From an uncultured delta proteobacterium (GTDB lineage: Bacteria; Myxococcota_A; Polyangia; Haliangiales; Haliangiaceae): 64,000 bases of DNA. The DNA lies in the NCBI GenBank assembly GCA_963743525.1, contig CAVUQH010000002.1, forward strand, positions 224,001-288,000, given 5' to 3'. The translations under genes were made by a program, and so were the position numbers. Within the stretch, counting starts at the first letter, position 1. The number at the start of each line of letters is the position of its first letter. Under the pieces are notes generated by a model. That model saw nothing but the letters and a program-made list of their open reading frames with translations, was not told the DNA's origin and did no database searches. Shown one piece after another: positions 1 to 64,000 of the stretch.

Positions 1-359
1 TGCATCCACATGTGGACGCAGCGGCGCTCCTCGGCCCCCTGGAAGTCGTCGCGCGAGAACGACTCGACGTAGTCGAGGACCTTGCGAATGCGGGCGCGCA
101 GCTCCTCGACGGTGGCCTCGGTGTCCGGGTGGGACGGCCCTTCCTTGCCACACAGCTTGGCCACCGCCCACTTGGCGGTGTCGCACGCAGCCGTGACCTG
201 GCGGAGGAAGGCAAACTGATCCGGCGCCAGGCGTGCCTGCAGCAGCACCGCTGGCTCGATCTTCTTGTCGGCGGCGAACGCCTCGAGCGCGTCGATCCAG
301 CGCTCGCAGTTGTGCAGCTGGTTGACGTAGACGGGGACGAGCTGGTCGTAGATGTCCAT
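1..359 (-). CDS. DUF1993-family protein (3' end runs off window)
   Basis: Not in ORF track; manual translation from ATG at 359: MDIYDQLVPVYVNQLHNCERWIDALEAFAADKKIEPAVLLQARLAPDQFAFLRQVTAACDTAK...; LLxARLAPDxFxFxRQV is typical of DUF1993. Confidence 0.8.
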   Translation of the reverse strand, partial: MDIYDQLVPVYVNQLHNCERWIDALEAFAADKKIEPAVLLQARLAPDQFAFLRQVTAACDTAKWAVAKLCGKEGPSHPDTEATVEELRARIRKVLDYVESFSRDDFQGAEERRCVHMWM

Positions 360-399
360 CGCCGGGCATCATACGCCGGACGACCGGCGGGGCCAGCGT

Positions 400-1803
400 C
401 TAGAACGCCGTCTGTATGCCGACGCCGGCGACGATCCAGCTGGAGCTGTAGTCGCCCCAGTTGACGTAGGTCTTCGGCGGATTGGGATCGTTGGGGTCGT
501 CGCGCACCGGGGTGAGCTGCGGCGACTTGCCGACGTCCGGGCTGACGGTGACGTCGGACATGTGGACGACGGCGACGGTGGCGTCGGCGCGCCATTTGCC
601 GTGATGCCAGCCGATGCCGCCGGCGAGCAGGGTCTTGGGCCCGTCGACGGTGAGCACCGACAGGTAGGCGGGCGGCGCGGCCGAGGTCTCGTAGGCGGCG
701 CCGGCGCGAACGTCGAGCGGCAGCGCCGCGGCCGGCTGGCCCTCGATACCGAGGCTGACCGAGTAGCTGTTCTCGTAGTGCCTGGGGATCTCCAGCGGGC
801 CCAGCTCGTAGGTGCCGACGCCGGGCGCACCCTCGATGCGCACGTTGCGCGGGGTGATCGACATCTTGTCCTGCACCTTCCACATCTCGGTGGTCGCGGC
901 CAGCTCCGCGCGCCAGCGCTTGGCCGGCTGCACCTCGACACCGATGCGCAGAATCGGTGGCAACCAGAACGACACGTCGGCCTTGTTGCCCACCACCGTG
1001 GCGCCATTGTAGAAGCCGGAGCTGGGCAGGCGGGTCTCGAAGCTGCCGGTGCCGCCGACGCGGAACGGCAGCTGGAACGACGCCCCGAGATGGACCTTCT
1101 TGGTGGCGTCGAACTGCACGCCGAAGACCCCCGACGGGTTGAACAGGTCGAGCATCTTGACCTTGCCCAGGGCGTCGAACTCCGGGTCCTCGGGAGCGCA
1201 GACGGTCTGCCCGGGGCAGCCGGAGAAGACCACGGTTGACGCCATGCGCGTGACCATGTTCTGCAGCCCGGCGCCGACGCGCAGCTTGTCGCTGACCCGG
1301 TAGGCGACGCTGGCCTCGAAGATGATGAGCGCGGTCTCGGTCAGGTTGACCAGCGAGTAGCGCTGCGGCCCGTCCTCGGGATAGCGGCCCAGTCCCGAGT
1401 ACGGCGCGTAGACACCGGCCGCCGCCACCAGGTGCTCGCCCAGGCGGAAGCCGAGCCCGAGCGTGGGAATCGGCAGGCCGGGCGACGAGCTGTTGACCGT
1501 CGCTTGCGGGTTCATGCCCGAGTCGATGCGGGTGTAGCTGACGCCCTGGTCGACGTAGGCGACGTCGAGCAGGAACTGACGGTCGCCCTCGGGTAGCTCG
1601 ACCAGGCCGGCGGGGTTGAACCACAGCGCGTTGAGATCGTCGGCGCCGGCGACGAACGCTCCGGCCATCGCCGTGGGCCGAACGCCGCGCGTATGCAGCA
1701 TCATGCCGCCGGCGTGGGCCAGCGGCGCGCCGACCGCGAGCAGGAGGGTGGCCAGCGCCGCGACCCCGATGGGTCGCGACGTGCGGGACGGACGCGGATG
1801 CAT
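400..1803 (-). CDS. FadL/OmpP1/TodX-family outer membrane transport protein
   Basis: Signal peptide, then AMAGAFVAGADDLNALWFNPAGL hatch motif, amphipathic beta strands and C-terminal F. Confidence 0.85.
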   Translation of the reverse strand: MHPRPSRTSRPIGVAALATLLLAVGAPLAHAGGMMLHTRGVRPTAMAGAFVAGADDLNALWFNPAGLVELPEGDRQFLLDVAYVDQGVSYTRIDSGMNPQATVNSSSPGLPIPTLGLGFRLGEHLVAAAGVYAPYSGLGRYPEDGPQRYSLVNLTETALIIFEASVAYRVSDKLRVGAGLQNMVTRMASTVVFSGCPGQTVCAPEDPEFDALGKVKMLDLFNPSGVFGVQFDATKKVHLGASFQLPFRVGGTGSFETRLPSSGFYNGATVVGNKADVSFWLPPILRIGVEVQPAKRWRAELAATTEMWKVQDKMSITPRNVRIEGAPGVGTYELGPLEIPRHYENSYSVSLGIEGQPAAALPLDVRAGAAYETSAAPPAYLSVLTVDGPKTLLAGGIGWHHGKWRADATVAVVHMSDVTVSPDVGKSPQLTPVRDDPNDPNPPKTYVNWGDYSSSWIVAGVGIQTAF

Positions 1804-4800
1804 CAGATGTTTCGCCCTTGGATGATCGAGATGAAGCGGCGCAAACCGCGCTTCTGGTCGTCGAGGAAGTTGGCCAGATTGTCGAGCATCGACCGGTAGT
1901 CCTCGGCGGTGTAGTCCGCGCCCAGATCGTCGTAGGGACGAGCGCGTTCGACCTCGGAGATGCCGTCGATGAGATCGCCGATGGCGGTGTGGCCGGGACG
2001 ATACTCGACGTAGAGGTTGCGCATCATCTCCACCAGCGCCTGATTTTCATCCGACTCGCGGGCGGCTTTGACGAACGCCAGGTGGCTGTCCACCCAGCCG
2101 CGCTCGGGGCGCAGCGCCTCGCCCAGGACGTGGGCGATCGGCACGATGTCGGCGTCGTCGATGCCCAGCTGGACGACGTCGGCGATCGACGACAGCGACT
2201 GGCGGAACGCCTCGTTGTAGTTGGCCTCGTTGACCAGGTAGGCGGTCAGCTGCTCGATCTGCTGGCGCGCCTCGGGGCTGGCCTGCAGCGACAGGATGAA
2301 GTCGGCGGCGCCGGCGAAGACCGGCCCGCTCATCACGTCTTGCAGCCTGCCCGGCAGATCCTGCGACAGCCACGCGTCGCGGTCGCCGGCGGCATCGTGA
2401 GCGCGCAGCCGGCTCTCGAGGAAGTCGATGAGGATCAGCGCCATGCCGCGGAAGCGCGGGTTGTCGAACTGCCAGCCGACACCGGCCACCGGCTGGGCGC
2501 GCACCAGGACGTTGACCAGGTTGCCGGTCGAGCTCTGCCACGCCTCGCCCTCGGCGGCCGAGGTCTCGAGCCGGGCGTGCTTGTCCGCATAAGCGTCGGC
2601 CAGGATCTGGAACGGCGACAGGGTGTTGATCGGGTCGCCCTCGCTGGTCTGACTGCTGGTCGCGCCGACCCGGTTGGTCAGGCCCGCCTGCGGCGTCAAC
2701 AGGTAGCGCGCGGCGTCGGTGAGGATCGCCAGCGAGCCCTTGCCGTTGACCGGCGTGTTGTCCATGACCGGCGCGGCCATGTGCAGCGCGTCGAGGATGG
2801 TGCCCCGCTGCGGCAGGGTGTCGCCGCGCGACAGGATGTCGATGATCGCCGGCTCGTACGACACCGCGCCCGAGCCCCAGACGTAGCCGGCCTGGCCGGG
2901 CTGGTTGAACTGGTGGGTCGGCGCCGAGTTGCGATCCGGCCAGTGCTTGTGCAGCACCGCCAGGATGTCGACGAACAGCTGCTCGGCGTTGTGCTTGGCG
3001 AACGCCTGAACGATGGGCCGGATCTGGTCGTAGAAGCCGTCCTTCTCCCACACCGGCAGGGTACCGGCGTGGACCGAGCGGAACTGCTGGCCGTACTTGG
3101 TGACCGGCGGGTCCATGACGTTGGCCAGGAACGACGGCATCGGATCGAGGAACAGCGCCCGGTTCAGCGCCTGCGGCGTCGGATGGGTGGTGAACCCATC
3201 GATCGTCGTCATCTGCTGGATCAGGTTGTCGTTGACGATCGCCTCGATGAGGAAGTTGTTCCAGTTGAAGTTGAGGTGCGCCTTGGGGTGCGGCGAGCCG
3301 CTGGCGCAGACCCAGTTGCCGCTGCCGTTGCGCGTGGCGTACGAGCCGTTGTCGCACTGCAGGGCGATCGACTGGACGTAGAACGTGGCCAGGTTGTCGA
3401 CCTCGATCAGGTCACACTCGTTGTAGTAGGCCAGCGGGATGCCCAGGCCCAGCGGGTCGGTGACCTTGGCGTTCTGCTTGTTGCACAGGACGGCGCCGTT
3501 GGAGTCGTCGATGAGGTGGAGCAACCGCTGCATCAGCGAGCGGTTGTAGGCGCGATCCGCCTGACTGCGATCGACCGTCGTGGCGAACGAGCCGACCAGG
3601 TTCTGGTCGGCGTCGTAGGTGAACTTGTCCTTGTACTTCATGTAGTCGCGGAAGCGCAGGGCAAGCTTGGGGACCTCGGGGTCCTCCATCGCCTTCATCA
3701 GGTCCTCGGCCAGGCCGGGCGTGGCCAGGATCTGCCGGATGACCGGAATCAGATCGTCGGCCAGCGGCGCCCCCGGATCGACGTGCGCCTCGGGGTGCTC
3801 GTTGATGATGCCGGCGGCGTCGACCACTGCCTCGGCCAGCCGGGAAACTTCCGGCTCGTGGTCGCGGATCAGCACCTTGGCCAGGTCGAGCAGATCGAAG
3901 ACGTTGCTGTCGCGGAGGATCTGCAGGTAGCCGTACAGCATGTCGAGCAGCGGCGACGCGGTCAGGTCGTAGCCGCGGTACTCGAGGCTCTCGCCGTTGT
4001 CGTAAGTCTTGGTGACCAGCTCGCGCGGGTTGCTCGACATCAGCGCCGAAGCGCCGCGCAGCATGTCGAGGGCGGTACCCTTTTGCGGATCGAACAGCTG
4101 GATCGAATCGCGGGCCAGCGCCGACAAGAGGGTCTTGTCGAGGTCGACGTACCGGTACAGCGGCGGGCCGTCCTGCGAGGCCAGCGCCCTGCCCTCGGCG
4201 TCGCGGTATTGCCACGGCACCTGCTCTTCGCCGGCGGGCAGCGAGAACGGCGACGGCGCGGCGATCAGCTGGCCGTTGGCGTCGACGTAGCGCCCCTGGG
4301 CGTCGACGTCGGCGAGGCCGTCGTTGTCCATGTTGACGAACGGCGCCACGACGTTGCCACCGGAGCCGGCGACCTGGGCGACGCCGCGGTAGTCGCGGCG
4401 GACGATCGGCAGCGAGTCGCCCTCGCTCAAGAGGTCGCTCTCGGACAGCAGCAGCTGCAGCGCCAGCTGCCCGGTACGGGTGTCGGACTCCGGCTGCGCC
4501 TCCGGCTGGGCATCGCGCAGCGTCACGCCCAGGGCGGCGAGCAGGTTGTCGAACTCGCCCTTGGCCTGGCCGCCCTCGGTGATCTGCTCGGTGACGGTGA
4601 GCAGGAAGTCGTTGAGCTCGGGGTAGTTGACGAACGCGCGCACCGCGCCGAGCGACTGCTCGGTGGGCAGGTAGCCCAGGCGATGGTTGAGGCGCGCGAG
4701 CGCCGGCGCCAGATCCTGATCGTCGGCCATGTAGCGCAGCGCCTCGATCAGGTCGTCGGTGGCGGCGATGGTGACGCCCGAGTCGTACAGCGACAGGAAA

Positions 4801-5150
4801 TCGTTCGAGGTCAGGAACGTCTGCAGGTTGGGCAGGAACCCATCGGGGAAGGTCGTGTTGACCGAGCCGATGAGGATGTCCCGCTTGGCCTCGAGCGCCT
4901 TGAGCGACGCCGGCGCGCTGTCGGGCGGCGCCAGGCCCAGACGGCAGATATCGCGATAGGTGTCGCCGCGAACGTTGACGGTCGCGTTGCCGTCGTTGAG
5001 ATCTTCGAGGTAGGCGACGCGCTTGCACATCAGCGTCACCACCGTCGTTCCGAACGTGCCCTTGTTGACCGACTCGCGATCGGTGTCGAGCTTCGACACA
5101 CAACCCGCGGTCAGACCAATCACCAACGCCAAACCGACTGCTTTTTTCAT
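1803..5150 (-). CDS. Large hypothetical lipoprotein (1115 aa)
   Basis: Lipobox LTAGC at aa 13-17, strong GC3 bias, stop overlaps start of the FadL-like gene; NMDNDGLAD Ca-binding-like loop and Cys pairs. Confidence 0.8.
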   Translation of the reverse strand: MKKAVGLALVIGLTAGCVSKLDTDRESVNKGTFGTTVVTLMCKRVAYLEDLNDGNATVNVRGDTYRDICRLGLAPPDSAPASLKALEAKRDILIGSVNTTFPDGFLPNLQTFLTSNDFLSLYDSGVTIAATDDLIEALRYMADDQDLAPALARLNHRLGYLPTEQSLGAVRAFVNYPELNDFLLTVTEQITEGGQAKGEFDNLLAALGVTLRDAQPEAQPESDTRTGQLALQLLLSESDLLSEGDSLPIVRRDYRGVAQVAGSGGNVVAPFVNMDNDGLADVDAQGRYVDANGQLIAAPSPFSLPAGEEQVPWQYRDAEGRALASQDGPPLYRYVDLDKTLLSALARDSIQLFDPQKGTALDMLRGASALMSSNPRELVTKTYDNGESLEYRGYDLTASPLLDMLYGYLQILRDSNVFDLLDLAKVLIRDHEPEVSRLAEAVVDAAGIINEHPEAHVDPGAPLADDLIPVIRQILATPGLAEDLMKAMEDPEVPKLALRFRDYMKYKDKFTYDADQNLVGSFATTVDRSQADRAYNRSLMQRLLHLIDDSNGAVLCNKQNAKVTDPLGLGIPLAYYNECDLIEVDNLATFYVQSIALQCDNGSYATRNGSGNWVCASGSPHPKAHLNFNWNNFLIEAIVNDNLIQQMTTIDGFTTHPTPQALNRALFLDPMPSFLANVMDPPVTKYGQQFRSVHAGTLPVWEKDGFYDQIRPIVQAFAKHNAEQLFVDILAVLHKHWPDRNSAPTHQFNQPGQAGYVWGSGAVSYEPAIIDILSRGDTLPQRGTILDALHMAAPVMDNTPVNGKGSLAILTDAARYLLTPQAGLTNRVGATSSQTSEGDPINTLSPFQILADAYADKHARLETSAAEGEAWQSSTGNLVNVLVRAQPVAGVGWQFDNPRFRGMALILIDFLESRLRAHDAAGDRDAWLSQDLPGRLQDVMSGPVFAGAADFILSLQASPEARQQIEQLTAYLVNEANYNEAFRQSLSSIADVVQLGIDDADIVPIAHVLGEALRPERGWVDSHLAFVKAARESDENQALVEMMRNLYVEYRPGHTAIGDLIDGISEVERARPYDDLGADYTAEDYRSMLDNLANFLDDQKRGLRRFISIIQGRNI

Positions 5151-5304
5151 CTGCAGCTGAACTCCCCTGCTCTCTACCTGCCCGTAAAGATTAGGACGCG
5201 CTGCGTAAAACCGTCAACGAGTAAGAAGCGTCGGCCCGCTCACCGGCGGCGGGAGCAGTAACGAATGACGCGGCGCGCCATGGGTCGCGCTCAGTCGGAT
5301 CGGG

Positions 5305-6114
<810 letters not shown>

Positions 6115-6131
6115 GCGCGCAGGGTAGCAGG

Positions 6132-7691
6132 TCAGACGGCGTCGGCGCCCGGCTGGACGACGTCGAAGAACAGGCGGATCGAGGTGCCGCCCTCCGGCGG
6201 GTAGACGCGCAGCTCGTGCGTCCCCGGGGCGGTGAAGGTGCGTTCGAAGTGGTAGCGGCCGGGCTCGCCGTCGGGCCTGGCGGCGACGCCGGTGGACTGA
6301 CCGTCGGCAGTATCGATGGTGAGGATCAGCTCTGCGGCGGTGATCGGCCGGCCGTCGGTGTCCCAGACCTCGAGCTCGAACGAGGTGGGCAGCGTGGCGA
6401 CGACGCGCTCGGGCAGCTCGACGCGGAGGGAGTAACCGCCCTGGTCGACGATGAGGGTGCGACCGGGGGCCGGTTGCGACGACGAGATGATGTCGGGAGG
6501 CGGCAGGGTGTGCGTCGCCGTGGCCCCCGGGCGGCTGGCGGCGGCGCGGGCGGAGGCGGCGCGCGCGGCGGCGGCCGGCGCGCCGGCGCGGGCGGAGGTT
6601 TCGAGGGCGGAGTCGCGCACGCCGATGCCGACGGCGACCCCGGCGGCGAGCAGCGCAGCGGCGGCCAGGTAGCGAAGCGGGCGCCGGCGCGCCGGCAGCG
6701 GAGGCGCCCAGGCGTCGAGCGACGCGCTGGGCCGCGGCAACGCGACGGTGGCGGCGAACGCGTCGGCGTCAGCGGACGAGGCGTGGGGCTCGGCGACGGC
6801 GGCGAGGGCGCGAGAGAGGGCCTCGGCGTCGGGGTAGCGGCGCGCGGGGTCCTTCTCCAGGCAGCGCATGATGACCGCGGACAGGCGCGGGTCGACCACC
6901 GCGATCTCGGCCGGGGGACGCGGGCGTTCCTCGAGGTGCGAGACGAGGACCGACACGGCGGTGCCGTCGAACGGCGGACGACCGGTAACCAGCTCGTAGA
7001 GGAGCACGCCGAGGCTGTAGATGTCGGCGCGGTGGTCGACGTCGTCGCCGGCGGCCTGCTCGGGAGACAGGTAGCACGGGGTGCCACAGATGGCGCCGGC
7101 CTGGGTGAGCTCCTTGGATCCGGACACCAGCGGGCCGCCGACCATCTTGGCCACGCCGAAGTCGAGGATGACGATGCGCTCGTCGGCGCGCGGGTTGCGC
7201 GGACGGACCAGCATCAAGTTCTCCGGCTTGAGGTCGCGGTGAACGACGCCGGCCGCGTGCGTATCGGCCAGAGCCGCGGCGATCTGTTGCGCCCAGGCGA
7301 TGGCGCGCGCCGCGCTGATCGGCTCGCCGCCGTCGATGACGTCGGCGACGGAGGTGCCGTCGACCCACTGCATGACCAGGTAGGGCCGCGGCGTCGAGTC
7401 GTGCGCATCGGCGGGCAGCTCGCCGGCCCCGAGGATCGAGACGATCGACGGGTGCGACAGCCGCGCGACCGCGCGCGCCTCCCGCGCCATCCGCTCGACC
7501 ATGATCGGATCGCGCGCGAGCTCCGGATGAAGCACCTTGACCGCCACGTCGCGGTCCATGCTCGGGTCGTACGCGCGGTAGACCGAGCCGGTCGCGCCCT
7601 CGCCGATGAGCGCACGCAGCTGGATGCCACCGAGGATGGTGGTCCCGGCGAGGGATCCGCGCGCAGCAGTGACGTGGGGCCAGGGGGGCAT
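6132..7691 (-). CDS. Membrane Ser/Thr protein kinase with C-terminal Ig-like (YtkA/FixH-like) domain
   Basis: [43 protein letters not shown] and a TM helix. Start placed at ATG 7691; the ORF-track extension to 8417 is just the repeat array. Confidence 0.9.
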
Positions 7692-7794
7692 TGCAGAAGA
7701 TTCGACGGGAGTGGCGGCCGAGGAATTCAGATTTGCCGAGCTCGGCCGTCTGGGGCCCCCTGTGCGCCCGCTCGGCGCCCGGCCGCAGACGCAA

Positions 7795-8285
<491 letters not shown>

Positions 8286-8286
8286 C

Positions 8287-8340
8287 TCCTTCGACTCCGC
8301 CCGGGCTGCGCCCGGACTTCGCTCAGGATGAGCGGCCTGA
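8287..8340 (+). repeat. REP-like palindromic element upstream of the transposase
   Basis: TCCTTCGACTCCG-CCGGGC-TGC-GCCCGG-ACTTCGCTCAGGATGAGCGG with a perfect 6-bp inner hairpin; TCCTTCGACT.CGC recurs on the minus strand near 51645-51658. Confidence 0.5.
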
Positions 8341-8397
8341 AGGAAGGCGGGTGCCGTCATTGTCAGACCGCCGTGATAGAACTCTGCCAGAATCAAG

Positions 8398-9141
8398 ATG
8401 AGGAAACGGCGCAACAAACGCTCGGCTTCGGCGCAGCTCGACTTCGATGCCCATCGGCGGCGGCAGCAGCAACACGAGCACGGTGGCTATCGCGAAGGTG
8501 CCGGGCGCAAGAAGAAGCGGGGGAAACGGCGGATGCCGCATCTGCCCCGCCCCGCTCTGGCATCGCGGTTTCCGGTGCACGTGACGGTGCGGATTGGTGA
8601 GGATGTTCCGCGGCTGCGGAACTTCAAGCGGTGCAAGGTGCTGCGGGCGGCGTTGGTGCGCACGTGCAGCAAGCCGGGTTTTCGGATCTGTCAGTTCAGT
8701 ATTCAGCGCAATCACATCCACCTGGTGTGTGAGGCGAAGAACGGGGAGGCGCTGGCGCGGGGCGTCCAGGGGTTCGAGGTGAGTGCGGCGCGGCGCCTCA
8801 ATCGCCTCAGTGGTCGTCGGGGATCAGTGTTCGACGACCGGTATCACGCCGAGATCTTGCGCTCGCCCAATCAGGTGCGGAACGCGCTCTGCTACGTGCT
8901 CAACAACGCGCGCAAGCACGGGGAGGTGTTGCGCGGCTCGGTGCCGGATCTGTTTTCATCGGCCTGGCACTTCGATGGCTGGCAGGACGACGGGTGGCGC
9001 CGGGGCGTGGCGCCGCCGACGGGGCCGCCGTGTGTGGCGAACGCGCGCACGTGGTTGATGACCGACGGCTGGCAGAAGCGCGGGCTCATCGCGGTCGACG
9101 AGCACCCGGGCCCGGCGGCTCGCGCGATGGGTTGGGGCTAG
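8398..9141 (+). CDS. Stand-alone Y1 HUH transposase (RAYT / IS200 TnpA-like)
   Basis: PVHVTVR, HUH motif NHIHLVCE, FDDRYH, catalytic Tyr in YVLNNARKH, downstream DLFSSA; no tnpB nearby. Confidence 0.85.
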   Translation: MRKRRNKRSASAQLDFDAHRRRQQQHEHGGYREGAGRKKKRGKRRMPHLPRPALASRFPVHVTVRIGEDVPRLRNFKRCKVLRAALVRTCSKPGFRICQFSIQRNHIHLVCEAKNGEALARGVQGFEVSAARRLNRLSGRRGSVFDDRYHAEILRSPNQVRNALCYVLNNARKHGEVLRGSVPDLFSSAWHFDGWQDDGWRRGVAPPTGPPCVANARTWLMTDGWQKRGLIAVDEHPGPAARAMGWG

Positions 9142-10562
9142 CAGCGCTCGGGGCCGGCGGCGGCGCGGTGCAGGCGCGCGACCACGTCGTCGGCAAGGGC
9201 GGCGAGCTGGGGCCGCGACAGCAGCGGCTCGACGCCGGCGAAGGTGAGCTGAAGCTCGCCGCTCACGGTGACGGCGAGCATCCAGGTGAGGCTGCCGACT
9301 ACGTGCGGGCCGCTGGCGATGACGAAGCGGGTGACGCGCAGGCGGTCGGGGTCGTCGGGGAACGGCGCGCGACCGACGAAGCGGGTGACGCGCAGGCGGT
9401 CGGGGTCGTCGGGGAACGGCGCGCGACCGAGGTTGCTGGGGAACGAGGTGTCCATCCGACCCTGCCTGCCGCGGGCGTTGGCAAACAGCTCGAGTGCGCC
9501 GACGGGTGGCTGCAGGCGCGACAGCGCGTGGACGGCCTGGAGGTGCTGGCCGCGGTCGATGCGCGCGCTCAGCTCGCGCTTGATCGCGCGAGCGCTCCGC
9601 CACAGATCGCGCGGCAGCGGCCGCGACAGCTCCACGGGCAGTCCCCACACGGCGCAGCCGAGGCTGTCGTCGGGCAGCGGTGGGTCGGTGAACGGGCGCA
9701 GGTTGACGCTCTGGCCGTGGCGCAGCCAGCCGCCGCGGTGGCCGGCGCGGCTGAGCAGATCGTCGGTGGCGCCGGCCAGTGCGGCCGACAGCGCGCCGTG
9801 CAGGGTGGTGTCGTTCGCGCGTGCGGCGCCGGCGAGGGCGCGACTCACGTCGGCGCCGAGGATGCGGTGCTCCAGCCGACTGCGGCGCTGGTCGTACCGG
9901 TGCGCGGCGCTGGAGTCGAGCAGGTTCGAGTGGCGGCGCCTCAGGCCGCCGGCGGTCTGGCGGGCGAGGAACGCGGCCGACGCCAGCAGCGACGGCGGGG
10001 CGCCGAGGGCGCGCTCGATCGGCGGCGGCAGCGCGGCTTGCGCCGGCGCCAGCGCCCCGCCCTCGCTGGCGGCCAGCCAGTCGCGCACGAACGCGTTCAC
10101 CGTCACGCCGTCGAACACGACCTGCACCAGGTTGAGGACGAGGTGTCGTCCGCGCGGGCCGTCCGCAGCCTCGTCGCCGACCAGGGTGGCGCGCAACAAC
10201 GGCGCGCGGTCCAGGGCCGGCAGCGGTCCGTTCAGCTCGGTCGTGCAGGGTTTCCCAGGCGGCGGCGTCGGGCTCGTCGGCGAAGACCACCGCCACGGTG
10301 GTGGCCGGCGCCGGATCGGGCGCAAAGCGAGCTCGTTGGCTGCCGGCGTCGACGACGCGCTGGCGCAGCAGCGGGTGATGGGCGATGGTCGCGGCGAGCC
10401 CGCGCTCCAGGGCTCGCGGGTCACCGGGCGCGACAACTCGACCAGCGCCGCGACCGGAACCAGCGGCGCGCGGCCACCGTCGAGGGCGCGCGCGAACTCG
10501 CGCTCGACCGCGCCCAACGGCCGCCCGGTCTCGCGGGCAGCGCTGTCGGGCGACCGGGGCAT
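9138..10562 (-). CDS. Condensation-domain / PapA5-like acyltransferase-fold protein (compensating frameshifts)
   Basis: RPLGAVER N-terminus, HHPLLR (alternative frame), degenerate HHxxxDG (QVVFDG), TTLHGALSAA, SVNLRP, SNLGR. Confidence 0.65.
   Translation of the reverse strand: MPRSPDSAARETGRPLGAVEREFARALDGGRAPLVPVAALVELSRPVTREPWSAGSPRPSPITRCCASASSTPAANELALRPIRRRPPPWRWSSPTSPTPPPGKPCTTELNGPLPALDRAPLLRATLVGDEAADGPRGRHLVLNLVQVVFDGVTVNAFVRDWLAASEGGALAPAQAALPPPIERALGAPPSLLASAAFLARQTAGGLRRRHSNLLDSSAAHRYDQRRSRLEHRILGADVSRALAGAARANDTTLHGALSAALAGATDDLLSRAGHRGGWLRHGQSVNLRPFTDPPLPDDSLGCAVWGLPVELSRPLPRDLWRSARAIKRELSARIDRGQHLQAVHALSRLQPPVGALELFANARGRQGRMDTSFPSNLGRAPFPDDPDRLRVTRFVGRAPFPDDPDRLRVTRFVIASGPHVVGSLTWMLAVTVSGELQLTFAGVEPLLSRPQLAALADDVVARLHRAAAGPERC
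9321..9428. repeat. Perfect 54-bp in-frame tandem duplication
   Basis: 9321-9374 is identical to 9375-9428; encodes GRAPFPDDPDRLRVTRFV twice. Confidence 0.95.
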
Positions 10563-10571
10563 TGGCGGCGC

Positions 10572-11987
10572 CTAGAAGCGGCCGGAGGCCAGGTCCAGAC
10601 CCAGCGTGAAGGCGCCGGTGCTGGGAGCCAGGGCCGGGTTCTCCATCGGCCGCGGCAGGGGCGCGCCGAGGAGCCAGTGGCCGTCGGCGGTGCGCTGGAC
10701 GACGCTGCTGGCCACCGGCTGGTTGGCCAGCGGCGAGTCTCTGTCGTCCATGCCGCGGGTCCAGCGCCAGGCGAGGTAGGCGCCCAGGCCCATGGCGCCA
10801 ATGGAGACCACGCCGGCGGCTTGCTCGTCGTTGTTGGTGCTGCTGTCGGCGATGAGGGGGTAGAAGAGCGCCCAGGTGGCGGCGACGCCGGCGGCGGCGC
10901 CGAGGTCGATGCGCAACATGCGACCGCGGGAGACGTCGTACTTGCGCGCCAGCAGCATGCCGCCGCCGAGGCCGGCGAGCGCGCCGACGGCGCCGTTGAT
11001 CGAGTAGGCCTCGCCCTTGGGTGGCTGCATGACCACGCCGAGCAGCAGACCGGCGCCGCTGCCGTACATGCCCATCGAGTTGATCAGCGAGACGTCGCCC
11101 TCGGTCGGTTCGGCCTTGGCGGCGTAGACGGCACCGCCGACGGCACCGACCGCGCCGCCGATGGCGGCAGCCTTGAAGCCTTCGTTGGTCGAGGTCGTGC
11201 CGATGCCGGTGACGGCGTCGCCGAACAGGGCGAAGGTGTAGGCGCCCCAGGTGCCTCCCGACAGCAGCGCCTGTCCCTGGCCGGGGGTGAGATCGTGCTT
11301 GCCCAGGTAGTACCAGGCACCACCGCCGAAGGCGCCGGCGCCGAGCAGGCCGACGATGATGGCGGCGCCGCGGGTGGTGCCCTGATCGTCGGTGGGGCCG
11401 GCGATGGCCAGGCCGGCGAGGAGGCCGTAGGCCGACGACCACAAGGTGACGCGACGGCGGGCGACGCCGGGGTCGACGACATCATTGCTCAGCGGCGGAG
11501 CGACGCCGCCATTGCCGTACGGATCGACCGGGCCCTCGCCGCCGACGCCGTTGCTGGCGTACGGGTCGGCGAGGCCTTCCCCATTGCCCTTGGCGTACGG
11601 GTCGGCGGGCTCGTCGGAGCCGCTGCCGACCGGCTTGCCGATCGGGTTGCCGTGGTCGAGATCCTTGAGGCCGAGGCGCTCGTTGGCCGAGTGCAGCATG
11701 GCCAGGGCGTCGTTGGTCGACGGGCCGTCGGGGCTGCGCTCGAGCGACTCGATGAACATCTTCTTGGCGTCGGCGTGATCGCCGTCGGCGTAGAGGACCT
11801 TGCCCCGCTCGAGCAGCGCCTTGGCCACCGCGTCGTCGATCTCTTTCTTGCGCTGGGCGCTGACGTCAACCGGCGGCGCGTCGGCGCTGGACGGGGTGTC
11901 GGCGGGCTGGGCGCGCGCGGGAGAGGCGGCCACGGCGCCGGCGACGAACGCGACCACCAGCGCGAAGCAAGTCTTGGGATGAGTCAT
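10572..11987 (-). CDS. Secreted/membrane protein with N-terminal TPR and Gly-rich hydrophobic helices
   Basis: Signal peptide, TPR-like KALLERGKVLYADGDHADAKKMF, repeated DPY motifs, glycine-zipper helices, C-terminal GRF. Confidence 0.7.
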   Translation of the reverse strand: MTHPKTCFALVVAFVAGAVAASPARAQPADTPSSADAPPVDVSAQRKKEIDDAVAKALLERGKVLYADGDHADAKKMFIESLERSPDGPSTNDALAMLHSANERLGLKDLDHGNPIGKPVGSGSDEPADPYAKGNGEGLADPYASNGVGGEGPVDPYGNGGVAPPLSNDVVDPGVARRRVTLWSSAYGLLAGLAIAGPTDDQGTTRGAAIIVGLLGAGAFGGGAWYYLGKHDLTPGQGQALLSGGTWGAYTFALFGDAVTGIGTTSTNEGFKAAAIGGAVGAVGGAVYAAKAEPTEGDVSLINSMGMYGSGAGLLLGVVMQPPKGEAYSINGAVGALAGLGGGMLLARKYDVSRGRMLRIDLGAAAGVAATWALFYPLIADSSTNNDEQAAGVVSIGAMGLGAYLAWRWTRGMDDRDSPLANQPVASSVVQRTADGHWLLGAPLPRPMENPALAPSTGAFTLGLDLASGRF

Positions 11988-12080
11988 CGCCACTGCTCGA
12001 GACGGCCAGTTACGACATAGCACCCGCGGGCGCGGGCATCAATCGCAGGGCCCGTTTCTGCCGCCTGGACGCGATCCGGA

Positions 12081-13526
12081 TCACGGCTCGGACGAGACCG
12101 ATACCGCCTGCTCCGGGTGGTCGGCGATCCAGGCCTTGCTGCGGAAGAAGGCGAAGAAAACCTGAATGATGGAGGCCACCGGCACGGCCAGGAGGGCACC
12201 GACCAGGCCCCAGCTGTGCTCGCCGACGATCAGGGCGAAGATCACCAGGACCGGGTGGATGCGGGCCGAGGTACCGATGATCTTGGGGTTGAGGAAGTTG
12301 GCCTCGATGAAGTGGATGGCGACCACCCAGATGACCATGAACAGGGCGCGGGCGACGTCGACCCCGTGCGCGCCCGAGACCAGCGCCGCCAGGACGATCG
12401 GCACGGTCGACATGATCGATCCGAAGATCGGGATCAGCGACAGGATCGACGCCAGCACCGCCAGGATCAGCGCGTACTTGACGTCGAAGATCAGCAGGCC
12501 GACGTAGGTCATCGTGCCGTTGATGAGACAGATGATCAGCTGCCCGCGGATCACCCCCGACAGCCCCCGGTCGATGCCTTTGACGATCACGTCGTAGTCG
12601 CCGCGGTACTGGGCGGGGAACAGACTGCGGACGAACTCGTGGATCTTCTCGAGGTCGAGGAGGATGAACGCCGCCACCATCAACACCAGGAAGAAGGTGA
12701 AGACGCCGCGGGCGAAGCCGGTGATCAGCTTGCGACTGAAGCGGAACACGTCGCCCAGCTCGCTCTGCATTCCGGTCAGGGCGTTGGTCGCCCAGGCGCG
12801 GATCTTGTCCTCGACGCGCTGCTCGTCTTGCGGCTGCTCGTTGGGCACGAAGACGTAGCCGTGGCCGCGCGGGCGCATCTCCACGCCGCCGGGTTGCAGC
12901 TGCACCGCCATGCGGCCGTCGGGCAGCGGCGTCAGCACGAACGAGGTGCCCGGTGGCAGCGGCACGTCGGGCACCACCGGCGCGGCGTTGGGATCGCGGG
13001 GCGTCGGCGCCAGCGAGGGGAAGCGCTTCTCCAACCAGCGGCCGAGACTGGGCGCCCACTCGTTGTTCAGGCGGTCGTACAGCGCCGGGGCCTCGGCGCC
13101 GATGCGCGCGGCGTCTTTCGACAGCCGCGGCATGAGGATGACCATGAAGCCGACGATCGACGCGATGAGGACGATGTAGCAGATGAGGATCGCCAGCCCC
13201 TTGGGCATCCGCTTGCGCCCGCTGGGCGCCTCGGACATGCGCATGACCAGCGGCGCCAGGATGTAGGCCACGAGCAGCGCGAAGACGAACGGCAGGATCA
13301 CCCGCCGCGCCAGCACGAGGATGAGGATGGCGAAGCCGAGGAAGCCCCACAGCTTGGTCAGCCGGCGCACCCAGCCGCCTTCGCCGAAAGCGGTGCGCGC
13401 GCGACTTCGCGAGCGGCTGCGCTTGCCGCCGGGCGTCGTCGGTGCCGGCGCCGGCGGAACGCTCGGTTGTTCGGGGCCCCCGCCCTCGCCGCCTCCGCCG
13501 GGCGGTTGTCCAGTGCCACTGGTCAT
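12081..13526 (-). CDS. AI-2E (PerM-like) family transporter
   Basis: LPFVFALLVAYILAP, RGQLIICLING, LIPIFGS, IEANFLNPKIIG, GLVGALLAVP. Confidence 0.9.
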   Translation of the reverse strand: MTSGTGQPPGGGGEGGGPEQPSVPPAPAPTTPGGKRSRSRSRARTAFGEGGWVRRLTKLWGFLGFAILILVLARRVILPFVFALLVAYILAPLVMRMSEAPSGRKRMPKGLAILICYIVLIASIVGFMVILMPRLSKDAARIGAEAPALYDRLNNEWAPSLGRWLEKRFPSLAPTPRDPNAAPVVPDVPLPPGTSFVLTPLPDGRMAVQLQPGGVEMRPRGHGYVFVPNEQPQDEQRVEDKIRAWATNALTGMQSELGDVFRFSRKLITGFARGVFTFFLVLMVAAFILLDLEKIHEFVRSLFPAQYRGDYDVIVKGIDRGLSGVIRGQLIICLINGTMTYVGLLIFDVKYALILAVLASILSLIPIFGSIMSTVPIVLAALVSGAHGVDVARALFMVIWVVAIHFIEANFLNPKIIGTSARIHPVLVIFALIVGEHSWGLVGALLAVPVASIIQVFFAFFRSKAWIADHPEQAVSVSSEP

Positions 13527-15121
13527 TCGTCGTCCTCGCTGCTCGGCTCGGGTGCCGGATCGATTGCCGAATCGGCGGCCGGCTCGGGCGCGGGCCTCGA
13601 ACGCAACAACTCGTCACCCGACTCCAGCCGCAGCGGCGCCGGCGTCTTCTTGCGGAACGGCGACGACAGCGCGGTGCCGACGCGGGACAAGAGCGATCGC
13701 CGCCGACTGGCGGCGTCGAGCTCGTAGTCGCTGAGGCCGCTGTCGAGGGCCGGCTCCGGCAGCGACGCCTCGGCCAGCAGCGCGCGCACCGGTCCGCCGC
13801 GGGGAATCTGCCGGCGCTCGCGCGGCGGCGGAGGTGGCAGCTCCTGCGCCGCGCGGCCGACGTCGAGGCGCACGCTGCCCCAGCGGCGGCAGCTCGCGCA
13901 ACGCCAGAAGAACGCCTCGTCGCGGTGGCCGCAGTGACCGCAGCGCCAGACGCCGTCGCTGGCCCACGCCAGCGCACCGTCCGACTCGCCGACCAGCGCC
14001 TCCAGCTCGCGGCGCACGGCGGCGGCACCGTCACGGGTGTCGTCGGCCAGCGCCAGGCGCCCGGCGGCGACCCGGGCCGACAGCAGATCCGGATGCTCGG
14101 CGGCGACGGCGCGGTAGTCGTCGAGCGCGCGCGCCGGGTCGACGTGCGAACGCATCTCGGCCGACGCCAGCCGCAGCTGCGGGCTGAACGATCCGTCGGC
14201 AACGATCTGGTCGAGGATGCCGGCGACGCTGGTGAACGCCCGCTTCTCGATCTCGGCGTCGCGCGTGGCGTCGGCCAGCGGCGGGTCGGCCTTCTTCTGT
14301 TCCTTGTCGACCTCGGCGGTGGCCAGCTCGCGCTCGGCCTGGAGCAGGCCGACCACCAGGAACGGCGCCAGGTCCGGCGACGCGGCCAGGGCCTCGCGCA
14401 GCCGCTGCGATGCGCCCTTGTAGTTGCCGCGGGCGGCGGCCAGCTCGGCCGACGCGGCCAGGAAGTGGGCGTTGTCGCCGTCCAGCTTCTCGGCGTCGCG
14501 GAGGAAGCGCTTGGCCGAGTCGAGGTCGCCGTTGGCGATGGCCCGCTGCGCGGCCGCCACCAGCAGATGCTCTTCGCGGCCATGGCGCTCGCCATCGCCG
14601 AGCTGCTTGTACAGCCGGCGCCAGGCGCTGGCTGCTTCGGCGTAGCGCCCCTGCTCCTCGTACAGGCCACACAGCCCGCGCAGCGCGCCCTCGTGCTTGC
14701 TGTCGATGGCCAGGCAGTCTTCCATCGCCCGCGTCGCCCGCCGCGGCATGCCGGCGGCGCGAAAATCGAGGCCCAGCTCGTAGCGGGCGCGCAGGCGGAT
14801 CTTCTTGCTCGAGCCCTCGCGCAGCTCGATGGCCTGGTGCACGCGGATGGCCCGCTCGGTCTCGCCGCGGCCGCGAAAGATGGCGCCGAGAGCGAAGTAC
14901 GGCTCGATGTCGTCGATGTTCTCCGACACCACCTGGCGCAACTCGTCGATGGCGGCGTCGCGGTCGCGCGCCAGCAGGTGATTGATCGCCTTCATGTACG
15001 ACCGCGCGTGGCGCGCGGTGCGCCGGAGCATGCGGTCGTCGGGCACGTAGTAGCGGCCGATCAACACACCGGCGGCCAGGGCGCCGAAGCCCAGGAGGAA
15101 CAGGACCAGCGCGGCGCCCAT
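13523..15121 (-). CDS. lapB: LPS assembly protein B-like (TPR + rubredoxin)
   Basis: N-terminal TM, FRGRGETERAIRVHQ, TPRs, WRCGHCG...WRCASCRRWGS rubredoxin motif; downstream of a lapA-like gene and rpsA. Confidence 0.8.
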   Translation of the reverse strand: MGAALVLFLLGFGALAAGVLIGRYYVPDDRMLRRTARHARSYMKAINHLLARDRDAAIDELRQVVSENIDDIEPYFALGAIFRGRGETERAIRVHQAIELREGSSKKIRLRARYELGLDFRAAGMPRRATRAMEDCLAIDSKHEGALRGLCGLYEEQGRYAEAASAWRRLYKQLGDGERHGREEHLLVAAAQRAIANGDLDSAKRFLRDAEKLDGDNAHFLAASAELAAARGNYKGASQRLREALAASPDLAPFLVVGLLQAERELATAEVDKEQKKADPPLADATRDAEIEKRAFTSVAGILDQIVADGSFSPQLRLASAEMRSHVDPARALDDYRAVAAEHPDLLSARVAAGRLALADDTRDGAAAVRRELEALVGESDGALAWASDGVWRCGHCGHRDEAFFWRCASCRRWGSVRLDVGRAAQELPPPPPRERRQIPRGGPVRALLAEASLPEPALDSGLSDYELDAASRRRSLLSRVGTALSSPFRKKTPAPLRLESGDELLRSRPAPEPAADSAIDPAPEPSSEDDE

Positions 15122-15546
15122 CAGGTGCCTCGCTCGAAGGCGCGGTCGTCGTCGTCGTCAGCGGCCAGGAGGCGCGCCGCCTCCGGGTCGGGATGCTCCG
15201 GCAGATCCTCGAGCGGCGCCGGATTGGTGAACGGCAGGTTGCGCAGCGCCGCCAGCTCGCGCTCGAGCCGGCCGATCAGCGCCTCGTACTGGCGCCGGCG
15301 CCAGACGTAGTACATCGACCAGGTCAGCACCACCACGGCGCCGATGACCGTGACCAGCCAGCCGGCGATGAGGGCCGGCAGCCACATCTCCATCTGCCGG
15401 TCGCCGAACAGCCAGCCCAGCCACCTGGGCACGTCGATCCGAACCCAGCTGTCGTTGGCGACCAGAAACAGGCCGACGCAGACGCCCAACCCGATCATCG
15501 ATAAGACGACCGTGCCCAGCGCCACGACCCGCAGCCAGCGGATCAC
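15121..15546 (-). CDS. LapA-like two-TM membrane protein
   Basis: Two TM helices plus ELAALRNLP coiled segment; lies between rpsA and lapB with a 1-bp overlap. Confidence 0.6.
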   Translation of the reverse strand: MIRWLRVVALGTVVLSMIGLGVCVGLFLVANDSWVRIDVPRWLGWLFGDRQMEMWLPALIAGWLVTVIGAVVVLTWSMYYVWRRRQYEALIGRLERELAALRNLPFTNPAPLEDLPEHPDPEAARLLAADDDDDRAFERGT

Positions 15547-15593
15547 GGGACACCTCCCGCCATCTCGACGACGTTACCACGGACCCGGCGCCG

Positions 15594-15626
15594 AAAACGA
15601 AAACGCCCCGCAGTTGCGGGGCGTTT
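15594..15626 (-). terminator. Intrinsic terminator after rpsA
   Basis: AAACGCCCCGCA/TGCGGGGCGTTT inverted repeat followed on the minus strand by TCGTTTT. Confidence 0.75.
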
Positions 15627-15649
15627 GCCATTCAATCAGGGACGGAAGC

Positions 15650-17392
<1,743 letters not shown>

Positions 17393-17527
17393 TTGCAAAG
17401 CTTCCTAGTCTCCTTCGACGATTTCTGCGCGAGGCGGCCGGCTCGGCCGGCAGGCGCAGGGGGAGACTGGTACCGCTGCAGACCCGCTTTGTCAACCACT
17501 TCCAGGCCCCTGAGGGGGCCTGACCGG

Positions 17528-18202
17528 CTATTCGGCGGCGGCGGCCTCGACCTTGTCGCGCATGACGGAGACCACCTCGTCGATGGCCATCTCGGAAGAG
17601 TCTACCAGGAGCGCGTCCGGCGCCTGGGTCAACGGTGCAACTGCGCGATTTGAATCGCGTTCGTCGCGAATCCGGATCTCTTCCAGCGTCGATTGGTAGT
17701 CAACCTCGCGCCCGGCGGCCTGCATCTCGTCGCAGCGGCGCCGGGCCCGGACCTCGGCGGAGGCGGTCAGGAAGAATTTGGCCTCGGCCCCGGGAAAGAC
17801 CACGGTGCCGATGTCCCGACCCTCGGCGACCACGCCGCCCTGGGTCCCCAGCCGTCGCTGCAGGTCGAGGAGGCCGGCCCGCACCCCGGGCAGAGCCGAC
17901 ACCACCGAGGCTCCCTCCGATATATGAGGCGAGCGAATCGCGTCGGTGATGTCGTCGCCGGCGACCGTCACCCGGTTCACGTCACCTTCGAAGTGGAAGT
18001 CCACGTCGAGATCTCGCGCCACCTGTGCCAGCCCGGCCTCGTCGTCCCACGCCACACCCTGGCGCTCGCCGACCAGGGCGACGGCGCGGTAGAGCGCGCC
18101 GGTGTCGAGCAGCGCGTAGCCGAGCTCGCGCGCCAGCCGCTTGGTAACCGTGGACTTGCCGGCCCCGGCGGGGCCGTCGATGGCGACGACGATTCGACGC
18201 AT
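17528..18202 (-). CDS. cmk: Cytidylate kinase
   Basis: AIDGPAGAGKST, LDTGALYRA, EGRDIGTVVFP, RDERDSNR. Confidence 0.98.
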   Translation of the reverse strand: MRRIVVAIDGPAGAGKSTVTKRLARELGYALLDTGALYRAVALVGERQGVAWDDEAGLAQVARDLDVDFHFEGDVNRVTVAGDDITDAIRSPHISEGASVVSALPGVRAGLLDLQRRLGTQGGVVAEGRDIGTVVFPGAEAKFFLTASAEVRARRRCDEMQAAGREVDYQSTLEEIRIRDERDSNRAVAPLTQAPDALLVDSSEMAIDEVVSVMRDKVEAAAAE

Positions 18203-18320
18203 GCCGGGTGAGGTACCACCTTTGCGCCCGCAGTAGAAGCCCCCGCCGCGCGCCGGCCGGCCGGTGGTATCCTGGCGGGGGCTCGTCGGTATGACCCTTT
18301 ATCCGAAGGACGGCGGCGGG

Positions 18321-21300
18321 ATGGGTGTGGACTCGAGCTCGCCCGGCCCGCCACAACTGTCGCCTGGCACCGTGCTCGCCGGGCGTTACCGGGTCAACCG
18401 GCGCCTGGGCGCCGGCGGCATGGGCGCGGTCTACGAGGCGTTCGACCAGCACCTGGACGAGGCGGTCGCGCTCAAGCTGCTCCACGCCGACCTGTCGCGC
18501 GAGGAGGAGCACCGGCAGCGGCTGCGCGCCGAGGTTCGACTGGCCCGGCGCGTCTCGCACCCCAACGTCTGCCGCGTCCACGACCTGGGCGAGCACGAGG
18601 CGCAGCTGTTCGTGACCATGGAGCTGATCCGCGGGCTCACCCTGCGCGCGACGCTCAAGGACCAGCGCCACAGCTCGGGAATGACCCTGCCCCGGCGGAT
18701 CGACGTGGTCGTGCAGGTCTGCTCGGCGCTGTCTGCGGCTCACGGCGCCGGCGTCCTGCACCGCGACGTCAAGCCGGACAACATCATCCTCGAGCGCGGG
18801 CGCGCCGTGCTGACCGACTTCGGAGTCGCCGGTCTGGTCACCGACCTGGCCACCCAGCGGCGCGTCATCGCCGGAACGCCGGCCTACATCGCGCCCGAGG
18901 TACTGCGCGGCGAGCGCTTCGACCAGCGCATCGACGTCTTCGCCACGGCCGTGGTCGCCTACGAGCTGCTCGCTGGTCGCCAGCCGTTTCCCACTCCCAG
19001 CCTCGACGCGGCGGTGCAGCGCGCGCGCAGCAAGCCGCCGCTACCACCGCTGCCAAATGGGATGGCCGACGACGAGGTGGTGGAGATGCTGCACGCCGCG
19101 CTGGAGCGCGCGATGGCGTTCGACGTCAGCGAGCGCACCCGATCGGTCGACGCGCTGGCAGCCGAGCTGGCCGACGCCGCCCGCGGCCATGGCAGCGCGA
19201 TCTGGAACCCGCCGACCGGGCCCGGCGTGGCCAACAGCGCGACCCTGGCCGGTGCCGCCAATCCGACCGTCACCGCCGCCTCGGTGCCGGTCGGCGGCGC
19301 TCCCATCGTCACCCGGCAGCCGACCACCGGCCGCGCCCAGGTGCGGGTGGCCACGGTGCTGCAGCTGGTCTGCCGCGGCGAACGCGACCCGGATCTGCTG
19401 GCTCACCCCGACGACACCGAGCTGACCCGGCCGATCGTCCTGGGCGGACCCGGCGACCTGTTCGAGCGCATCGTCGTCGATCTGGGCGGCACACCGATCA
19501 AGGTATCGGACACCGGCATCACCGCGCTGTTCGGCGCGCCGGTCACCGTCGGCGACGACGCCGCCCGCGCCGCCCGCGCCGCCCACGCCCTGCTCAGCGC
19601 CAGCGTCGCCGGCCAGGTCGGCCTCGACACCGGCCGCCTGCTCTACCGCCGCGACCCGTCGGGACCGACCGCGTCGGGCGAGGCGCTGACTCGCGCCGCC
19701 GCGCTGGCCGACGAGGCGACGCCGGGCCAGGTGCGGGCGTCACCGCCGACCGCGCGCCAGCTTGCCGGTCGGTTCGAGCTGGTCGAGCTCGGCGGTCACG
19801 GCCAGCGCGCGCTAGAGGTTCGCCTGGCCACCACCGATGACATCGAGATCGCCCGCGCCGACGAGCCACTGCTCGGGCGCGACGCCGAGCTGGCGAGCCT
19901 GGAGCAGCTGATCCTCGCCAGCTGCGAGAGCCGCCAGCCGCGCTTCGCCGCCGTGGTCGCACCCGCCGGCTACGGCAAGAGTCGGCTGCGCGCGTCGTTG
20001 GTCCAGCGGATCGACGAGCGACGCGAGGTCGACTGGCTGCTCGGGCGGGCGACACCGCTGGGCGAGGTGGCGCCGCTGTCGCTCCTGGGCAGCGCGGCGC
20101 CGGCCTGGGTCGAAGCCGCCGGCACCGCCAGCGCATCGGATCGGCGGGCGATGTTCACCGCCGCCCGCCGCTGGCTGGAAGAGCGCGCCGCGCGCCGGCC
20201 GGTGGTGCTGTTGCTCGAAGACGTGCAGTGGGCCGACGAGGTGTCGCTGGCGCTGGTCAACGTCCTGGCGCGCGAGCTCGATCGCGTGCCGGTGACCGTC
20301 ATCCTGTTCGGCCGTCCCGAGCGCCGGGCCGCCGCCGCCGGGGCCGACGGCGAGCGCACGGTCATCGAGCTGGGCCCGCTCGCCGACGACGCGGCGATGG
20401 ATCTGGCCCGGCGACTGGCGCCGTCCGCCTCGGACCACGACCTGCGAGGGCTGGTCGCCCGCGCCGGCGGCAACCCGTTCTTCGTCGAGGAGCTGGCGCG
20501 CGAGCTGGCCGAGCGCGGGCAGGCGCCGGCTCGCACCACCCCGCTTCCGGCCACCGTCGAGGCCGCGGTGCAGGGCCGCCTCGACCGCCTGCCGCTGCGC
20601 GCGCGCGAGGTCGCCTGCGCCGCCGCGGTGGTCGGCCGCGAGTTCTGGCGCGAGGCCGCTCGCGCTGCCCTGCCCGCGCCCGCGGCCATGGACGACGTCG
20701 AGCTCGACGCCATCCTGGCCGAGCTCGAGCACCGCGCCATCGTCTCGCCACTGCCGCCGACCGACGTCGACGACGAGCGCTACGTCTTCGACAACGGGTT
20801 GGTCCGCGATGTCGCCTACCAGCAGCTGGCGCCGCGCGAGCGCCGCCGCGCCCACACCTCCGTGGCCCGCTGGCTGGAGCCGCGAGTGCGCGATCCGGCG
20901 AGCGCCGACCCGGTGCTGCTGGCCGCGGTCGCCGGCCATTACGATCTCGGTGGCGATCCCGACAATGCGCGGCGCGCCTACCTGGCCGCCGGCATCCGCG
21001 CGCTGGCGCTGTTCGCCTACCAGGAGGCGGCCCAGGCGCTGCGCCGCGCCCGCGAGCTGACCGAAGAGCCGCCGGTCGCGCTGCTCGAGCTCCTGGGCGA
21101 CGCGGTCAGCATGGCCGAGACCACCGAAGCGGGCGAGGCTGCCTACCGCGAGGCGCTCGAGCGGATCGGCGATCGCGATCCGCTGGTCGCGGGCCGCTTG
21201 CTGCACAAGCTGTGCGCGCTCGCGACCCGCGCGGCCAACAACGCCGCCGCGCTGGACTACGGCCGTCGCGGTCTGGAGATCCTGGCTCCCGGCGGCCAGC

Positions 21301-22226
21301 TCACCGCCGCCGCCCAGCGAGATCCGACGGTGGTCGCGGCGCTGTACGGCACCCTCGCCTACCTGCTCGGCTACGTCATGACCGACAACGCCTCCGGCCT
21401 CGCCTACGGCGAGCGGGCGGTGGCCCTGCTCGAGAACGGCTCTCACCGCCGCGAGCTGGCTCAGGCGCTCAGTCGGCTGGGCGCCAACTACATGCGCGCG
21501 GGCCGGTGGAACGACCAGCTGGCGTGCAACCAGCGCAATCTATCGATCGGCCGCGAGCTGGGCGACCTGTCCATGCAGATGATGGCGCACATCAATCTGG
21601 GCGTCACCTACTCCAGCATGGGCCGGTACGACGAGGCGGTCGACCATACCCGCCGCGCGCTGGAGCTGGCGCGGCGAACCAGCATGATCACGACCATGGC
21701 GCTGGTGCGCAGCAACCTGGGTGGCTGGCTGGTCGACCGCGGCGAGCTCGACGCCGCCGAGGCCGAGCTCGACCGCGCCGTCGACCTGGCCGAGCGGGTC
21801 GGCAACCGCCGGTTCCTGCCCGAGTGCTACTGCTTCCGCGCCCGCATCGAGGTCGCCCGGGGCAACCTGGACGCGGCCGAGCGCGCCGCCCGGCACGCGC
21901 TGGCGCTGGCGGCCGGCCCGGCCCCATCCGAGCCGACCATCGATGCCGGGATCGCCGGGCGCATCCTCGCTGGAGTGCTGGCGCTGCGGGACCAGTACGG
22001 CAAGGCCGAGGAGCTGCTCGACCGCGCCCAGACCTGCCTGGACGGCAGCGATCCGTTCGAGGCGGCCCGCACCACCGCGCAGACCGCCCGCATGCTCAGT
22101 TTGCGCGGCGGGCCCGGGGATCGCGAGCGGGCAGCATCCCTGCGCGCAACCGCCCGGGAGGTGTTCCAGCGGTTGGGCGCCGCCCGCGATCTCGCGCTCC
22201 TGGATGACGACCGCGAAGTCCGCTGA
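18321..22226 (+). CDS. Ser/Thr kinase - degenerate class III cyclase - STAND/AAA ATPase - TPR protein
   Basis: LGAGGMGAVY, HRDVKPDN, DFG; cyclase-like ALFGAP; Walker A APAGYGKS, Walker B LLLEDVQWAD, GGNPFF; C-terminal TPRs. Start could be 18291. Confidence 0.9.
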   Translation: MGVDSSSPGPPQLSPGTVLAGRYRVNRRLGAGGMGAVYEAFDQHLDEAVALKLLHADLSREEEHRQRLRAEVRLARRVSHPNVCRVHDLGEHEAQLFVTMELIRGLTLRATLKDQRHSSGMTLPRRIDVVVQVCSALSAAHGAGVLHRDVKPDNIILERGRAVLTDFGVAGLVTDLATQRRVIAGTPAYIAPEVLRGERFDQRIDVFATAVVAYELLAGRQPFPTPSLDAAVQRARSKPPLPPLPNGMADDEVVEMLHAALERAMAFDVSERTRSVDALAAELADAARGHGSAIWNPPTGPGVANSATLAGAANPTVTAASVPVGGAPIVTRQPTTGRAQVRVATVLQLVCRGERDPDLLAHPDDTELTRPIVLGGPGDLFERIVVDLGGTPIKVSDTGITALFGAPVTVGDDAARAARAAHALLSASVAGQVGLDTGRLLYRRDPSGPTASGEALTRAAALADEATPGQVRASPPTARQLAGRFELVELGGHGQRALEVRLATTDDIEIARADEPLLGRDAELASLEQLILASCESRQPRFAAVVAPAGYGKSRLRASLVQRIDERREVDWLLGRATPLGEVAPLSLLGSAAPAWVEAAGTASASDRRAMFTAARRWLEERAARRPVVLLLEDVQWADEVSLALVNVLARELDRVPVTVILFGRPERRAAAAGADGERTVIELGPLADDAAMDLARRLAPSASDHDLRGLVARAGGNPFFVEELARELAERGQAPARTTPLPATVEAAVQGRLDRLPLRAREVACAAAVVGREFWREAARAALPAPAAMDDVELDAILAELEHRAIVSPLPPTDVDDERYVFDNGLVRDVAYQQLAPRERRRAHTSVARWLEPRVRDPASADPVLLAAVAGHYDLGGDPDNARRAYLAAGIRALALFAYQEAAQALRRARELTEEPPVALLELLGDAVSMAETTEAGEAAYREALERIGDRDPLVAGRLLHKLCALATRAANNAAALDYGRRGLEILAPGGQLTAAAQRDPTVVAALYGTLAYLLGYVMTDNASGLAYGERAVALLENGSHRRELAQALSRLGANYMRAGRWNDQLACNQRNLSIGRELGDLSMQMMAHINLGVTYSSMGRYDEAVDHTRRALELARRTSMITTMALVRSNLGGWLVDRGELDAAEAELDRAVDLAERVGNRRFLPECYCFRARIEVARGNLDAAERAARHALALAAGPAPSEPTIDAGIAGRILAGVLALRDQYGKAEELLDRAQTCLDGSDPFEAARTTAQTARMLSLRGGPGDRERAASLRATAREVFQRLGAARDLALLDDDREVR

Positions 22227-22265
22227 CCTGGCAGCCGGGGGCTGGCCGAGCTACGATTCGAGGCC

Positions 22266-23054
22266 ATGCCCGCGGGAGCCTGGAGCCGCCTCGGCAAATG
22301 GCGCACATTCGCCGACGGTGTTGCCCTGGTCCTGGGCATCAACGTCTGGGTATCCGTGGTGCTGTTGCCCGGCTCGTTCGTCGGCGCGTGGGCCGATTCG
22401 GCGGCGCTGACCGCGGCGCTGGTGCCGTTGCCGGTGCTGATGTTGGGGCTGTGGCGGCGGTCGGAGGCGGTGCTGCTGGCCGGCTTCCCGTCGGCCCTGC
22501 TGCTGCCGGTGGCGCTGGTGCCGGAGATGGCCTCGGCCCACGTCTACGGTCTGCTCCGCTTCAGCATCGTCGCCGTCGGGCTGGTCGCCTATCTGATGAG
22601 CGCGTCGTTCTTCACCTCGTTCCACGAGCCGCCGCCGCCGACCAGCGTGCGCCCGCTGTCGTCGTCGCGGCAGCCGGTGGCGCCGCGCTGGCGCCGCCGC
22701 TTCCGCATCTACCTCGAGCTGACCACCCTGGCGGTGGTCTGCCCGCTGGCGCTGATCTACTTCGCCAACTTCCACCACACCAACCAGGCGTTCCTGCGCA
22801 CGATGTTCCCCGGCCGGGTGGCGTCGATGACCACGATGCTCGACCTGCTGGTGATCGCGCTGTGGCTGGTCCTCTACTCGTACGTCTTCCTCGGCGTGCT
22901 CAAACCGCACCGCACCGGCGACCGCGACCTGGCCGGCCAGCTGTCCCGGCTGCGCGCCGACGCCCGCCGTGGCCGGCCTCGACCGGCCTTCTACGTGGCC
23001 ATGGCGGTGGCGCTGGGGCTGATGGCGATCCTTCTGTGGTCGCGCTACTTCTAA
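22266..23054 (+). CDS. Multi-pass membrane protein, hypothetical
   Basis: About 7 hydrophobic helices, GC3 bias, first gene of a coupled run. Confidence 0.7.
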   Translation: MPAGAWSRLGKWRTFADGVALVLGINVWVSVVLLPGSFVGAWADSAALTAALVPLPVLMLGLWRRSEAVLLAGFPSALLLPVALVPEMASAHVYGLLRFSIVAVGLVAYLMSASFFTSFHEPPPPTSVRPLSSSRQPVAPRWRRRFRIYLELTTLAVVCPLALIYFANFHHTNQAFLRTMFPGRVASMTTMLDLLVIALWLVLYSYVFLGVLKPHRTGDRDLAGQLSRLRADARRGRPRPAFYVAMAVALGLMAILLWSRYF

Positions 23055-23064
23055 GGAGCTGCCC

Positions 23065-23244
23065 GTGTTCTTCGAGATCCTTTCACTCTCGCTCATCCTC
23101 GGCAGCATCTTCTTCTTCTACGAGTGCATCGGCTATCTGGCCCACCGCGACTACGCCGCGGCGATCATCCTGATGTTCATCGGCCTGGCGGTGATCTCGG
23201 TGGCCAAGGAGATGGCGCGCCTGGCGCTGGTCAAGAAGGATTGA
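23065..23244 (+). CDS. Small two-TM membrane protein (59 aa)
   Basis: Not in ORF track; SD AAGGAG then GTG: MFFEILSLSLILGSIFFFYECIGYLAHRDYAAAIILMFIGLAVISVAKEMARLALVKKD; TGATG overlap with the next gene. Confidence 0.75.
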   Translation: MFFEILSLSLILGSIFFFYECIGYLAHRDYAAAIILMFIGLAVISVAKEMARLALVKKD

Positions 23245-24233
23245 TGCGGAGGATCTGGATCATCGGCGCGGTCGCCCTGGCCGCGTGCAGCGGCAAGGAG
23301 TCGAGCCACGAATCCGGCGCGGCTCCGACGGCGACGCCTGCGTCCGCCGAGGTGTCCCTCACCGCCGACCCCGGCAATCGGCTGGTCGTCGCGCGGGTCG
23401 ACGGCGTGCCGGTCTACGGCGACTGCGTCGAGCGCCAGGCCGCGGCCCACCACCTCGACGAGCGCGCCGCGCTCGAGGAGTGCATCGACTTCCAGCTGCT
23501 GGCCGGTGAAGCCGATCGCAAGGGCTACCGGACCAACCCGGCCGTGCTCGCCGCGCGCAAGACCGAGATGGCCCGGGCGCTGATCGACGACAAGTTCCTG
23601 GCCCACTTCTCCAGCCCGGAGGACGTGCCCGAATCGGACCTGCACGCGGCCTACGCCCAGCTCAAGGACCGCGAGTACGTGCGTCCCGAGGAGCGCCGCG
23701 AGACCCAGTACGCACGCATCAAGATGTCGGAGAAGACGCCGACGTGGAAGCCCAGGTTCTGGGCGGCGCTGGCGATCTCGTGGTTCGTCTACTGGCACTT
23801 CCAGGACCAGCACGACCTGACCGAGGGAACCTTTCTGCGCGAGGCGGCCGAGGTCGCGGCGCCGTGGGAGGTGGCCCACGAAAAGTACCCGTTCAGCTTT
23901 CCCCAGCACAGCCGGATCCAGGAGGTTTACTCGCGAGCGACCTGGGAGATCCCCGAGCCGGGAATGGTCCACGCGCCGATCCGCAGCCGCTGGGGCTTCG
24001 ACATCATCCTGTTGATCAGCGTCCTGCCGCCGGTGAACCTGTCGTTCGAGCAGGCGCTTCCCGATCTGCGGCAGAAGATCTTTGCCCGCTCGCGCCTGCG
24101 CGCGTTCATCCACTGGTCCGAGTCGCTGTACGGCGGCAAGCCGACCATCGACGACGGCTGGCTCGCGCGCCTGGCCGAGGTCAACGAGGAGCGCGCGCAC
24201 CTCCTGGAGCCAACCGGTGCCGGCGGGCAATGA
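23244..24233 (+). CDS. SurA/PpiC-like peptidyl-prolyl isomerase lipoprotein
   Basis: Lipobox LAAC, VVARVDGVPV, PIRSRWGFDII parvulin-like motif. Confidence 0.65.
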   Translation: MRRIWIIGAVALAACSGKESSHESGAAPTATPASAEVSLTADPGNRLVVARVDGVPVYGDCVERQAAAHHLDERAALEECIDFQLLAGEADRKGYRTNPAVLAARKTEMARALIDDKFLAHFSSPEDVPESDLHAAYAQLKDREYVRPEERRETQYARIKMSEKTPTWKPRFWAALAISWFVYWHFQDQHDLTEGTFLREAAEVAAPWEVAHEKYPFSFPQHSRIQEVYSRATWEIPEPGMVHAPIRSRWGFDIILLISVLPPVNLSFEQALPDLRQKIFARSRLRAFIHWSESLYGGKPTIDDGWLARLAEVNEERAHLLEPTGAGGQ

Positions 24234-24595
24234 GCTCGGCCTTCTCCAACATCCTCCAGGGTGCGGTGGAGCGCATCCCCGGCGCCATGGGCGGCGCCTT
24301 TGCCGCCAGCGACGGCGAGATCGTCAACTCGTACGCAGCCGGCGACCCGTTCGAGTGGGCGGTGTTGACCGCGCACTTCGGGGTGATCGCCGCGCACGTG
24401 CAGGCGGCACTGCACACCTTCCACTACGGCGAAGCGGAGGTAATCCTCCTGGCCCACGACAAGCTGGACATCGTCCTCCACTCGGTGGCCGAGGGCTACT
24501 ACGTGCTGGTCGCCGCCCAGCACCCGGCGCCGCTGGGGCTGGCGATGGACACGCTGGCGTCGGCGGCGGTGGCCCTGCGCGAGGAGATGCGCTGA
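24230..24595 (+). CDS. Roadblock/LC7 (MglB-like) domain protein
   Basis: FSNILQGAVERIPGAMGGAFAASDGEIV...YYVLVA, 121 aa, ATGA coupling. Confidence 0.75.
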   Translation: MSSAFSNILQGAVERIPGAMGGAFAASDGEIVNSYAAGDPFEWAVLTAHFGVIAAHVQAALHTFHYGEAEVILLAHDKLDIVLHSVAEGYYVLVAAQHPAPLGLAMDTLASAAVALREEMR

Positions 24596-25947
24596 TGCGG
24601 CGCGCGCGCATCGGCCTGGTGGTGCTGGTGCTGGCGGCGGTGCTGGCGGCGCCTGCGGTTGCCCGCGCCCAGACCGACGCCGACGCCGGGCCCACCGATT
24701 CAACCAGCGCCCCGCTGCCCGGCGCCGACTACGATCCCGACTCGACGTCGTGGAACGGCCTGGCCCGGCTGGTGGCGCTGGCCCGCGGCATGGGCCTCGA
24801 GGTCTACTCGCCCGAGCAGCTCGACTGGAACGAGCTCGGTCCCGGCGACATCCTGGTCATCCTCTACCCGATGCAGCGGCTGCAACCGACCCACGTGGCC
24901 GCCTTCGTGCGCAACGGCGGGCGGCTGCTCCTGGCCGACGACTTCGGCGACAGCAGCGAGACCCTGGGCTACTTCTCGATCCTCCGCGGCAGCGGCGCGG
25001 CGGTCGACGCCAAACGCTACGCCGCCGACCGCTCGTACGCGCCGGTCGCCACCGCCTGGCTGCCGGACCATGCGCTGGCCGACGGCGCCCCCGAGCTGGT
25101 GACCAACTACCCGGCGGTGCTGCACGACGTCTCCGGCGCCGAGGTGGTGTACGGCTTCGGCGACGACGAGGGCGTCGTCGCCGCCGGCAAGCTGGGCAAT
25201 GGCCGGGTGATCATCAGCTCGGACCCGAGCATCTTCATCAACCGCATGCTGCAGTTCCCCGGCAACCTGCAGTTCGCCGCCAACGCCATCCGCTGGCTGA
25301 TGCGCCCGGGCACGACCACTCGGCTGGTGATCCTGCGCGGGCAGTTCGAGCTGTGGGGCGAGCCCGAAGGCGTGCTCGACGACGGCACCCTGGGCGGCAA
25401 GGTCAACAGCACCATCGACAACTTCAACCGCTGGTTGGAGCAGAACAAAGACTATCTGCTGACCAAGAAGGCGCTGCTGGCACTGTCGATCCTTCTGGCG
25501 ATGGTGGTCGCGCTGGGCGCCGCCATCACCGTGCCGCTGCGGCGCAAGAACGCGCTCGACGGCAGCTGGACCCGCGGCCCCGCGGGCGGCGGCGGCGTGC
25601 CCGACTTCGAGCGGGTGGTCGCGACCTACGACCGCCCCGGCCCGCGCCAGAGCTACGCTCTGCCGGCGGCGATCCTCCGCGACATCGCCGGCGCCGAGCT
25701 GGAGCGGGTGCTGGAATATCCGGAGCCGCTGCACGGATTGTCCGAAACCGAGCTGTACCGGCGGTTGTCCGAAGAGCGTGGAGACGCAGCAGTGGCGGCG
25801 CTGCGGCCGATCTACCCCCGGCTCAAGGCGTTGCCCGGCCGCTGGCAGGCAGCATCTCCGTTCGGCGTGAGTTATGTTTCGCGCCGCGAGTTCGAGCGGC
25901 TGCGCTCCGAAGTGGAGACGCTCGAGAAGGTACTCAGAGGAAAGTAG
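24595..25947 (+). CDS. DUF4350-like membrane protein
   Basis: WNGLARL, FVRNGGRLLLADD, GRVIISSDPSIFINRML; directly upstream of MoxR. Confidence 0.75.
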   Translation: MRRARIGLVVLVLAAVLAAPAVARAQTDADAGPTDSTSAPLPGADYDPDSTSWNGLARLVALARGMGLEVYSPEQLDWNELGPGDILVILYPMQRLQPTHVAAFVRNGGRLLLADDFGDSSETLGYFSILRGSGAAVDAKRYAADRSYAPVATAWLPDHALADGAPELVTNYPAVLHDVSGAEVVYGFGDDEGVVAAGKLGNGRVIISSDPSIFINRMLQFPGNLQFAANAIRWLMRPGTTTRLVILRGQFELWGEPEGVLDDGTLGGKVNSTIDNFNRWLEQNKDYLLTKKALLALSILLAMVVALGAAITVPLRRKNALDGSWTRGPAGGGGVPDFERVVATYDRPGPRQSYALPAAILRDIAGAELERVLEYPEPLHGLSETELYRRLSEERGDAAVAALRPIYPRLKALPGRWQAASPFGVSYVSRREFERLRSEVETLEKVLRGK

Positions 25948-25953
25948 GGATTC

Positions 25954-26940
<987 letters not shown>

Positions 26941-26947
26941 CCCGGAG

Positions 26948-28660
26948 GTGATCCCGTCGCTGGCGATGCGCGGCAAGCTGGTCCTGGCCAGCGGTGCCAC
27001 GTTCGTCGTCGTCGGGGCGCTGTACACCGCGCCGCCGCTGGTGGCCCTGGGCGGCGTGGTCGTCTTCGCGGTGCTCGCCGCCTACCTGTGGTTCTTCCCC
27101 ACGGCGATCTTGTTGCGGCGACGCAAGATCGAGCTGTCGTGGTGGGTGCCGCCGGGCGACCAGCCGGGCGGCGCGCTGTCGGTTAACCGGCCGTTCGAAT
27201 TGCACGTAGCGCTGCGCAACCACGGCGGCCGACCGCTGCGGGTGCTGTCGTGCGACATCCTCGGCACCGCAGCGCTGGAGCTGCCGCAGCACCTCGAGGC
27301 GCTGGTTCCCGCCGGGCGCCAGGTCGAGCTGGTCGGCGAGACCCGGGCCGCGTCGGCCGGCTACCAGGTGGTCCACGGCGCGGTGCTGATCTTCGGCGAC
27401 ATCCTGGGGCTGTTCGACGTCCGCGCCTACTTCCCCAACCCGATCGCGCTCAAGGTGTTCCCGCGGGCGACGGCGCTGTCGCGCTTTGCCAGCATGCGCC
27501 CGCGCGGCGGCGCGCTGCACGAGCGGGTCGGCCTGCACCAGGTGCGCCAGCGCGGCTTGCAGGGCGAGCTGCGCGAGCTGCGCGATCACTTCATGGGCGA
27601 TCCGTTCAAGCAGATCGCGTGGAAGGCGACCGCGCGGCGGCGCAAGCTGACCGTGCGCGAGATGGAGACCGAGATCGTGGTCACCCACCAGATCCTGGTC
27701 AACATCTCCGGCAGCATGCGCGGCGGTCGCCCGGGCCGGACCAAGCTCGACTACGCCATCGACACCGCCGCGGCGCTGGCGCGCAGCGCGCTGGAGGCCG
27801 GCGACCGGGTCGGCATGGTGACGTTCGACTCGCGCATCTACTCCGAGCTGCGCGCGGGCACCGGTCACCACCACTTTCTCAAGCTGGTCGACCGCCTGGT
27901 CGAGCTGCACAGCATCGTCAACGAGGATCTGACCGACCTGACCACCGGCGAGCTGGTCACCGCGGTGGCCAAATACCTGGCTCATCAGGAGGCGGTCGAC
28001 GTGCGGTTGCAGCGGGCGCCGCCGCTCGACAGTCCCAAGTGGGAGCGGATCCAGGCCGGGCCGAGCGGCGAGCTCTACGATCTGGGGGTCATGAACACGG
28101 TCGTCACCACGCTGCTCAAGTCGATGGGCCAGGCAGCGCAGCAGCGATCGCTGGCGCCGGCGTGGTGGTGGTCGCGGGTCAACGTGTCGGCCGACGCCGA
28201 TCCGCGCATGGCCAAGCTGCGTCTGTTCTGCCGCCTGCGCGGCATCGAGCTGCCCTACCGCCCGCGCCACGAGGTTGGCCGACGCGCCCGCGGCCTGGCT
28301 GCCGCCATCAGCCGGGTCACCACCGAGTCGCGGGCAGACGTCATCATGGTCATCTCCGACCTGGTCGGTGTCGCCGAGGCGCCGGAGCTTTCGATCAATC
28401 CGCTGGCCCGGGCCAAGCGCGGCGGTCAGCGAGTGGTGGTGGTGGCGCCGTTCGGCCCCGCGTTCGCCCCGCCGCCGCGGAGCGCCGAGGCGCAGAGCGT
28501 CGCCGCGGTGCTGGGCCGCGACGCGCGGGCGGTGCTGGACACGGCTAGCCGGGCGATCCTGCGGCACGGCATACCGGTCATCGAGACCGGGCCGCGGGAT
28601 GGGATCGGCAGTGTGCTGAGGCGGATCTCGCAGAGCCGGACGCTGCGCCAGGTCGCCTGA
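26948..28660 (+). CDS. DUF58 domain protein (MoxR partner)
   Basis: ELRELRDHFMGDPFKQIAWKATAR, NISGSM, GDRVGMVTF, VISDL. Confidence 0.9.
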   Translation: MIPSLAMRGKLVLASGATFVVVGALYTAPPLVALGGVVVFAVLAAYLWFFPTAILLRRRKIELSWWVPPGDQPGGALSVNRPFELHVALRNHGGRPLRVLSCDILGTAALELPQHLEALVPAGRQVELVGETRAASAGYQVVHGAVLIFGDILGLFDVRAYFPNPIALKVFPRATALSRFASMRPRGGALHERVGLHQVRQRGLQGELRELRDHFMGDPFKQIAWKATARRRKLTVREMETEIVVTHQILVNISGSMRGGRPGRTKLDYAIDTAAALARSALEAGDRVGMVTFDSRIYSELRAGTGHHHFLKLVDRLVELHSIVNEDLTDLTTGELVTAVAKYLAHQEAVDVRLQRAPPLDSPKWERIQAGPSGELYDLGVMNTVVTTLLKSMGQAAQQRSLAPAWWWSRVNVSADADPRMAKLRLFCRLRGIELPYRPRHEVGRRARGLAAAISRVTTESRADVIMVISDLVGVAEAPELSINPLARAKRGGQRVVVVAPFGPAFAPPPRSAEAQSVAAVLGRDARAVLDTASRAILRHGIPVIETGPRDGIGSVLRRISQSRTLRQVA

Positions 28661-28678
28661 GCTGGCGCGCCCCGCGGG

Positions 28679-29036
28679 CGCGTCCGGGTCCGCGTCCGGA
28701 TCCGCGTCCGGATCCGCGTCCGGGTCCGCGTCCGGATCCGCGTCCGGATCCGCGTCCGGATCCGCGTCCGGATCCGCGTCCGGATCCGTGTCCGGATCCG
28801 CGTCCGGATCCGCGTCCGGATCCGCGTCCGGATCCGCGTCCGGATCCGCGTCCGGATCCGCGTCCGGATCCGCGTCCGGATCCGTGTCCGGATCCGCGTC
28901 CGGATCCGCGTCCGGATCCGCGTCCGGATCCGTGTCCGGATCCGTGTCCGGATCCGCGTCCGGATCCGCGTCCGGATCCGCGTCCGGATCCGCGTCCGGA
29001 TCCGTGTCCGGATCCGTGTCCGGATCCGTGTCCGTG
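28679..29036. repeat. Tandem array of 12-mer CGTCCGGATCCG (CGG-NNN hexamers on the minus strand)
   Basis: 29 full units counted from 28681, with variants TGT and GGT; contains 27 GGATCC palindromes. Confidence 0.97.
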
Positions 29037-29080
29037 CTGCCTGTTTAGAGGAGTGGCTCGCGCTCGTGAGTCTCGATCGT

Positions 29081-29164
29081 CGCCCAGTGCTCGGCGGCGT
29101 CAAGAGTTCGCGCGCGCGGAGCGCGCGCCGCTTCGCGCTCTTGACCCCGCCTGCGCGCTGGGCG
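29081..29164 (+). promoter_or_regulatory. Long imperfect hairpin upstream of the four-helix-bundle gene
   Basis: CGCCCAGTGC/GCGCTGGGCG, GGCGG/CCGCC, GTCAAGAG/CTCTTGAC, apex GCGCGCGC-GGA-GCGCGCGC. Confidence 0.7.
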
Positions 29165-29200
29165 GGTGGGGATGCCTCACTTTCGCAAGGAGAGGATCGG

Positions 29201-29518
29201 ATGCTTCGTATTCAGGCTGTTTGCATCGAGTTGGTTCGTGACGTCAGGCGGCTGGCCGGGCGGATCGAGAAGTACGACAAGGACCAGGCCAGGCAACTCC
29301 GGCGATCGGCGACGTCAATCGTGCTGAACTTGGCGGAGGGCGAGGGCAATCGCGGCGGCACGCGCCGGACACGCTACGACAGCGCGCTCGGCTCCACGCG
29401 GGAGACGCTGGCGAACTTGCAGGTCGCCGAGGCCCTGGGCTACGTCGGGACACTCGACACCGACCTGCTGGATTGCTTCGATCGCGTGGCCGCCACGCTC
29501 TTCCGGCTCATCCGCTGA
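29201..29518 (+). CDS. Four-helix-bundle protein (23S rRNA intervening-sequence protein / Avd-like family), 105 aa
   Basis: SD AAGGAGAGG; signature QLRRSATSIVLNLAEG...ALGSTRET...AEALGY. Confidence 0.9.
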   Translation: MLRIQAVCIELVRDVRRLAGRIEKYDKDQARQLRRSATSIVLNLAEGEGNRGGTRRTRYDSALGSTRETLANLQVAEALGYVGTLDTDLLDCFDRVAATLFRLIR

Positions 29519-29562
29519 GCCACTCGACGGGCGGGCGAGCTCATCTCGCCCTCGCCCTCTCG

Positions 29563-30211
29563 CGGGCCCGGTCGCGGTCGCGGTCCCGGACGCGGACCCG
29601 GTCACGGTCGCGGTCGCGGACCCGGTCGCGGTCGCGGACCCGGTCACGGTCACGGTCGCGGACCCGGTCACGGTCGCGGACCCGGACTCGGACCGGTCGC
29701 GGTCGCGGACCCGGACCCGGTCCGGTCCGGACCCGGTCGCGGACCCGGTCCGGTCGCGGTCGCGGACCCGGTCGCGGACCCGGTCACGGTCGCGGATCCG
29801 GACGCGGATCCGGACCCGGATCCGGTCGCGGTCGCGGACCCGGTCCGGACCCGGACGCGGATCCGGACCCGGATCCGGACCCGGTCGCGGACCCGGTCGC
29901 GGTCGCGGACCCGGTCGCGGATCCGGACGCGGATCCGGACGCGGATCCGGACCCGGATCCGGTCGCGGTCGCGGATCCGGACCCGGTCGCGGATCCGGAC
30001 CCGGTCGCGGATCCGGACCCGGTCGCGGACCCGGTCGCGGTCGCGGTCGCGGATCCGGACGCGGATCCGGACGCGGATCCGGATCCGGATCCGGACGCGG
30101 ATCCGGACGCGGATCCGGATCCGGACCCGGTCGCGGATCCGGACCCGGTCGCGGATCCGGACCCGGATCCGGACCCGGTCGCGGACCCGTTCGCGGACCC
30201 GTTCGCGGACC
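29563..30211. repeat. Hexamer tandem array CGG+(TCG/ACC/TCA/ATC/ACG)
   Basis: ~108 units with a few single-base slips; ends at the smc stop codon. Confidence 0.97.
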
Positions 30212-34102
<3,891 letters not shown>

Positions 34103-34326
34103 CCGTTTACCCAGTGACGCCTTCGGTTGGAGAGATCCCGTCCGATCCCGGGAGACGGGATGCGGGAAAGCGCCGCCAGTGTGGGGGGCCCCTATGACAA
34201 TCCGGAGCCGTTCGTAGCCCGATTCACCCGAGATCGCCACACACGGGGCAGAACAGGTCAAGTTTTCGGCCAACCCCCCGGTAACGTTGGGGCGAGATCC
34301 GTCGCCTCGTGCTATCACCGGTGGCG

Positions 34327-36060
34327 ATGCGGACCGCCGCGTGGGCCATCGTGGCCGCCGCCCTCGCCCTCGTCCTGGCGGCCCCGCCCGTCCGGGCCGC
34401 GCCCCAGGTGGTGGTCAAAGCCCGCACCGCCATCGAGGTCAACCCGGTGCGGCGCGACGCCAACGGCATCGTCGTGCGCGGCCGTGTGGTCAACAAATTC
34501 AGCCGCGCACCGATCGGCTGGGTTGGCCTGCAGGTGGCTCTCGACCAGCTGGTTCGCCAGGTGGCGACCGACTCGGCCGGCGGCTTCGAGGCCCGGTTCC
34601 AGGTCACGACCGGCCGCCACGACCTGATCGTCAGCTTCGACGGCGACCTGCGCCACGACCCGTCGCGGTTCGAGATGCTCGGCTTCGACGTCACCAAGAA
34701 CCCGCTGTCGCTGCACCTGTCGCTGTCGCGGGCGGTGGCCAGCTATGGCGCCGACACCGTCGAGGTGTTCGTCACCTCCGAGACCGACTTCGGCGGCGTG
34801 CCGCTGCCGATCCAGCTGACCCTGGCCGACGAGGACGCCCCCACCGACGTCCACCCGCTGCGGGTCGTCACCGACGCCAACGGCAAGGGCAAGATCGAGC
34901 TGCCGCCGGACCGGCTGGGCGCCCCCGGGCGCAAGCTGGTGGTCGCCCACTACCCCGGCGACGACGCCTATGACCGCGCCGAGGACCAGGTGTCGTTCCT
35001 GGTCAAGACCGACACCACCACCGAGCTGACCCTGGGCAAGAGCCGCATCGCCTACGAGGATCACCTGCGCGGCGCGGGCCGGGTGGTCAACGCCAGCGGC
35101 AAGGGCATCCCCGACGGCGCCATCGCGGTGATGTCCGGCAACCAGCGGATCGCCGACACCGCCACCGGCGACGACGGCCGCTTCAGCTTCTCCATCGCCG
35201 GCTCCGAGCTGGGCGCCGACAAGCACGCCATCCAGGCCATCTTCGAACCATCCAAGGACTGGCAGCGCGCCAGCCGGTCGACGCCGCCGCAGCTGGTGGA
35301 GGTCGCCCAGCCCGAGCCGGTGCCGGTCAGCTATACGGTGGCGGCGTTCGCGGCTGCGGCGCTGATGATCCTTCTGTTCATCCTCGCGCGCACCCGGCCG
35401 TGGGAGCGCTGGCTGACCCGCCTGCGCGCGCGCCGCGCGGCGCCGGCGGAGCGCACCGAGGAAGGCGCCGACGACAGCGGCCCCGAGCGAGCGGTGCAGA
35501 CCGGCCTGTCGCTGGCCCGGCCGAGCCTGGTGTCAACCCTGCGGCGCAGCCGCGACCTGGGCTTTGCCGGCGTGGTCCGCGACGCCCTGAGCCAGCGACC
35601 GGTGGCCGGCGCCGCGCTGACCCTGGAAAACGACGCCGGCGAGCAGCGCACCGCCAGCCCCGATGCCGGCGGCCGCTTCGCCGTCGAGGAGCTGTTGCCC
35701 GGGCGCTGGACCGTGGCCGTCAGTGCCCACGGCTACGTCACCGAGCGGTTCGACATCACCCTGCCCCACCGCGGCGAGCTGCGCGGAGTGCGCGTCAACC
35801 TGCTGGCCGTACGGGAGCGGATCTTCGCCCTCTACGGCGTCGCCGCACGGCCGCTCCTGCCCGATCCGGAGTTGTGGGGCATCTGGTCGCCGCGGCAGAT
35901 CTTCACCCACGTCCGCACCGACCGGCCCCCGGCCTCGGCGATGTCCGAGCTGACCGACTTCGTCGAGGAGACCTACTTCTCCCAGCGGATCCCGGGGGAG
36001 GAGCAGATCGGCGAGGCGCGGGAGAGAATCGCCCGGGTCCGCGAAGAAACCGGCCCGTAG
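34327..36060 (+). CDS. Ig-like / carboxypeptidase-regulatory-like membrane protein with DUF4129-like C-terminus
   Basis: Signal peptide, beta-sandwich repeats, TM at ~aa 340, PGRWTVAVSAHGY, C-terminal ELTDFVEETYF. Confidence 0.65.
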   Translation: MRTAAWAIVAAALALVLAAPPVRAAPQVVVKARTAIEVNPVRRDANGIVVRGRVVNKFSRAPIGWVGLQVALDQLVRQVATDSAGGFEARFQVTTGRHDLIVSFDGDLRHDPSRFEMLGFDVTKNPLSLHLSLSRAVASYGADTVEVFVTSETDFGGVPLPIQLTLADEDAPTDVHPLRVVTDANGKGKIELPPDRLGAPGRKLVVAHYPGDDAYDRAEDQVSFLVKTDTTTELTLGKSRIAYEDHLRGAGRVVNASGKGIPDGAIAVMSGNQRIADTATGDDGRFSFSIAGSELGADKHAIQAIFEPSKDWQRASRSTPPQLVEVAQPEPVPVSYTVAAFAAAALMILLFILARTRPWERWLTRLRARRAAPAERTEEGADDSGPERAVQTGLSLARPSLVSTLRRSRDLGFAGVVRDALSQRPVAGAALTLENDAGEQRTASPDAGGRFAVEELLPGRWTVAVSAHGYVTERFDITLPHRGELRGVRVNLLAVRERIFALYGVAARPLLPDPELWGIWSPRQIFTHVRTDRPPASAMSELTDFVEETYFSQRIPGEEQIGEARERIARVREETGP

Positions 36061-36123
36061 CGGCACACGGCCGGCGCCGGGGGCTGGCGACGGCGCCCGC
36101 CGCACAGGTATAACCGGCCGACC

Positions 36124-37302
36124 ATGGGAATGGAGATCGTCTGGGCGCTCGGCGCGCTGGTCGCGGTGGGCGTGTTCCTGCTGATCGTCCGGCGCGCGTC
36201 CAATCGACAGCTCGCCGACGGCGGCGAGGCGATGCGCAAGCGCCTGCGCGACGTCGGCCGCGACGACGAGGAGGCGCCCGAGGAGGCTGTCGAGGAGGCC
36301 GAAGCCGAGGAGGAAGAGGCCGAGGAGCCCGAGGACGAGGACGAGGAAGAAGAAGCGGAGGAAGCCGAGCCGGAGGAGCCGGCCGGACGCTCCCTGGACG
36401 AGGGCCTGGCCCGGACCCGGGGCGGCTTCGTCGCCCGCCTGGGCAAGCTGTTCGCCAAGAAGACCATCGACGACGACGTCCTCGAGGAGCTGGAGCAGGT
36501 GCTTTTCGAGGCCGATATCGGGCCCAAGACCGCGGAACGACTGTTCTCGGTCATCAAGAAGTCGATGAAGAAGGACGAGCTGGCCGACCCGGCGGCGATC
36601 TGGTCACGGATCCGCGAGGAGTCGGCCACCATCCTCTCAGTGGACTCTCCCGCCGTGGATTTCTCGGCCCACAAACCGTTCGTGTTGCTCACCATCGGAG
36701 TCAACGGCGTCGGCAAGACGACGACCATCGGCAAGCTCGCAGCCAAGCTGTCGCGCGAGGGCAAGAAGGTCTTGCTCGCCGCCGGCGACACCTTCCGCGC
36801 CGCCGCGGTCGAGCAGCTCGAGATCTGGGGCAAGCGCTCCGGCTCGGACGTGGTCAAGGGCAAGTCCGGTGGAGATCCCTCGTCGGTCATCTTCGACGCC
36901 ATTCGCAAGGGCGCCGAGGAGGGCTACGACGTGGTCATCGCCGACACCGCCGGCCGCCTGCACACCAAGAAGGAGCTGATGGACGAGCTCAAGAAGGTGG
37001 GCCGGGTGTGCGAGAAGGCGCTGCCCGGGGCCCCCCACGAGACCTGGTTGGTCCTCGACTCGACCACCGGACAGAACGCCATCCAGCAGGCGCAGCTGTT
37101 CAAAGAGGCGATGAACATCACCGGGATCGTCCTGACCAAGCTCGACGGCACCGCCAAGGGCGGTGTCATCCTGGGAATCTGTGACGAGATGAAAGTGCCG
37201 GTCCGCTACATCGGCATCGGCGAGCAGGTGGACGATCTGCGGGTGTTCGACCCGGAATCGTTCGTCGCAGCCCTCTATCAGGAGGCTGCCAATGCTGCAT
37301 GA
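36124..37302 (+). CDS. ftsY: SRP receptor FtsY
   Basis: [40 protein letters not shown]-terminal TM and acidic linker. Confidence 0.98.
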
Positions 37303-37366
37303 CAATCGAGCCGCGGAGCTGCCGCAACCTGTCAGGAGCGGCCGGGTCTATTCCCCGGTCACCGGC

Positions 37367-37396
37367 TTGCGCCGCGAAAAAACGCCATGTTATAGT
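37367..37396 (+). promoter_or_regulatory. Putative sigma70-type promoter for the beta-barrel pair
   Basis: TTGCGC-18 bp-TATAGT with extended -10 TG, in an AT-enriched intergenic region. Confidence 0.45.
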
Positions 37397-37485
37397 GCGC
37401 CAGCGCTCGCGAGAGGGTCTAAACGCTGGGAATCGCAGGGCTTTTTCGGGTGCCCATGCAGCCCCGGCGAAGGGAGAAAGCGTCG

Positions 37486-38460
37486 ATGACGTGTCCGTCG
37501 AATCACCGTAACCGCTGGCTTTGGTCGCTGCTGGCCGTCGCCCTGATCGTGGCGGTGCCCGGCATGCGAACCCGCGCCTACGCACAAGACGACGACGACG
37601 ACGACATGACGTTCGATCCGGATGACATGTCCGGTGATCAGAACAAGGACGATGCCAAGAAGCCCGACCAGGGCGACCAGGGCGACCAGGGTGACACCGC
37701 CGAGCCCGAGCCCGGCGACGAGCCGGAGCCCGAGCCCGAGCCCGAGCCGGGCGAAGGCAAGGCAGTCGATACCACCAAGGACGTCAAGCTGGGCGAGAAC
37801 CGCGTCTCCTGGCAGGACATCGTCGTCGTCGTGCGCAAGCCGTTCCTCAAGGTCGGCCGCGTCGAGTTGCTCCCCACCTGGGGCGTGACGATGAACGACA
37901 ACATCATTCAGCACGTTCAGTTCAACGGCATGTTGAACTACTGGCTGACCGACGCACTGGCCGTCGGTGTCGAGGGTGGGCTGTACGTCAAGAACCTGCG
38001 CGAGCCGTTCGACCTGGTGGCGCGACAGGCGCGCCGTCTACCCACGGTCAACAAGTACAACTTCGGCGCGGCCCTCGACTTCCACTACGTGCCCGTCTAC
38101 GGCAAGTTCGCCGTCCTCGACAAGCACCTGCTGCACTGGGAGATGTTCTTCACCGCCGGCGTCGGCTTCACCCAGAGCGAGGTGATTCCGCGCGACCCGG
38201 CGCTGCAGCCGTTCAAGAACTTCCTCATCACGCCCAACGTCGGCGCGTCGATGCGGTTCTTCCTGACCAAGTTCCTGACCGTGCACGTCGGCCTCCGCGA
38301 CTACATCTTCGTGGACAAGTTCGAGGCCACGAACCGGACGGAAATCAGCGGCTCGGCGGCCAAGATGAATGCCGACTCGTCGCTGGTCAACAACGTCATC
38401 TTGCAGCTGGGCGTCAGCTTCTGGCTGCCGACCTCGTTCGAGTACACGACCTTCCGCTAG
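37486..38460 (+). CDS. Myxobacterial outer-membrane beta-barrel protein (GltA/GltB-like)
   Basis: Signal peptide, acidic linker, [40 protein letters not shown]; subfamily assignment from memory of TIGR04565-type proteins. Confidence 0.7.
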
Positions 38461-38470
38461 GAGCCAGGCC

Positions 38471-39319
38471 ATGCGAATGCTCAAGACGCTCTCCATCCGC
38501 ATCGCGCTTGCCGGGATCGCCCTGGCGGTGGCCGCGCCCAGCGCGCTCGCCGACCGAAAGAACCCGCTCGACGGCCAGCCGGCCGTGCGCCACCGCAAGC
38601 TCTTGGTCAACAAGCGCTTCGAGGCGACGCCGATGTTCGAGTCGACCATCAACGCCGACTACAAGCACACCGTAGGCGGCGGTCTGAAGCTCGAGTTCCA
38701 CATGTCCGACATGCTGTCGATCGGCTTCGTCGGCGTGTTCGGCACCAGCTTCAACACCGGTCTGTCGAACAAGATCATCGCCACGCTGCCGCAGACCAGC
38801 GCGCCGGACGATCCGGATCCGACGCCGACCAAGGACGAGTTCTCGCAGCACCTGAACGACATGCCGGTGCATGGCGCGGCCTACGTCAGCATCACGCCCT
38901 GGTACGGCAAGCTGGCCGCCTTCGGCAAGGCGTTCGTGCCGTTCGACTTCTACTTCCAGGGCGGCATCTCGTTCGCCTCGCTCAAGGGCAACTGCACCCA
39001 GCAGGTGTGCAACGACACGATGGTCGGCGTCCTCGACCCGGCCAACGGCCTGCCCGACAACGACCCCAACAACGACCCGGCGCTGAACGACGGCTTCAAG
39101 GCCGGCCTCTACCTGGGCGGCGGCATCCACGTGTTCCTCAGCGACTTCATCGCTCTGGACCTGACCGTGCGCGACTACCTGTTCCAGGACAACCCGTCGG
39201 GCCTCGACTTCAACGCCGACCTGTTCGTGAAGAAGGACGACCTCCGCTTCCTGAACCACCTGTTCATGGGCGTCGGCGTGTCGATCCTGCTGCCGACCAA
39301 GGTCAAGCGGACCAACTAG
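38471..39319 (+). CDS. Myxobacterial outer-membrane beta-barrel protein (GltA/GltB-like paralogue)
   Basis: [39 protein letters not shown]; paralogous to the preceding gene. Confidence 0.7.
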
Positions 39320-39353
39320 ACGACCACGCGCCGGACTCCGGCGCCACACCGAG

Positions 39354-39392
39354 ACGCGAGCACGCCGAAAAGCGTGCTCGCGTTTTGCGTTT
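39354..39392 (+). terminator. Intrinsic terminator
   Basis: ACGCGAGCACGC-cgaaaa-GCGTGCTCGCGT followed by TTTGCGTTT. Confidence 0.75.
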
Positions 39393-39438
39393 CGGGGACC
39401 AGCCCCGCCCCCGCACCGCCCCGCCCCCCACGCTGCCC

Positions 39439-39801
39439 CGGACCCGGGCGCGAGCACGGACGCGGCCCCGGCCCCGGACCCGGACCCGGACCCGGACCCG
39501 GACCCGGTCGCGGACCCGGTCACGGTCGCGGACCCGGACCCGGACCCGGTCGCGGACCCGGACGCGGACCCGGACCCGGTCGCGGTCGCGGTCGCGGACC
39601 CGGTCGCGGACCCGGACCCGGACCCGGTCGCGGATCCGGACCCGGTCGCGGACCCGGACCCGGACCCGGACCCGGTCGCGGACCCGGTCGCGGACCCGGA
39701 CCCGGTCGCGGTCGCGGACCCGGTCGCGGTCGCGGACCCGGTCGCGGACCCGGACCCGGTCGCGGTCGCGGACCCGGTCACGCAGGCGCGGACCCGGTCG
39801 C
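39439..39801. repeat. Solo hexamer tandem array CGG+(ACC/TCG/TCA/ACG/ATC)
   Basis: ~60 units, same vocabulary as 29563-30211, between convergent genes. Confidence 0.97.
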
Positions 39802-39809
39802 GCGCGCGC

Positions 39810-40208
39810 CTACGGGCTACATTCGTTCGCCGCCGACAATCGTCCCTGCGCCAGCACCACGCAGGTCAACCCCAGCTGCGAGTCGAGCTCGAACGTCACC
39901 ACGACGTTGTCGCCGGCATCGCCGGCGAACGGCTGGGTCGCGGCCACGCTGCCGTCGGCCTCGGCCGTCGTGATGACGCCGACGCCCTTGTCGCGGTTGT
40001 ACACGTAGACCACCGCGTTCGAGTACGACGCGTCCGCATCGTAGGTGAACACCGCCGTGCCGCCAGTCGTGTCGATGTCGAAGACCATCCGCGTCGGCGA
40101 TGGCGGCGGAATCGGAACCGTCGGCGTGAAGCAGGCCGACAGGCCCACGCACAGCCCGAAAACGAGCGCGAGGGCGAACGAGACCAGCGTGCGGCGCCGA
40201 GTAGACAT
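39810..40208 (-). CDS. Small hypothetical lipoprotein
   Basis: Lipobox LSAC, PTVPIPPP, beta-rich body, GC3 bias. Confidence 0.7.
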   Translation of the reverse strand: MSTRRRTLVSFALALVFGLCVGLSACFTPTVPIPPPSPTRMVFDIDTTGGTAVFTYDADASYSNAVVYVYNRDKGVGVITTAEADGSVAATQPFAGDAGDNVVVTFELDSQLGLTCVVLAQGRLSAANECSP

Positions 40209-40351
40209 GTCCAAGACCTAGCGGTGCAAGCCTCGGGCCGCAGGCGCCCAACGAGGTTCCGCGCACTTATGATGCCAGAGCGCCAACCTAGTTGCCAGTC
40301 GCCCTGGCCCACTGCCGACTCGGTTGTCAGCCTCGCTGCGCCTCGGGCGAC

Positions 40352-42533
40352 CTAGTTGATCGGGACGTCCGGGATGACCGGCGGCACCAGGAAGTAGACG
40401 TCGCGGGTATCCAGCACCGTCACGCCGTCGCCCTCGACCACCACGGAGGCCTTGAACATCTGCGGCGTATCCAGTGCGGGCACCGTGGTGTTCATCTTCG
40501 GCACCACGTCGAAGCAGACCGTGGTCCCCGGGTTCACGTTGTCGAACGTGTCGTTGATGGTGTCGGCATTGGTGTCCACCGCCGTCAGTCCCGACGCGCA
40601 CGGCGCGCCGGCCGTCGGGTTGGCCTCGATGCGGTCGACGAACGCCGCCACCGCGTCGACCGAGTCGGACGGATCGTCCTGCGCCTGCCCGCCGACGTCG
40701 AGCACCACGTACGAGGCCAGCACCTTGATGGCGGTCGCCACCGAGGTGCCCAGACCGGCGCCGTTGGAGCCGTTCACGCGGAACAGCAGCGGGCACATGC
40801 CGCCCTGAGCCGCCTCGCCGGCGCCGTTGATACCGGTACAGCACTGGCCGACCGCGCAGCCGGACGGCCGCGAGCCGGACGGCCCCCAGGCGTCGGGCGG
40901 AACCACCGCGCCGGTCTGGTTGACCGCGTAGCCGGCGTCGATGCGGGCGTCGTCGGTGCCGCAGCCGCCCACCTGGGGCGTCGAGATCACCGCGATGACG
41001 CGCGCCGACAGCGCCTGCAGCGCGCTCACCGCCGTCGCGCGGGTGGCCGCACCGCTGAAGCTGTAGGCGTAGCCGAGGGCGGAGTTGTGGTTGCACGCGT
41101 CGGTCATCCACACCGCGATCGGCAGCGACCCGGCGCGGAAGCCGACGCCACCGATGGTGCCGGTCTGCTCGCCGGCCGGCGGCGCCGTCGGATAGGCGGT
41201 GGCCGGGTTGAACGCCGGCACGTTGGCGTTGCCGACGGTGACGCCGGCGCCGGAAGCCAGCTGATACATCGCCTCCCAGCCGCCCTCGGGCGAGTCGTAG
41301 CCGCCGCTGGCCGCGTAGTTGTTGACCTGCGCCTGAATCGACGCCAGCCCGGCAGCGGTGTTTGCCGTCATCACCCGGTGGAACAGGTGGAACGGCTGAT
41401 CGCCGGCGTTGCCGTAGGTCCCGGTCGGGAAGTCCTTGTACTCGGCCACGGCGAAGCCGGTGTTGGGAATCTGGCTGCGCACGCTGCTCACCAGCGAGCT
41501 GACCGACGTCTTGAGATTGCCAATCTCCTCGCCCATCGACCCGGTGGTGTCCATGGCGAAGGCGACATCGGCCTGGCTGACGTCGGTGGCGAAGTCGAGG
41601 GTGTCGTCGGGCGGCGATGGCGCGTCCTGATAGGGCACGATGAAGACGAAGTCGCCGTTGGCCTGCGGGTTGTCCGTGCCGTTGGTCGGGTCGGTGCCGG
41701 CCGAGACTTCGATCAGAATCGCTGGCGCCGTCGCCGTCGGTGTCGCCGTTGGTCGGCGAGCTCTCGCCCGAATCGACCATGCCGTTGCAGTTGGCGTCCT
41801 CGGCGCCGTCGGTCAGGCCGTCGTTGTCGGAGTCGAGGTCGAGGAAGTCGGGGCGCATGTCGCCGTCGGTGTCCCGCGCCGGGGTCGACAGGTCGCTGTC
41901 GCCGGCCTCGGCCGCATCGGGCACGCAGTCGCCGTCCGAGTCGAGGTCGAGATACGACGGCACGTTGTCCATGTCCGGATCCGAGGCCCGCTCTTCGGCG
42001 TCGGCGATGGTGTCGGCGTCGGAGTCGAGGTCGTGGTAGTCGGGGGTGCCGTCGCCGTCGGAATCGGGCGGCGCCTGCGGCGAGCCCTGCAGCTCGAGGG
42101 TGTCCATCAGCCCATCGCCGTCGTCGTCGAGATCCTGGAAGTTGCCGCGGCCGTCGCCGTCGAGATCCTCGACGCCGTCAACGCCATCCTCGATGCCGTT
42201 GTCGTCCGAATCGGTGTCGCGGAAGTCGGGGACGCCGTCGCTGTCGGAGTCGATGGGCGGAGTGCCGGTCTGGTCGTCGCCGGCCTCGCGGTAGTCGGGG
42301 ATGCCGTCGCCGTCGGAGTCGTCGTCGAGATAGTCGGGGGTGCCGTCGCCGTCGGTGTCAACGTTCTGCGCCTTGCCCTCGTCCTGATCGGAGATGCCGT
42401 CGCCATCGGCGTCGGGCTGGTTGGAAACCACGCCGCCGTCGCCGTCGGCCGGATTGTCCGGACCGGGCCCGCAGCCGGTGGCGGCGAGCGGCAAGATGGC
42501 GGCGAGAGCCAGGGCGATGAGAGTTCGGCGCAT
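40352..42533 (-). CDS. CglD-like lipoprotein: DxDxDG Ca-binding repeats plus integrin-beta-like VWA domain (one frameshift)
   Basis: Lipobox ATGC, many D-x-D-x-D-G-x-P-D repeats, MIDAS DTTGSM, DSPEGG; removing one A at 41717-41718 joins ORFs 40218..42533 and 40352..41638. Confidence 0.75.
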
Positions 42534-42613
42534 ACTTCTCCTCCGCCCTGGCTCTATCCAAGTGCCGTGCCACTCTAACCCACTGAAATCTCGTTCACGT
42601 GGGGTCGAATGAC

Positions 42614-42632
42614 CTATGAAAAGTTTTCATAG
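42614..42632. promoter_or_regulatory. AT-rich perfect palindrome, candidate operator
   Basis: CTATGAAAA-G-TTTTCATAG, ~80 bp upstream of the CglD-like start. Confidence 0.5.
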
Positions 42633-42653
42633 CTCGGGGTCAATGAGACCCAG

Positions 42654-43334
42654 CTAACGAATTCTGATGTGCGCTCCCGAGTGACCGCCGCGCTCGCCGA
42701 GGGTGGCGGTGACGGTCACGCCGACGCCGTTGCGCTCGACTTCGATCTTCACCCGCTCGCCGCCGTCGTGGGCCTGAACCGCTCGCTTCAGCTGGCTGGG
42801 CGTGGCCACGGCCTCGCCGTCGAGCTGGCGAATGATGTCGCCCTTCATCAGCCCGGCGCGCTCGGCTGGAGAGCCCGGGGAGACCTCGGTCACGCGCACC
42901 TTGCCGCCAGCGTCTTCGAGCCCGACACCCAGCCAGGTGCGCGGGTCGCTGTGCCAGATGTTGATGCCGTCTGGCTGCCAGAATGGGTGCATACCGCGCA
43001 GCTCGCACGGCTCGTGGGCGACCGCCAGCGGTCCTACCATGGCCGGCTGCCGCCGCACCTCGCCGCGGAACGCCAGCAGCGCCATGGTGAAGCCGAGAGC
43101 GACCCCGGCAAGGGACGCCAGGGAGACCAGCAGCGCCAGTCGGCCGCGGTCGTGCACCAGTACCACCGCTTCTCGCTGCAGCGGCGGCGTCATCGGCGGT
43201 GGTGGTGTCTGGGCGCCCCCTGGCAGGGGCGGCGGGGGCAACGGCTCGGCCAGCGTTTCGTCGGCCGCCACCGGCGCGTCAACCGGTGGGTCAGTAGGAG
43301 GTGGTGTGGGCGGGTTGGAATCGTTGCTGCTCAT
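42654..43334 (-). CDS. Membrane-anchored PDZ-domain protein
   Basis: Pro-rich N-terminus, TM, WLGVGL...VSPGSPAERAGLMKGDII. Confidence 0.85.
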   Translation of the reverse strand: MSSNDSNPPTPPPTDPPVDAPVAADETLAEPLPPPPLPGGAQTPPPPMTPPLQREAVVLVHDRGRLALLVSLASLAGVALGFTMALLAFRGEVRRQPAMVGPLAVAHEPCELRGMHPFWQPDGINIWHSDPRTWLGVGLEDAGGKVRVTEVSPGSPAERAGLMKGDIIRQLDGEAVATPSQLKRAVQAHDGGERVKIEVERNGVGVTVTATLGERGGHSGAHIRIR

Positions 43335-43457
43335 GGGTACTTCCTTGGCGTTGCGTAGCCTCGCATCGCGCTCTCACTTGTGCCTACCGCCCTCGGACCG
43401 TGCGCTATTCCCTTCCGTGGCGCTCGTTTCGGGCGCGTGCTACCGTCCTGTAAAGCC

Positions 43458-46400
43458 GTGTCACCAAAGGGGAAAAGGCGAAGCCTGATACGGCGTATCG
43501 CGCTGTGGACGCTCGCCTCCCTGGTCGTGCTGACACTGGTGAGCGTGGTGGTCCTGCGGGTCTACTTCCGCGGGCCGCGGTTGGGAAAGTTCGCCACCAA
43601 GCAGCTCAACGGCCGCATCCTCGGTCACCTCGACATCGGCTCGATCGACTGGGACACCGCCGACCTGCCCAAGGTCGTCAGTGGCGGCTGGCTGCCGGTG
43701 CGCATCCACGACTTCGTCCTCGACGATGCCTTTGGCCGCAAGGTCATCGTCATCCCCGAGCTCGACGCCGAGATCGACGCGCACGCGGTGATGTTCGGCA
43801 ACCACGACCTGGTGCTGCGGCACATGCACGTGAAGAAGGGCGCGTCGGCGCTGATCCGTCTGGTCGAGGAGCCCTACCCGGTTCACGAGTACGACCTCAA
43901 CGTCGTCAGCATCCTGTCGGCGTTCTACACCAAGAAGTCGCCGGCCATTTACGTCGGCCTCAGCGCGGCGCCGGCGGCGATGCTCGACTTCCGCGACTTC
44001 GAGGTCGACGATCTGACCCTGAAGATCGAGCTCGACTACTTCACCGGCGAGCTCGAGCACGTAAACGCGCGGGGCTTCCTCTACGCCGACGACAGCGACC
44101 CGCTGTCGCGAAAGCTGTACTACACGGTCACCGCGCACGCGCCGAGCGGCCACCTCGACATCGAGGGCCGCACCGTGCCGCTGGCCGACATCGACATCCC
44201 TCAGCTCGAGCAGCTGCCCAAGAAGTGGCCGCGCGATCCGTACGCCACCGACGCCGAGTGGACCCTCACCGCCGACAGCAAGGGGGCCAAGATCGATCTG
44301 ACCGGTGGCATGTACGACTACTGGCAGAACTACTTCGGCGGCGAGTACCACACCCGCCTCAGCGTGCACGACGCCGGCGAGCTGGCGCGGTTCATGTCGG
44401 CCACCGACCCCGACACCAAGCTCGACCAGGGCTCGGTGGTGGTCAGCGGCAAGGGGCTGTTCATCGACACCTACGTCGACGGCCCGGTGCTGGCACCCAA
44501 GGTCGAGCTGCAGCTGGGCAACGTCCACCTCGACGTTCCGCTCGGCTCGACCGGCCCGCCGCTGGGGCTGGATCTGGCGTCGGCGACCGCGGCCTTCGAC
44601 CTGGCCACCGCCGAGGGCTACCTCGAGCGGACGGTCGCGCGCGGGGCCGGCGGCGAGCTGCAGCTACAGGCGACCTTCGCCCTCGGCAACGAGGTCCACC
44701 CGCTGCAGTTCGACGTCAACGTCGGCATCCCCGAGCCGATCGAGCTGCGCCCGTACCTGCCGCGCCCGGTCATCGACCTGGCCGGGACCAAGCTGCGCGG
44801 CACCCTGCACGCCTACGGCACCAGCGATGCCCAGCGGATCGACAACCTCAAGCTGTGGCTGGGCCGCGCCCACCTGAGCGGCGAGCTGTACCGCGAGCAG
44901 GGACAGACGGTGCACGCCAAGAGCCTGGTCGCCACCGTCGGCGGCACCCGCCTGGCGATGCACGACAGTCTGTTCGACTTCGCCACCGAGGAGCTCAACC
45001 TGTCGCTCGACCTGCTGTCGAAGGACGCGCCTCGCTACTTGCGCTACTTCGGCGCCCCCGACGTGGCCAAGACCGTGTCGGGCAAGGCTCGGGTCCACGG
45101 CTCGTTCACCGCGCCGGTGGCCAGCGCTCAGCTCACAGCCGGCGGCGTACCGCTGGTCAACAAGGTCGACGCGCGCCTGGGCTACCAGCGCGACGTGCTG
45201 TCGCTGGAGCACATCTCCAGCCGCAAGCTGGGCGGCGACCTGGCCGCGCGCGGTCACATCAAGCTGGCGCCCTACCCGCGCGTGCTCGACTTTTCGGCCG
45301 ATGCCAGGGCCCTGGACCTGGCCCGCATTCCGGTGCTCGGCGACATCCTCGCGGGCATCGCCAACGCTCACCTCACCGCCAGCGGCCCGCCCAAGCGCCT
45401 GGACATCAACGGCAAAGCGTCGGTCACCGGGATGGCGGTCGACGGCGACCAGATGCGCACGTTTCAGCTCCGCGTCAACGGCGACCCGGACGGCAGTCAG
45501 ACCATCGAGCTCGAGGTCGAGCGCGATCTGGGCGGCCAGCTCCACGCCACCATCACCCGCGACCGGCGCGACCAGCTGGGCGGCGTGGTGTCGATCCGCG
45601 ATCTGCCGGTCGAGTCGATGGCGTTCGTCGCCGACCGGCCGCAAGACAGCGCCGTCGGCGCCCACCTCGACGCCGAGTTGGCGCTGGGTGGCACCGTCAA
45701 CGCGCCGGTGGTCGACGGCACCATCGACCTGGGCCGGGTCTGGTTCGGCGACGCCTTCCTCGGCGCCGCCGCGCTGACGGTCAAGCCGGCCGGCAAGGGG
45801 CTCATCGAGGTCAACGGCCGCCTGTTCCAGGGCAAGCTCGAGATCGCCGGCACCCTGCAGACGGTGGCGCCGTACAGCGCCGACCTCACGGTCAAAGCGC
45901 GGCGCGTGGAGCTGGATCAGTTCCTGCCCGCCCTGCACCGCGACTACGCCGCGCGCGGCTGGGCCAGTGGTGAGATCGCCATCCACACGCAACTGGCGCC
46001 GCGCAAAGGCTTCGTGCCCAAGGCGACCTTGCGCCTGACGGAGCTCACGATCCTCCGCGACAACGTCAACCCGCAGGGACGGCCGGCACCGATCCGCCTG
46101 TCCAACCGCACACCGCTCGTGGTTCAGCTCGAGGGCGACCGCGCCGACATCGAGGGCAAGGCGCTGTTCCGCGGCCCCGGCGGCGACTTCTCGATCAGCG
46201 GCGGCGGCACGGAAAAGGCGCTGGCGCTCAAGCTCCAGGGCGGCATCGCCATGGCCATGCTGCAGCCGTACATGCGCGAATACTTCGACGACATGAAAGG
46301 CACTCTGGGCGTGGCCGTCAACGTCACCGGGCCGCTGTCCAAGCCGCAGCTCACCGGCACGGTGCAGTTCGACGGCGTGTCGGTGCAGCCGGTCGGCCAG

Positions 46401-48053
46401 GACGCCGAGGTCAGCGTGCCCAGCGGCCGCGTGACCGTGACCCCCAGCCAGGTCGCCATCACCGACTTCACCGTGCGCATGGTCGACCACGAGTCGGACG
46501 AGCGCGCCGAGCTCAAGATCCGCGGCGGCATCGGCATGGAGTCATTCGTGCCCACCGTCTGGGCGCTGCAGATCGAGGGACAGCTGGCCGGCAAGATGCT
46601 GCTGGTGGCAGCGCCGCAGATCTTCTCCGCCGCCGGCGGCATGGCCTACGTCAACGTCTGGTTGCGCGGCCCCGGCGAGGCGCCCGACGACATCGACGGC
46701 ACGGTCTGGTTCGAGTGCCCGCAGGCCAACGCCCGCAGCGAGCAGACCCGCGCCGACTACGCGCTGGTCGGCAAGCGGTGCAAGATCGACCGGCCGCTGA
46801 CCCTGGCCGCCCGCGGTGTGCGCCACCAGATCAGCATCGACACCGGCGCCGTGCGCATCGAGGACGACGACGCCCGCCCCGACGCCCAGGTGCTGGCGGT
46901 GCGCGGTCTGGGCGGCTGGATCGACGACGAGGGCCGGCTGGAGAACCTGCGCGGCGAGGTGACCATGGAGAACTGGCAGGTGGTCAACTTCGACGTCGGT
47001 GGCGCCGCCCGGTCGCTGCCGCTGCGCATCCCCCGCGAGCTGGACCTGACCGTCAACGTCGAGAATTTCGAGGTCGTAGGCGGTCCCGACAGCGGCCTCG
47101 ACGTCAAGGCGCAGGTCGAGATCCTCGACGGCCGCTACGTGCGCAACTTCAACCTGGCCGGCTTCCTCGAGACCGACCGCACGGTGGAGACGTCAACGCC
47201 GTTCTACAAAGAGATCCCGCTCATCGCCAACGCCAAGCTCGACATCGGCATCGATACCCGCGCCTTCTTCGTGCAGAACAACGTCGCCAACATCCAGCTG
47301 TCAGGCGGTGTGACCATCCGTGGCACGCCGGCGCAGCCGCGCTTCGACGGCGCCATCAACGTCAACCAGGGTACGTTCAAGTTCCAGGGCATGAAGGCGC
47401 GCTTTACCCGCACCACCGGCAGCGTCACCTTCTCCGGACGCAAGCAGTTCCCCGACGAGACGCCCAACTTCGACGTCCAGAGCGAGGCCGACTTCCGCGA
47501 CTCCAACGGCACCGACCACGTCATCCAGCTGACCATCTTCGGCACGCTGGCCAACTTCAACTACGACCTGACCACCGACACCGGGCTCAACAAGGGCCAG
47601 ACGCTGATGCTGATCTCGTCCGGGCGGCGGCCCGAGGACCTGCGCCAGTCGCTGGGCGACCAGCAGATCGGCGCCGATCCGACCCGTCTGGACTCCACCG
47701 CCGAGGCCGGCAACGTCTACGACGAGCTGGTCAAGGATCTGGCCGGAGACTTCATCTCGCTGCTGATCGAGGACAAGCTGCGCGATCTGACCAACCTGGA
47801 CGTCGCCCGGCTGGAGATCGGAACCGCCTCGGTGGGCTTCCATTTGGAGAAGGACCTGTTCGAAAATCTGCGCATCTTGGGTGACCTGCAGCGAAACGTC
47901 CGCGGTTGGGAAGGCAACGTCCGCGGCGAGCTGCGGGTTACCGATTCGGTGTCGATGGAGGCCGACTACGTCCAGCGAAACCAGGAAGACAACGCCGAGC
48001 AGAACCGGTCGGAGGGCCGGCTGCGCATGGTCTGGCGTCGCTCCTGGCAATGA
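43458..48053 (+). CDS. TamB / AsmA-like translocation-assembly protein
   Basis: N-terminal TM anchor, ~1530 aa of beta-taco-like strands, DUF490-like C-terminus (IRGTPAQPRFDG); start uncertain. Confidence 0.8.
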   Translation: MSPKGKRRSLIRRIALWTLASLVVLTLVSVVVLRVYFRGPRLGKFATKQLNGRILGHLDIGSIDWDTADLPKVVSGGWLPVRIHDFVLDDAFGRKVIVIPELDAEIDAHAVMFGNHDLVLRHMHVKKGASALIRLVEEPYPVHEYDLNVVSILSAFYTKKSPAIYVGLSAAPAAMLDFRDFEVDDLTLKIELDYFTGELEHVNARGFLYADDSDPLSRKLYYTVTAHAPSGHLDIEGRTVPLADIDIPQLEQLPKKWPRDPYATDAEWTLTADSKGAKIDLTGGMYDYWQNYFGGEYHTRLSVHDAGELARFMSATDPDTKLDQGSVVVSGKGLFIDTYVDGPVLAPKVELQLGNVHLDVPLGSTGPPLGLDLASATAAFDLATAEGYLERTVARGAGGELQLQATFALGNEVHPLQFDVNVGIPEPIELRPYLPRPVIDLAGTKLRGTLHAYGTSDAQRIDNLKLWLGRAHLSGELYREQGQTVHAKSLVATVGGTRLAMHDSLFDFATEELNLSLDLLSKDAPRYLRYFGAPDVAKTVSGKARVHGSFTAPVASAQLTAGGVPLVNKVDARLGYQRDVLSLEHISSRKLGGDLAARGHIKLAPYPRVLDFSADARALDLARIPVLGDILAGIANAHLTASGPPKRLDINGKASVTGMAVDGDQMRTFQLRVNGDPDGSQTIELEVERDLGGQLHATITRDRRDQLGGVVSIRDLPVESMAFVADRPQDSAVGAHLDAELALGGTVNAPVVDGTIDLGRVWFGDAFLGAAALTVKPAGKGLIEVNGRLFQGKLEIAGTLQTVAPYSADLTVKARRVELDQFLPALHRDYAARGWASGEIAIHTQLAPRKGFVPKATLRLTELTILRDNVNPQGRPAPIRLSNRTPLVVQLEGDRADIEGKALFRGPGGDFSISGGGTEKALALKLQGGIAMAMLQPYMREYFDDMKGTLGVAVNVTGPLSKPQLTGTVQFDGVSVQPVGQDAEVSVPSGRVTVTPSQVAITDFTVRMVDHESDERAELKIRGGIGMESFVPTVWALQIEGQLAGKMLLVAAPQIFSAAGGMAYVNVWLRGPGEAPDDIDGTVWFECPQANARSEQTRADYALVGKRCKIDRPLTLAARGVRHQISIDTGAVRIEDDDARPDAQVLAVRGLGGWIDDEGRLENLRGEVTMENWQVVNFDVGGAARSLPLRIPRELDLTVNVENFEVVGGPDSGLDVKAQVEILDGRYVRNFNLAGFLETDRTVETSTPFYKEIPLIANAKLDIGIDTRAFFVQNNVANIQLSGGVTIRGTPAQPRFDGAINVNQGTFKFQGMKARFTRTTGSVTFSGRKQFPDETPNFDVQSEADFRDSNGTDHVIQLTIFGTLANFNYDLTTDTGLNKGQTLMLISSGRRPEDLRQSLGDQQIGADPTRLDSTAEAGNVYDELVKDLAGDFISLLIEDKLRDLTNLDVARLEIGTASVGFHLEKDLFENLRILGDLQRNVRGWEGNVRGELRVTDSVSMEADYVQRNQEDNAEQNRSEGRLRMVWRRSWQ

Positions 48054-48062
48054 TCGTCTGAC

Positions 48063-51491
<3,429 letters not shown>

Positions 51492-51674
51492 TTCGGGCGA
51501 GCCGAACCAGAACAGCAGGCCGAGGTTGATGGGACCTTCCGGATGCTCGCTGCCGCGAGCCTCCTCTAAACAAGCGCGCTTCGCGGGCGCCTTCGGCGCG
51601 CGGGCTCCCCCCGTATGCCCCCATCCAGGTAGGGGTCGAAGCGCGCGCAGTCGAAGGACGCACCGTGGGGCGGG

Positions 51675-51791
51675 CTACTTGCCCTTCTTCTTCTTGCCCT
51701 CGGTGATCTTCCGCTTGTCGCGGGCCTTCTTCTTCCGCTGTGCCTTCTTGCGCCGCATCTTGGGCGAGTGTCGTTTGTCTGCGCGACCCAT
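51675..51791 (-). CDS. Small highly basic protein (38 aa)
   Basis: Not in ORF track; SD AGGAGG 5 nt before [41 protein letters not shown]. Confidence 0.75.
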
Positions 51792-51840
51792 GGGAACCTC
51801 CTGAGAAAGGCTGGGATTTTGCGGATCGGGCCCGGCGGTG

Positions 51841-52625
51841 TCAAGCCGCCGAGCCGAACGGCAGCTCGACCAGGGTCGCCGGCCGCCCGTCGACCTCGAC
51901 CGAATTGCCCGGATCCCACACGCTGCGGTGGATATAGGCCAGCGCGATGCTGCCGAATCGGGGCGAAACCGCCGCCGAGGTGATGGTTCCCGCGCTCGGC
52001 CGGTCGGCGTGGGCCACGGTGGCGCCGACCGCCACCGGACCGTCGCCCGAGACCGCCAGCCCGCGCATCAGCCGCGCTCCCTGGCCGCGCGAGTGGACCC
52101 GGTAAATCGGCTCCTGGCCGATGTAGCAGCCCTTGTCGTAGCTCACGTGCCGGGCCAGCAGCGACTCGAACGGGAAGCAGTCCTCGTCAACGTCCACCCC
52201 GTAGCGGGGCATGCCGGCCTCGATGCGGCGAACCTCGACCTCGGCCGCCCCGGCGGCCGGCCCGGGTGATGGCTCGAGCAGCGGCGGCGCCGTCCACACC
52301 GACTCGACGTCGTCGGTCCACACCCGGTGCAGCGGCAGCGTGACTGCCTCGAGCGTGACGTCGTCCATGATGATGTGCTTGTCGAGCACGGCAAGGGTCT
52401 TGTCGGTGAGATCCGGCTGGCAGATGACCAGCAGGTGATCGTCAGCGACCATCACCTCGATCACCGACACCACGCGGCCCTTGACGTTGAGCACGGTCGC
52501 GCGGGTCCACTCACCGGCCGGCAGATTCTCGATGTCGGCGCTGCACATGCCGTGCAGGAAGCGCGCGCGGTCCGTGCCGGTCACGCGGATCTTGCCCCAG
52601 TCGGACTGGTCAACCAACAGTTGGG

Positions 52626-52629
<4 letters not shown>
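51841..52629 (-). CDS. ygfZ: YgfZ/GcvT-family folate-binding protein
   Basis: [20 protein letters not shown], signature KGCYIGQE. Confidence 0.9.
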
Positions 52630-53102
<473 letters not shown>

Positions 53103-53148
53103 AGGCCCACGGGTCTACCATCTTTTCGCCGGCGCGGGCTGCGCCGGC

Positions 53149-53592
53149 CTAGTGGATGGCGACCGCGGCGACCAGGCCGGCGACAACGGCCCCGGCCAGC
53201 GCCATGGCCACGCGGGCGCGCAGGAACCGGGGCGGCGGAACCGCCGTGCCGGTACCGCAGCGCTCGATCTTGCGCGGCGGCGGCAGGGTGATGGCCGGAC
53301 GCGATTCACTGATGCGCTTGCGCCGGGCCTCGGCGCGCAGCTGGGCCTCGCGCGGGGTGCCGTCCACTCCCGGCAGCGGCGGGGCGCCGACGTTGACCGC
53401 CTGGCGCTCGAAGATCTGCTCGACGTCGGGGGTATCGTCGACCTCGACCGCCTCGAGGATGAGCGGGAAGGTACACAGAGGGCATTTGGACGTCCCCGCC
53501 GCAAGCCCCACGTAGCGACAGCGATAGCAGACGGCCTGCAGCAGTGCGCTTTCGTTCGTGGTGGTGGGCTCGGCGTGGGCGACGGCGTTCAT
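53149..53592 (-). CDS. Hypothetical Zn-ribbon protein with C-terminal TM anchor
   Basis: SD GGAGG, CYRC...CPLC, APPLPGV, hydrophobic C-terminus. Confidence 0.55.
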   Translation of the reverse strand: MNAVAHAEPTTTNESALLQAVCYRCRYVGLAAGTSKCPLCTFPLILEAVEVDDTPDVEQIFERQAVNVGAPPLPGVDGTPREAQLRAEARRKRISESRPAITLPPPRKIERCGTGTAVPPPRFLRARVAMALAGAVVAGLVAAVAIH

Positions 53593-53748
53593 GGCTACCT
53601 CTGGCTTCCGGCGACACCTCCCTTCCTTGCGAAGCCGATGCCAAGGCCAAGTGTGCGGATTCCGTGGCGACCGACGCCCGACCCGGAGGGCTCGGAGCCC
53701 CACCCCGGGAGGAAGACACCCAGGCGCGCGTGCTATCGTGAACGCCGG

Positions 53749-55014
53749 TTGCGCGCCCCGATCGCCCTCGCCCTCGCCCTGTGCTGGGGTTGCACCAGCT
53801 CCAGCGATCGCGTCAACCCGTTCCCGGTGTCGGTGGATGTGAGCATGGGCCCGATCTCGATCACCGTCAGCGACGGCAATGCGGGCGAGAAGCTCCCGGC
53901 GGTGGTCAACACCAGCGCCCCGGTGACGCTGATCGACGGCTTCGTGCCCGGCGATCCGGTGCCGTCCCCGAGGCGGCGCGACGTCGAGCTGTTGCTCTAC
54001 TCCGGCACCGGCGCTGGCGCCGTCCCGCGCATTGCCCTGTCGGGCGTCTCGAGCTTCGAAATCCACCCGTGCACGGCCACCGACGCCTACTGTGTGGCCG
54101 GCGTGGGCAGCCAGACCGAGCCGGTGCGCGCGATCCTCGGCGCCGACGTGTTGTCGCGGCGCGCGGTCCGCTTCGATCTGCCGCGGTCGGCGCTGCAGTT
54201 CTTCCCCGACATCGCCGGCAGTGACGCCGCCCGCGGCGACGCCTGCGACGCGGTGTTCAAGTCGCCGTTCGCCGGCGGCGGCACGCTGATCCTGGGTGGC
54301 TCGGAGGAGACCTTCACCGGCAACCGGCTGGCCCTGGGCGCGTGCCTGCACTACGACCCCAGCACCGCCACCGACCAGCTCGACCGCGGCTCCGACGCGC
54401 TGTTCATCGTCGCCACCGGAGCGCCAATCAGCATGCTCAGCGAGAGCGCCTACGAGCGCTATCGCACCCTGGTCAACGACACCCAGGTGGCCCCGGCGCT
54501 GGCCGACTTGCCGACCACCACCGTCTACCTGCCGTCGGGCCCGATCGCCGCGCATCTGGGCACCATCACCCGCATCGCCCTGGTCGGCCAGGGCTCGGAC
54601 AAGCGTGGGCCGTGCCAGGAGCTGTACGCCAACCACGTGATGTCGGTGAACGGCTGCCGGGTTCCGGTCCAGCTCAGCAAGGAAGCCTGCATCTGCTACC
54701 AGGCCACCTTCTGCAGCACCGCCGCCGCAGTGGAGATCGATCGGCCGTTCGCGGTGGCGGTGATCAACGACCTCGAGCCGCTGTTGCAGGCGCTGCGCGA
54801 CGAGCTGCGCCCGACCTTCCCCGAGGTCAACGGCCTGCTGGCCCCCAACGCGATGACCCCGCTCGGCTTCGACGTCAACTATCCCAACTCGCGCGCGCTG
54901 GCCCGCTGCGAGGAGTCGAACGGGCTGTGTCGCCCGCCCGGCGGTGCGAGACCTGGACTCTCTGGCCAAGATCTCGGCCTGCCTGCCGTGAGCCCCGGGG
55001 GCCCGTCGTGGTAG
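53749..55014 (+). CDS. Lipoprotein with two degenerate retropepsin-like lobes
   Basis: Lipobox-like WGC; AVVNTSAPVT and ILGADVL, IVATGAPIS and GLLAP; probable extra G at ~54922-54924 (true stop may be 54991). Confidence 0.6.
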   Translation: MRAPIALALALCWGCTSSSDRVNPFPVSVDVSMGPISITVSDGNAGEKLPAVVNTSAPVTLIDGFVPGDPVPSPRRRDVELLLYSGTGAGAVPRIALSGVSSFEIHPCTATDAYCVAGVGSQTEPVRAILGADVLSRRAVRFDLPRSALQFFPDIAGSDAARGDACDAVFKSPFAGGGTLILGGSEETFTGNRLALGACLHYDPSTATDQLDRGSDALFIVATGAPISMLSESAYERYRTLVNDTQVAPALADLPTTTVYLPSGPIAAHLGTITRIALVGQGSDKRGPCQELYANHVMSVNGCRVPVQLSKEACICYQATFCSTAAAVEIDRPFAVAVINDLEPLLQALRDELRPTFPEVNGLLAPNAMTPLGFDVNYPNSRALARCEESNGLCRPPGGARPGLSGQDLGLPAVSPGGPSW

Positions 55015-55028
55015 TTTGGTAGGCCGCC

Positions 55029-55694
55029 ATGGAGTGGTACCCGCTCCAGCTATCCCTGGAGGTCGCGTTGATCGCGACCCTGGTGTCGCTGTTCCTCGGG
55101 GTCGGCATCGCCGCTGCGCTGGCCGCCTGGCGTTTCCCCGGGCGCGAGCTGGTCAACGCCCTGGTCACCGCGCCGCTGGTCCTGCCGCCGACGGTGCTCG
55201 GCTACTACGTACTGGTCTGCCTGGGCCGCGACTCGGCCTTTGGCCACTTCTGGGAGTGGCTGACCGGCGGGCCGATCGTCTTCACCGTGACCGGCTGCGT
55301 GGTCGCGGCGGTGATCGGCGGCTTGCCGATGGTCATCAAGTCGTCGCGAGCGGCGCTCGAAGGTGTCAACCCCAGCCTGGTCAAGGCCGCGCGCACCCTG
55401 GGCGCCGGACCGACGCGCGCGTTCCTGACCGTCAAGCTGCCGCTGGCCGCGCCCGGTGTCATCGCCGGCCTGATGCTGTCGTTCGCCAAGGGGCTGGGCG
55501 AGTTCGGCATCACGCTGATGATCGCCGGCGACATCCCCGGTCAGACACAGACCGCCTCGCTGTACATCTACGACGCCATCCAGGCGCAGAAGGACGCCCA
55601 GGCCTCGGGCATGGTCGCGGTGCTGACCGCCACCGGCATCGGCATCCTCTACGCCGTCAACCGCCTGACGCGGCCCAACCATGACCACCACTGA
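55029..55694 (+). CDS. modB: Molybdate ABC transporter permease
   Basis: PLVLPPTVLGYY, AARTLGA, GLGEFGITLMIAGDIPGQTQT. Confidence 0.93.
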   Translation: MEWYPLQLSLEVALIATLVSLFLGVGIAAALAAWRFPGRELVNALVTAPLVLPPTVLGYYVLVCLGRDSAFGHFWEWLTGGPIVFTVTGCVVAAVIGGLPMVIKSSRAALEGVNPSLVKAARTLGAGPTRAFLTVKLPLAAPGVIAGLMLSFAKGLGEFGITLMIAGDIPGQTQTASLYIYDAIQAQKDAQASGMVAVLTATGIGILYAVNRLTRPNHDHH

Positions 55695-56493
55695 TCGCCC
55701 GCCCAGCCGCGGCGGCGGCTCCACCCTGCACTGCCGCGCGCGCATCACCCGCCGCGGCCGCGGCCACGAGTTCCACCTCGACGTCAACCTCGAGCTGGCG
55801 CCGGGCATCACCATCCTGTTCGGCCCGTCCGGCTCGGGCAAGAGCACCACCCTGCAGTGCATCGCCGGGCTGACCAACCCCGACGACGGCTACATCGCCC
55901 TGGGCGACGAGGTCTGGTTCGATTCCCGGCGCAAGGTCAACCTGGCCGTCCACCGCCGCCACGTCGCCTACGTCTTCCAGTCGCTGGCGCTGTTCCCGCA
56001 CATGACCGGCTGGCGCAACGTCGCGTACGGCCTGCCGCGCAAGATGCCCCGCGACGAGCGCCGCGCCATCGCCGTGGGCAAGCTCGAGCATCTGGGCGTC
56101 GGCCACCTGGCCGACCGCAAGCCGCCCACCTTCTCCGGCGGCGAAGCCCAGCGCGTCGCCCTGGCCCGGGCCCTGGCCATGAACCCGCGCGTCATCCTCC
56201 TCGACGAGCCGTTCAGCGCGCTGGACCGCGACCTGCGCATCCAGCTGGCCACCGTCGTCCGCCGACTGGTCAACGAGATCGACGTGCCGCTGATCCAGGT
56301 CACCCACAACCACGGCGAGGCCCGCGCCCTGGGCGACCACATCCTGCGCATGAAAGACGGCAAGGTCATCCAGTCCGGCACCGCCGACGAAGTCCTCGGC
56401 GACCCCCGCGACATCATCGCCGCCCGCAACCGCGCCCGCGATGCCTTCGACGACATCGGCAAGACCCCGATGCCCGAGCTCCGCCGCAAGTAG
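55681..56493 (+). CDS. modC: Molybdate ABC transporter ATP-binding protein
   Basis: LFGPSGSGKST, YVFQSLALFPHM, FSGGEAQRVALARAL, LLDEPFSALD; overlaps modB. Confidence 0.88.
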   Translation: MTTTDRPPSRGGGSTLHCRARITRRGRGHEFHLDVNLELAPGITILFGPSGSGKSTTLQCIAGLTNPDDGYIALGDEVWFDSRRKVNLAVHRRHVAYVFQSLALFPHMTGWRNVAYGLPRKMPRDERRAIAVGKLEHLGVGHLADRKPPTFSGGEAQRVALARALAMNPRVILLDEPFSALDRDLRIQLATVVRRLVNEIDVPLIQVTHNHGEARALGDHILRMKDGKVIQSGTADEVLGDPRDIIAARNRARDAFDDIGKTPMPELRRK

Positions 56494-56548
56494 CGCCGAT
56501 GACCCGGCTACATGGTCGCGCAATTCGCGCTGCGCGGCCATGAGCCCG

Positions 56549-57721
56549 TCAGCTGCCGGGCGGACGATCGCGCTGAATCACGCGCAGGCGGTCTCGACCG
56601 AGCAACTGCAGGACGGTGACGCCGGGGCTGCCCGTGGGAAGCACTGCCAGGACATCGCAGTCGCTGCCGCCGCCGTGGTCGCCGAGGACGAGGGCGTGGA
56701 CCTCTGCCGGAGTCGTTGCCATCGCCAGCCGCCGACCCTCGTCCTTGTCAACCTCGTAGAGGCTGTAGGCGCAGGTCGTCCTCCGCCCGGCGGGCTTGGA
56801 CGGGAAGACCGCCGTGTGAGCCCCCCCGCCGTACGACAACTGATAGCGGTAGAACCACAGGTGCTTGCCGTCGAACCCGGCGTGCAGCGAGCCGTCGAAC
56901 GATCCGGACTGCACGTCCTGGTCGAGGCCGATCGTCGATCGCAGCATGCCGTCGGCGGCCGTTCGCACCTGAGCCACGGTGCCGTGGCCGGGCTCGCGCC
57001 CGCGAAGGACGATCCAGTGACCGTCCGTCAACAAGAACAGCACGTCGGGGCCGCGATCGACTGTGCGATCCAGGCCCGTTTCCTGCCGCCACAGCTCTTT
57101 TCCCGTGCTGCCGTCGAGTGCCAGCAACGTCCCGATCTGCTGCGTCACCCGTCCGGCGTCAACGGCCAGCGACAACACGACGACGTGTCCGTCCGGGGAC
57201 GCCGCCATGCCGGTGACCGTCTCGCCCTCCGCAATGGTCGCGGTCCACCCCGGTCCGTTGCTACTGGGCGGGAAGAGCTCGACAGCTGGAGCTCCGTCAG
57301 CCCCGCTGACGGCACGAACGACGCCAGCGCCCGCCACCGCGCGGATGATCGGGGCGGATCGACCTCGAGGCCCCTCGGCCGGCAACGTGTACCGGTCTCC
57401 GCGGACCACGTCAACCAGAGTCGCTCCCTGGAAGACCAGGGGATCCTGATCAGTGGGCATCCACCAGTCCGCCTCCATCCGCGCGTTCTGTTTGTTCCCG
57501 TCCAGCACGACGACGCCCGTGCCCTGACCGACACCCGTCAACGCCAGCACCAGCCCCGACTGTGTCGATCCGACGAAGGCGCCCAGCTCCGAGAACCCAC
57601 TGTCCAATGTCCCGATCCATTCGTGCGTCACGGAGCGACCTCCCTGGTGTTTGCACGCCACCAGAAGCGCGCCGGCTGCGGCCAGCGCGAGAACGTGCCG
57701 TCGGAAGAAGATGTTCGCCAC
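56549..57721 (-). CDS. PQQ-like beta-propeller lipoprotein (candidate immunity protein)
   Basis: GTG at 57721 overlaps the upstream TAG; lipobox [19 protein letters not shown]. Confidence 0.6.
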
Positions 57722-59707
57722 TAGCTGACGATCTCCAGCAGGAAGGCCAGACAGTCGTCTGCGTTGCGGACCCGATCCAAGACGCGCTTCTTGAACGCCT
57801 TCTTGGGAAACAGGTGCCCATGGGCGGCCCACGTGATCAAGGGCGACGCGACATAGGCAAGCCGCGCCCAACCCGAGGCGAACGGATTGATCTCTTCGTC
57901 GAGACCCTTGTAGATCCCGTCCAGCTGATTGCCCATGGTTCCACCGCTCTTCATGTCGCCAACGATGATGGCACCGTAGGTCAGCGGGTCCGTGCTTCGA
58001 AACCCGGGCGATCCACAGCTCTCGCAGTGTATCGACGTTCCAACCGAGCGTCCCCTGATCGAACGACGTGTCGATCCGCGGCATCAGCTGTTCGGGGCCG
58101 TACTTGGCGCCCGCCATGGCCGGGGACGGCGTGGCCTGTTTCACCTGGTCGAGGATCTGGTCGTGGGGAAGCGGGGTCGCCGCGTCGCGTTTCCCGTACG
58201 AGTGAGCGATACGCACTTCGTCGCACCCGATCTGAACCGCCGTCGTTGCCACGCTGAGGTTGGACAGGTGGCTCATGCCGTCGTCCGGCACGGTCTTGTG
58301 CAGCCCGCCGTCGCCGAAGGCGAGCCATCGCCATCCCAGATCGTTGACCATCCACAGCCCAGCATCGTTGTCGGCCTTGTGCGTCATCAGACCGACGATG
58401 TCACCCAACTTGGGAAGCGGCTTGCTTCCGAGCTGCGCGGTGACCATCTCGCGGACCTTCGGTTTGATCTTCGACACCGGGATCATGTCGGACATCCCGG
58501 TCGCGTCGTCGCCCAGCTGCTCCGAGATGTCGTTGACCAGCTTGTCCACGAACTGGGTGCCGAAGTCTGGATATTTTCCGTTCCAGTGCTCGCTGATCGA
58601 GGTGCGCGGCGTGCTGACATGACCCGCGGCAAACGAGTCGGTCAGGAAGTGCCCTCCGAGACCCTCCATGACCATCGCTTCCTGAATGTCGTGGCCGCCC
58701 GCGCCTAGCTGGTACGCCTTCACGATCGCGGCCTCGTGCCAGCCGCGATAGCTGCTGTGCGATGAACCCGGGCCTCCCGCGGTACCCGCGTGGGGATTGG
58801 CGAAGTGGTTGTCGTTCTGCGACGCGAGCGCGTAGTAGCGAGCCTCGACGCTCTGTTTGACCGCCGCCGAGAAGCTCAGATGCGACCATTTTCCGCCGGG
58901 CGCAAAGCGAGGGTCGGAGGTACCCAGGTTGTCGTACAGGGCGTAGATCAGCTCGTCCTGGGTGTACGGCAGCCGCCCCGGAATGGCAGATGGCGCGTTG
59001 AGCAACCTCAAGAGATCTTCCGGGCTGAAGTGATCACCGCTGAGCAACACCAGGTCTCCGTGGGTGAACTCCTGCGCGCCGAACTTGTACGTCTCACCCC
59101 CGCTGCCGGCATCTCCGAGCTCCTTGTGTTCGGGCTCGACGAAGCGCTGGACGCCAATCTTGCCAGCTCCGGCCGCGGGCACCTCGGTCATCAGGTCCCG
59201 CGCCGACTGACCTGCGACCACGCGGTCGGCGACGGCGTCGGCGTGCTGCTCGTATTGATCGCCGACCTCGCCCACGCCCCCTTCGAGGCTCACCCCCGAA
59301 CGTTGCTGCAGCACGTGCGTCGCCTCGTGCGCGGCCGTGTGCAAATCTGGTTGGCGGGCGAAGCCGACCTTGTCGCCGGTGGCGTACGCGGCGGCGCCGA
59401 TGGATTGCGCGGCATCGGTCGCCGGCCCGCCGACCTGAGCTTGGATCCCCTCGATCGCCGGGCGGTGCTCTTCACCGAGGTGCTCAATGATGGTATCGGC
59501 GTGCGGAATCCGCCCGGATGCCCCGTCCACGCCTTCCGTGGCTGCGGTCTGGATTTGCTCCGACGATTGGGGCCGAGGCGACTCGGCTTCCTTGGCCTGG
59601 ACCAGATACCGCGCCGCCACCCGGGAACGCTTGCCCGGCGCGAGCTTCCTCTGGACGAGCAAATCCGCAGGTCCCGGCCGCGCACCATCCGATCGTTTGC
59701 CCTTCAC
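57721..59707 (-). CDS. DUF4157 (eCIS core domain) protein with C-terminal Zn-phospholipase C-like domain (one frameshift)
   Basis: [17 protein letters not shown]...[12 protein letters not shown]...[10 protein letters not shown]...VQR; then [43 protein letters not shown]; extra G at 57986-57988. Confidence 0.75.
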
Positions 59708-59836
59708 CCTGCGACCTCCTGCCGACCACGAGAACAGCGTGACCTACGCCACTCCAGTAGTCGGCCCAGTTCCAGAATGTACGCAAGTCGGACTCTGTAA
59801 TCGCCCTCTGTCTGAGTCTTTCTTGGCGACTCGCGG

Positions 59837-61183
59837 TCATCTGCCAGGCGTTGTGCCCGACCCTACACGCGGCATGGTGACCAGGATGTCGCTGCTCGGC
59901 GCCTCGATGCCGGTCTTGCGCGTCTGTTGGTAGCCGTTGCGGCGGAAGCGCAGGCGGTGCGGCCCCGGGCCCAGGTCGGAGATGATGAAGTAGCCGTCGG
60001 CGTTGGTGTAGGTCTTGTTGTAGCGCTCTTTCGAGCCCACGACGCCCTGGGCGACTTGTACCAGCGCCAGGGGATGGCCGGACTCGTCGACGACGTGGCC
60101 ACTGAGGCTGAGCTCGGCTTTGCCCAGCTCGAGGACGATGTTGGTTCGGCTCTCACCCGGCTCGAGATCGAAGGCGACCGGCTTGGACTGGGCGTATCCG
60201 CGGGCCGCCGCTTCGACGATCGTGTGTGTCGGGCGGATGACCTGGTAGCGAAAGTGCCCCTGCGCATCGGTGGATACGGGGATGCGATCGTACTCACCGG
60301 TGCCGGGAATCTGCATCGAGGCCAGGACCTTGGCGTCGCCGATGGTCTCGTGGTCGGGTCCGCGAACCACGCCTTCGACATAGCCGTTGGGGATCACGAT
60401 GATGTTGACGTTGTTCCGCGCTTCGCCCGGTGCCAACGCGTGGACCCGCGTTCGGCCGGCGGCGGATCGACTGCTCGCGTCGACTACGAGATTTCCCGGC
60501 ACCGTGAACAGTTCGAAGCTGCCGTCGTCCGCGACCTCCGCGGTGCCGAGCTCGCCGAGGGCGGCCAGCTCGGACGTCTTATTGCTGTCGCGATGGGGAA
60601 CGACGACGGCGCCGGCCGCGGGGCTGCGATCGCGGTAGCGAACGTGGCCGCGGATCACCGACTGCCGCTGCACACGAATGTCGAAGCGCCGGGCGGTGGA
60701 GCCGAGCTCGAGCGGCGGGAGACCCACGGCGATGACTCGCTCGCCGATGGCGCGCACGCGATACCTGCCCGGCACCAGGTGCAGCGAGTAGGCGCCCTTG
60801 TCGTCGCTGGTGGCCGTCGACTCCGCGCCCTTGTCGTCGGCGAAGATGACGTCAACCGAGGCGGCCGGGCTGTCGCCCTGGTTGGTGACGTGTCCGTACA
60901 CCTGTACAGGGACCGGCGCGGACGCGGCCAGCGGTTCGGGCTCGATGGGCACGTCGGCGGCTGGAGCGCCCCGTTGGTCGCCGGTGTTCACGCCACCCGT
61001 GTCATCCCGCGAAGCAGACTCTGCGGATCCCGGAGTCGGGTCCGAGCCGGCCGCGGGCGTCGGATCCCGCGCAACAGACTTCGCCGGCGCGTCGCCGCGC
61101 GAGAGCCACCACGCGGCGACCAGGCCCGCAACCACGAGCGCGATCAGCAGGGCCCAGGTTCTGTGCTTCGTCAGCCGCGGCAT
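59837..61183 (-). CDS. Membrane-anchored carboxypeptidase-regulatory-like repeat protein
   Basis: N-terminal TM, Pro/Ala linker, four beta-sandwich repeats (GHVTN, GHVRY, GVVRGPD, GHVVDESG). Confidence 0.75.
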   Translation of the reverse strand: MPRLTKHRTWALLIALVVAGLVAAWWLSRGDAPAKSVARDPTPAAGSDPTPGSAESASRDDTGGVNTGDQRGAPAADVPIEPEPLAASAPVPVQVYGHVTNQGDSPAASVDVIFADDKGAESTATSDDKGAYSLHLVPGRYRVRAIGERVIAVGLPPLELGSTARRFDIRVQRQSVIRGHVRYRDRSPAAGAVVVPHRDSNKTSELAALGELGTAEVADDGSFELFTVPGNLVVDASSRSAAGRTRVHALAPGEARNNVNIIVIPNGYVEGVVRGPDHETIGDAKVLASMQIPGTGEYDRIPVSTDAQGHFRYQVIRPTHTIVEAAARGYAQSKPVAFDLEPGESRTNIVLELGKAELSLSGHVVDESGHPLALVQVAQGVVGSKERYNKTYTNADGYFIISDLGPGPHRLRFRRNGYQQTRKTGIEAPSSDILVTMPRVGSGTTPGR

Positions 61184-61416
61184 GCTCGACCCAACCTTAT
61201 ACTCGATGGTGACGGTCGCGAAATCTCCCGCGGGTGCGGCTCCAGTGGTTGCCGGCAAGCCTCTCCCCGGCGGAATGCCGCCGGCCTCGCGCTCAGGAGC
61301 CGCCGGCGAAACGGATGTCGGAGACGTCGACGGGCTTGCCGCTATCCGGGTCGACGGTGACCAGACGCGCCTCTCGTCGAAATTCTTGGCGTGCTCGTCG
61401 ACGGCGCCACTGGCGC

Positions 61417-62256
61417 TTACCGGCACATCCGTGAGGTGACGTAGAGATCGGACTGGCCGTCGCTCGATGACGCGAAGTAGAGCTCCAACCCGTCGCTGCG
61501 GAGTGCGGGATCGCTCTCGCAGCAAGCGTCGCCGATGCCGGGAACGGGCACAGCGGCGATGAACGCAGCTTGTGTCGTCCGGCGCGTGGATTGGTACAGG
61601 GTCGTGCTGGCGGTCTGCTCGTCGTACTGCTCGAAGAGGATGGTGCGTTCGTCGGCGCTGAGCGTGGCGAAGCCCCGCCCGGGCGAACGGTCGAGGCCGG
61701 GAACCGGCGTTCCGCCCGCGAATGCGGCGGTCCGGTCCGTCCGGGTCGACATCATCAACGTCCCCCACTGCTCGTGGACGACAGTGGTGTTGTAGTAGAG
61801 ACGCAGCCCATCGGGGCTCACATACGGTCCCGTGCAGCCTTGCGGGCAGAGGTCGGAGAGCACGGTCGGTGGGCCCCACGAGTCGCTCGTGGACGCGCGC
61901 CGGGAGACATAGAGCTGGAGCGGACCTGCGCGATCGCTGGTGAAGTAGAGCTCGAGGCCATCGCCGGTCACCGACGCGCGGCTGTCGTTGCCCGGCGATT
62001 GCAGGATGTCGAGGTGAGTCGGCGCGCCGAAGGAAGAGCCCATGTCCGGACGCGTGGCGACGTAGATCTCGAGGTCGCCGGTGTCGGCCGAGGCGACGTA
62101 GATGGACAGCCCGTCAGGCGCCAGCAAGCCCGTGAAGTCGTTCCCTGCCGAGCTCAGTTCTGCGACGCGCGCCGGCGCACTCCACGCGCAGTCGTCGAAG
62201 CCAATACGACCACACCCCGCGACTCCCACGAGGAGCAGTAAGACGACCACTCCCAT
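61417..62256 (-). CDS. PD40/TolB-like beta-propeller lipoprotein
   Basis: Lipobox VAGCGRIGFD; repeated DGLELYFTS/DGLRLYY units. Confidence 0.8.
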   Translation of the reverse strand: MGVVVLLLLVGVAGCGRIGFDDCAWSAPARVAELSSAGNDFTGLLAPDGLSIYVASADTGDLEIYVATRPDMGSSFGAPTHLDILQSPGNDSRASVTGDGLELYFTSDRAGPLQLYVSRRASTSDSWGPPTVLSDLCPQGCTGPYVSPDGLRLYYNTTVVHEQWGTLMMSTRTDRTAAFAGGTPVPGLDRSPGRGFATLSADERTILFEQYDEQTASTTLYQSTRRTTQAAFIAAVPVPGIGDACCESDPALRSDGLELYFASSSDGQSDLYVTSRMCR

Positions 62257-62448
62257 CGACTGCTGATTGTACCGCCGTCCACGGCCCGCGAAGTGATTGG
62301 ACATTTGCGCCGAGAAGCCGTGTCATTCCGACAGATTGCGACCCCCGTGCGTGTCCCCGGGCGCGATGGGGACACTCCCGAAAGCGCAGCAGGCGCGCGC
62401 CCGTCGAGGGCCGCGCGCCTGCCGTGCTCCATGGCTGTTTGCGGACTG

Positions 62449-62740
62449 CTACCGGTGCAGCTCGAAGCTGAGCTTCGACTGGCCGCCGGCCTTGACGGTC
62501 ACCTTCTGGCCGGATGCCTTCAGGTGCGAGTTCCACACATCGATCTCGTAGGTCCCGGGCGGAACGTTGGCGATGGTGAACGAGCCGTTCTTGCTGACCG
62601 CCGCCGAGTACGGATTCTGGCCGACGAAGACGTAGCCGAGCATCTCGGGATGCACGCCGCACAGCAGGGTGAAGGTCCCGGCCTTGGCGAAGGTCTGCGT
62701 CTTCGAGCCGTTGAAGCCCCACATGCCCAGGTTGAAGCCA
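62449..62740 (-). pseudogene. 3' fragment of a cupredoxin + carboxypeptidase-regulatory-like gene
   Basis: GFNLGMWGFNGSK...CGVHPEM...NVPPGTYEIDVW; 5' part is replaced by low-complexity sequence (possibly an assembly artefact). Confidence 0.55.
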
Positions 62741-62825
62741 CCGGGTAGAGTTGGAGTGGAGAGTGGTGGAGAGGTAGGTGGAGTGGGGTGGTAGAGGGTT
62801 TAGCGAGGTGTGTGGAGTGCTGTAC

Positions 62826-63516
62826 GGGGAGCTCGAGCCAGGCTCGAGTTGGCGCTTTGCGCGAGAGGAACACGGGATCGTTTCTGGGAGACAACTGCGG
62901 GCACGCTTCGCATCACGTCGTTCATGGACGGCCACGCCGATTGCACCTTTGCGATGTGCGCGCAGCATCGACGCGTGGCTGCCGGAGAGCGACACCCTGC
63001 AGGTCATCGAACTACGGATCGGGATGGGGGAGAGCGCGCTGTATTGGCGAGCGCGCGCTCATGCTCAGGTCTACGACAGTCGCGGCGCATCTGGCCGCTA
63101 TCAAGGCATGGTCATGGTGCGCGTGGAGATCGGCATTGTCGGACGGCTGGCGCTGGCACTGGCATCGCCGACCGACAAACGAGCGGCCACCTGCGCGCCG
63201 CGCGCAAGCACTCGCGGGCGATCGGCAAGGAACCGCTTCTCCTCGCCAGCCAACTCAGCAGCCTGCTCGAAGCGAGCATCCTCCACGCCGAAGGTCGCGC
63301 CGAGCGCGCGAGCTCCTCGGCCTGTGCGTGACGGTTCGACGCCAGCGGCACCAAGCTCTACGCCGCCGCGGCGCGCCGGCGACTCGGCCAGCTGCAGGGT
63401 GGCGACCGGGCGGGCAGCTCGTGGCGCGAGCCGACGACTGGTTGCGCGGGCAAAACGTGCGCGAGCCAGCGCGGCTCGTGGCCACTCTGGCCCCCGGTTT
63501 TCGCACCGGCGACTAA
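62826..63516 (+). pseudogene. Frameshifted C-terminal fragment of a myxobacterial kinase/ATPase-TPR protein
   Basis: Pieces in different frames: GRLALALA, SLLEASILH, LYAAAARRRLGQLQGG, ADDWLRGQNVREPARLVATLAPGF-stop. Confidence 0.5.
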
Positions 63517-63589
63517 GGGCGCGGCCGAAACGAGCGCAGGCGCGAGCCCCAGGGGCGCGCGCCTGCGATCGAGCGCATGGCGCCGAACG

Positions 63590-64000
63590 CTAGCGGTGCA
63601 GCGCGAAGGTGAGGCTACTCTTGCCCCCGGCCTTCACGGTGACCTTTTGCGACGGAGGCCTTGAGGTGCGAGTTCCACACGTCGATCTCGTAGGTGCCGG
63701 GCGGGACGTTGGCGGATGGTGAACGACCCATTCTTGCTTGACCGCCGCCGCGTACGGGTTCTGCCCGACGAAGACGTATCCGAGCATCTCCGGGTGCACG
63801 CCACACAGGAGGGTGAAGGTGCCCGTCTTGGCTGAAGGTCTGGGTCTTCGACCCGTTGAATCCCCACATGCCCAGATTGAAGCCAGCGTCCGGTGACATG
63901 ACGTTGTGCGACACGTGGTCGTGGTTGAGGAACTTGACCGAATCGCCGGCGGTGATCGTGAGGATGTGCGGCGAGAACTTCATGCCCTCCTGATCCTCGG
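63590..64000 (-). CDS. Cupredoxin-like + carboxypeptidase-regulatory-like protein (5' off window, several indels)
   Basis: MKFSPHILTITAGDSVKFLNHDHVSHNV...CGVHPEM type-1 copper ligands; homologous to 62449-62740. Confidence 0.65.

Follow-up and report, generated by a model that had tools for sequence, protein, structure and literature searches.

Between the convergent core genes DUF58 and smc, in a genome of 8.55 Mb and 70% G+C, lies a small gene surrounded by repeats and hairpins. What kind of unit is this, and which of its parts belong together? A preliminary description, made from the 64,000-nt stretch of DNA analysed here (the window), took it to be a nested fold-back in which inverted hexamer arrays enclose a 9-bp inverted repeat, a leader hairpin with a strong Shine-Dalgarno (SD) sequence, a four-helix-bundle gene and a 3' hairpin. 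All of these features are present (Table 1), and profile matches to the neighbours confirm that the unit fills the gap between DUF58 on the plus strand and smc on the minus strand. We asked which of them recur in related copies.

Table 1. Positions in the window of the features in and beside the DUF58-smc gap
Feature	Position	Strand	Remarks
DUF58 gene	26948-28660	+	Left neighbour, core gene
Left hexamer array	28679-29034		Units GGATCC, GCGTCC, GTGTCC, GGGTCC; starts 18 nt past DUF58 stop
9-bp inverted repeat, left half	29051-29059	+	Private to DUF58-smc copy
Conserved leader of cassette	29055-29200	+	Shared by the 17 copies, a decayed copy and a remnant; has homologues across Myxococcota
Outer helix, 5' side	29066-29070	+	Pairs with 29176-29180; duplex downstream of predicted bubble
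-10-like hexamer GACGAT	29076-29081	- (template)	Unpaired in fold
84-nt main hairpin	29081-29164		Covarying stems, branched tip
-35-like hexamer TTGACG	29098-29103	-	16 nt from -10-like hexamer
Two mini-hairpins forming tip of 84-nt hairpin	29110-29128, 29129-29137		
Outer helix, 3' side	29176-29180	+	Putative mRNA start from folded minus strand
Shine-Dalgarno-like stretch	~29187-29195	+	Lies outside fold
Four-helix-bundle gene, 105 aa	29201-29518	+	PF05635 / TIGR02436; mosaic of two paralogue lineages
9-bp inverted repeat, right half	29517-29525	+	Private to DUF58-smc copy
3' hairpin core GGGCGAG / CTCGCCC	29533-29551	+	Non-array hairpin
Right hexamer array	29560-30212		Units GGACCC, GGTCGC, GGATCC, GGACGC; abuts smc stop
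smc gene	30212-34096	-	Right neighbour, convergent with DUF58

The cassette and its copies

The product of the gene is a member of PF05635, a large family with solved structures for which we know of no function outside its distant relative Avd. It matches PF05635 at 44.3 bits (cut-off 33.8) and TIGR02436 at 46.6 bits (cut-off 24), and its predicted structure consists of four helices (pLDDT 96.7). The model has TM-scores of 0.86-0.89 to Xcc0516 (2GSC; 0.89) and BT_0352 (2RLD), and of 0.71-0.74 to Avd (4DWL, 8UBE), with which it shares 8-10% identity (E 0.4-0.6). R31, R34, R35, N43, E46, R58 and E68 are among the residues invariant across 80 aligned relatives, and relatives of the protein are present in records of Polyangiaceae, Nannocystaceae and Kofleriaceae. 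Xcc0516 is reported to form a homopentameric ring (PMC4990558).

We found 17 four-helix-bundle paralogues in the genome, 51-85% identical to the DUF58-smc copy. A further, distant PF05635 gene is the 18th, and there are also a decayed copy and a remnant of which only the leader is left. Every full-length match to the leader precedes a four-helix-bundle gene. The protein is under purifying selection: dN/dS across the paralogues has a median of 0.28 and a maximum of 0.52 (134 of 136 pairs). Two pairs of paralogues are 98-99% identical (C14:247921 / C3:304838 and C2:316628 / C22:279327). The leader of the DUF58-smc copy is 98-99% identical to two sister leaders, and its open reading frame differs from that of C2:316628 at 3 positions in the first 96 nt and at 52 in the last 219. 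The DUF58-smc copy is a mosaic of two paralogue lineages, and sequence has been exchanged between copies. Related genomes have from 0 to 13 matches each, with any match at all in 10 of 30.

The copies share a genomic setting. The downstream host gene is convergent in 13 of the 17 (p = 0.004 against 42%, with a crude gene caller), and in six copies its stop lies 34-37 nt past the stop of the cassette gene. The same caller provided the gene calls for dN/dS and for array polarity, and it missed known genes, including DUF58 itself in the scan of host context. A non-array hairpin of at least 6 bp follows the stop in 10 of 17 copies (13 of 17 if array-made stems are counted). A preference for TAG stops at the insertion site was not significant (9 of 13 against a background of 54%, p = 0.21). 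At two sites in a congener, G001 (L002 1175 and L076 1785), the inserted unit seems to take the place of the host gene's final codons and to provide a TAG stop in their stead. More distant four-helix-bundle families in kin (L006, L008, L010, L011, L016, L018) have long leader hairpins of other kinds, whose stems close immediately ahead of the SD, and L008, L018 and L024 lie in tail-to-tail gene pairs.

The 9-bp inverted repeat, which the preliminary description placed around leader and gene, exists at this locus only; the 17 others tested have 3-7 bp, so that conserved terminal inverted repeats are absent from the family. It is probably a chance occurrence, and we dismissed it as the end of an element.

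An empty DUF58-smc site had been predicted, and one is present in congener G001, whose DUF58 and smc tail are 94% and 96% identical to those of our genome (G000): only 32 nt separate the two stops there, against 1,551 nt in G000. The gene is also missing from all 19 DUF58 loci of other genomes, in 8 of which smc is close by. Eight of the 17 cassette sites were checked in G001 and none holds an intact cassette: four have 15-79 nt and no trace of it, two have a REP doublet, and two have remnants. Because of the remnants, some differences between the two genomes are losses and not new insertions. Conversely, we looked in G000 at two of the sites where G001 has the cassette; the first is empty and the second has an unrelated broken gene. 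We saw no target-site duplication at nine pairs of filled and empty sites, in a comparison where the congener is too diverged for sharp ends or junctions. At G000:C12:642394-644188, a frameshifted gene, which we take to resemble a 5'-nucleotidase, stands where G001 carries an intact cassette.

The site checks, the remnants and the mosaicism therefore show that copies have been gained, deleted internally and exchanged between congeners, and we consider it very likely that the unit is a dispersed cassette. Its layout would be an optional, variable hexamer array, a conserved leader of 150 nt, the four-helix-bundle gene and a short 3' hairpin, optionally followed by another array. No transposase belongs to it. 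Could these be old, mostly immobile paralogues instead, with a host function such as a response to single-stranded DNA in damage or DNA uptake, subject to gene conversion, so that the differences from G001 are losses and the arrays are slippage products in relaxed intergenic DNA? Remnants at two of the eight orthologous sites, mosaic copies, purifying selection and the lack of a transposase, of terminal repeats and of target duplication are what this account expects; the four traceless sites, the 19 DUF58 loci without the gene, a copy number of 0-17 among kin and the sites that G001 has of its own are not, and we regard it as improbable. The claim that the unit is undescribed stands as far as our literature search reached: the cassette is real, dispersed and polymorphic by site, its gene travels with a conserved leader beside arrays, and we found no published description (most subscription papers were outside the coverage of the search). 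Enclosure by inverted arms and by the 9-bp repeat did not stand as a rule of the family.

Hexamer arrays around the cassette

At the DUF58-smc locus the left array is a 12-mer in 29.7 copies with 97% matches, and the right array is a 12-mer in 54.8 copies with 79% matches. The left array is indeed the reverse complement of words in the right one; as inverted arms the two are 83% complementary over 356 nt, and a DNA fold of positions 28661-30211 pairs 317-320 of the 356 left-array bases with the right array. No contig from the sequencing runs spans the locus, no run contains half of the stretch, and neither RNA runs nor the source reads turned up among them. One contig from run X5 (DUF58 ~93% identical) has array words straight after the DUF58 stop, in left-array polarity and for 49 letters only; these words are the reverse complement of the right array of the DUF58-smc copy.

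We examined the flanks of the paralogues, as the preliminary description had proposed. An autocorrelation test detected a tandem array beside every one of the 17, no farther than 330 nt on the upstream side or 120 nt on the downstream side (random controls, 5 and 4 of 400). The array is upstream only in 11 copies, downstream only in three, and on both sides in three. Related, inverted arrays are found at the DUF58-smc copy alone; 14 copies have one array, and two have two unrelated arrays. Thus the flanks bear out the association with arrays and a covarying leader, whereas inverted arrays and the 9-bp repeat fail to recur among these copies. Because one copy of 17 is inverted and the 9-bp repeat is private to it, the nested fold-back is not the anatomy of the family, and we dismissed inverted arms as a family rule.

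The arrays are not confined to the cassette. Among 102 hexamer-type arrays in the genome, 19 lie close to four-helix-bundle genes; a multicopy HNH family accounts for 22 and RAYT-like genes for 5, and 57 have none of the multicopy families nearby (one array is counted twice in this grouping). A CG junction recurs every six bases in 88 of the 102, and 23% of random array pairs (1206 of 5151) share words. The best matches to the right array of the DUF58-smc copy are gene-less arrays elsewhere in the genome (cosine 0.75-0.93), and five sister cassettes have a downstream array with the same words in the opposite polarity. Arrays of the right-array word class read in the same direction from the adjoining stop codon in only 10 of 14 scorable cases, judged by nearest gene end. 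If arrays have a fixed orientation relative to the stop of the convergent gene that each adjoins, then two convergent host genes, each polarising its own array, would give the inverted arms at DUF58-smc without further cause. The arrays are a genome-wide class that gathers behind the stops of convergent genes, and the inversion at DUF58-smc is most simply explained in this way.

Several other elements lie in or near such arrays. At positions 39437-39802 of the window, a gene-less array of right-array words stands between convergent genes after a terminator-like hairpin. The locus L031 (G000:C3:251287-252437) has a distant PF05635 gene (C3:251748) with a different short leader, between inverted arms of the rare words GTTGAC / GTCAAC, and a gene-less arm at C3:366161 has words similar to these. 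The multicopy HNH-motif family, at G000:C2:137541-139037 and 17 further loci, has conserved upstream and downstream hairpins of its own, with hexamer arrays at 12 of 18 loci, some of them within the open reading frame. Another element, presumably IS3-like, is located at the edge of or inside hexamer arrays at G000:C2:120474-121734, C8:780667 and C8:916932-918197, twice just upstream of cassette copies. A search of Rfam 15 gave 53 weak matches, all below the gathering score and all on arrays, with none on the leader.

In other genomes, 44 of the 64 loci with enough flank have an array (4 of 57 in a far-flank control). Eleven of these loci have two arrays, which are inverted in five (four genomes, one weak case), direct in five (one genome) and unrelated in one. 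Among 26 loci of kin, an array is present at 15 and a pair of arrays at five, the pair being inverted in three (two genomes) and unrelated in two. L095, a duplicate of a locus already included, was left out of the counts. With this genome included, inverted arms occur in seven genomes and direct arms in one (p = 0.07, with one weak case, L150). Because inverted arms recur in other genomes, the idea that they matter is weakened but not discarded.

In its strong form, this idea holds that the whole fold-back is mobile from array to array, that the protein binds the inverted arms or helps to extend them, and that one-armed copies are decayed or incomplete. It draws on the joint absence of both arrays and the gene in G001, on arms that pair over ~320 nt, on the words of the X5 contig, on the rare-word arms around the distant gene at C3:251748, on the seven genomes against one and on the CG-every-6-bp grammar common to most arrays. 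Against it, inverted arms are found in one copy of 17, and in the pairs that look youngest, at 98-99% identity, each member has a single array; the five sister copies have the opposite downstream polarity. More than half of the arrays are near no multicopy family, the HNH and RAYT-like genes (5 of 12 loci for the latter) have arrays too, and word sharing is common among random pairs. The genome has no reverse transcriptase, and the excess of inverted over direct arms is backed only by the p-value above. We therefore judge that a mobile whole fold-back is quite unlikely, and that inverted arms are occasional and not defining, which tempers the first reading of the locus.

Promoter geometry of the leader

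The conserved part of the cassette is its leader, and the main signal of the cassette, as we read it, is the promoter geometry of that leader. Searched for by nucleotide sequence, with no more than 7 candidates scored in each genome, the leader was recovered from 4 of the family's 121 genomes, so distant leaders were gathered through the protein. We examined 98 leaders. Anchoring on the stem, which made no use of the -10 box, was possible for 76 (66 distinct); the other 22, three of which lack sequence, were dropped, and five of the 22 show promoter geometry on a looser look.

On the minus (template) strand, in the arm far from the gene, the pattern TTGAC-16 nt-nAnnnT is present in 63 of the 66 distinct Myxococcota leaders, which, being related to one another and including 11 from this genome, are not independent trials. 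The mirror arm has boxes of this geometry in none of the 66, and other spacings give 0-1. In the DUF58-smc copy the boxes have 8 of 12 consensus matches; a consensus scan of the locus for promoters and terminators found nothing over threshold and missed them. In more distant paralogue families of relatives, which have long leader hairpins, we did not see the geometry by eye. In flat duplex DNA the minus-strand boxes face away from the gene.

The boxes are fitted into a conserved fold. An alignment of 20 leaders preserves 27 pairs in 96.9% of cells (slid controls, 36-47%), and eight of the 27 show two-sided changes, a number equalled in 0-1 of 500 shuffles. For the pairing and loop counts we left out L122 as mis-anchored, so that 65 leaders remain. 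The stems of the spacer are Watson-Crick in 60-65 of the 65, with 2-4 pair types per position. The -35 box is paired, with covariation, and the -10 box has a mean of 1.6 of its 6 bases paired. Beyond it, an outer helix of at least 5 bp is present in 43 of the 65 leaders, starting 5-8 nt past the -10 box in 31 of these 43, at a median of 31 nt before the start codon.

These features suggest how the leader may work. If the minus strand is single-stranded or extruded, it would fold so that the TTGAC -35 box and the spacer become duplex, the nAnnnT -10 box sits in a bubble that is already open, and pairing returns as a short helix at +1. A sigma-70-type RNA polymerase could then copy the minus strand from ~29176 through the SD, which would be exposed, and into the gene. 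Because the boxes face the gene only on the folded minus strand and point away from it in flat duplex, the protein would be made only while the locus is single-stranded. The leader is probably a fold-back promoter of single-stranded DNA, a reading that has good support in the sequence.

A different reading gives the two signals separate functions: a duplex promoter fires outward through the upstream array, making antisense RNA, and the hairpin acts as RNA, controlling translation or stability in a read-through mRNA. The boxes are correctly spaced in flat DNA, as this would need, and read-through could be supplied by co-directional upstream genes (detected at 7 of 17 copies). As RNA, the plus strand gives a good fold (z = -2.5), one pair of the outer helix varies between G-C and G-U in 6 of 20 leaders, and purine-rich C(AGGA)G tetraloops on the plus strand, of which there are 18, point against single-stranded DNA. 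However, pairing breaks off right at the -10 box and sets in again near +1, for which an RNA leader has no need, and the SD lies outside the fold. The loops and mismatches also favour the minus strand. Triloops of the form C(GNA)G have unusual stability in DNA; 53 of the 65 leaders have them on the minus strand, against 8 with plus-strand ones. No leader has a C(UUCG)G RNA tetraloop, the plus-strand loops being mostly UUC/UGC triloops, and the stem mismatches of the plus strand are pyrimidine-pyrimidine in 104 cases (65 at one invariant position) against 9 purine-purine. On these grounds we consider two separate functions unlikely.

Our preferred explanation for the locus as a whole, towards which we lean by a narrow degree, is a dispersed, transposase-free cassette with a fold-back promoter of single-stranded DNA that spreads via single-stranded intermediates. 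The strand-specific geometry would then predict when the protein is produced, namely when its DNA is single-stranded.

Movement and comparison with known systems

How such a cassette might move is less clear than how its gene might be switched on. We suggest, with less assurance, that it spreads through single-stranded intermediates using host functions and lands mostly behind the stop codons of convergent genes. Candidate functions are HUH transposases of RAYT-like type, which would work on REP-like hairpins next to the unit, or else recombination among copies and arrays. The genome has 12 Y1_Tnp matches, and five of these 12 RAYT-like loci have a hexamer array. RAYT is reported to cut single-stranded REP DNA (PMC3733652). 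In G000 the leader has a REP immediately ahead of it at 2 of 17 copies and at one remnant, and in G001 at three copies or remnants; 15 of 17 copies have none, and we saw no REP downstream. The REP family has 11 matches in G000 and 106 in G001, similar in pattern; this difference of about tenfold is the reverse of that in cassette copy number. The GAA loops of REP and leader are on opposite strands, a poor fit to one simple excised strand. Host HUH enzymes are the best candidate for movement, through a link that is partial, and movement of single-stranded DNA by such an enzyme is a tentative proposal, possible rather than probable.

Two observations concern these hairpins. In the window, a hexamer array, a REP-like hairpin and a RAYT-like (Y1_Tnp) gene (8398-9141) stand in a row at 7796-9141. 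By eye, the inner hairpins of REPs resemble the leader tip, including the tandem G-A variant of the G010 leaders.

We found no source of the single-strandedness that the promoter would need, a point against that reading. With 12 of 17 copies co-directional (p = 0.14), there is no bias towards the lagging-strand template, and we dismissed such a bias as the source of single-stranded DNA. Carriage by phage or plasmid was dismissed, with no relatives found on viral contigs or plasmids. An IS or MITE was dismissed for the absence of conserved terminal inverted repeats.

A bolder proposal, which we put forward as speculation and think unlikely to hold, is that the cassette is a new kind of minimal selfish element of Myxococcota. 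It would consist of a single, non-catalytic-looking gene that is expressed solely during single-stranded phases of its own DNA; the four-helix-bundle product would bind the leader tip or the arrays and bring in host enzymes that copy the unit and seed or extend arrays. If true, it would explain the orphan PF05635 family, the open reading frames of rRNA intervening sequences (as insertions) and dispersed short tandem arrays.

The protein family invites comparison with diversity-generating retroelements, whose Avd has the same four-helix-bundle fold. Unlike those elements, the cassette encodes a protein with 8-10% identity to Avd, and, as the preliminary description had noted, it comes without a reverse transcriptase: there is no RVT_1 match in the genome (97% complete), and we dismissed a DGR or other retroelement. 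In cyanobacteria, STRR arrays are dispersed short-unit tandem arrays in intergenic DNA. The cassette-linked arrays differ from these in being hexamers in a G-NNNN-C register, in Myxococcota, and in being tied to several multicopy gene families.

Open reading frames of 23S rRNA intervening sequences (S23p in Coxiella and Leptospira) encode the same protein family and fold, with the gene in a fold-back loop. In Coxiella, the S23p ORF of the intervening sequence is preceded by short heptamers in tandem, and that ORF is reported to be decaying and probably not expressed (PMC4990558). In a read-through transcript the two hexamer arrays of the DUF58-smc copy could pair as RNA, like the terminal stem of an intervening sequence, which RNase III cuts. 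By analogy, the heptamers may be a published hint of the same tie between gene and repeat. Unlike these sequences, the cassette is intergenic and outside rRNA (again as first noted, with no rRNA match within 28600-30300), has a strong SD and is under purifying selection. With this location, no rRNA match and no Rfam match above gathering, we dismissed an rRNA intervening sequence or a described RNA family.

REP and REPIN sequences with their RAYTs (PMC3733652) resemble the cassette in having hairpins with GNA loops on one strand and sites behind genes. REPs adjoin some cassette copies and fill two of the eight orthologous sites in G001. The cassette differs in carrying a gene and a promoter-like box, and most of its copies have no REP.

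A close likeness is to Frpo and ssi, from the leading regions of F and ColIb-P9, where single-stranded DNA is reported to fold into a template-strand stem-loop that rebuilds the -35 and -10 boxes directly before a gene (PMC9849209, PMC11541004). The cassette leader likewise has a template-strand stem-loop with boxes at the correct spacing before a gene (63 of 66 leaders, against none for the mirror arm), a likeness of boxes and stem. Unlike Frpo, it is chromosomal and multicopy, bound to one gene family and located beside core genes, outside conjugative elements and their leading regions; its -10 box appears to be held open in a mismatch bubble, and its tip is branched with GNA triloops. Most likely, the leader works like an Frpo promoter outside any conjugative leading region. 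If so, promoters of single-stranded DNA are not confined to conjugative plasmids but work at many chromosomal sites, and the tie between the PF05635 family and short tandem arrays becomes open to testing.
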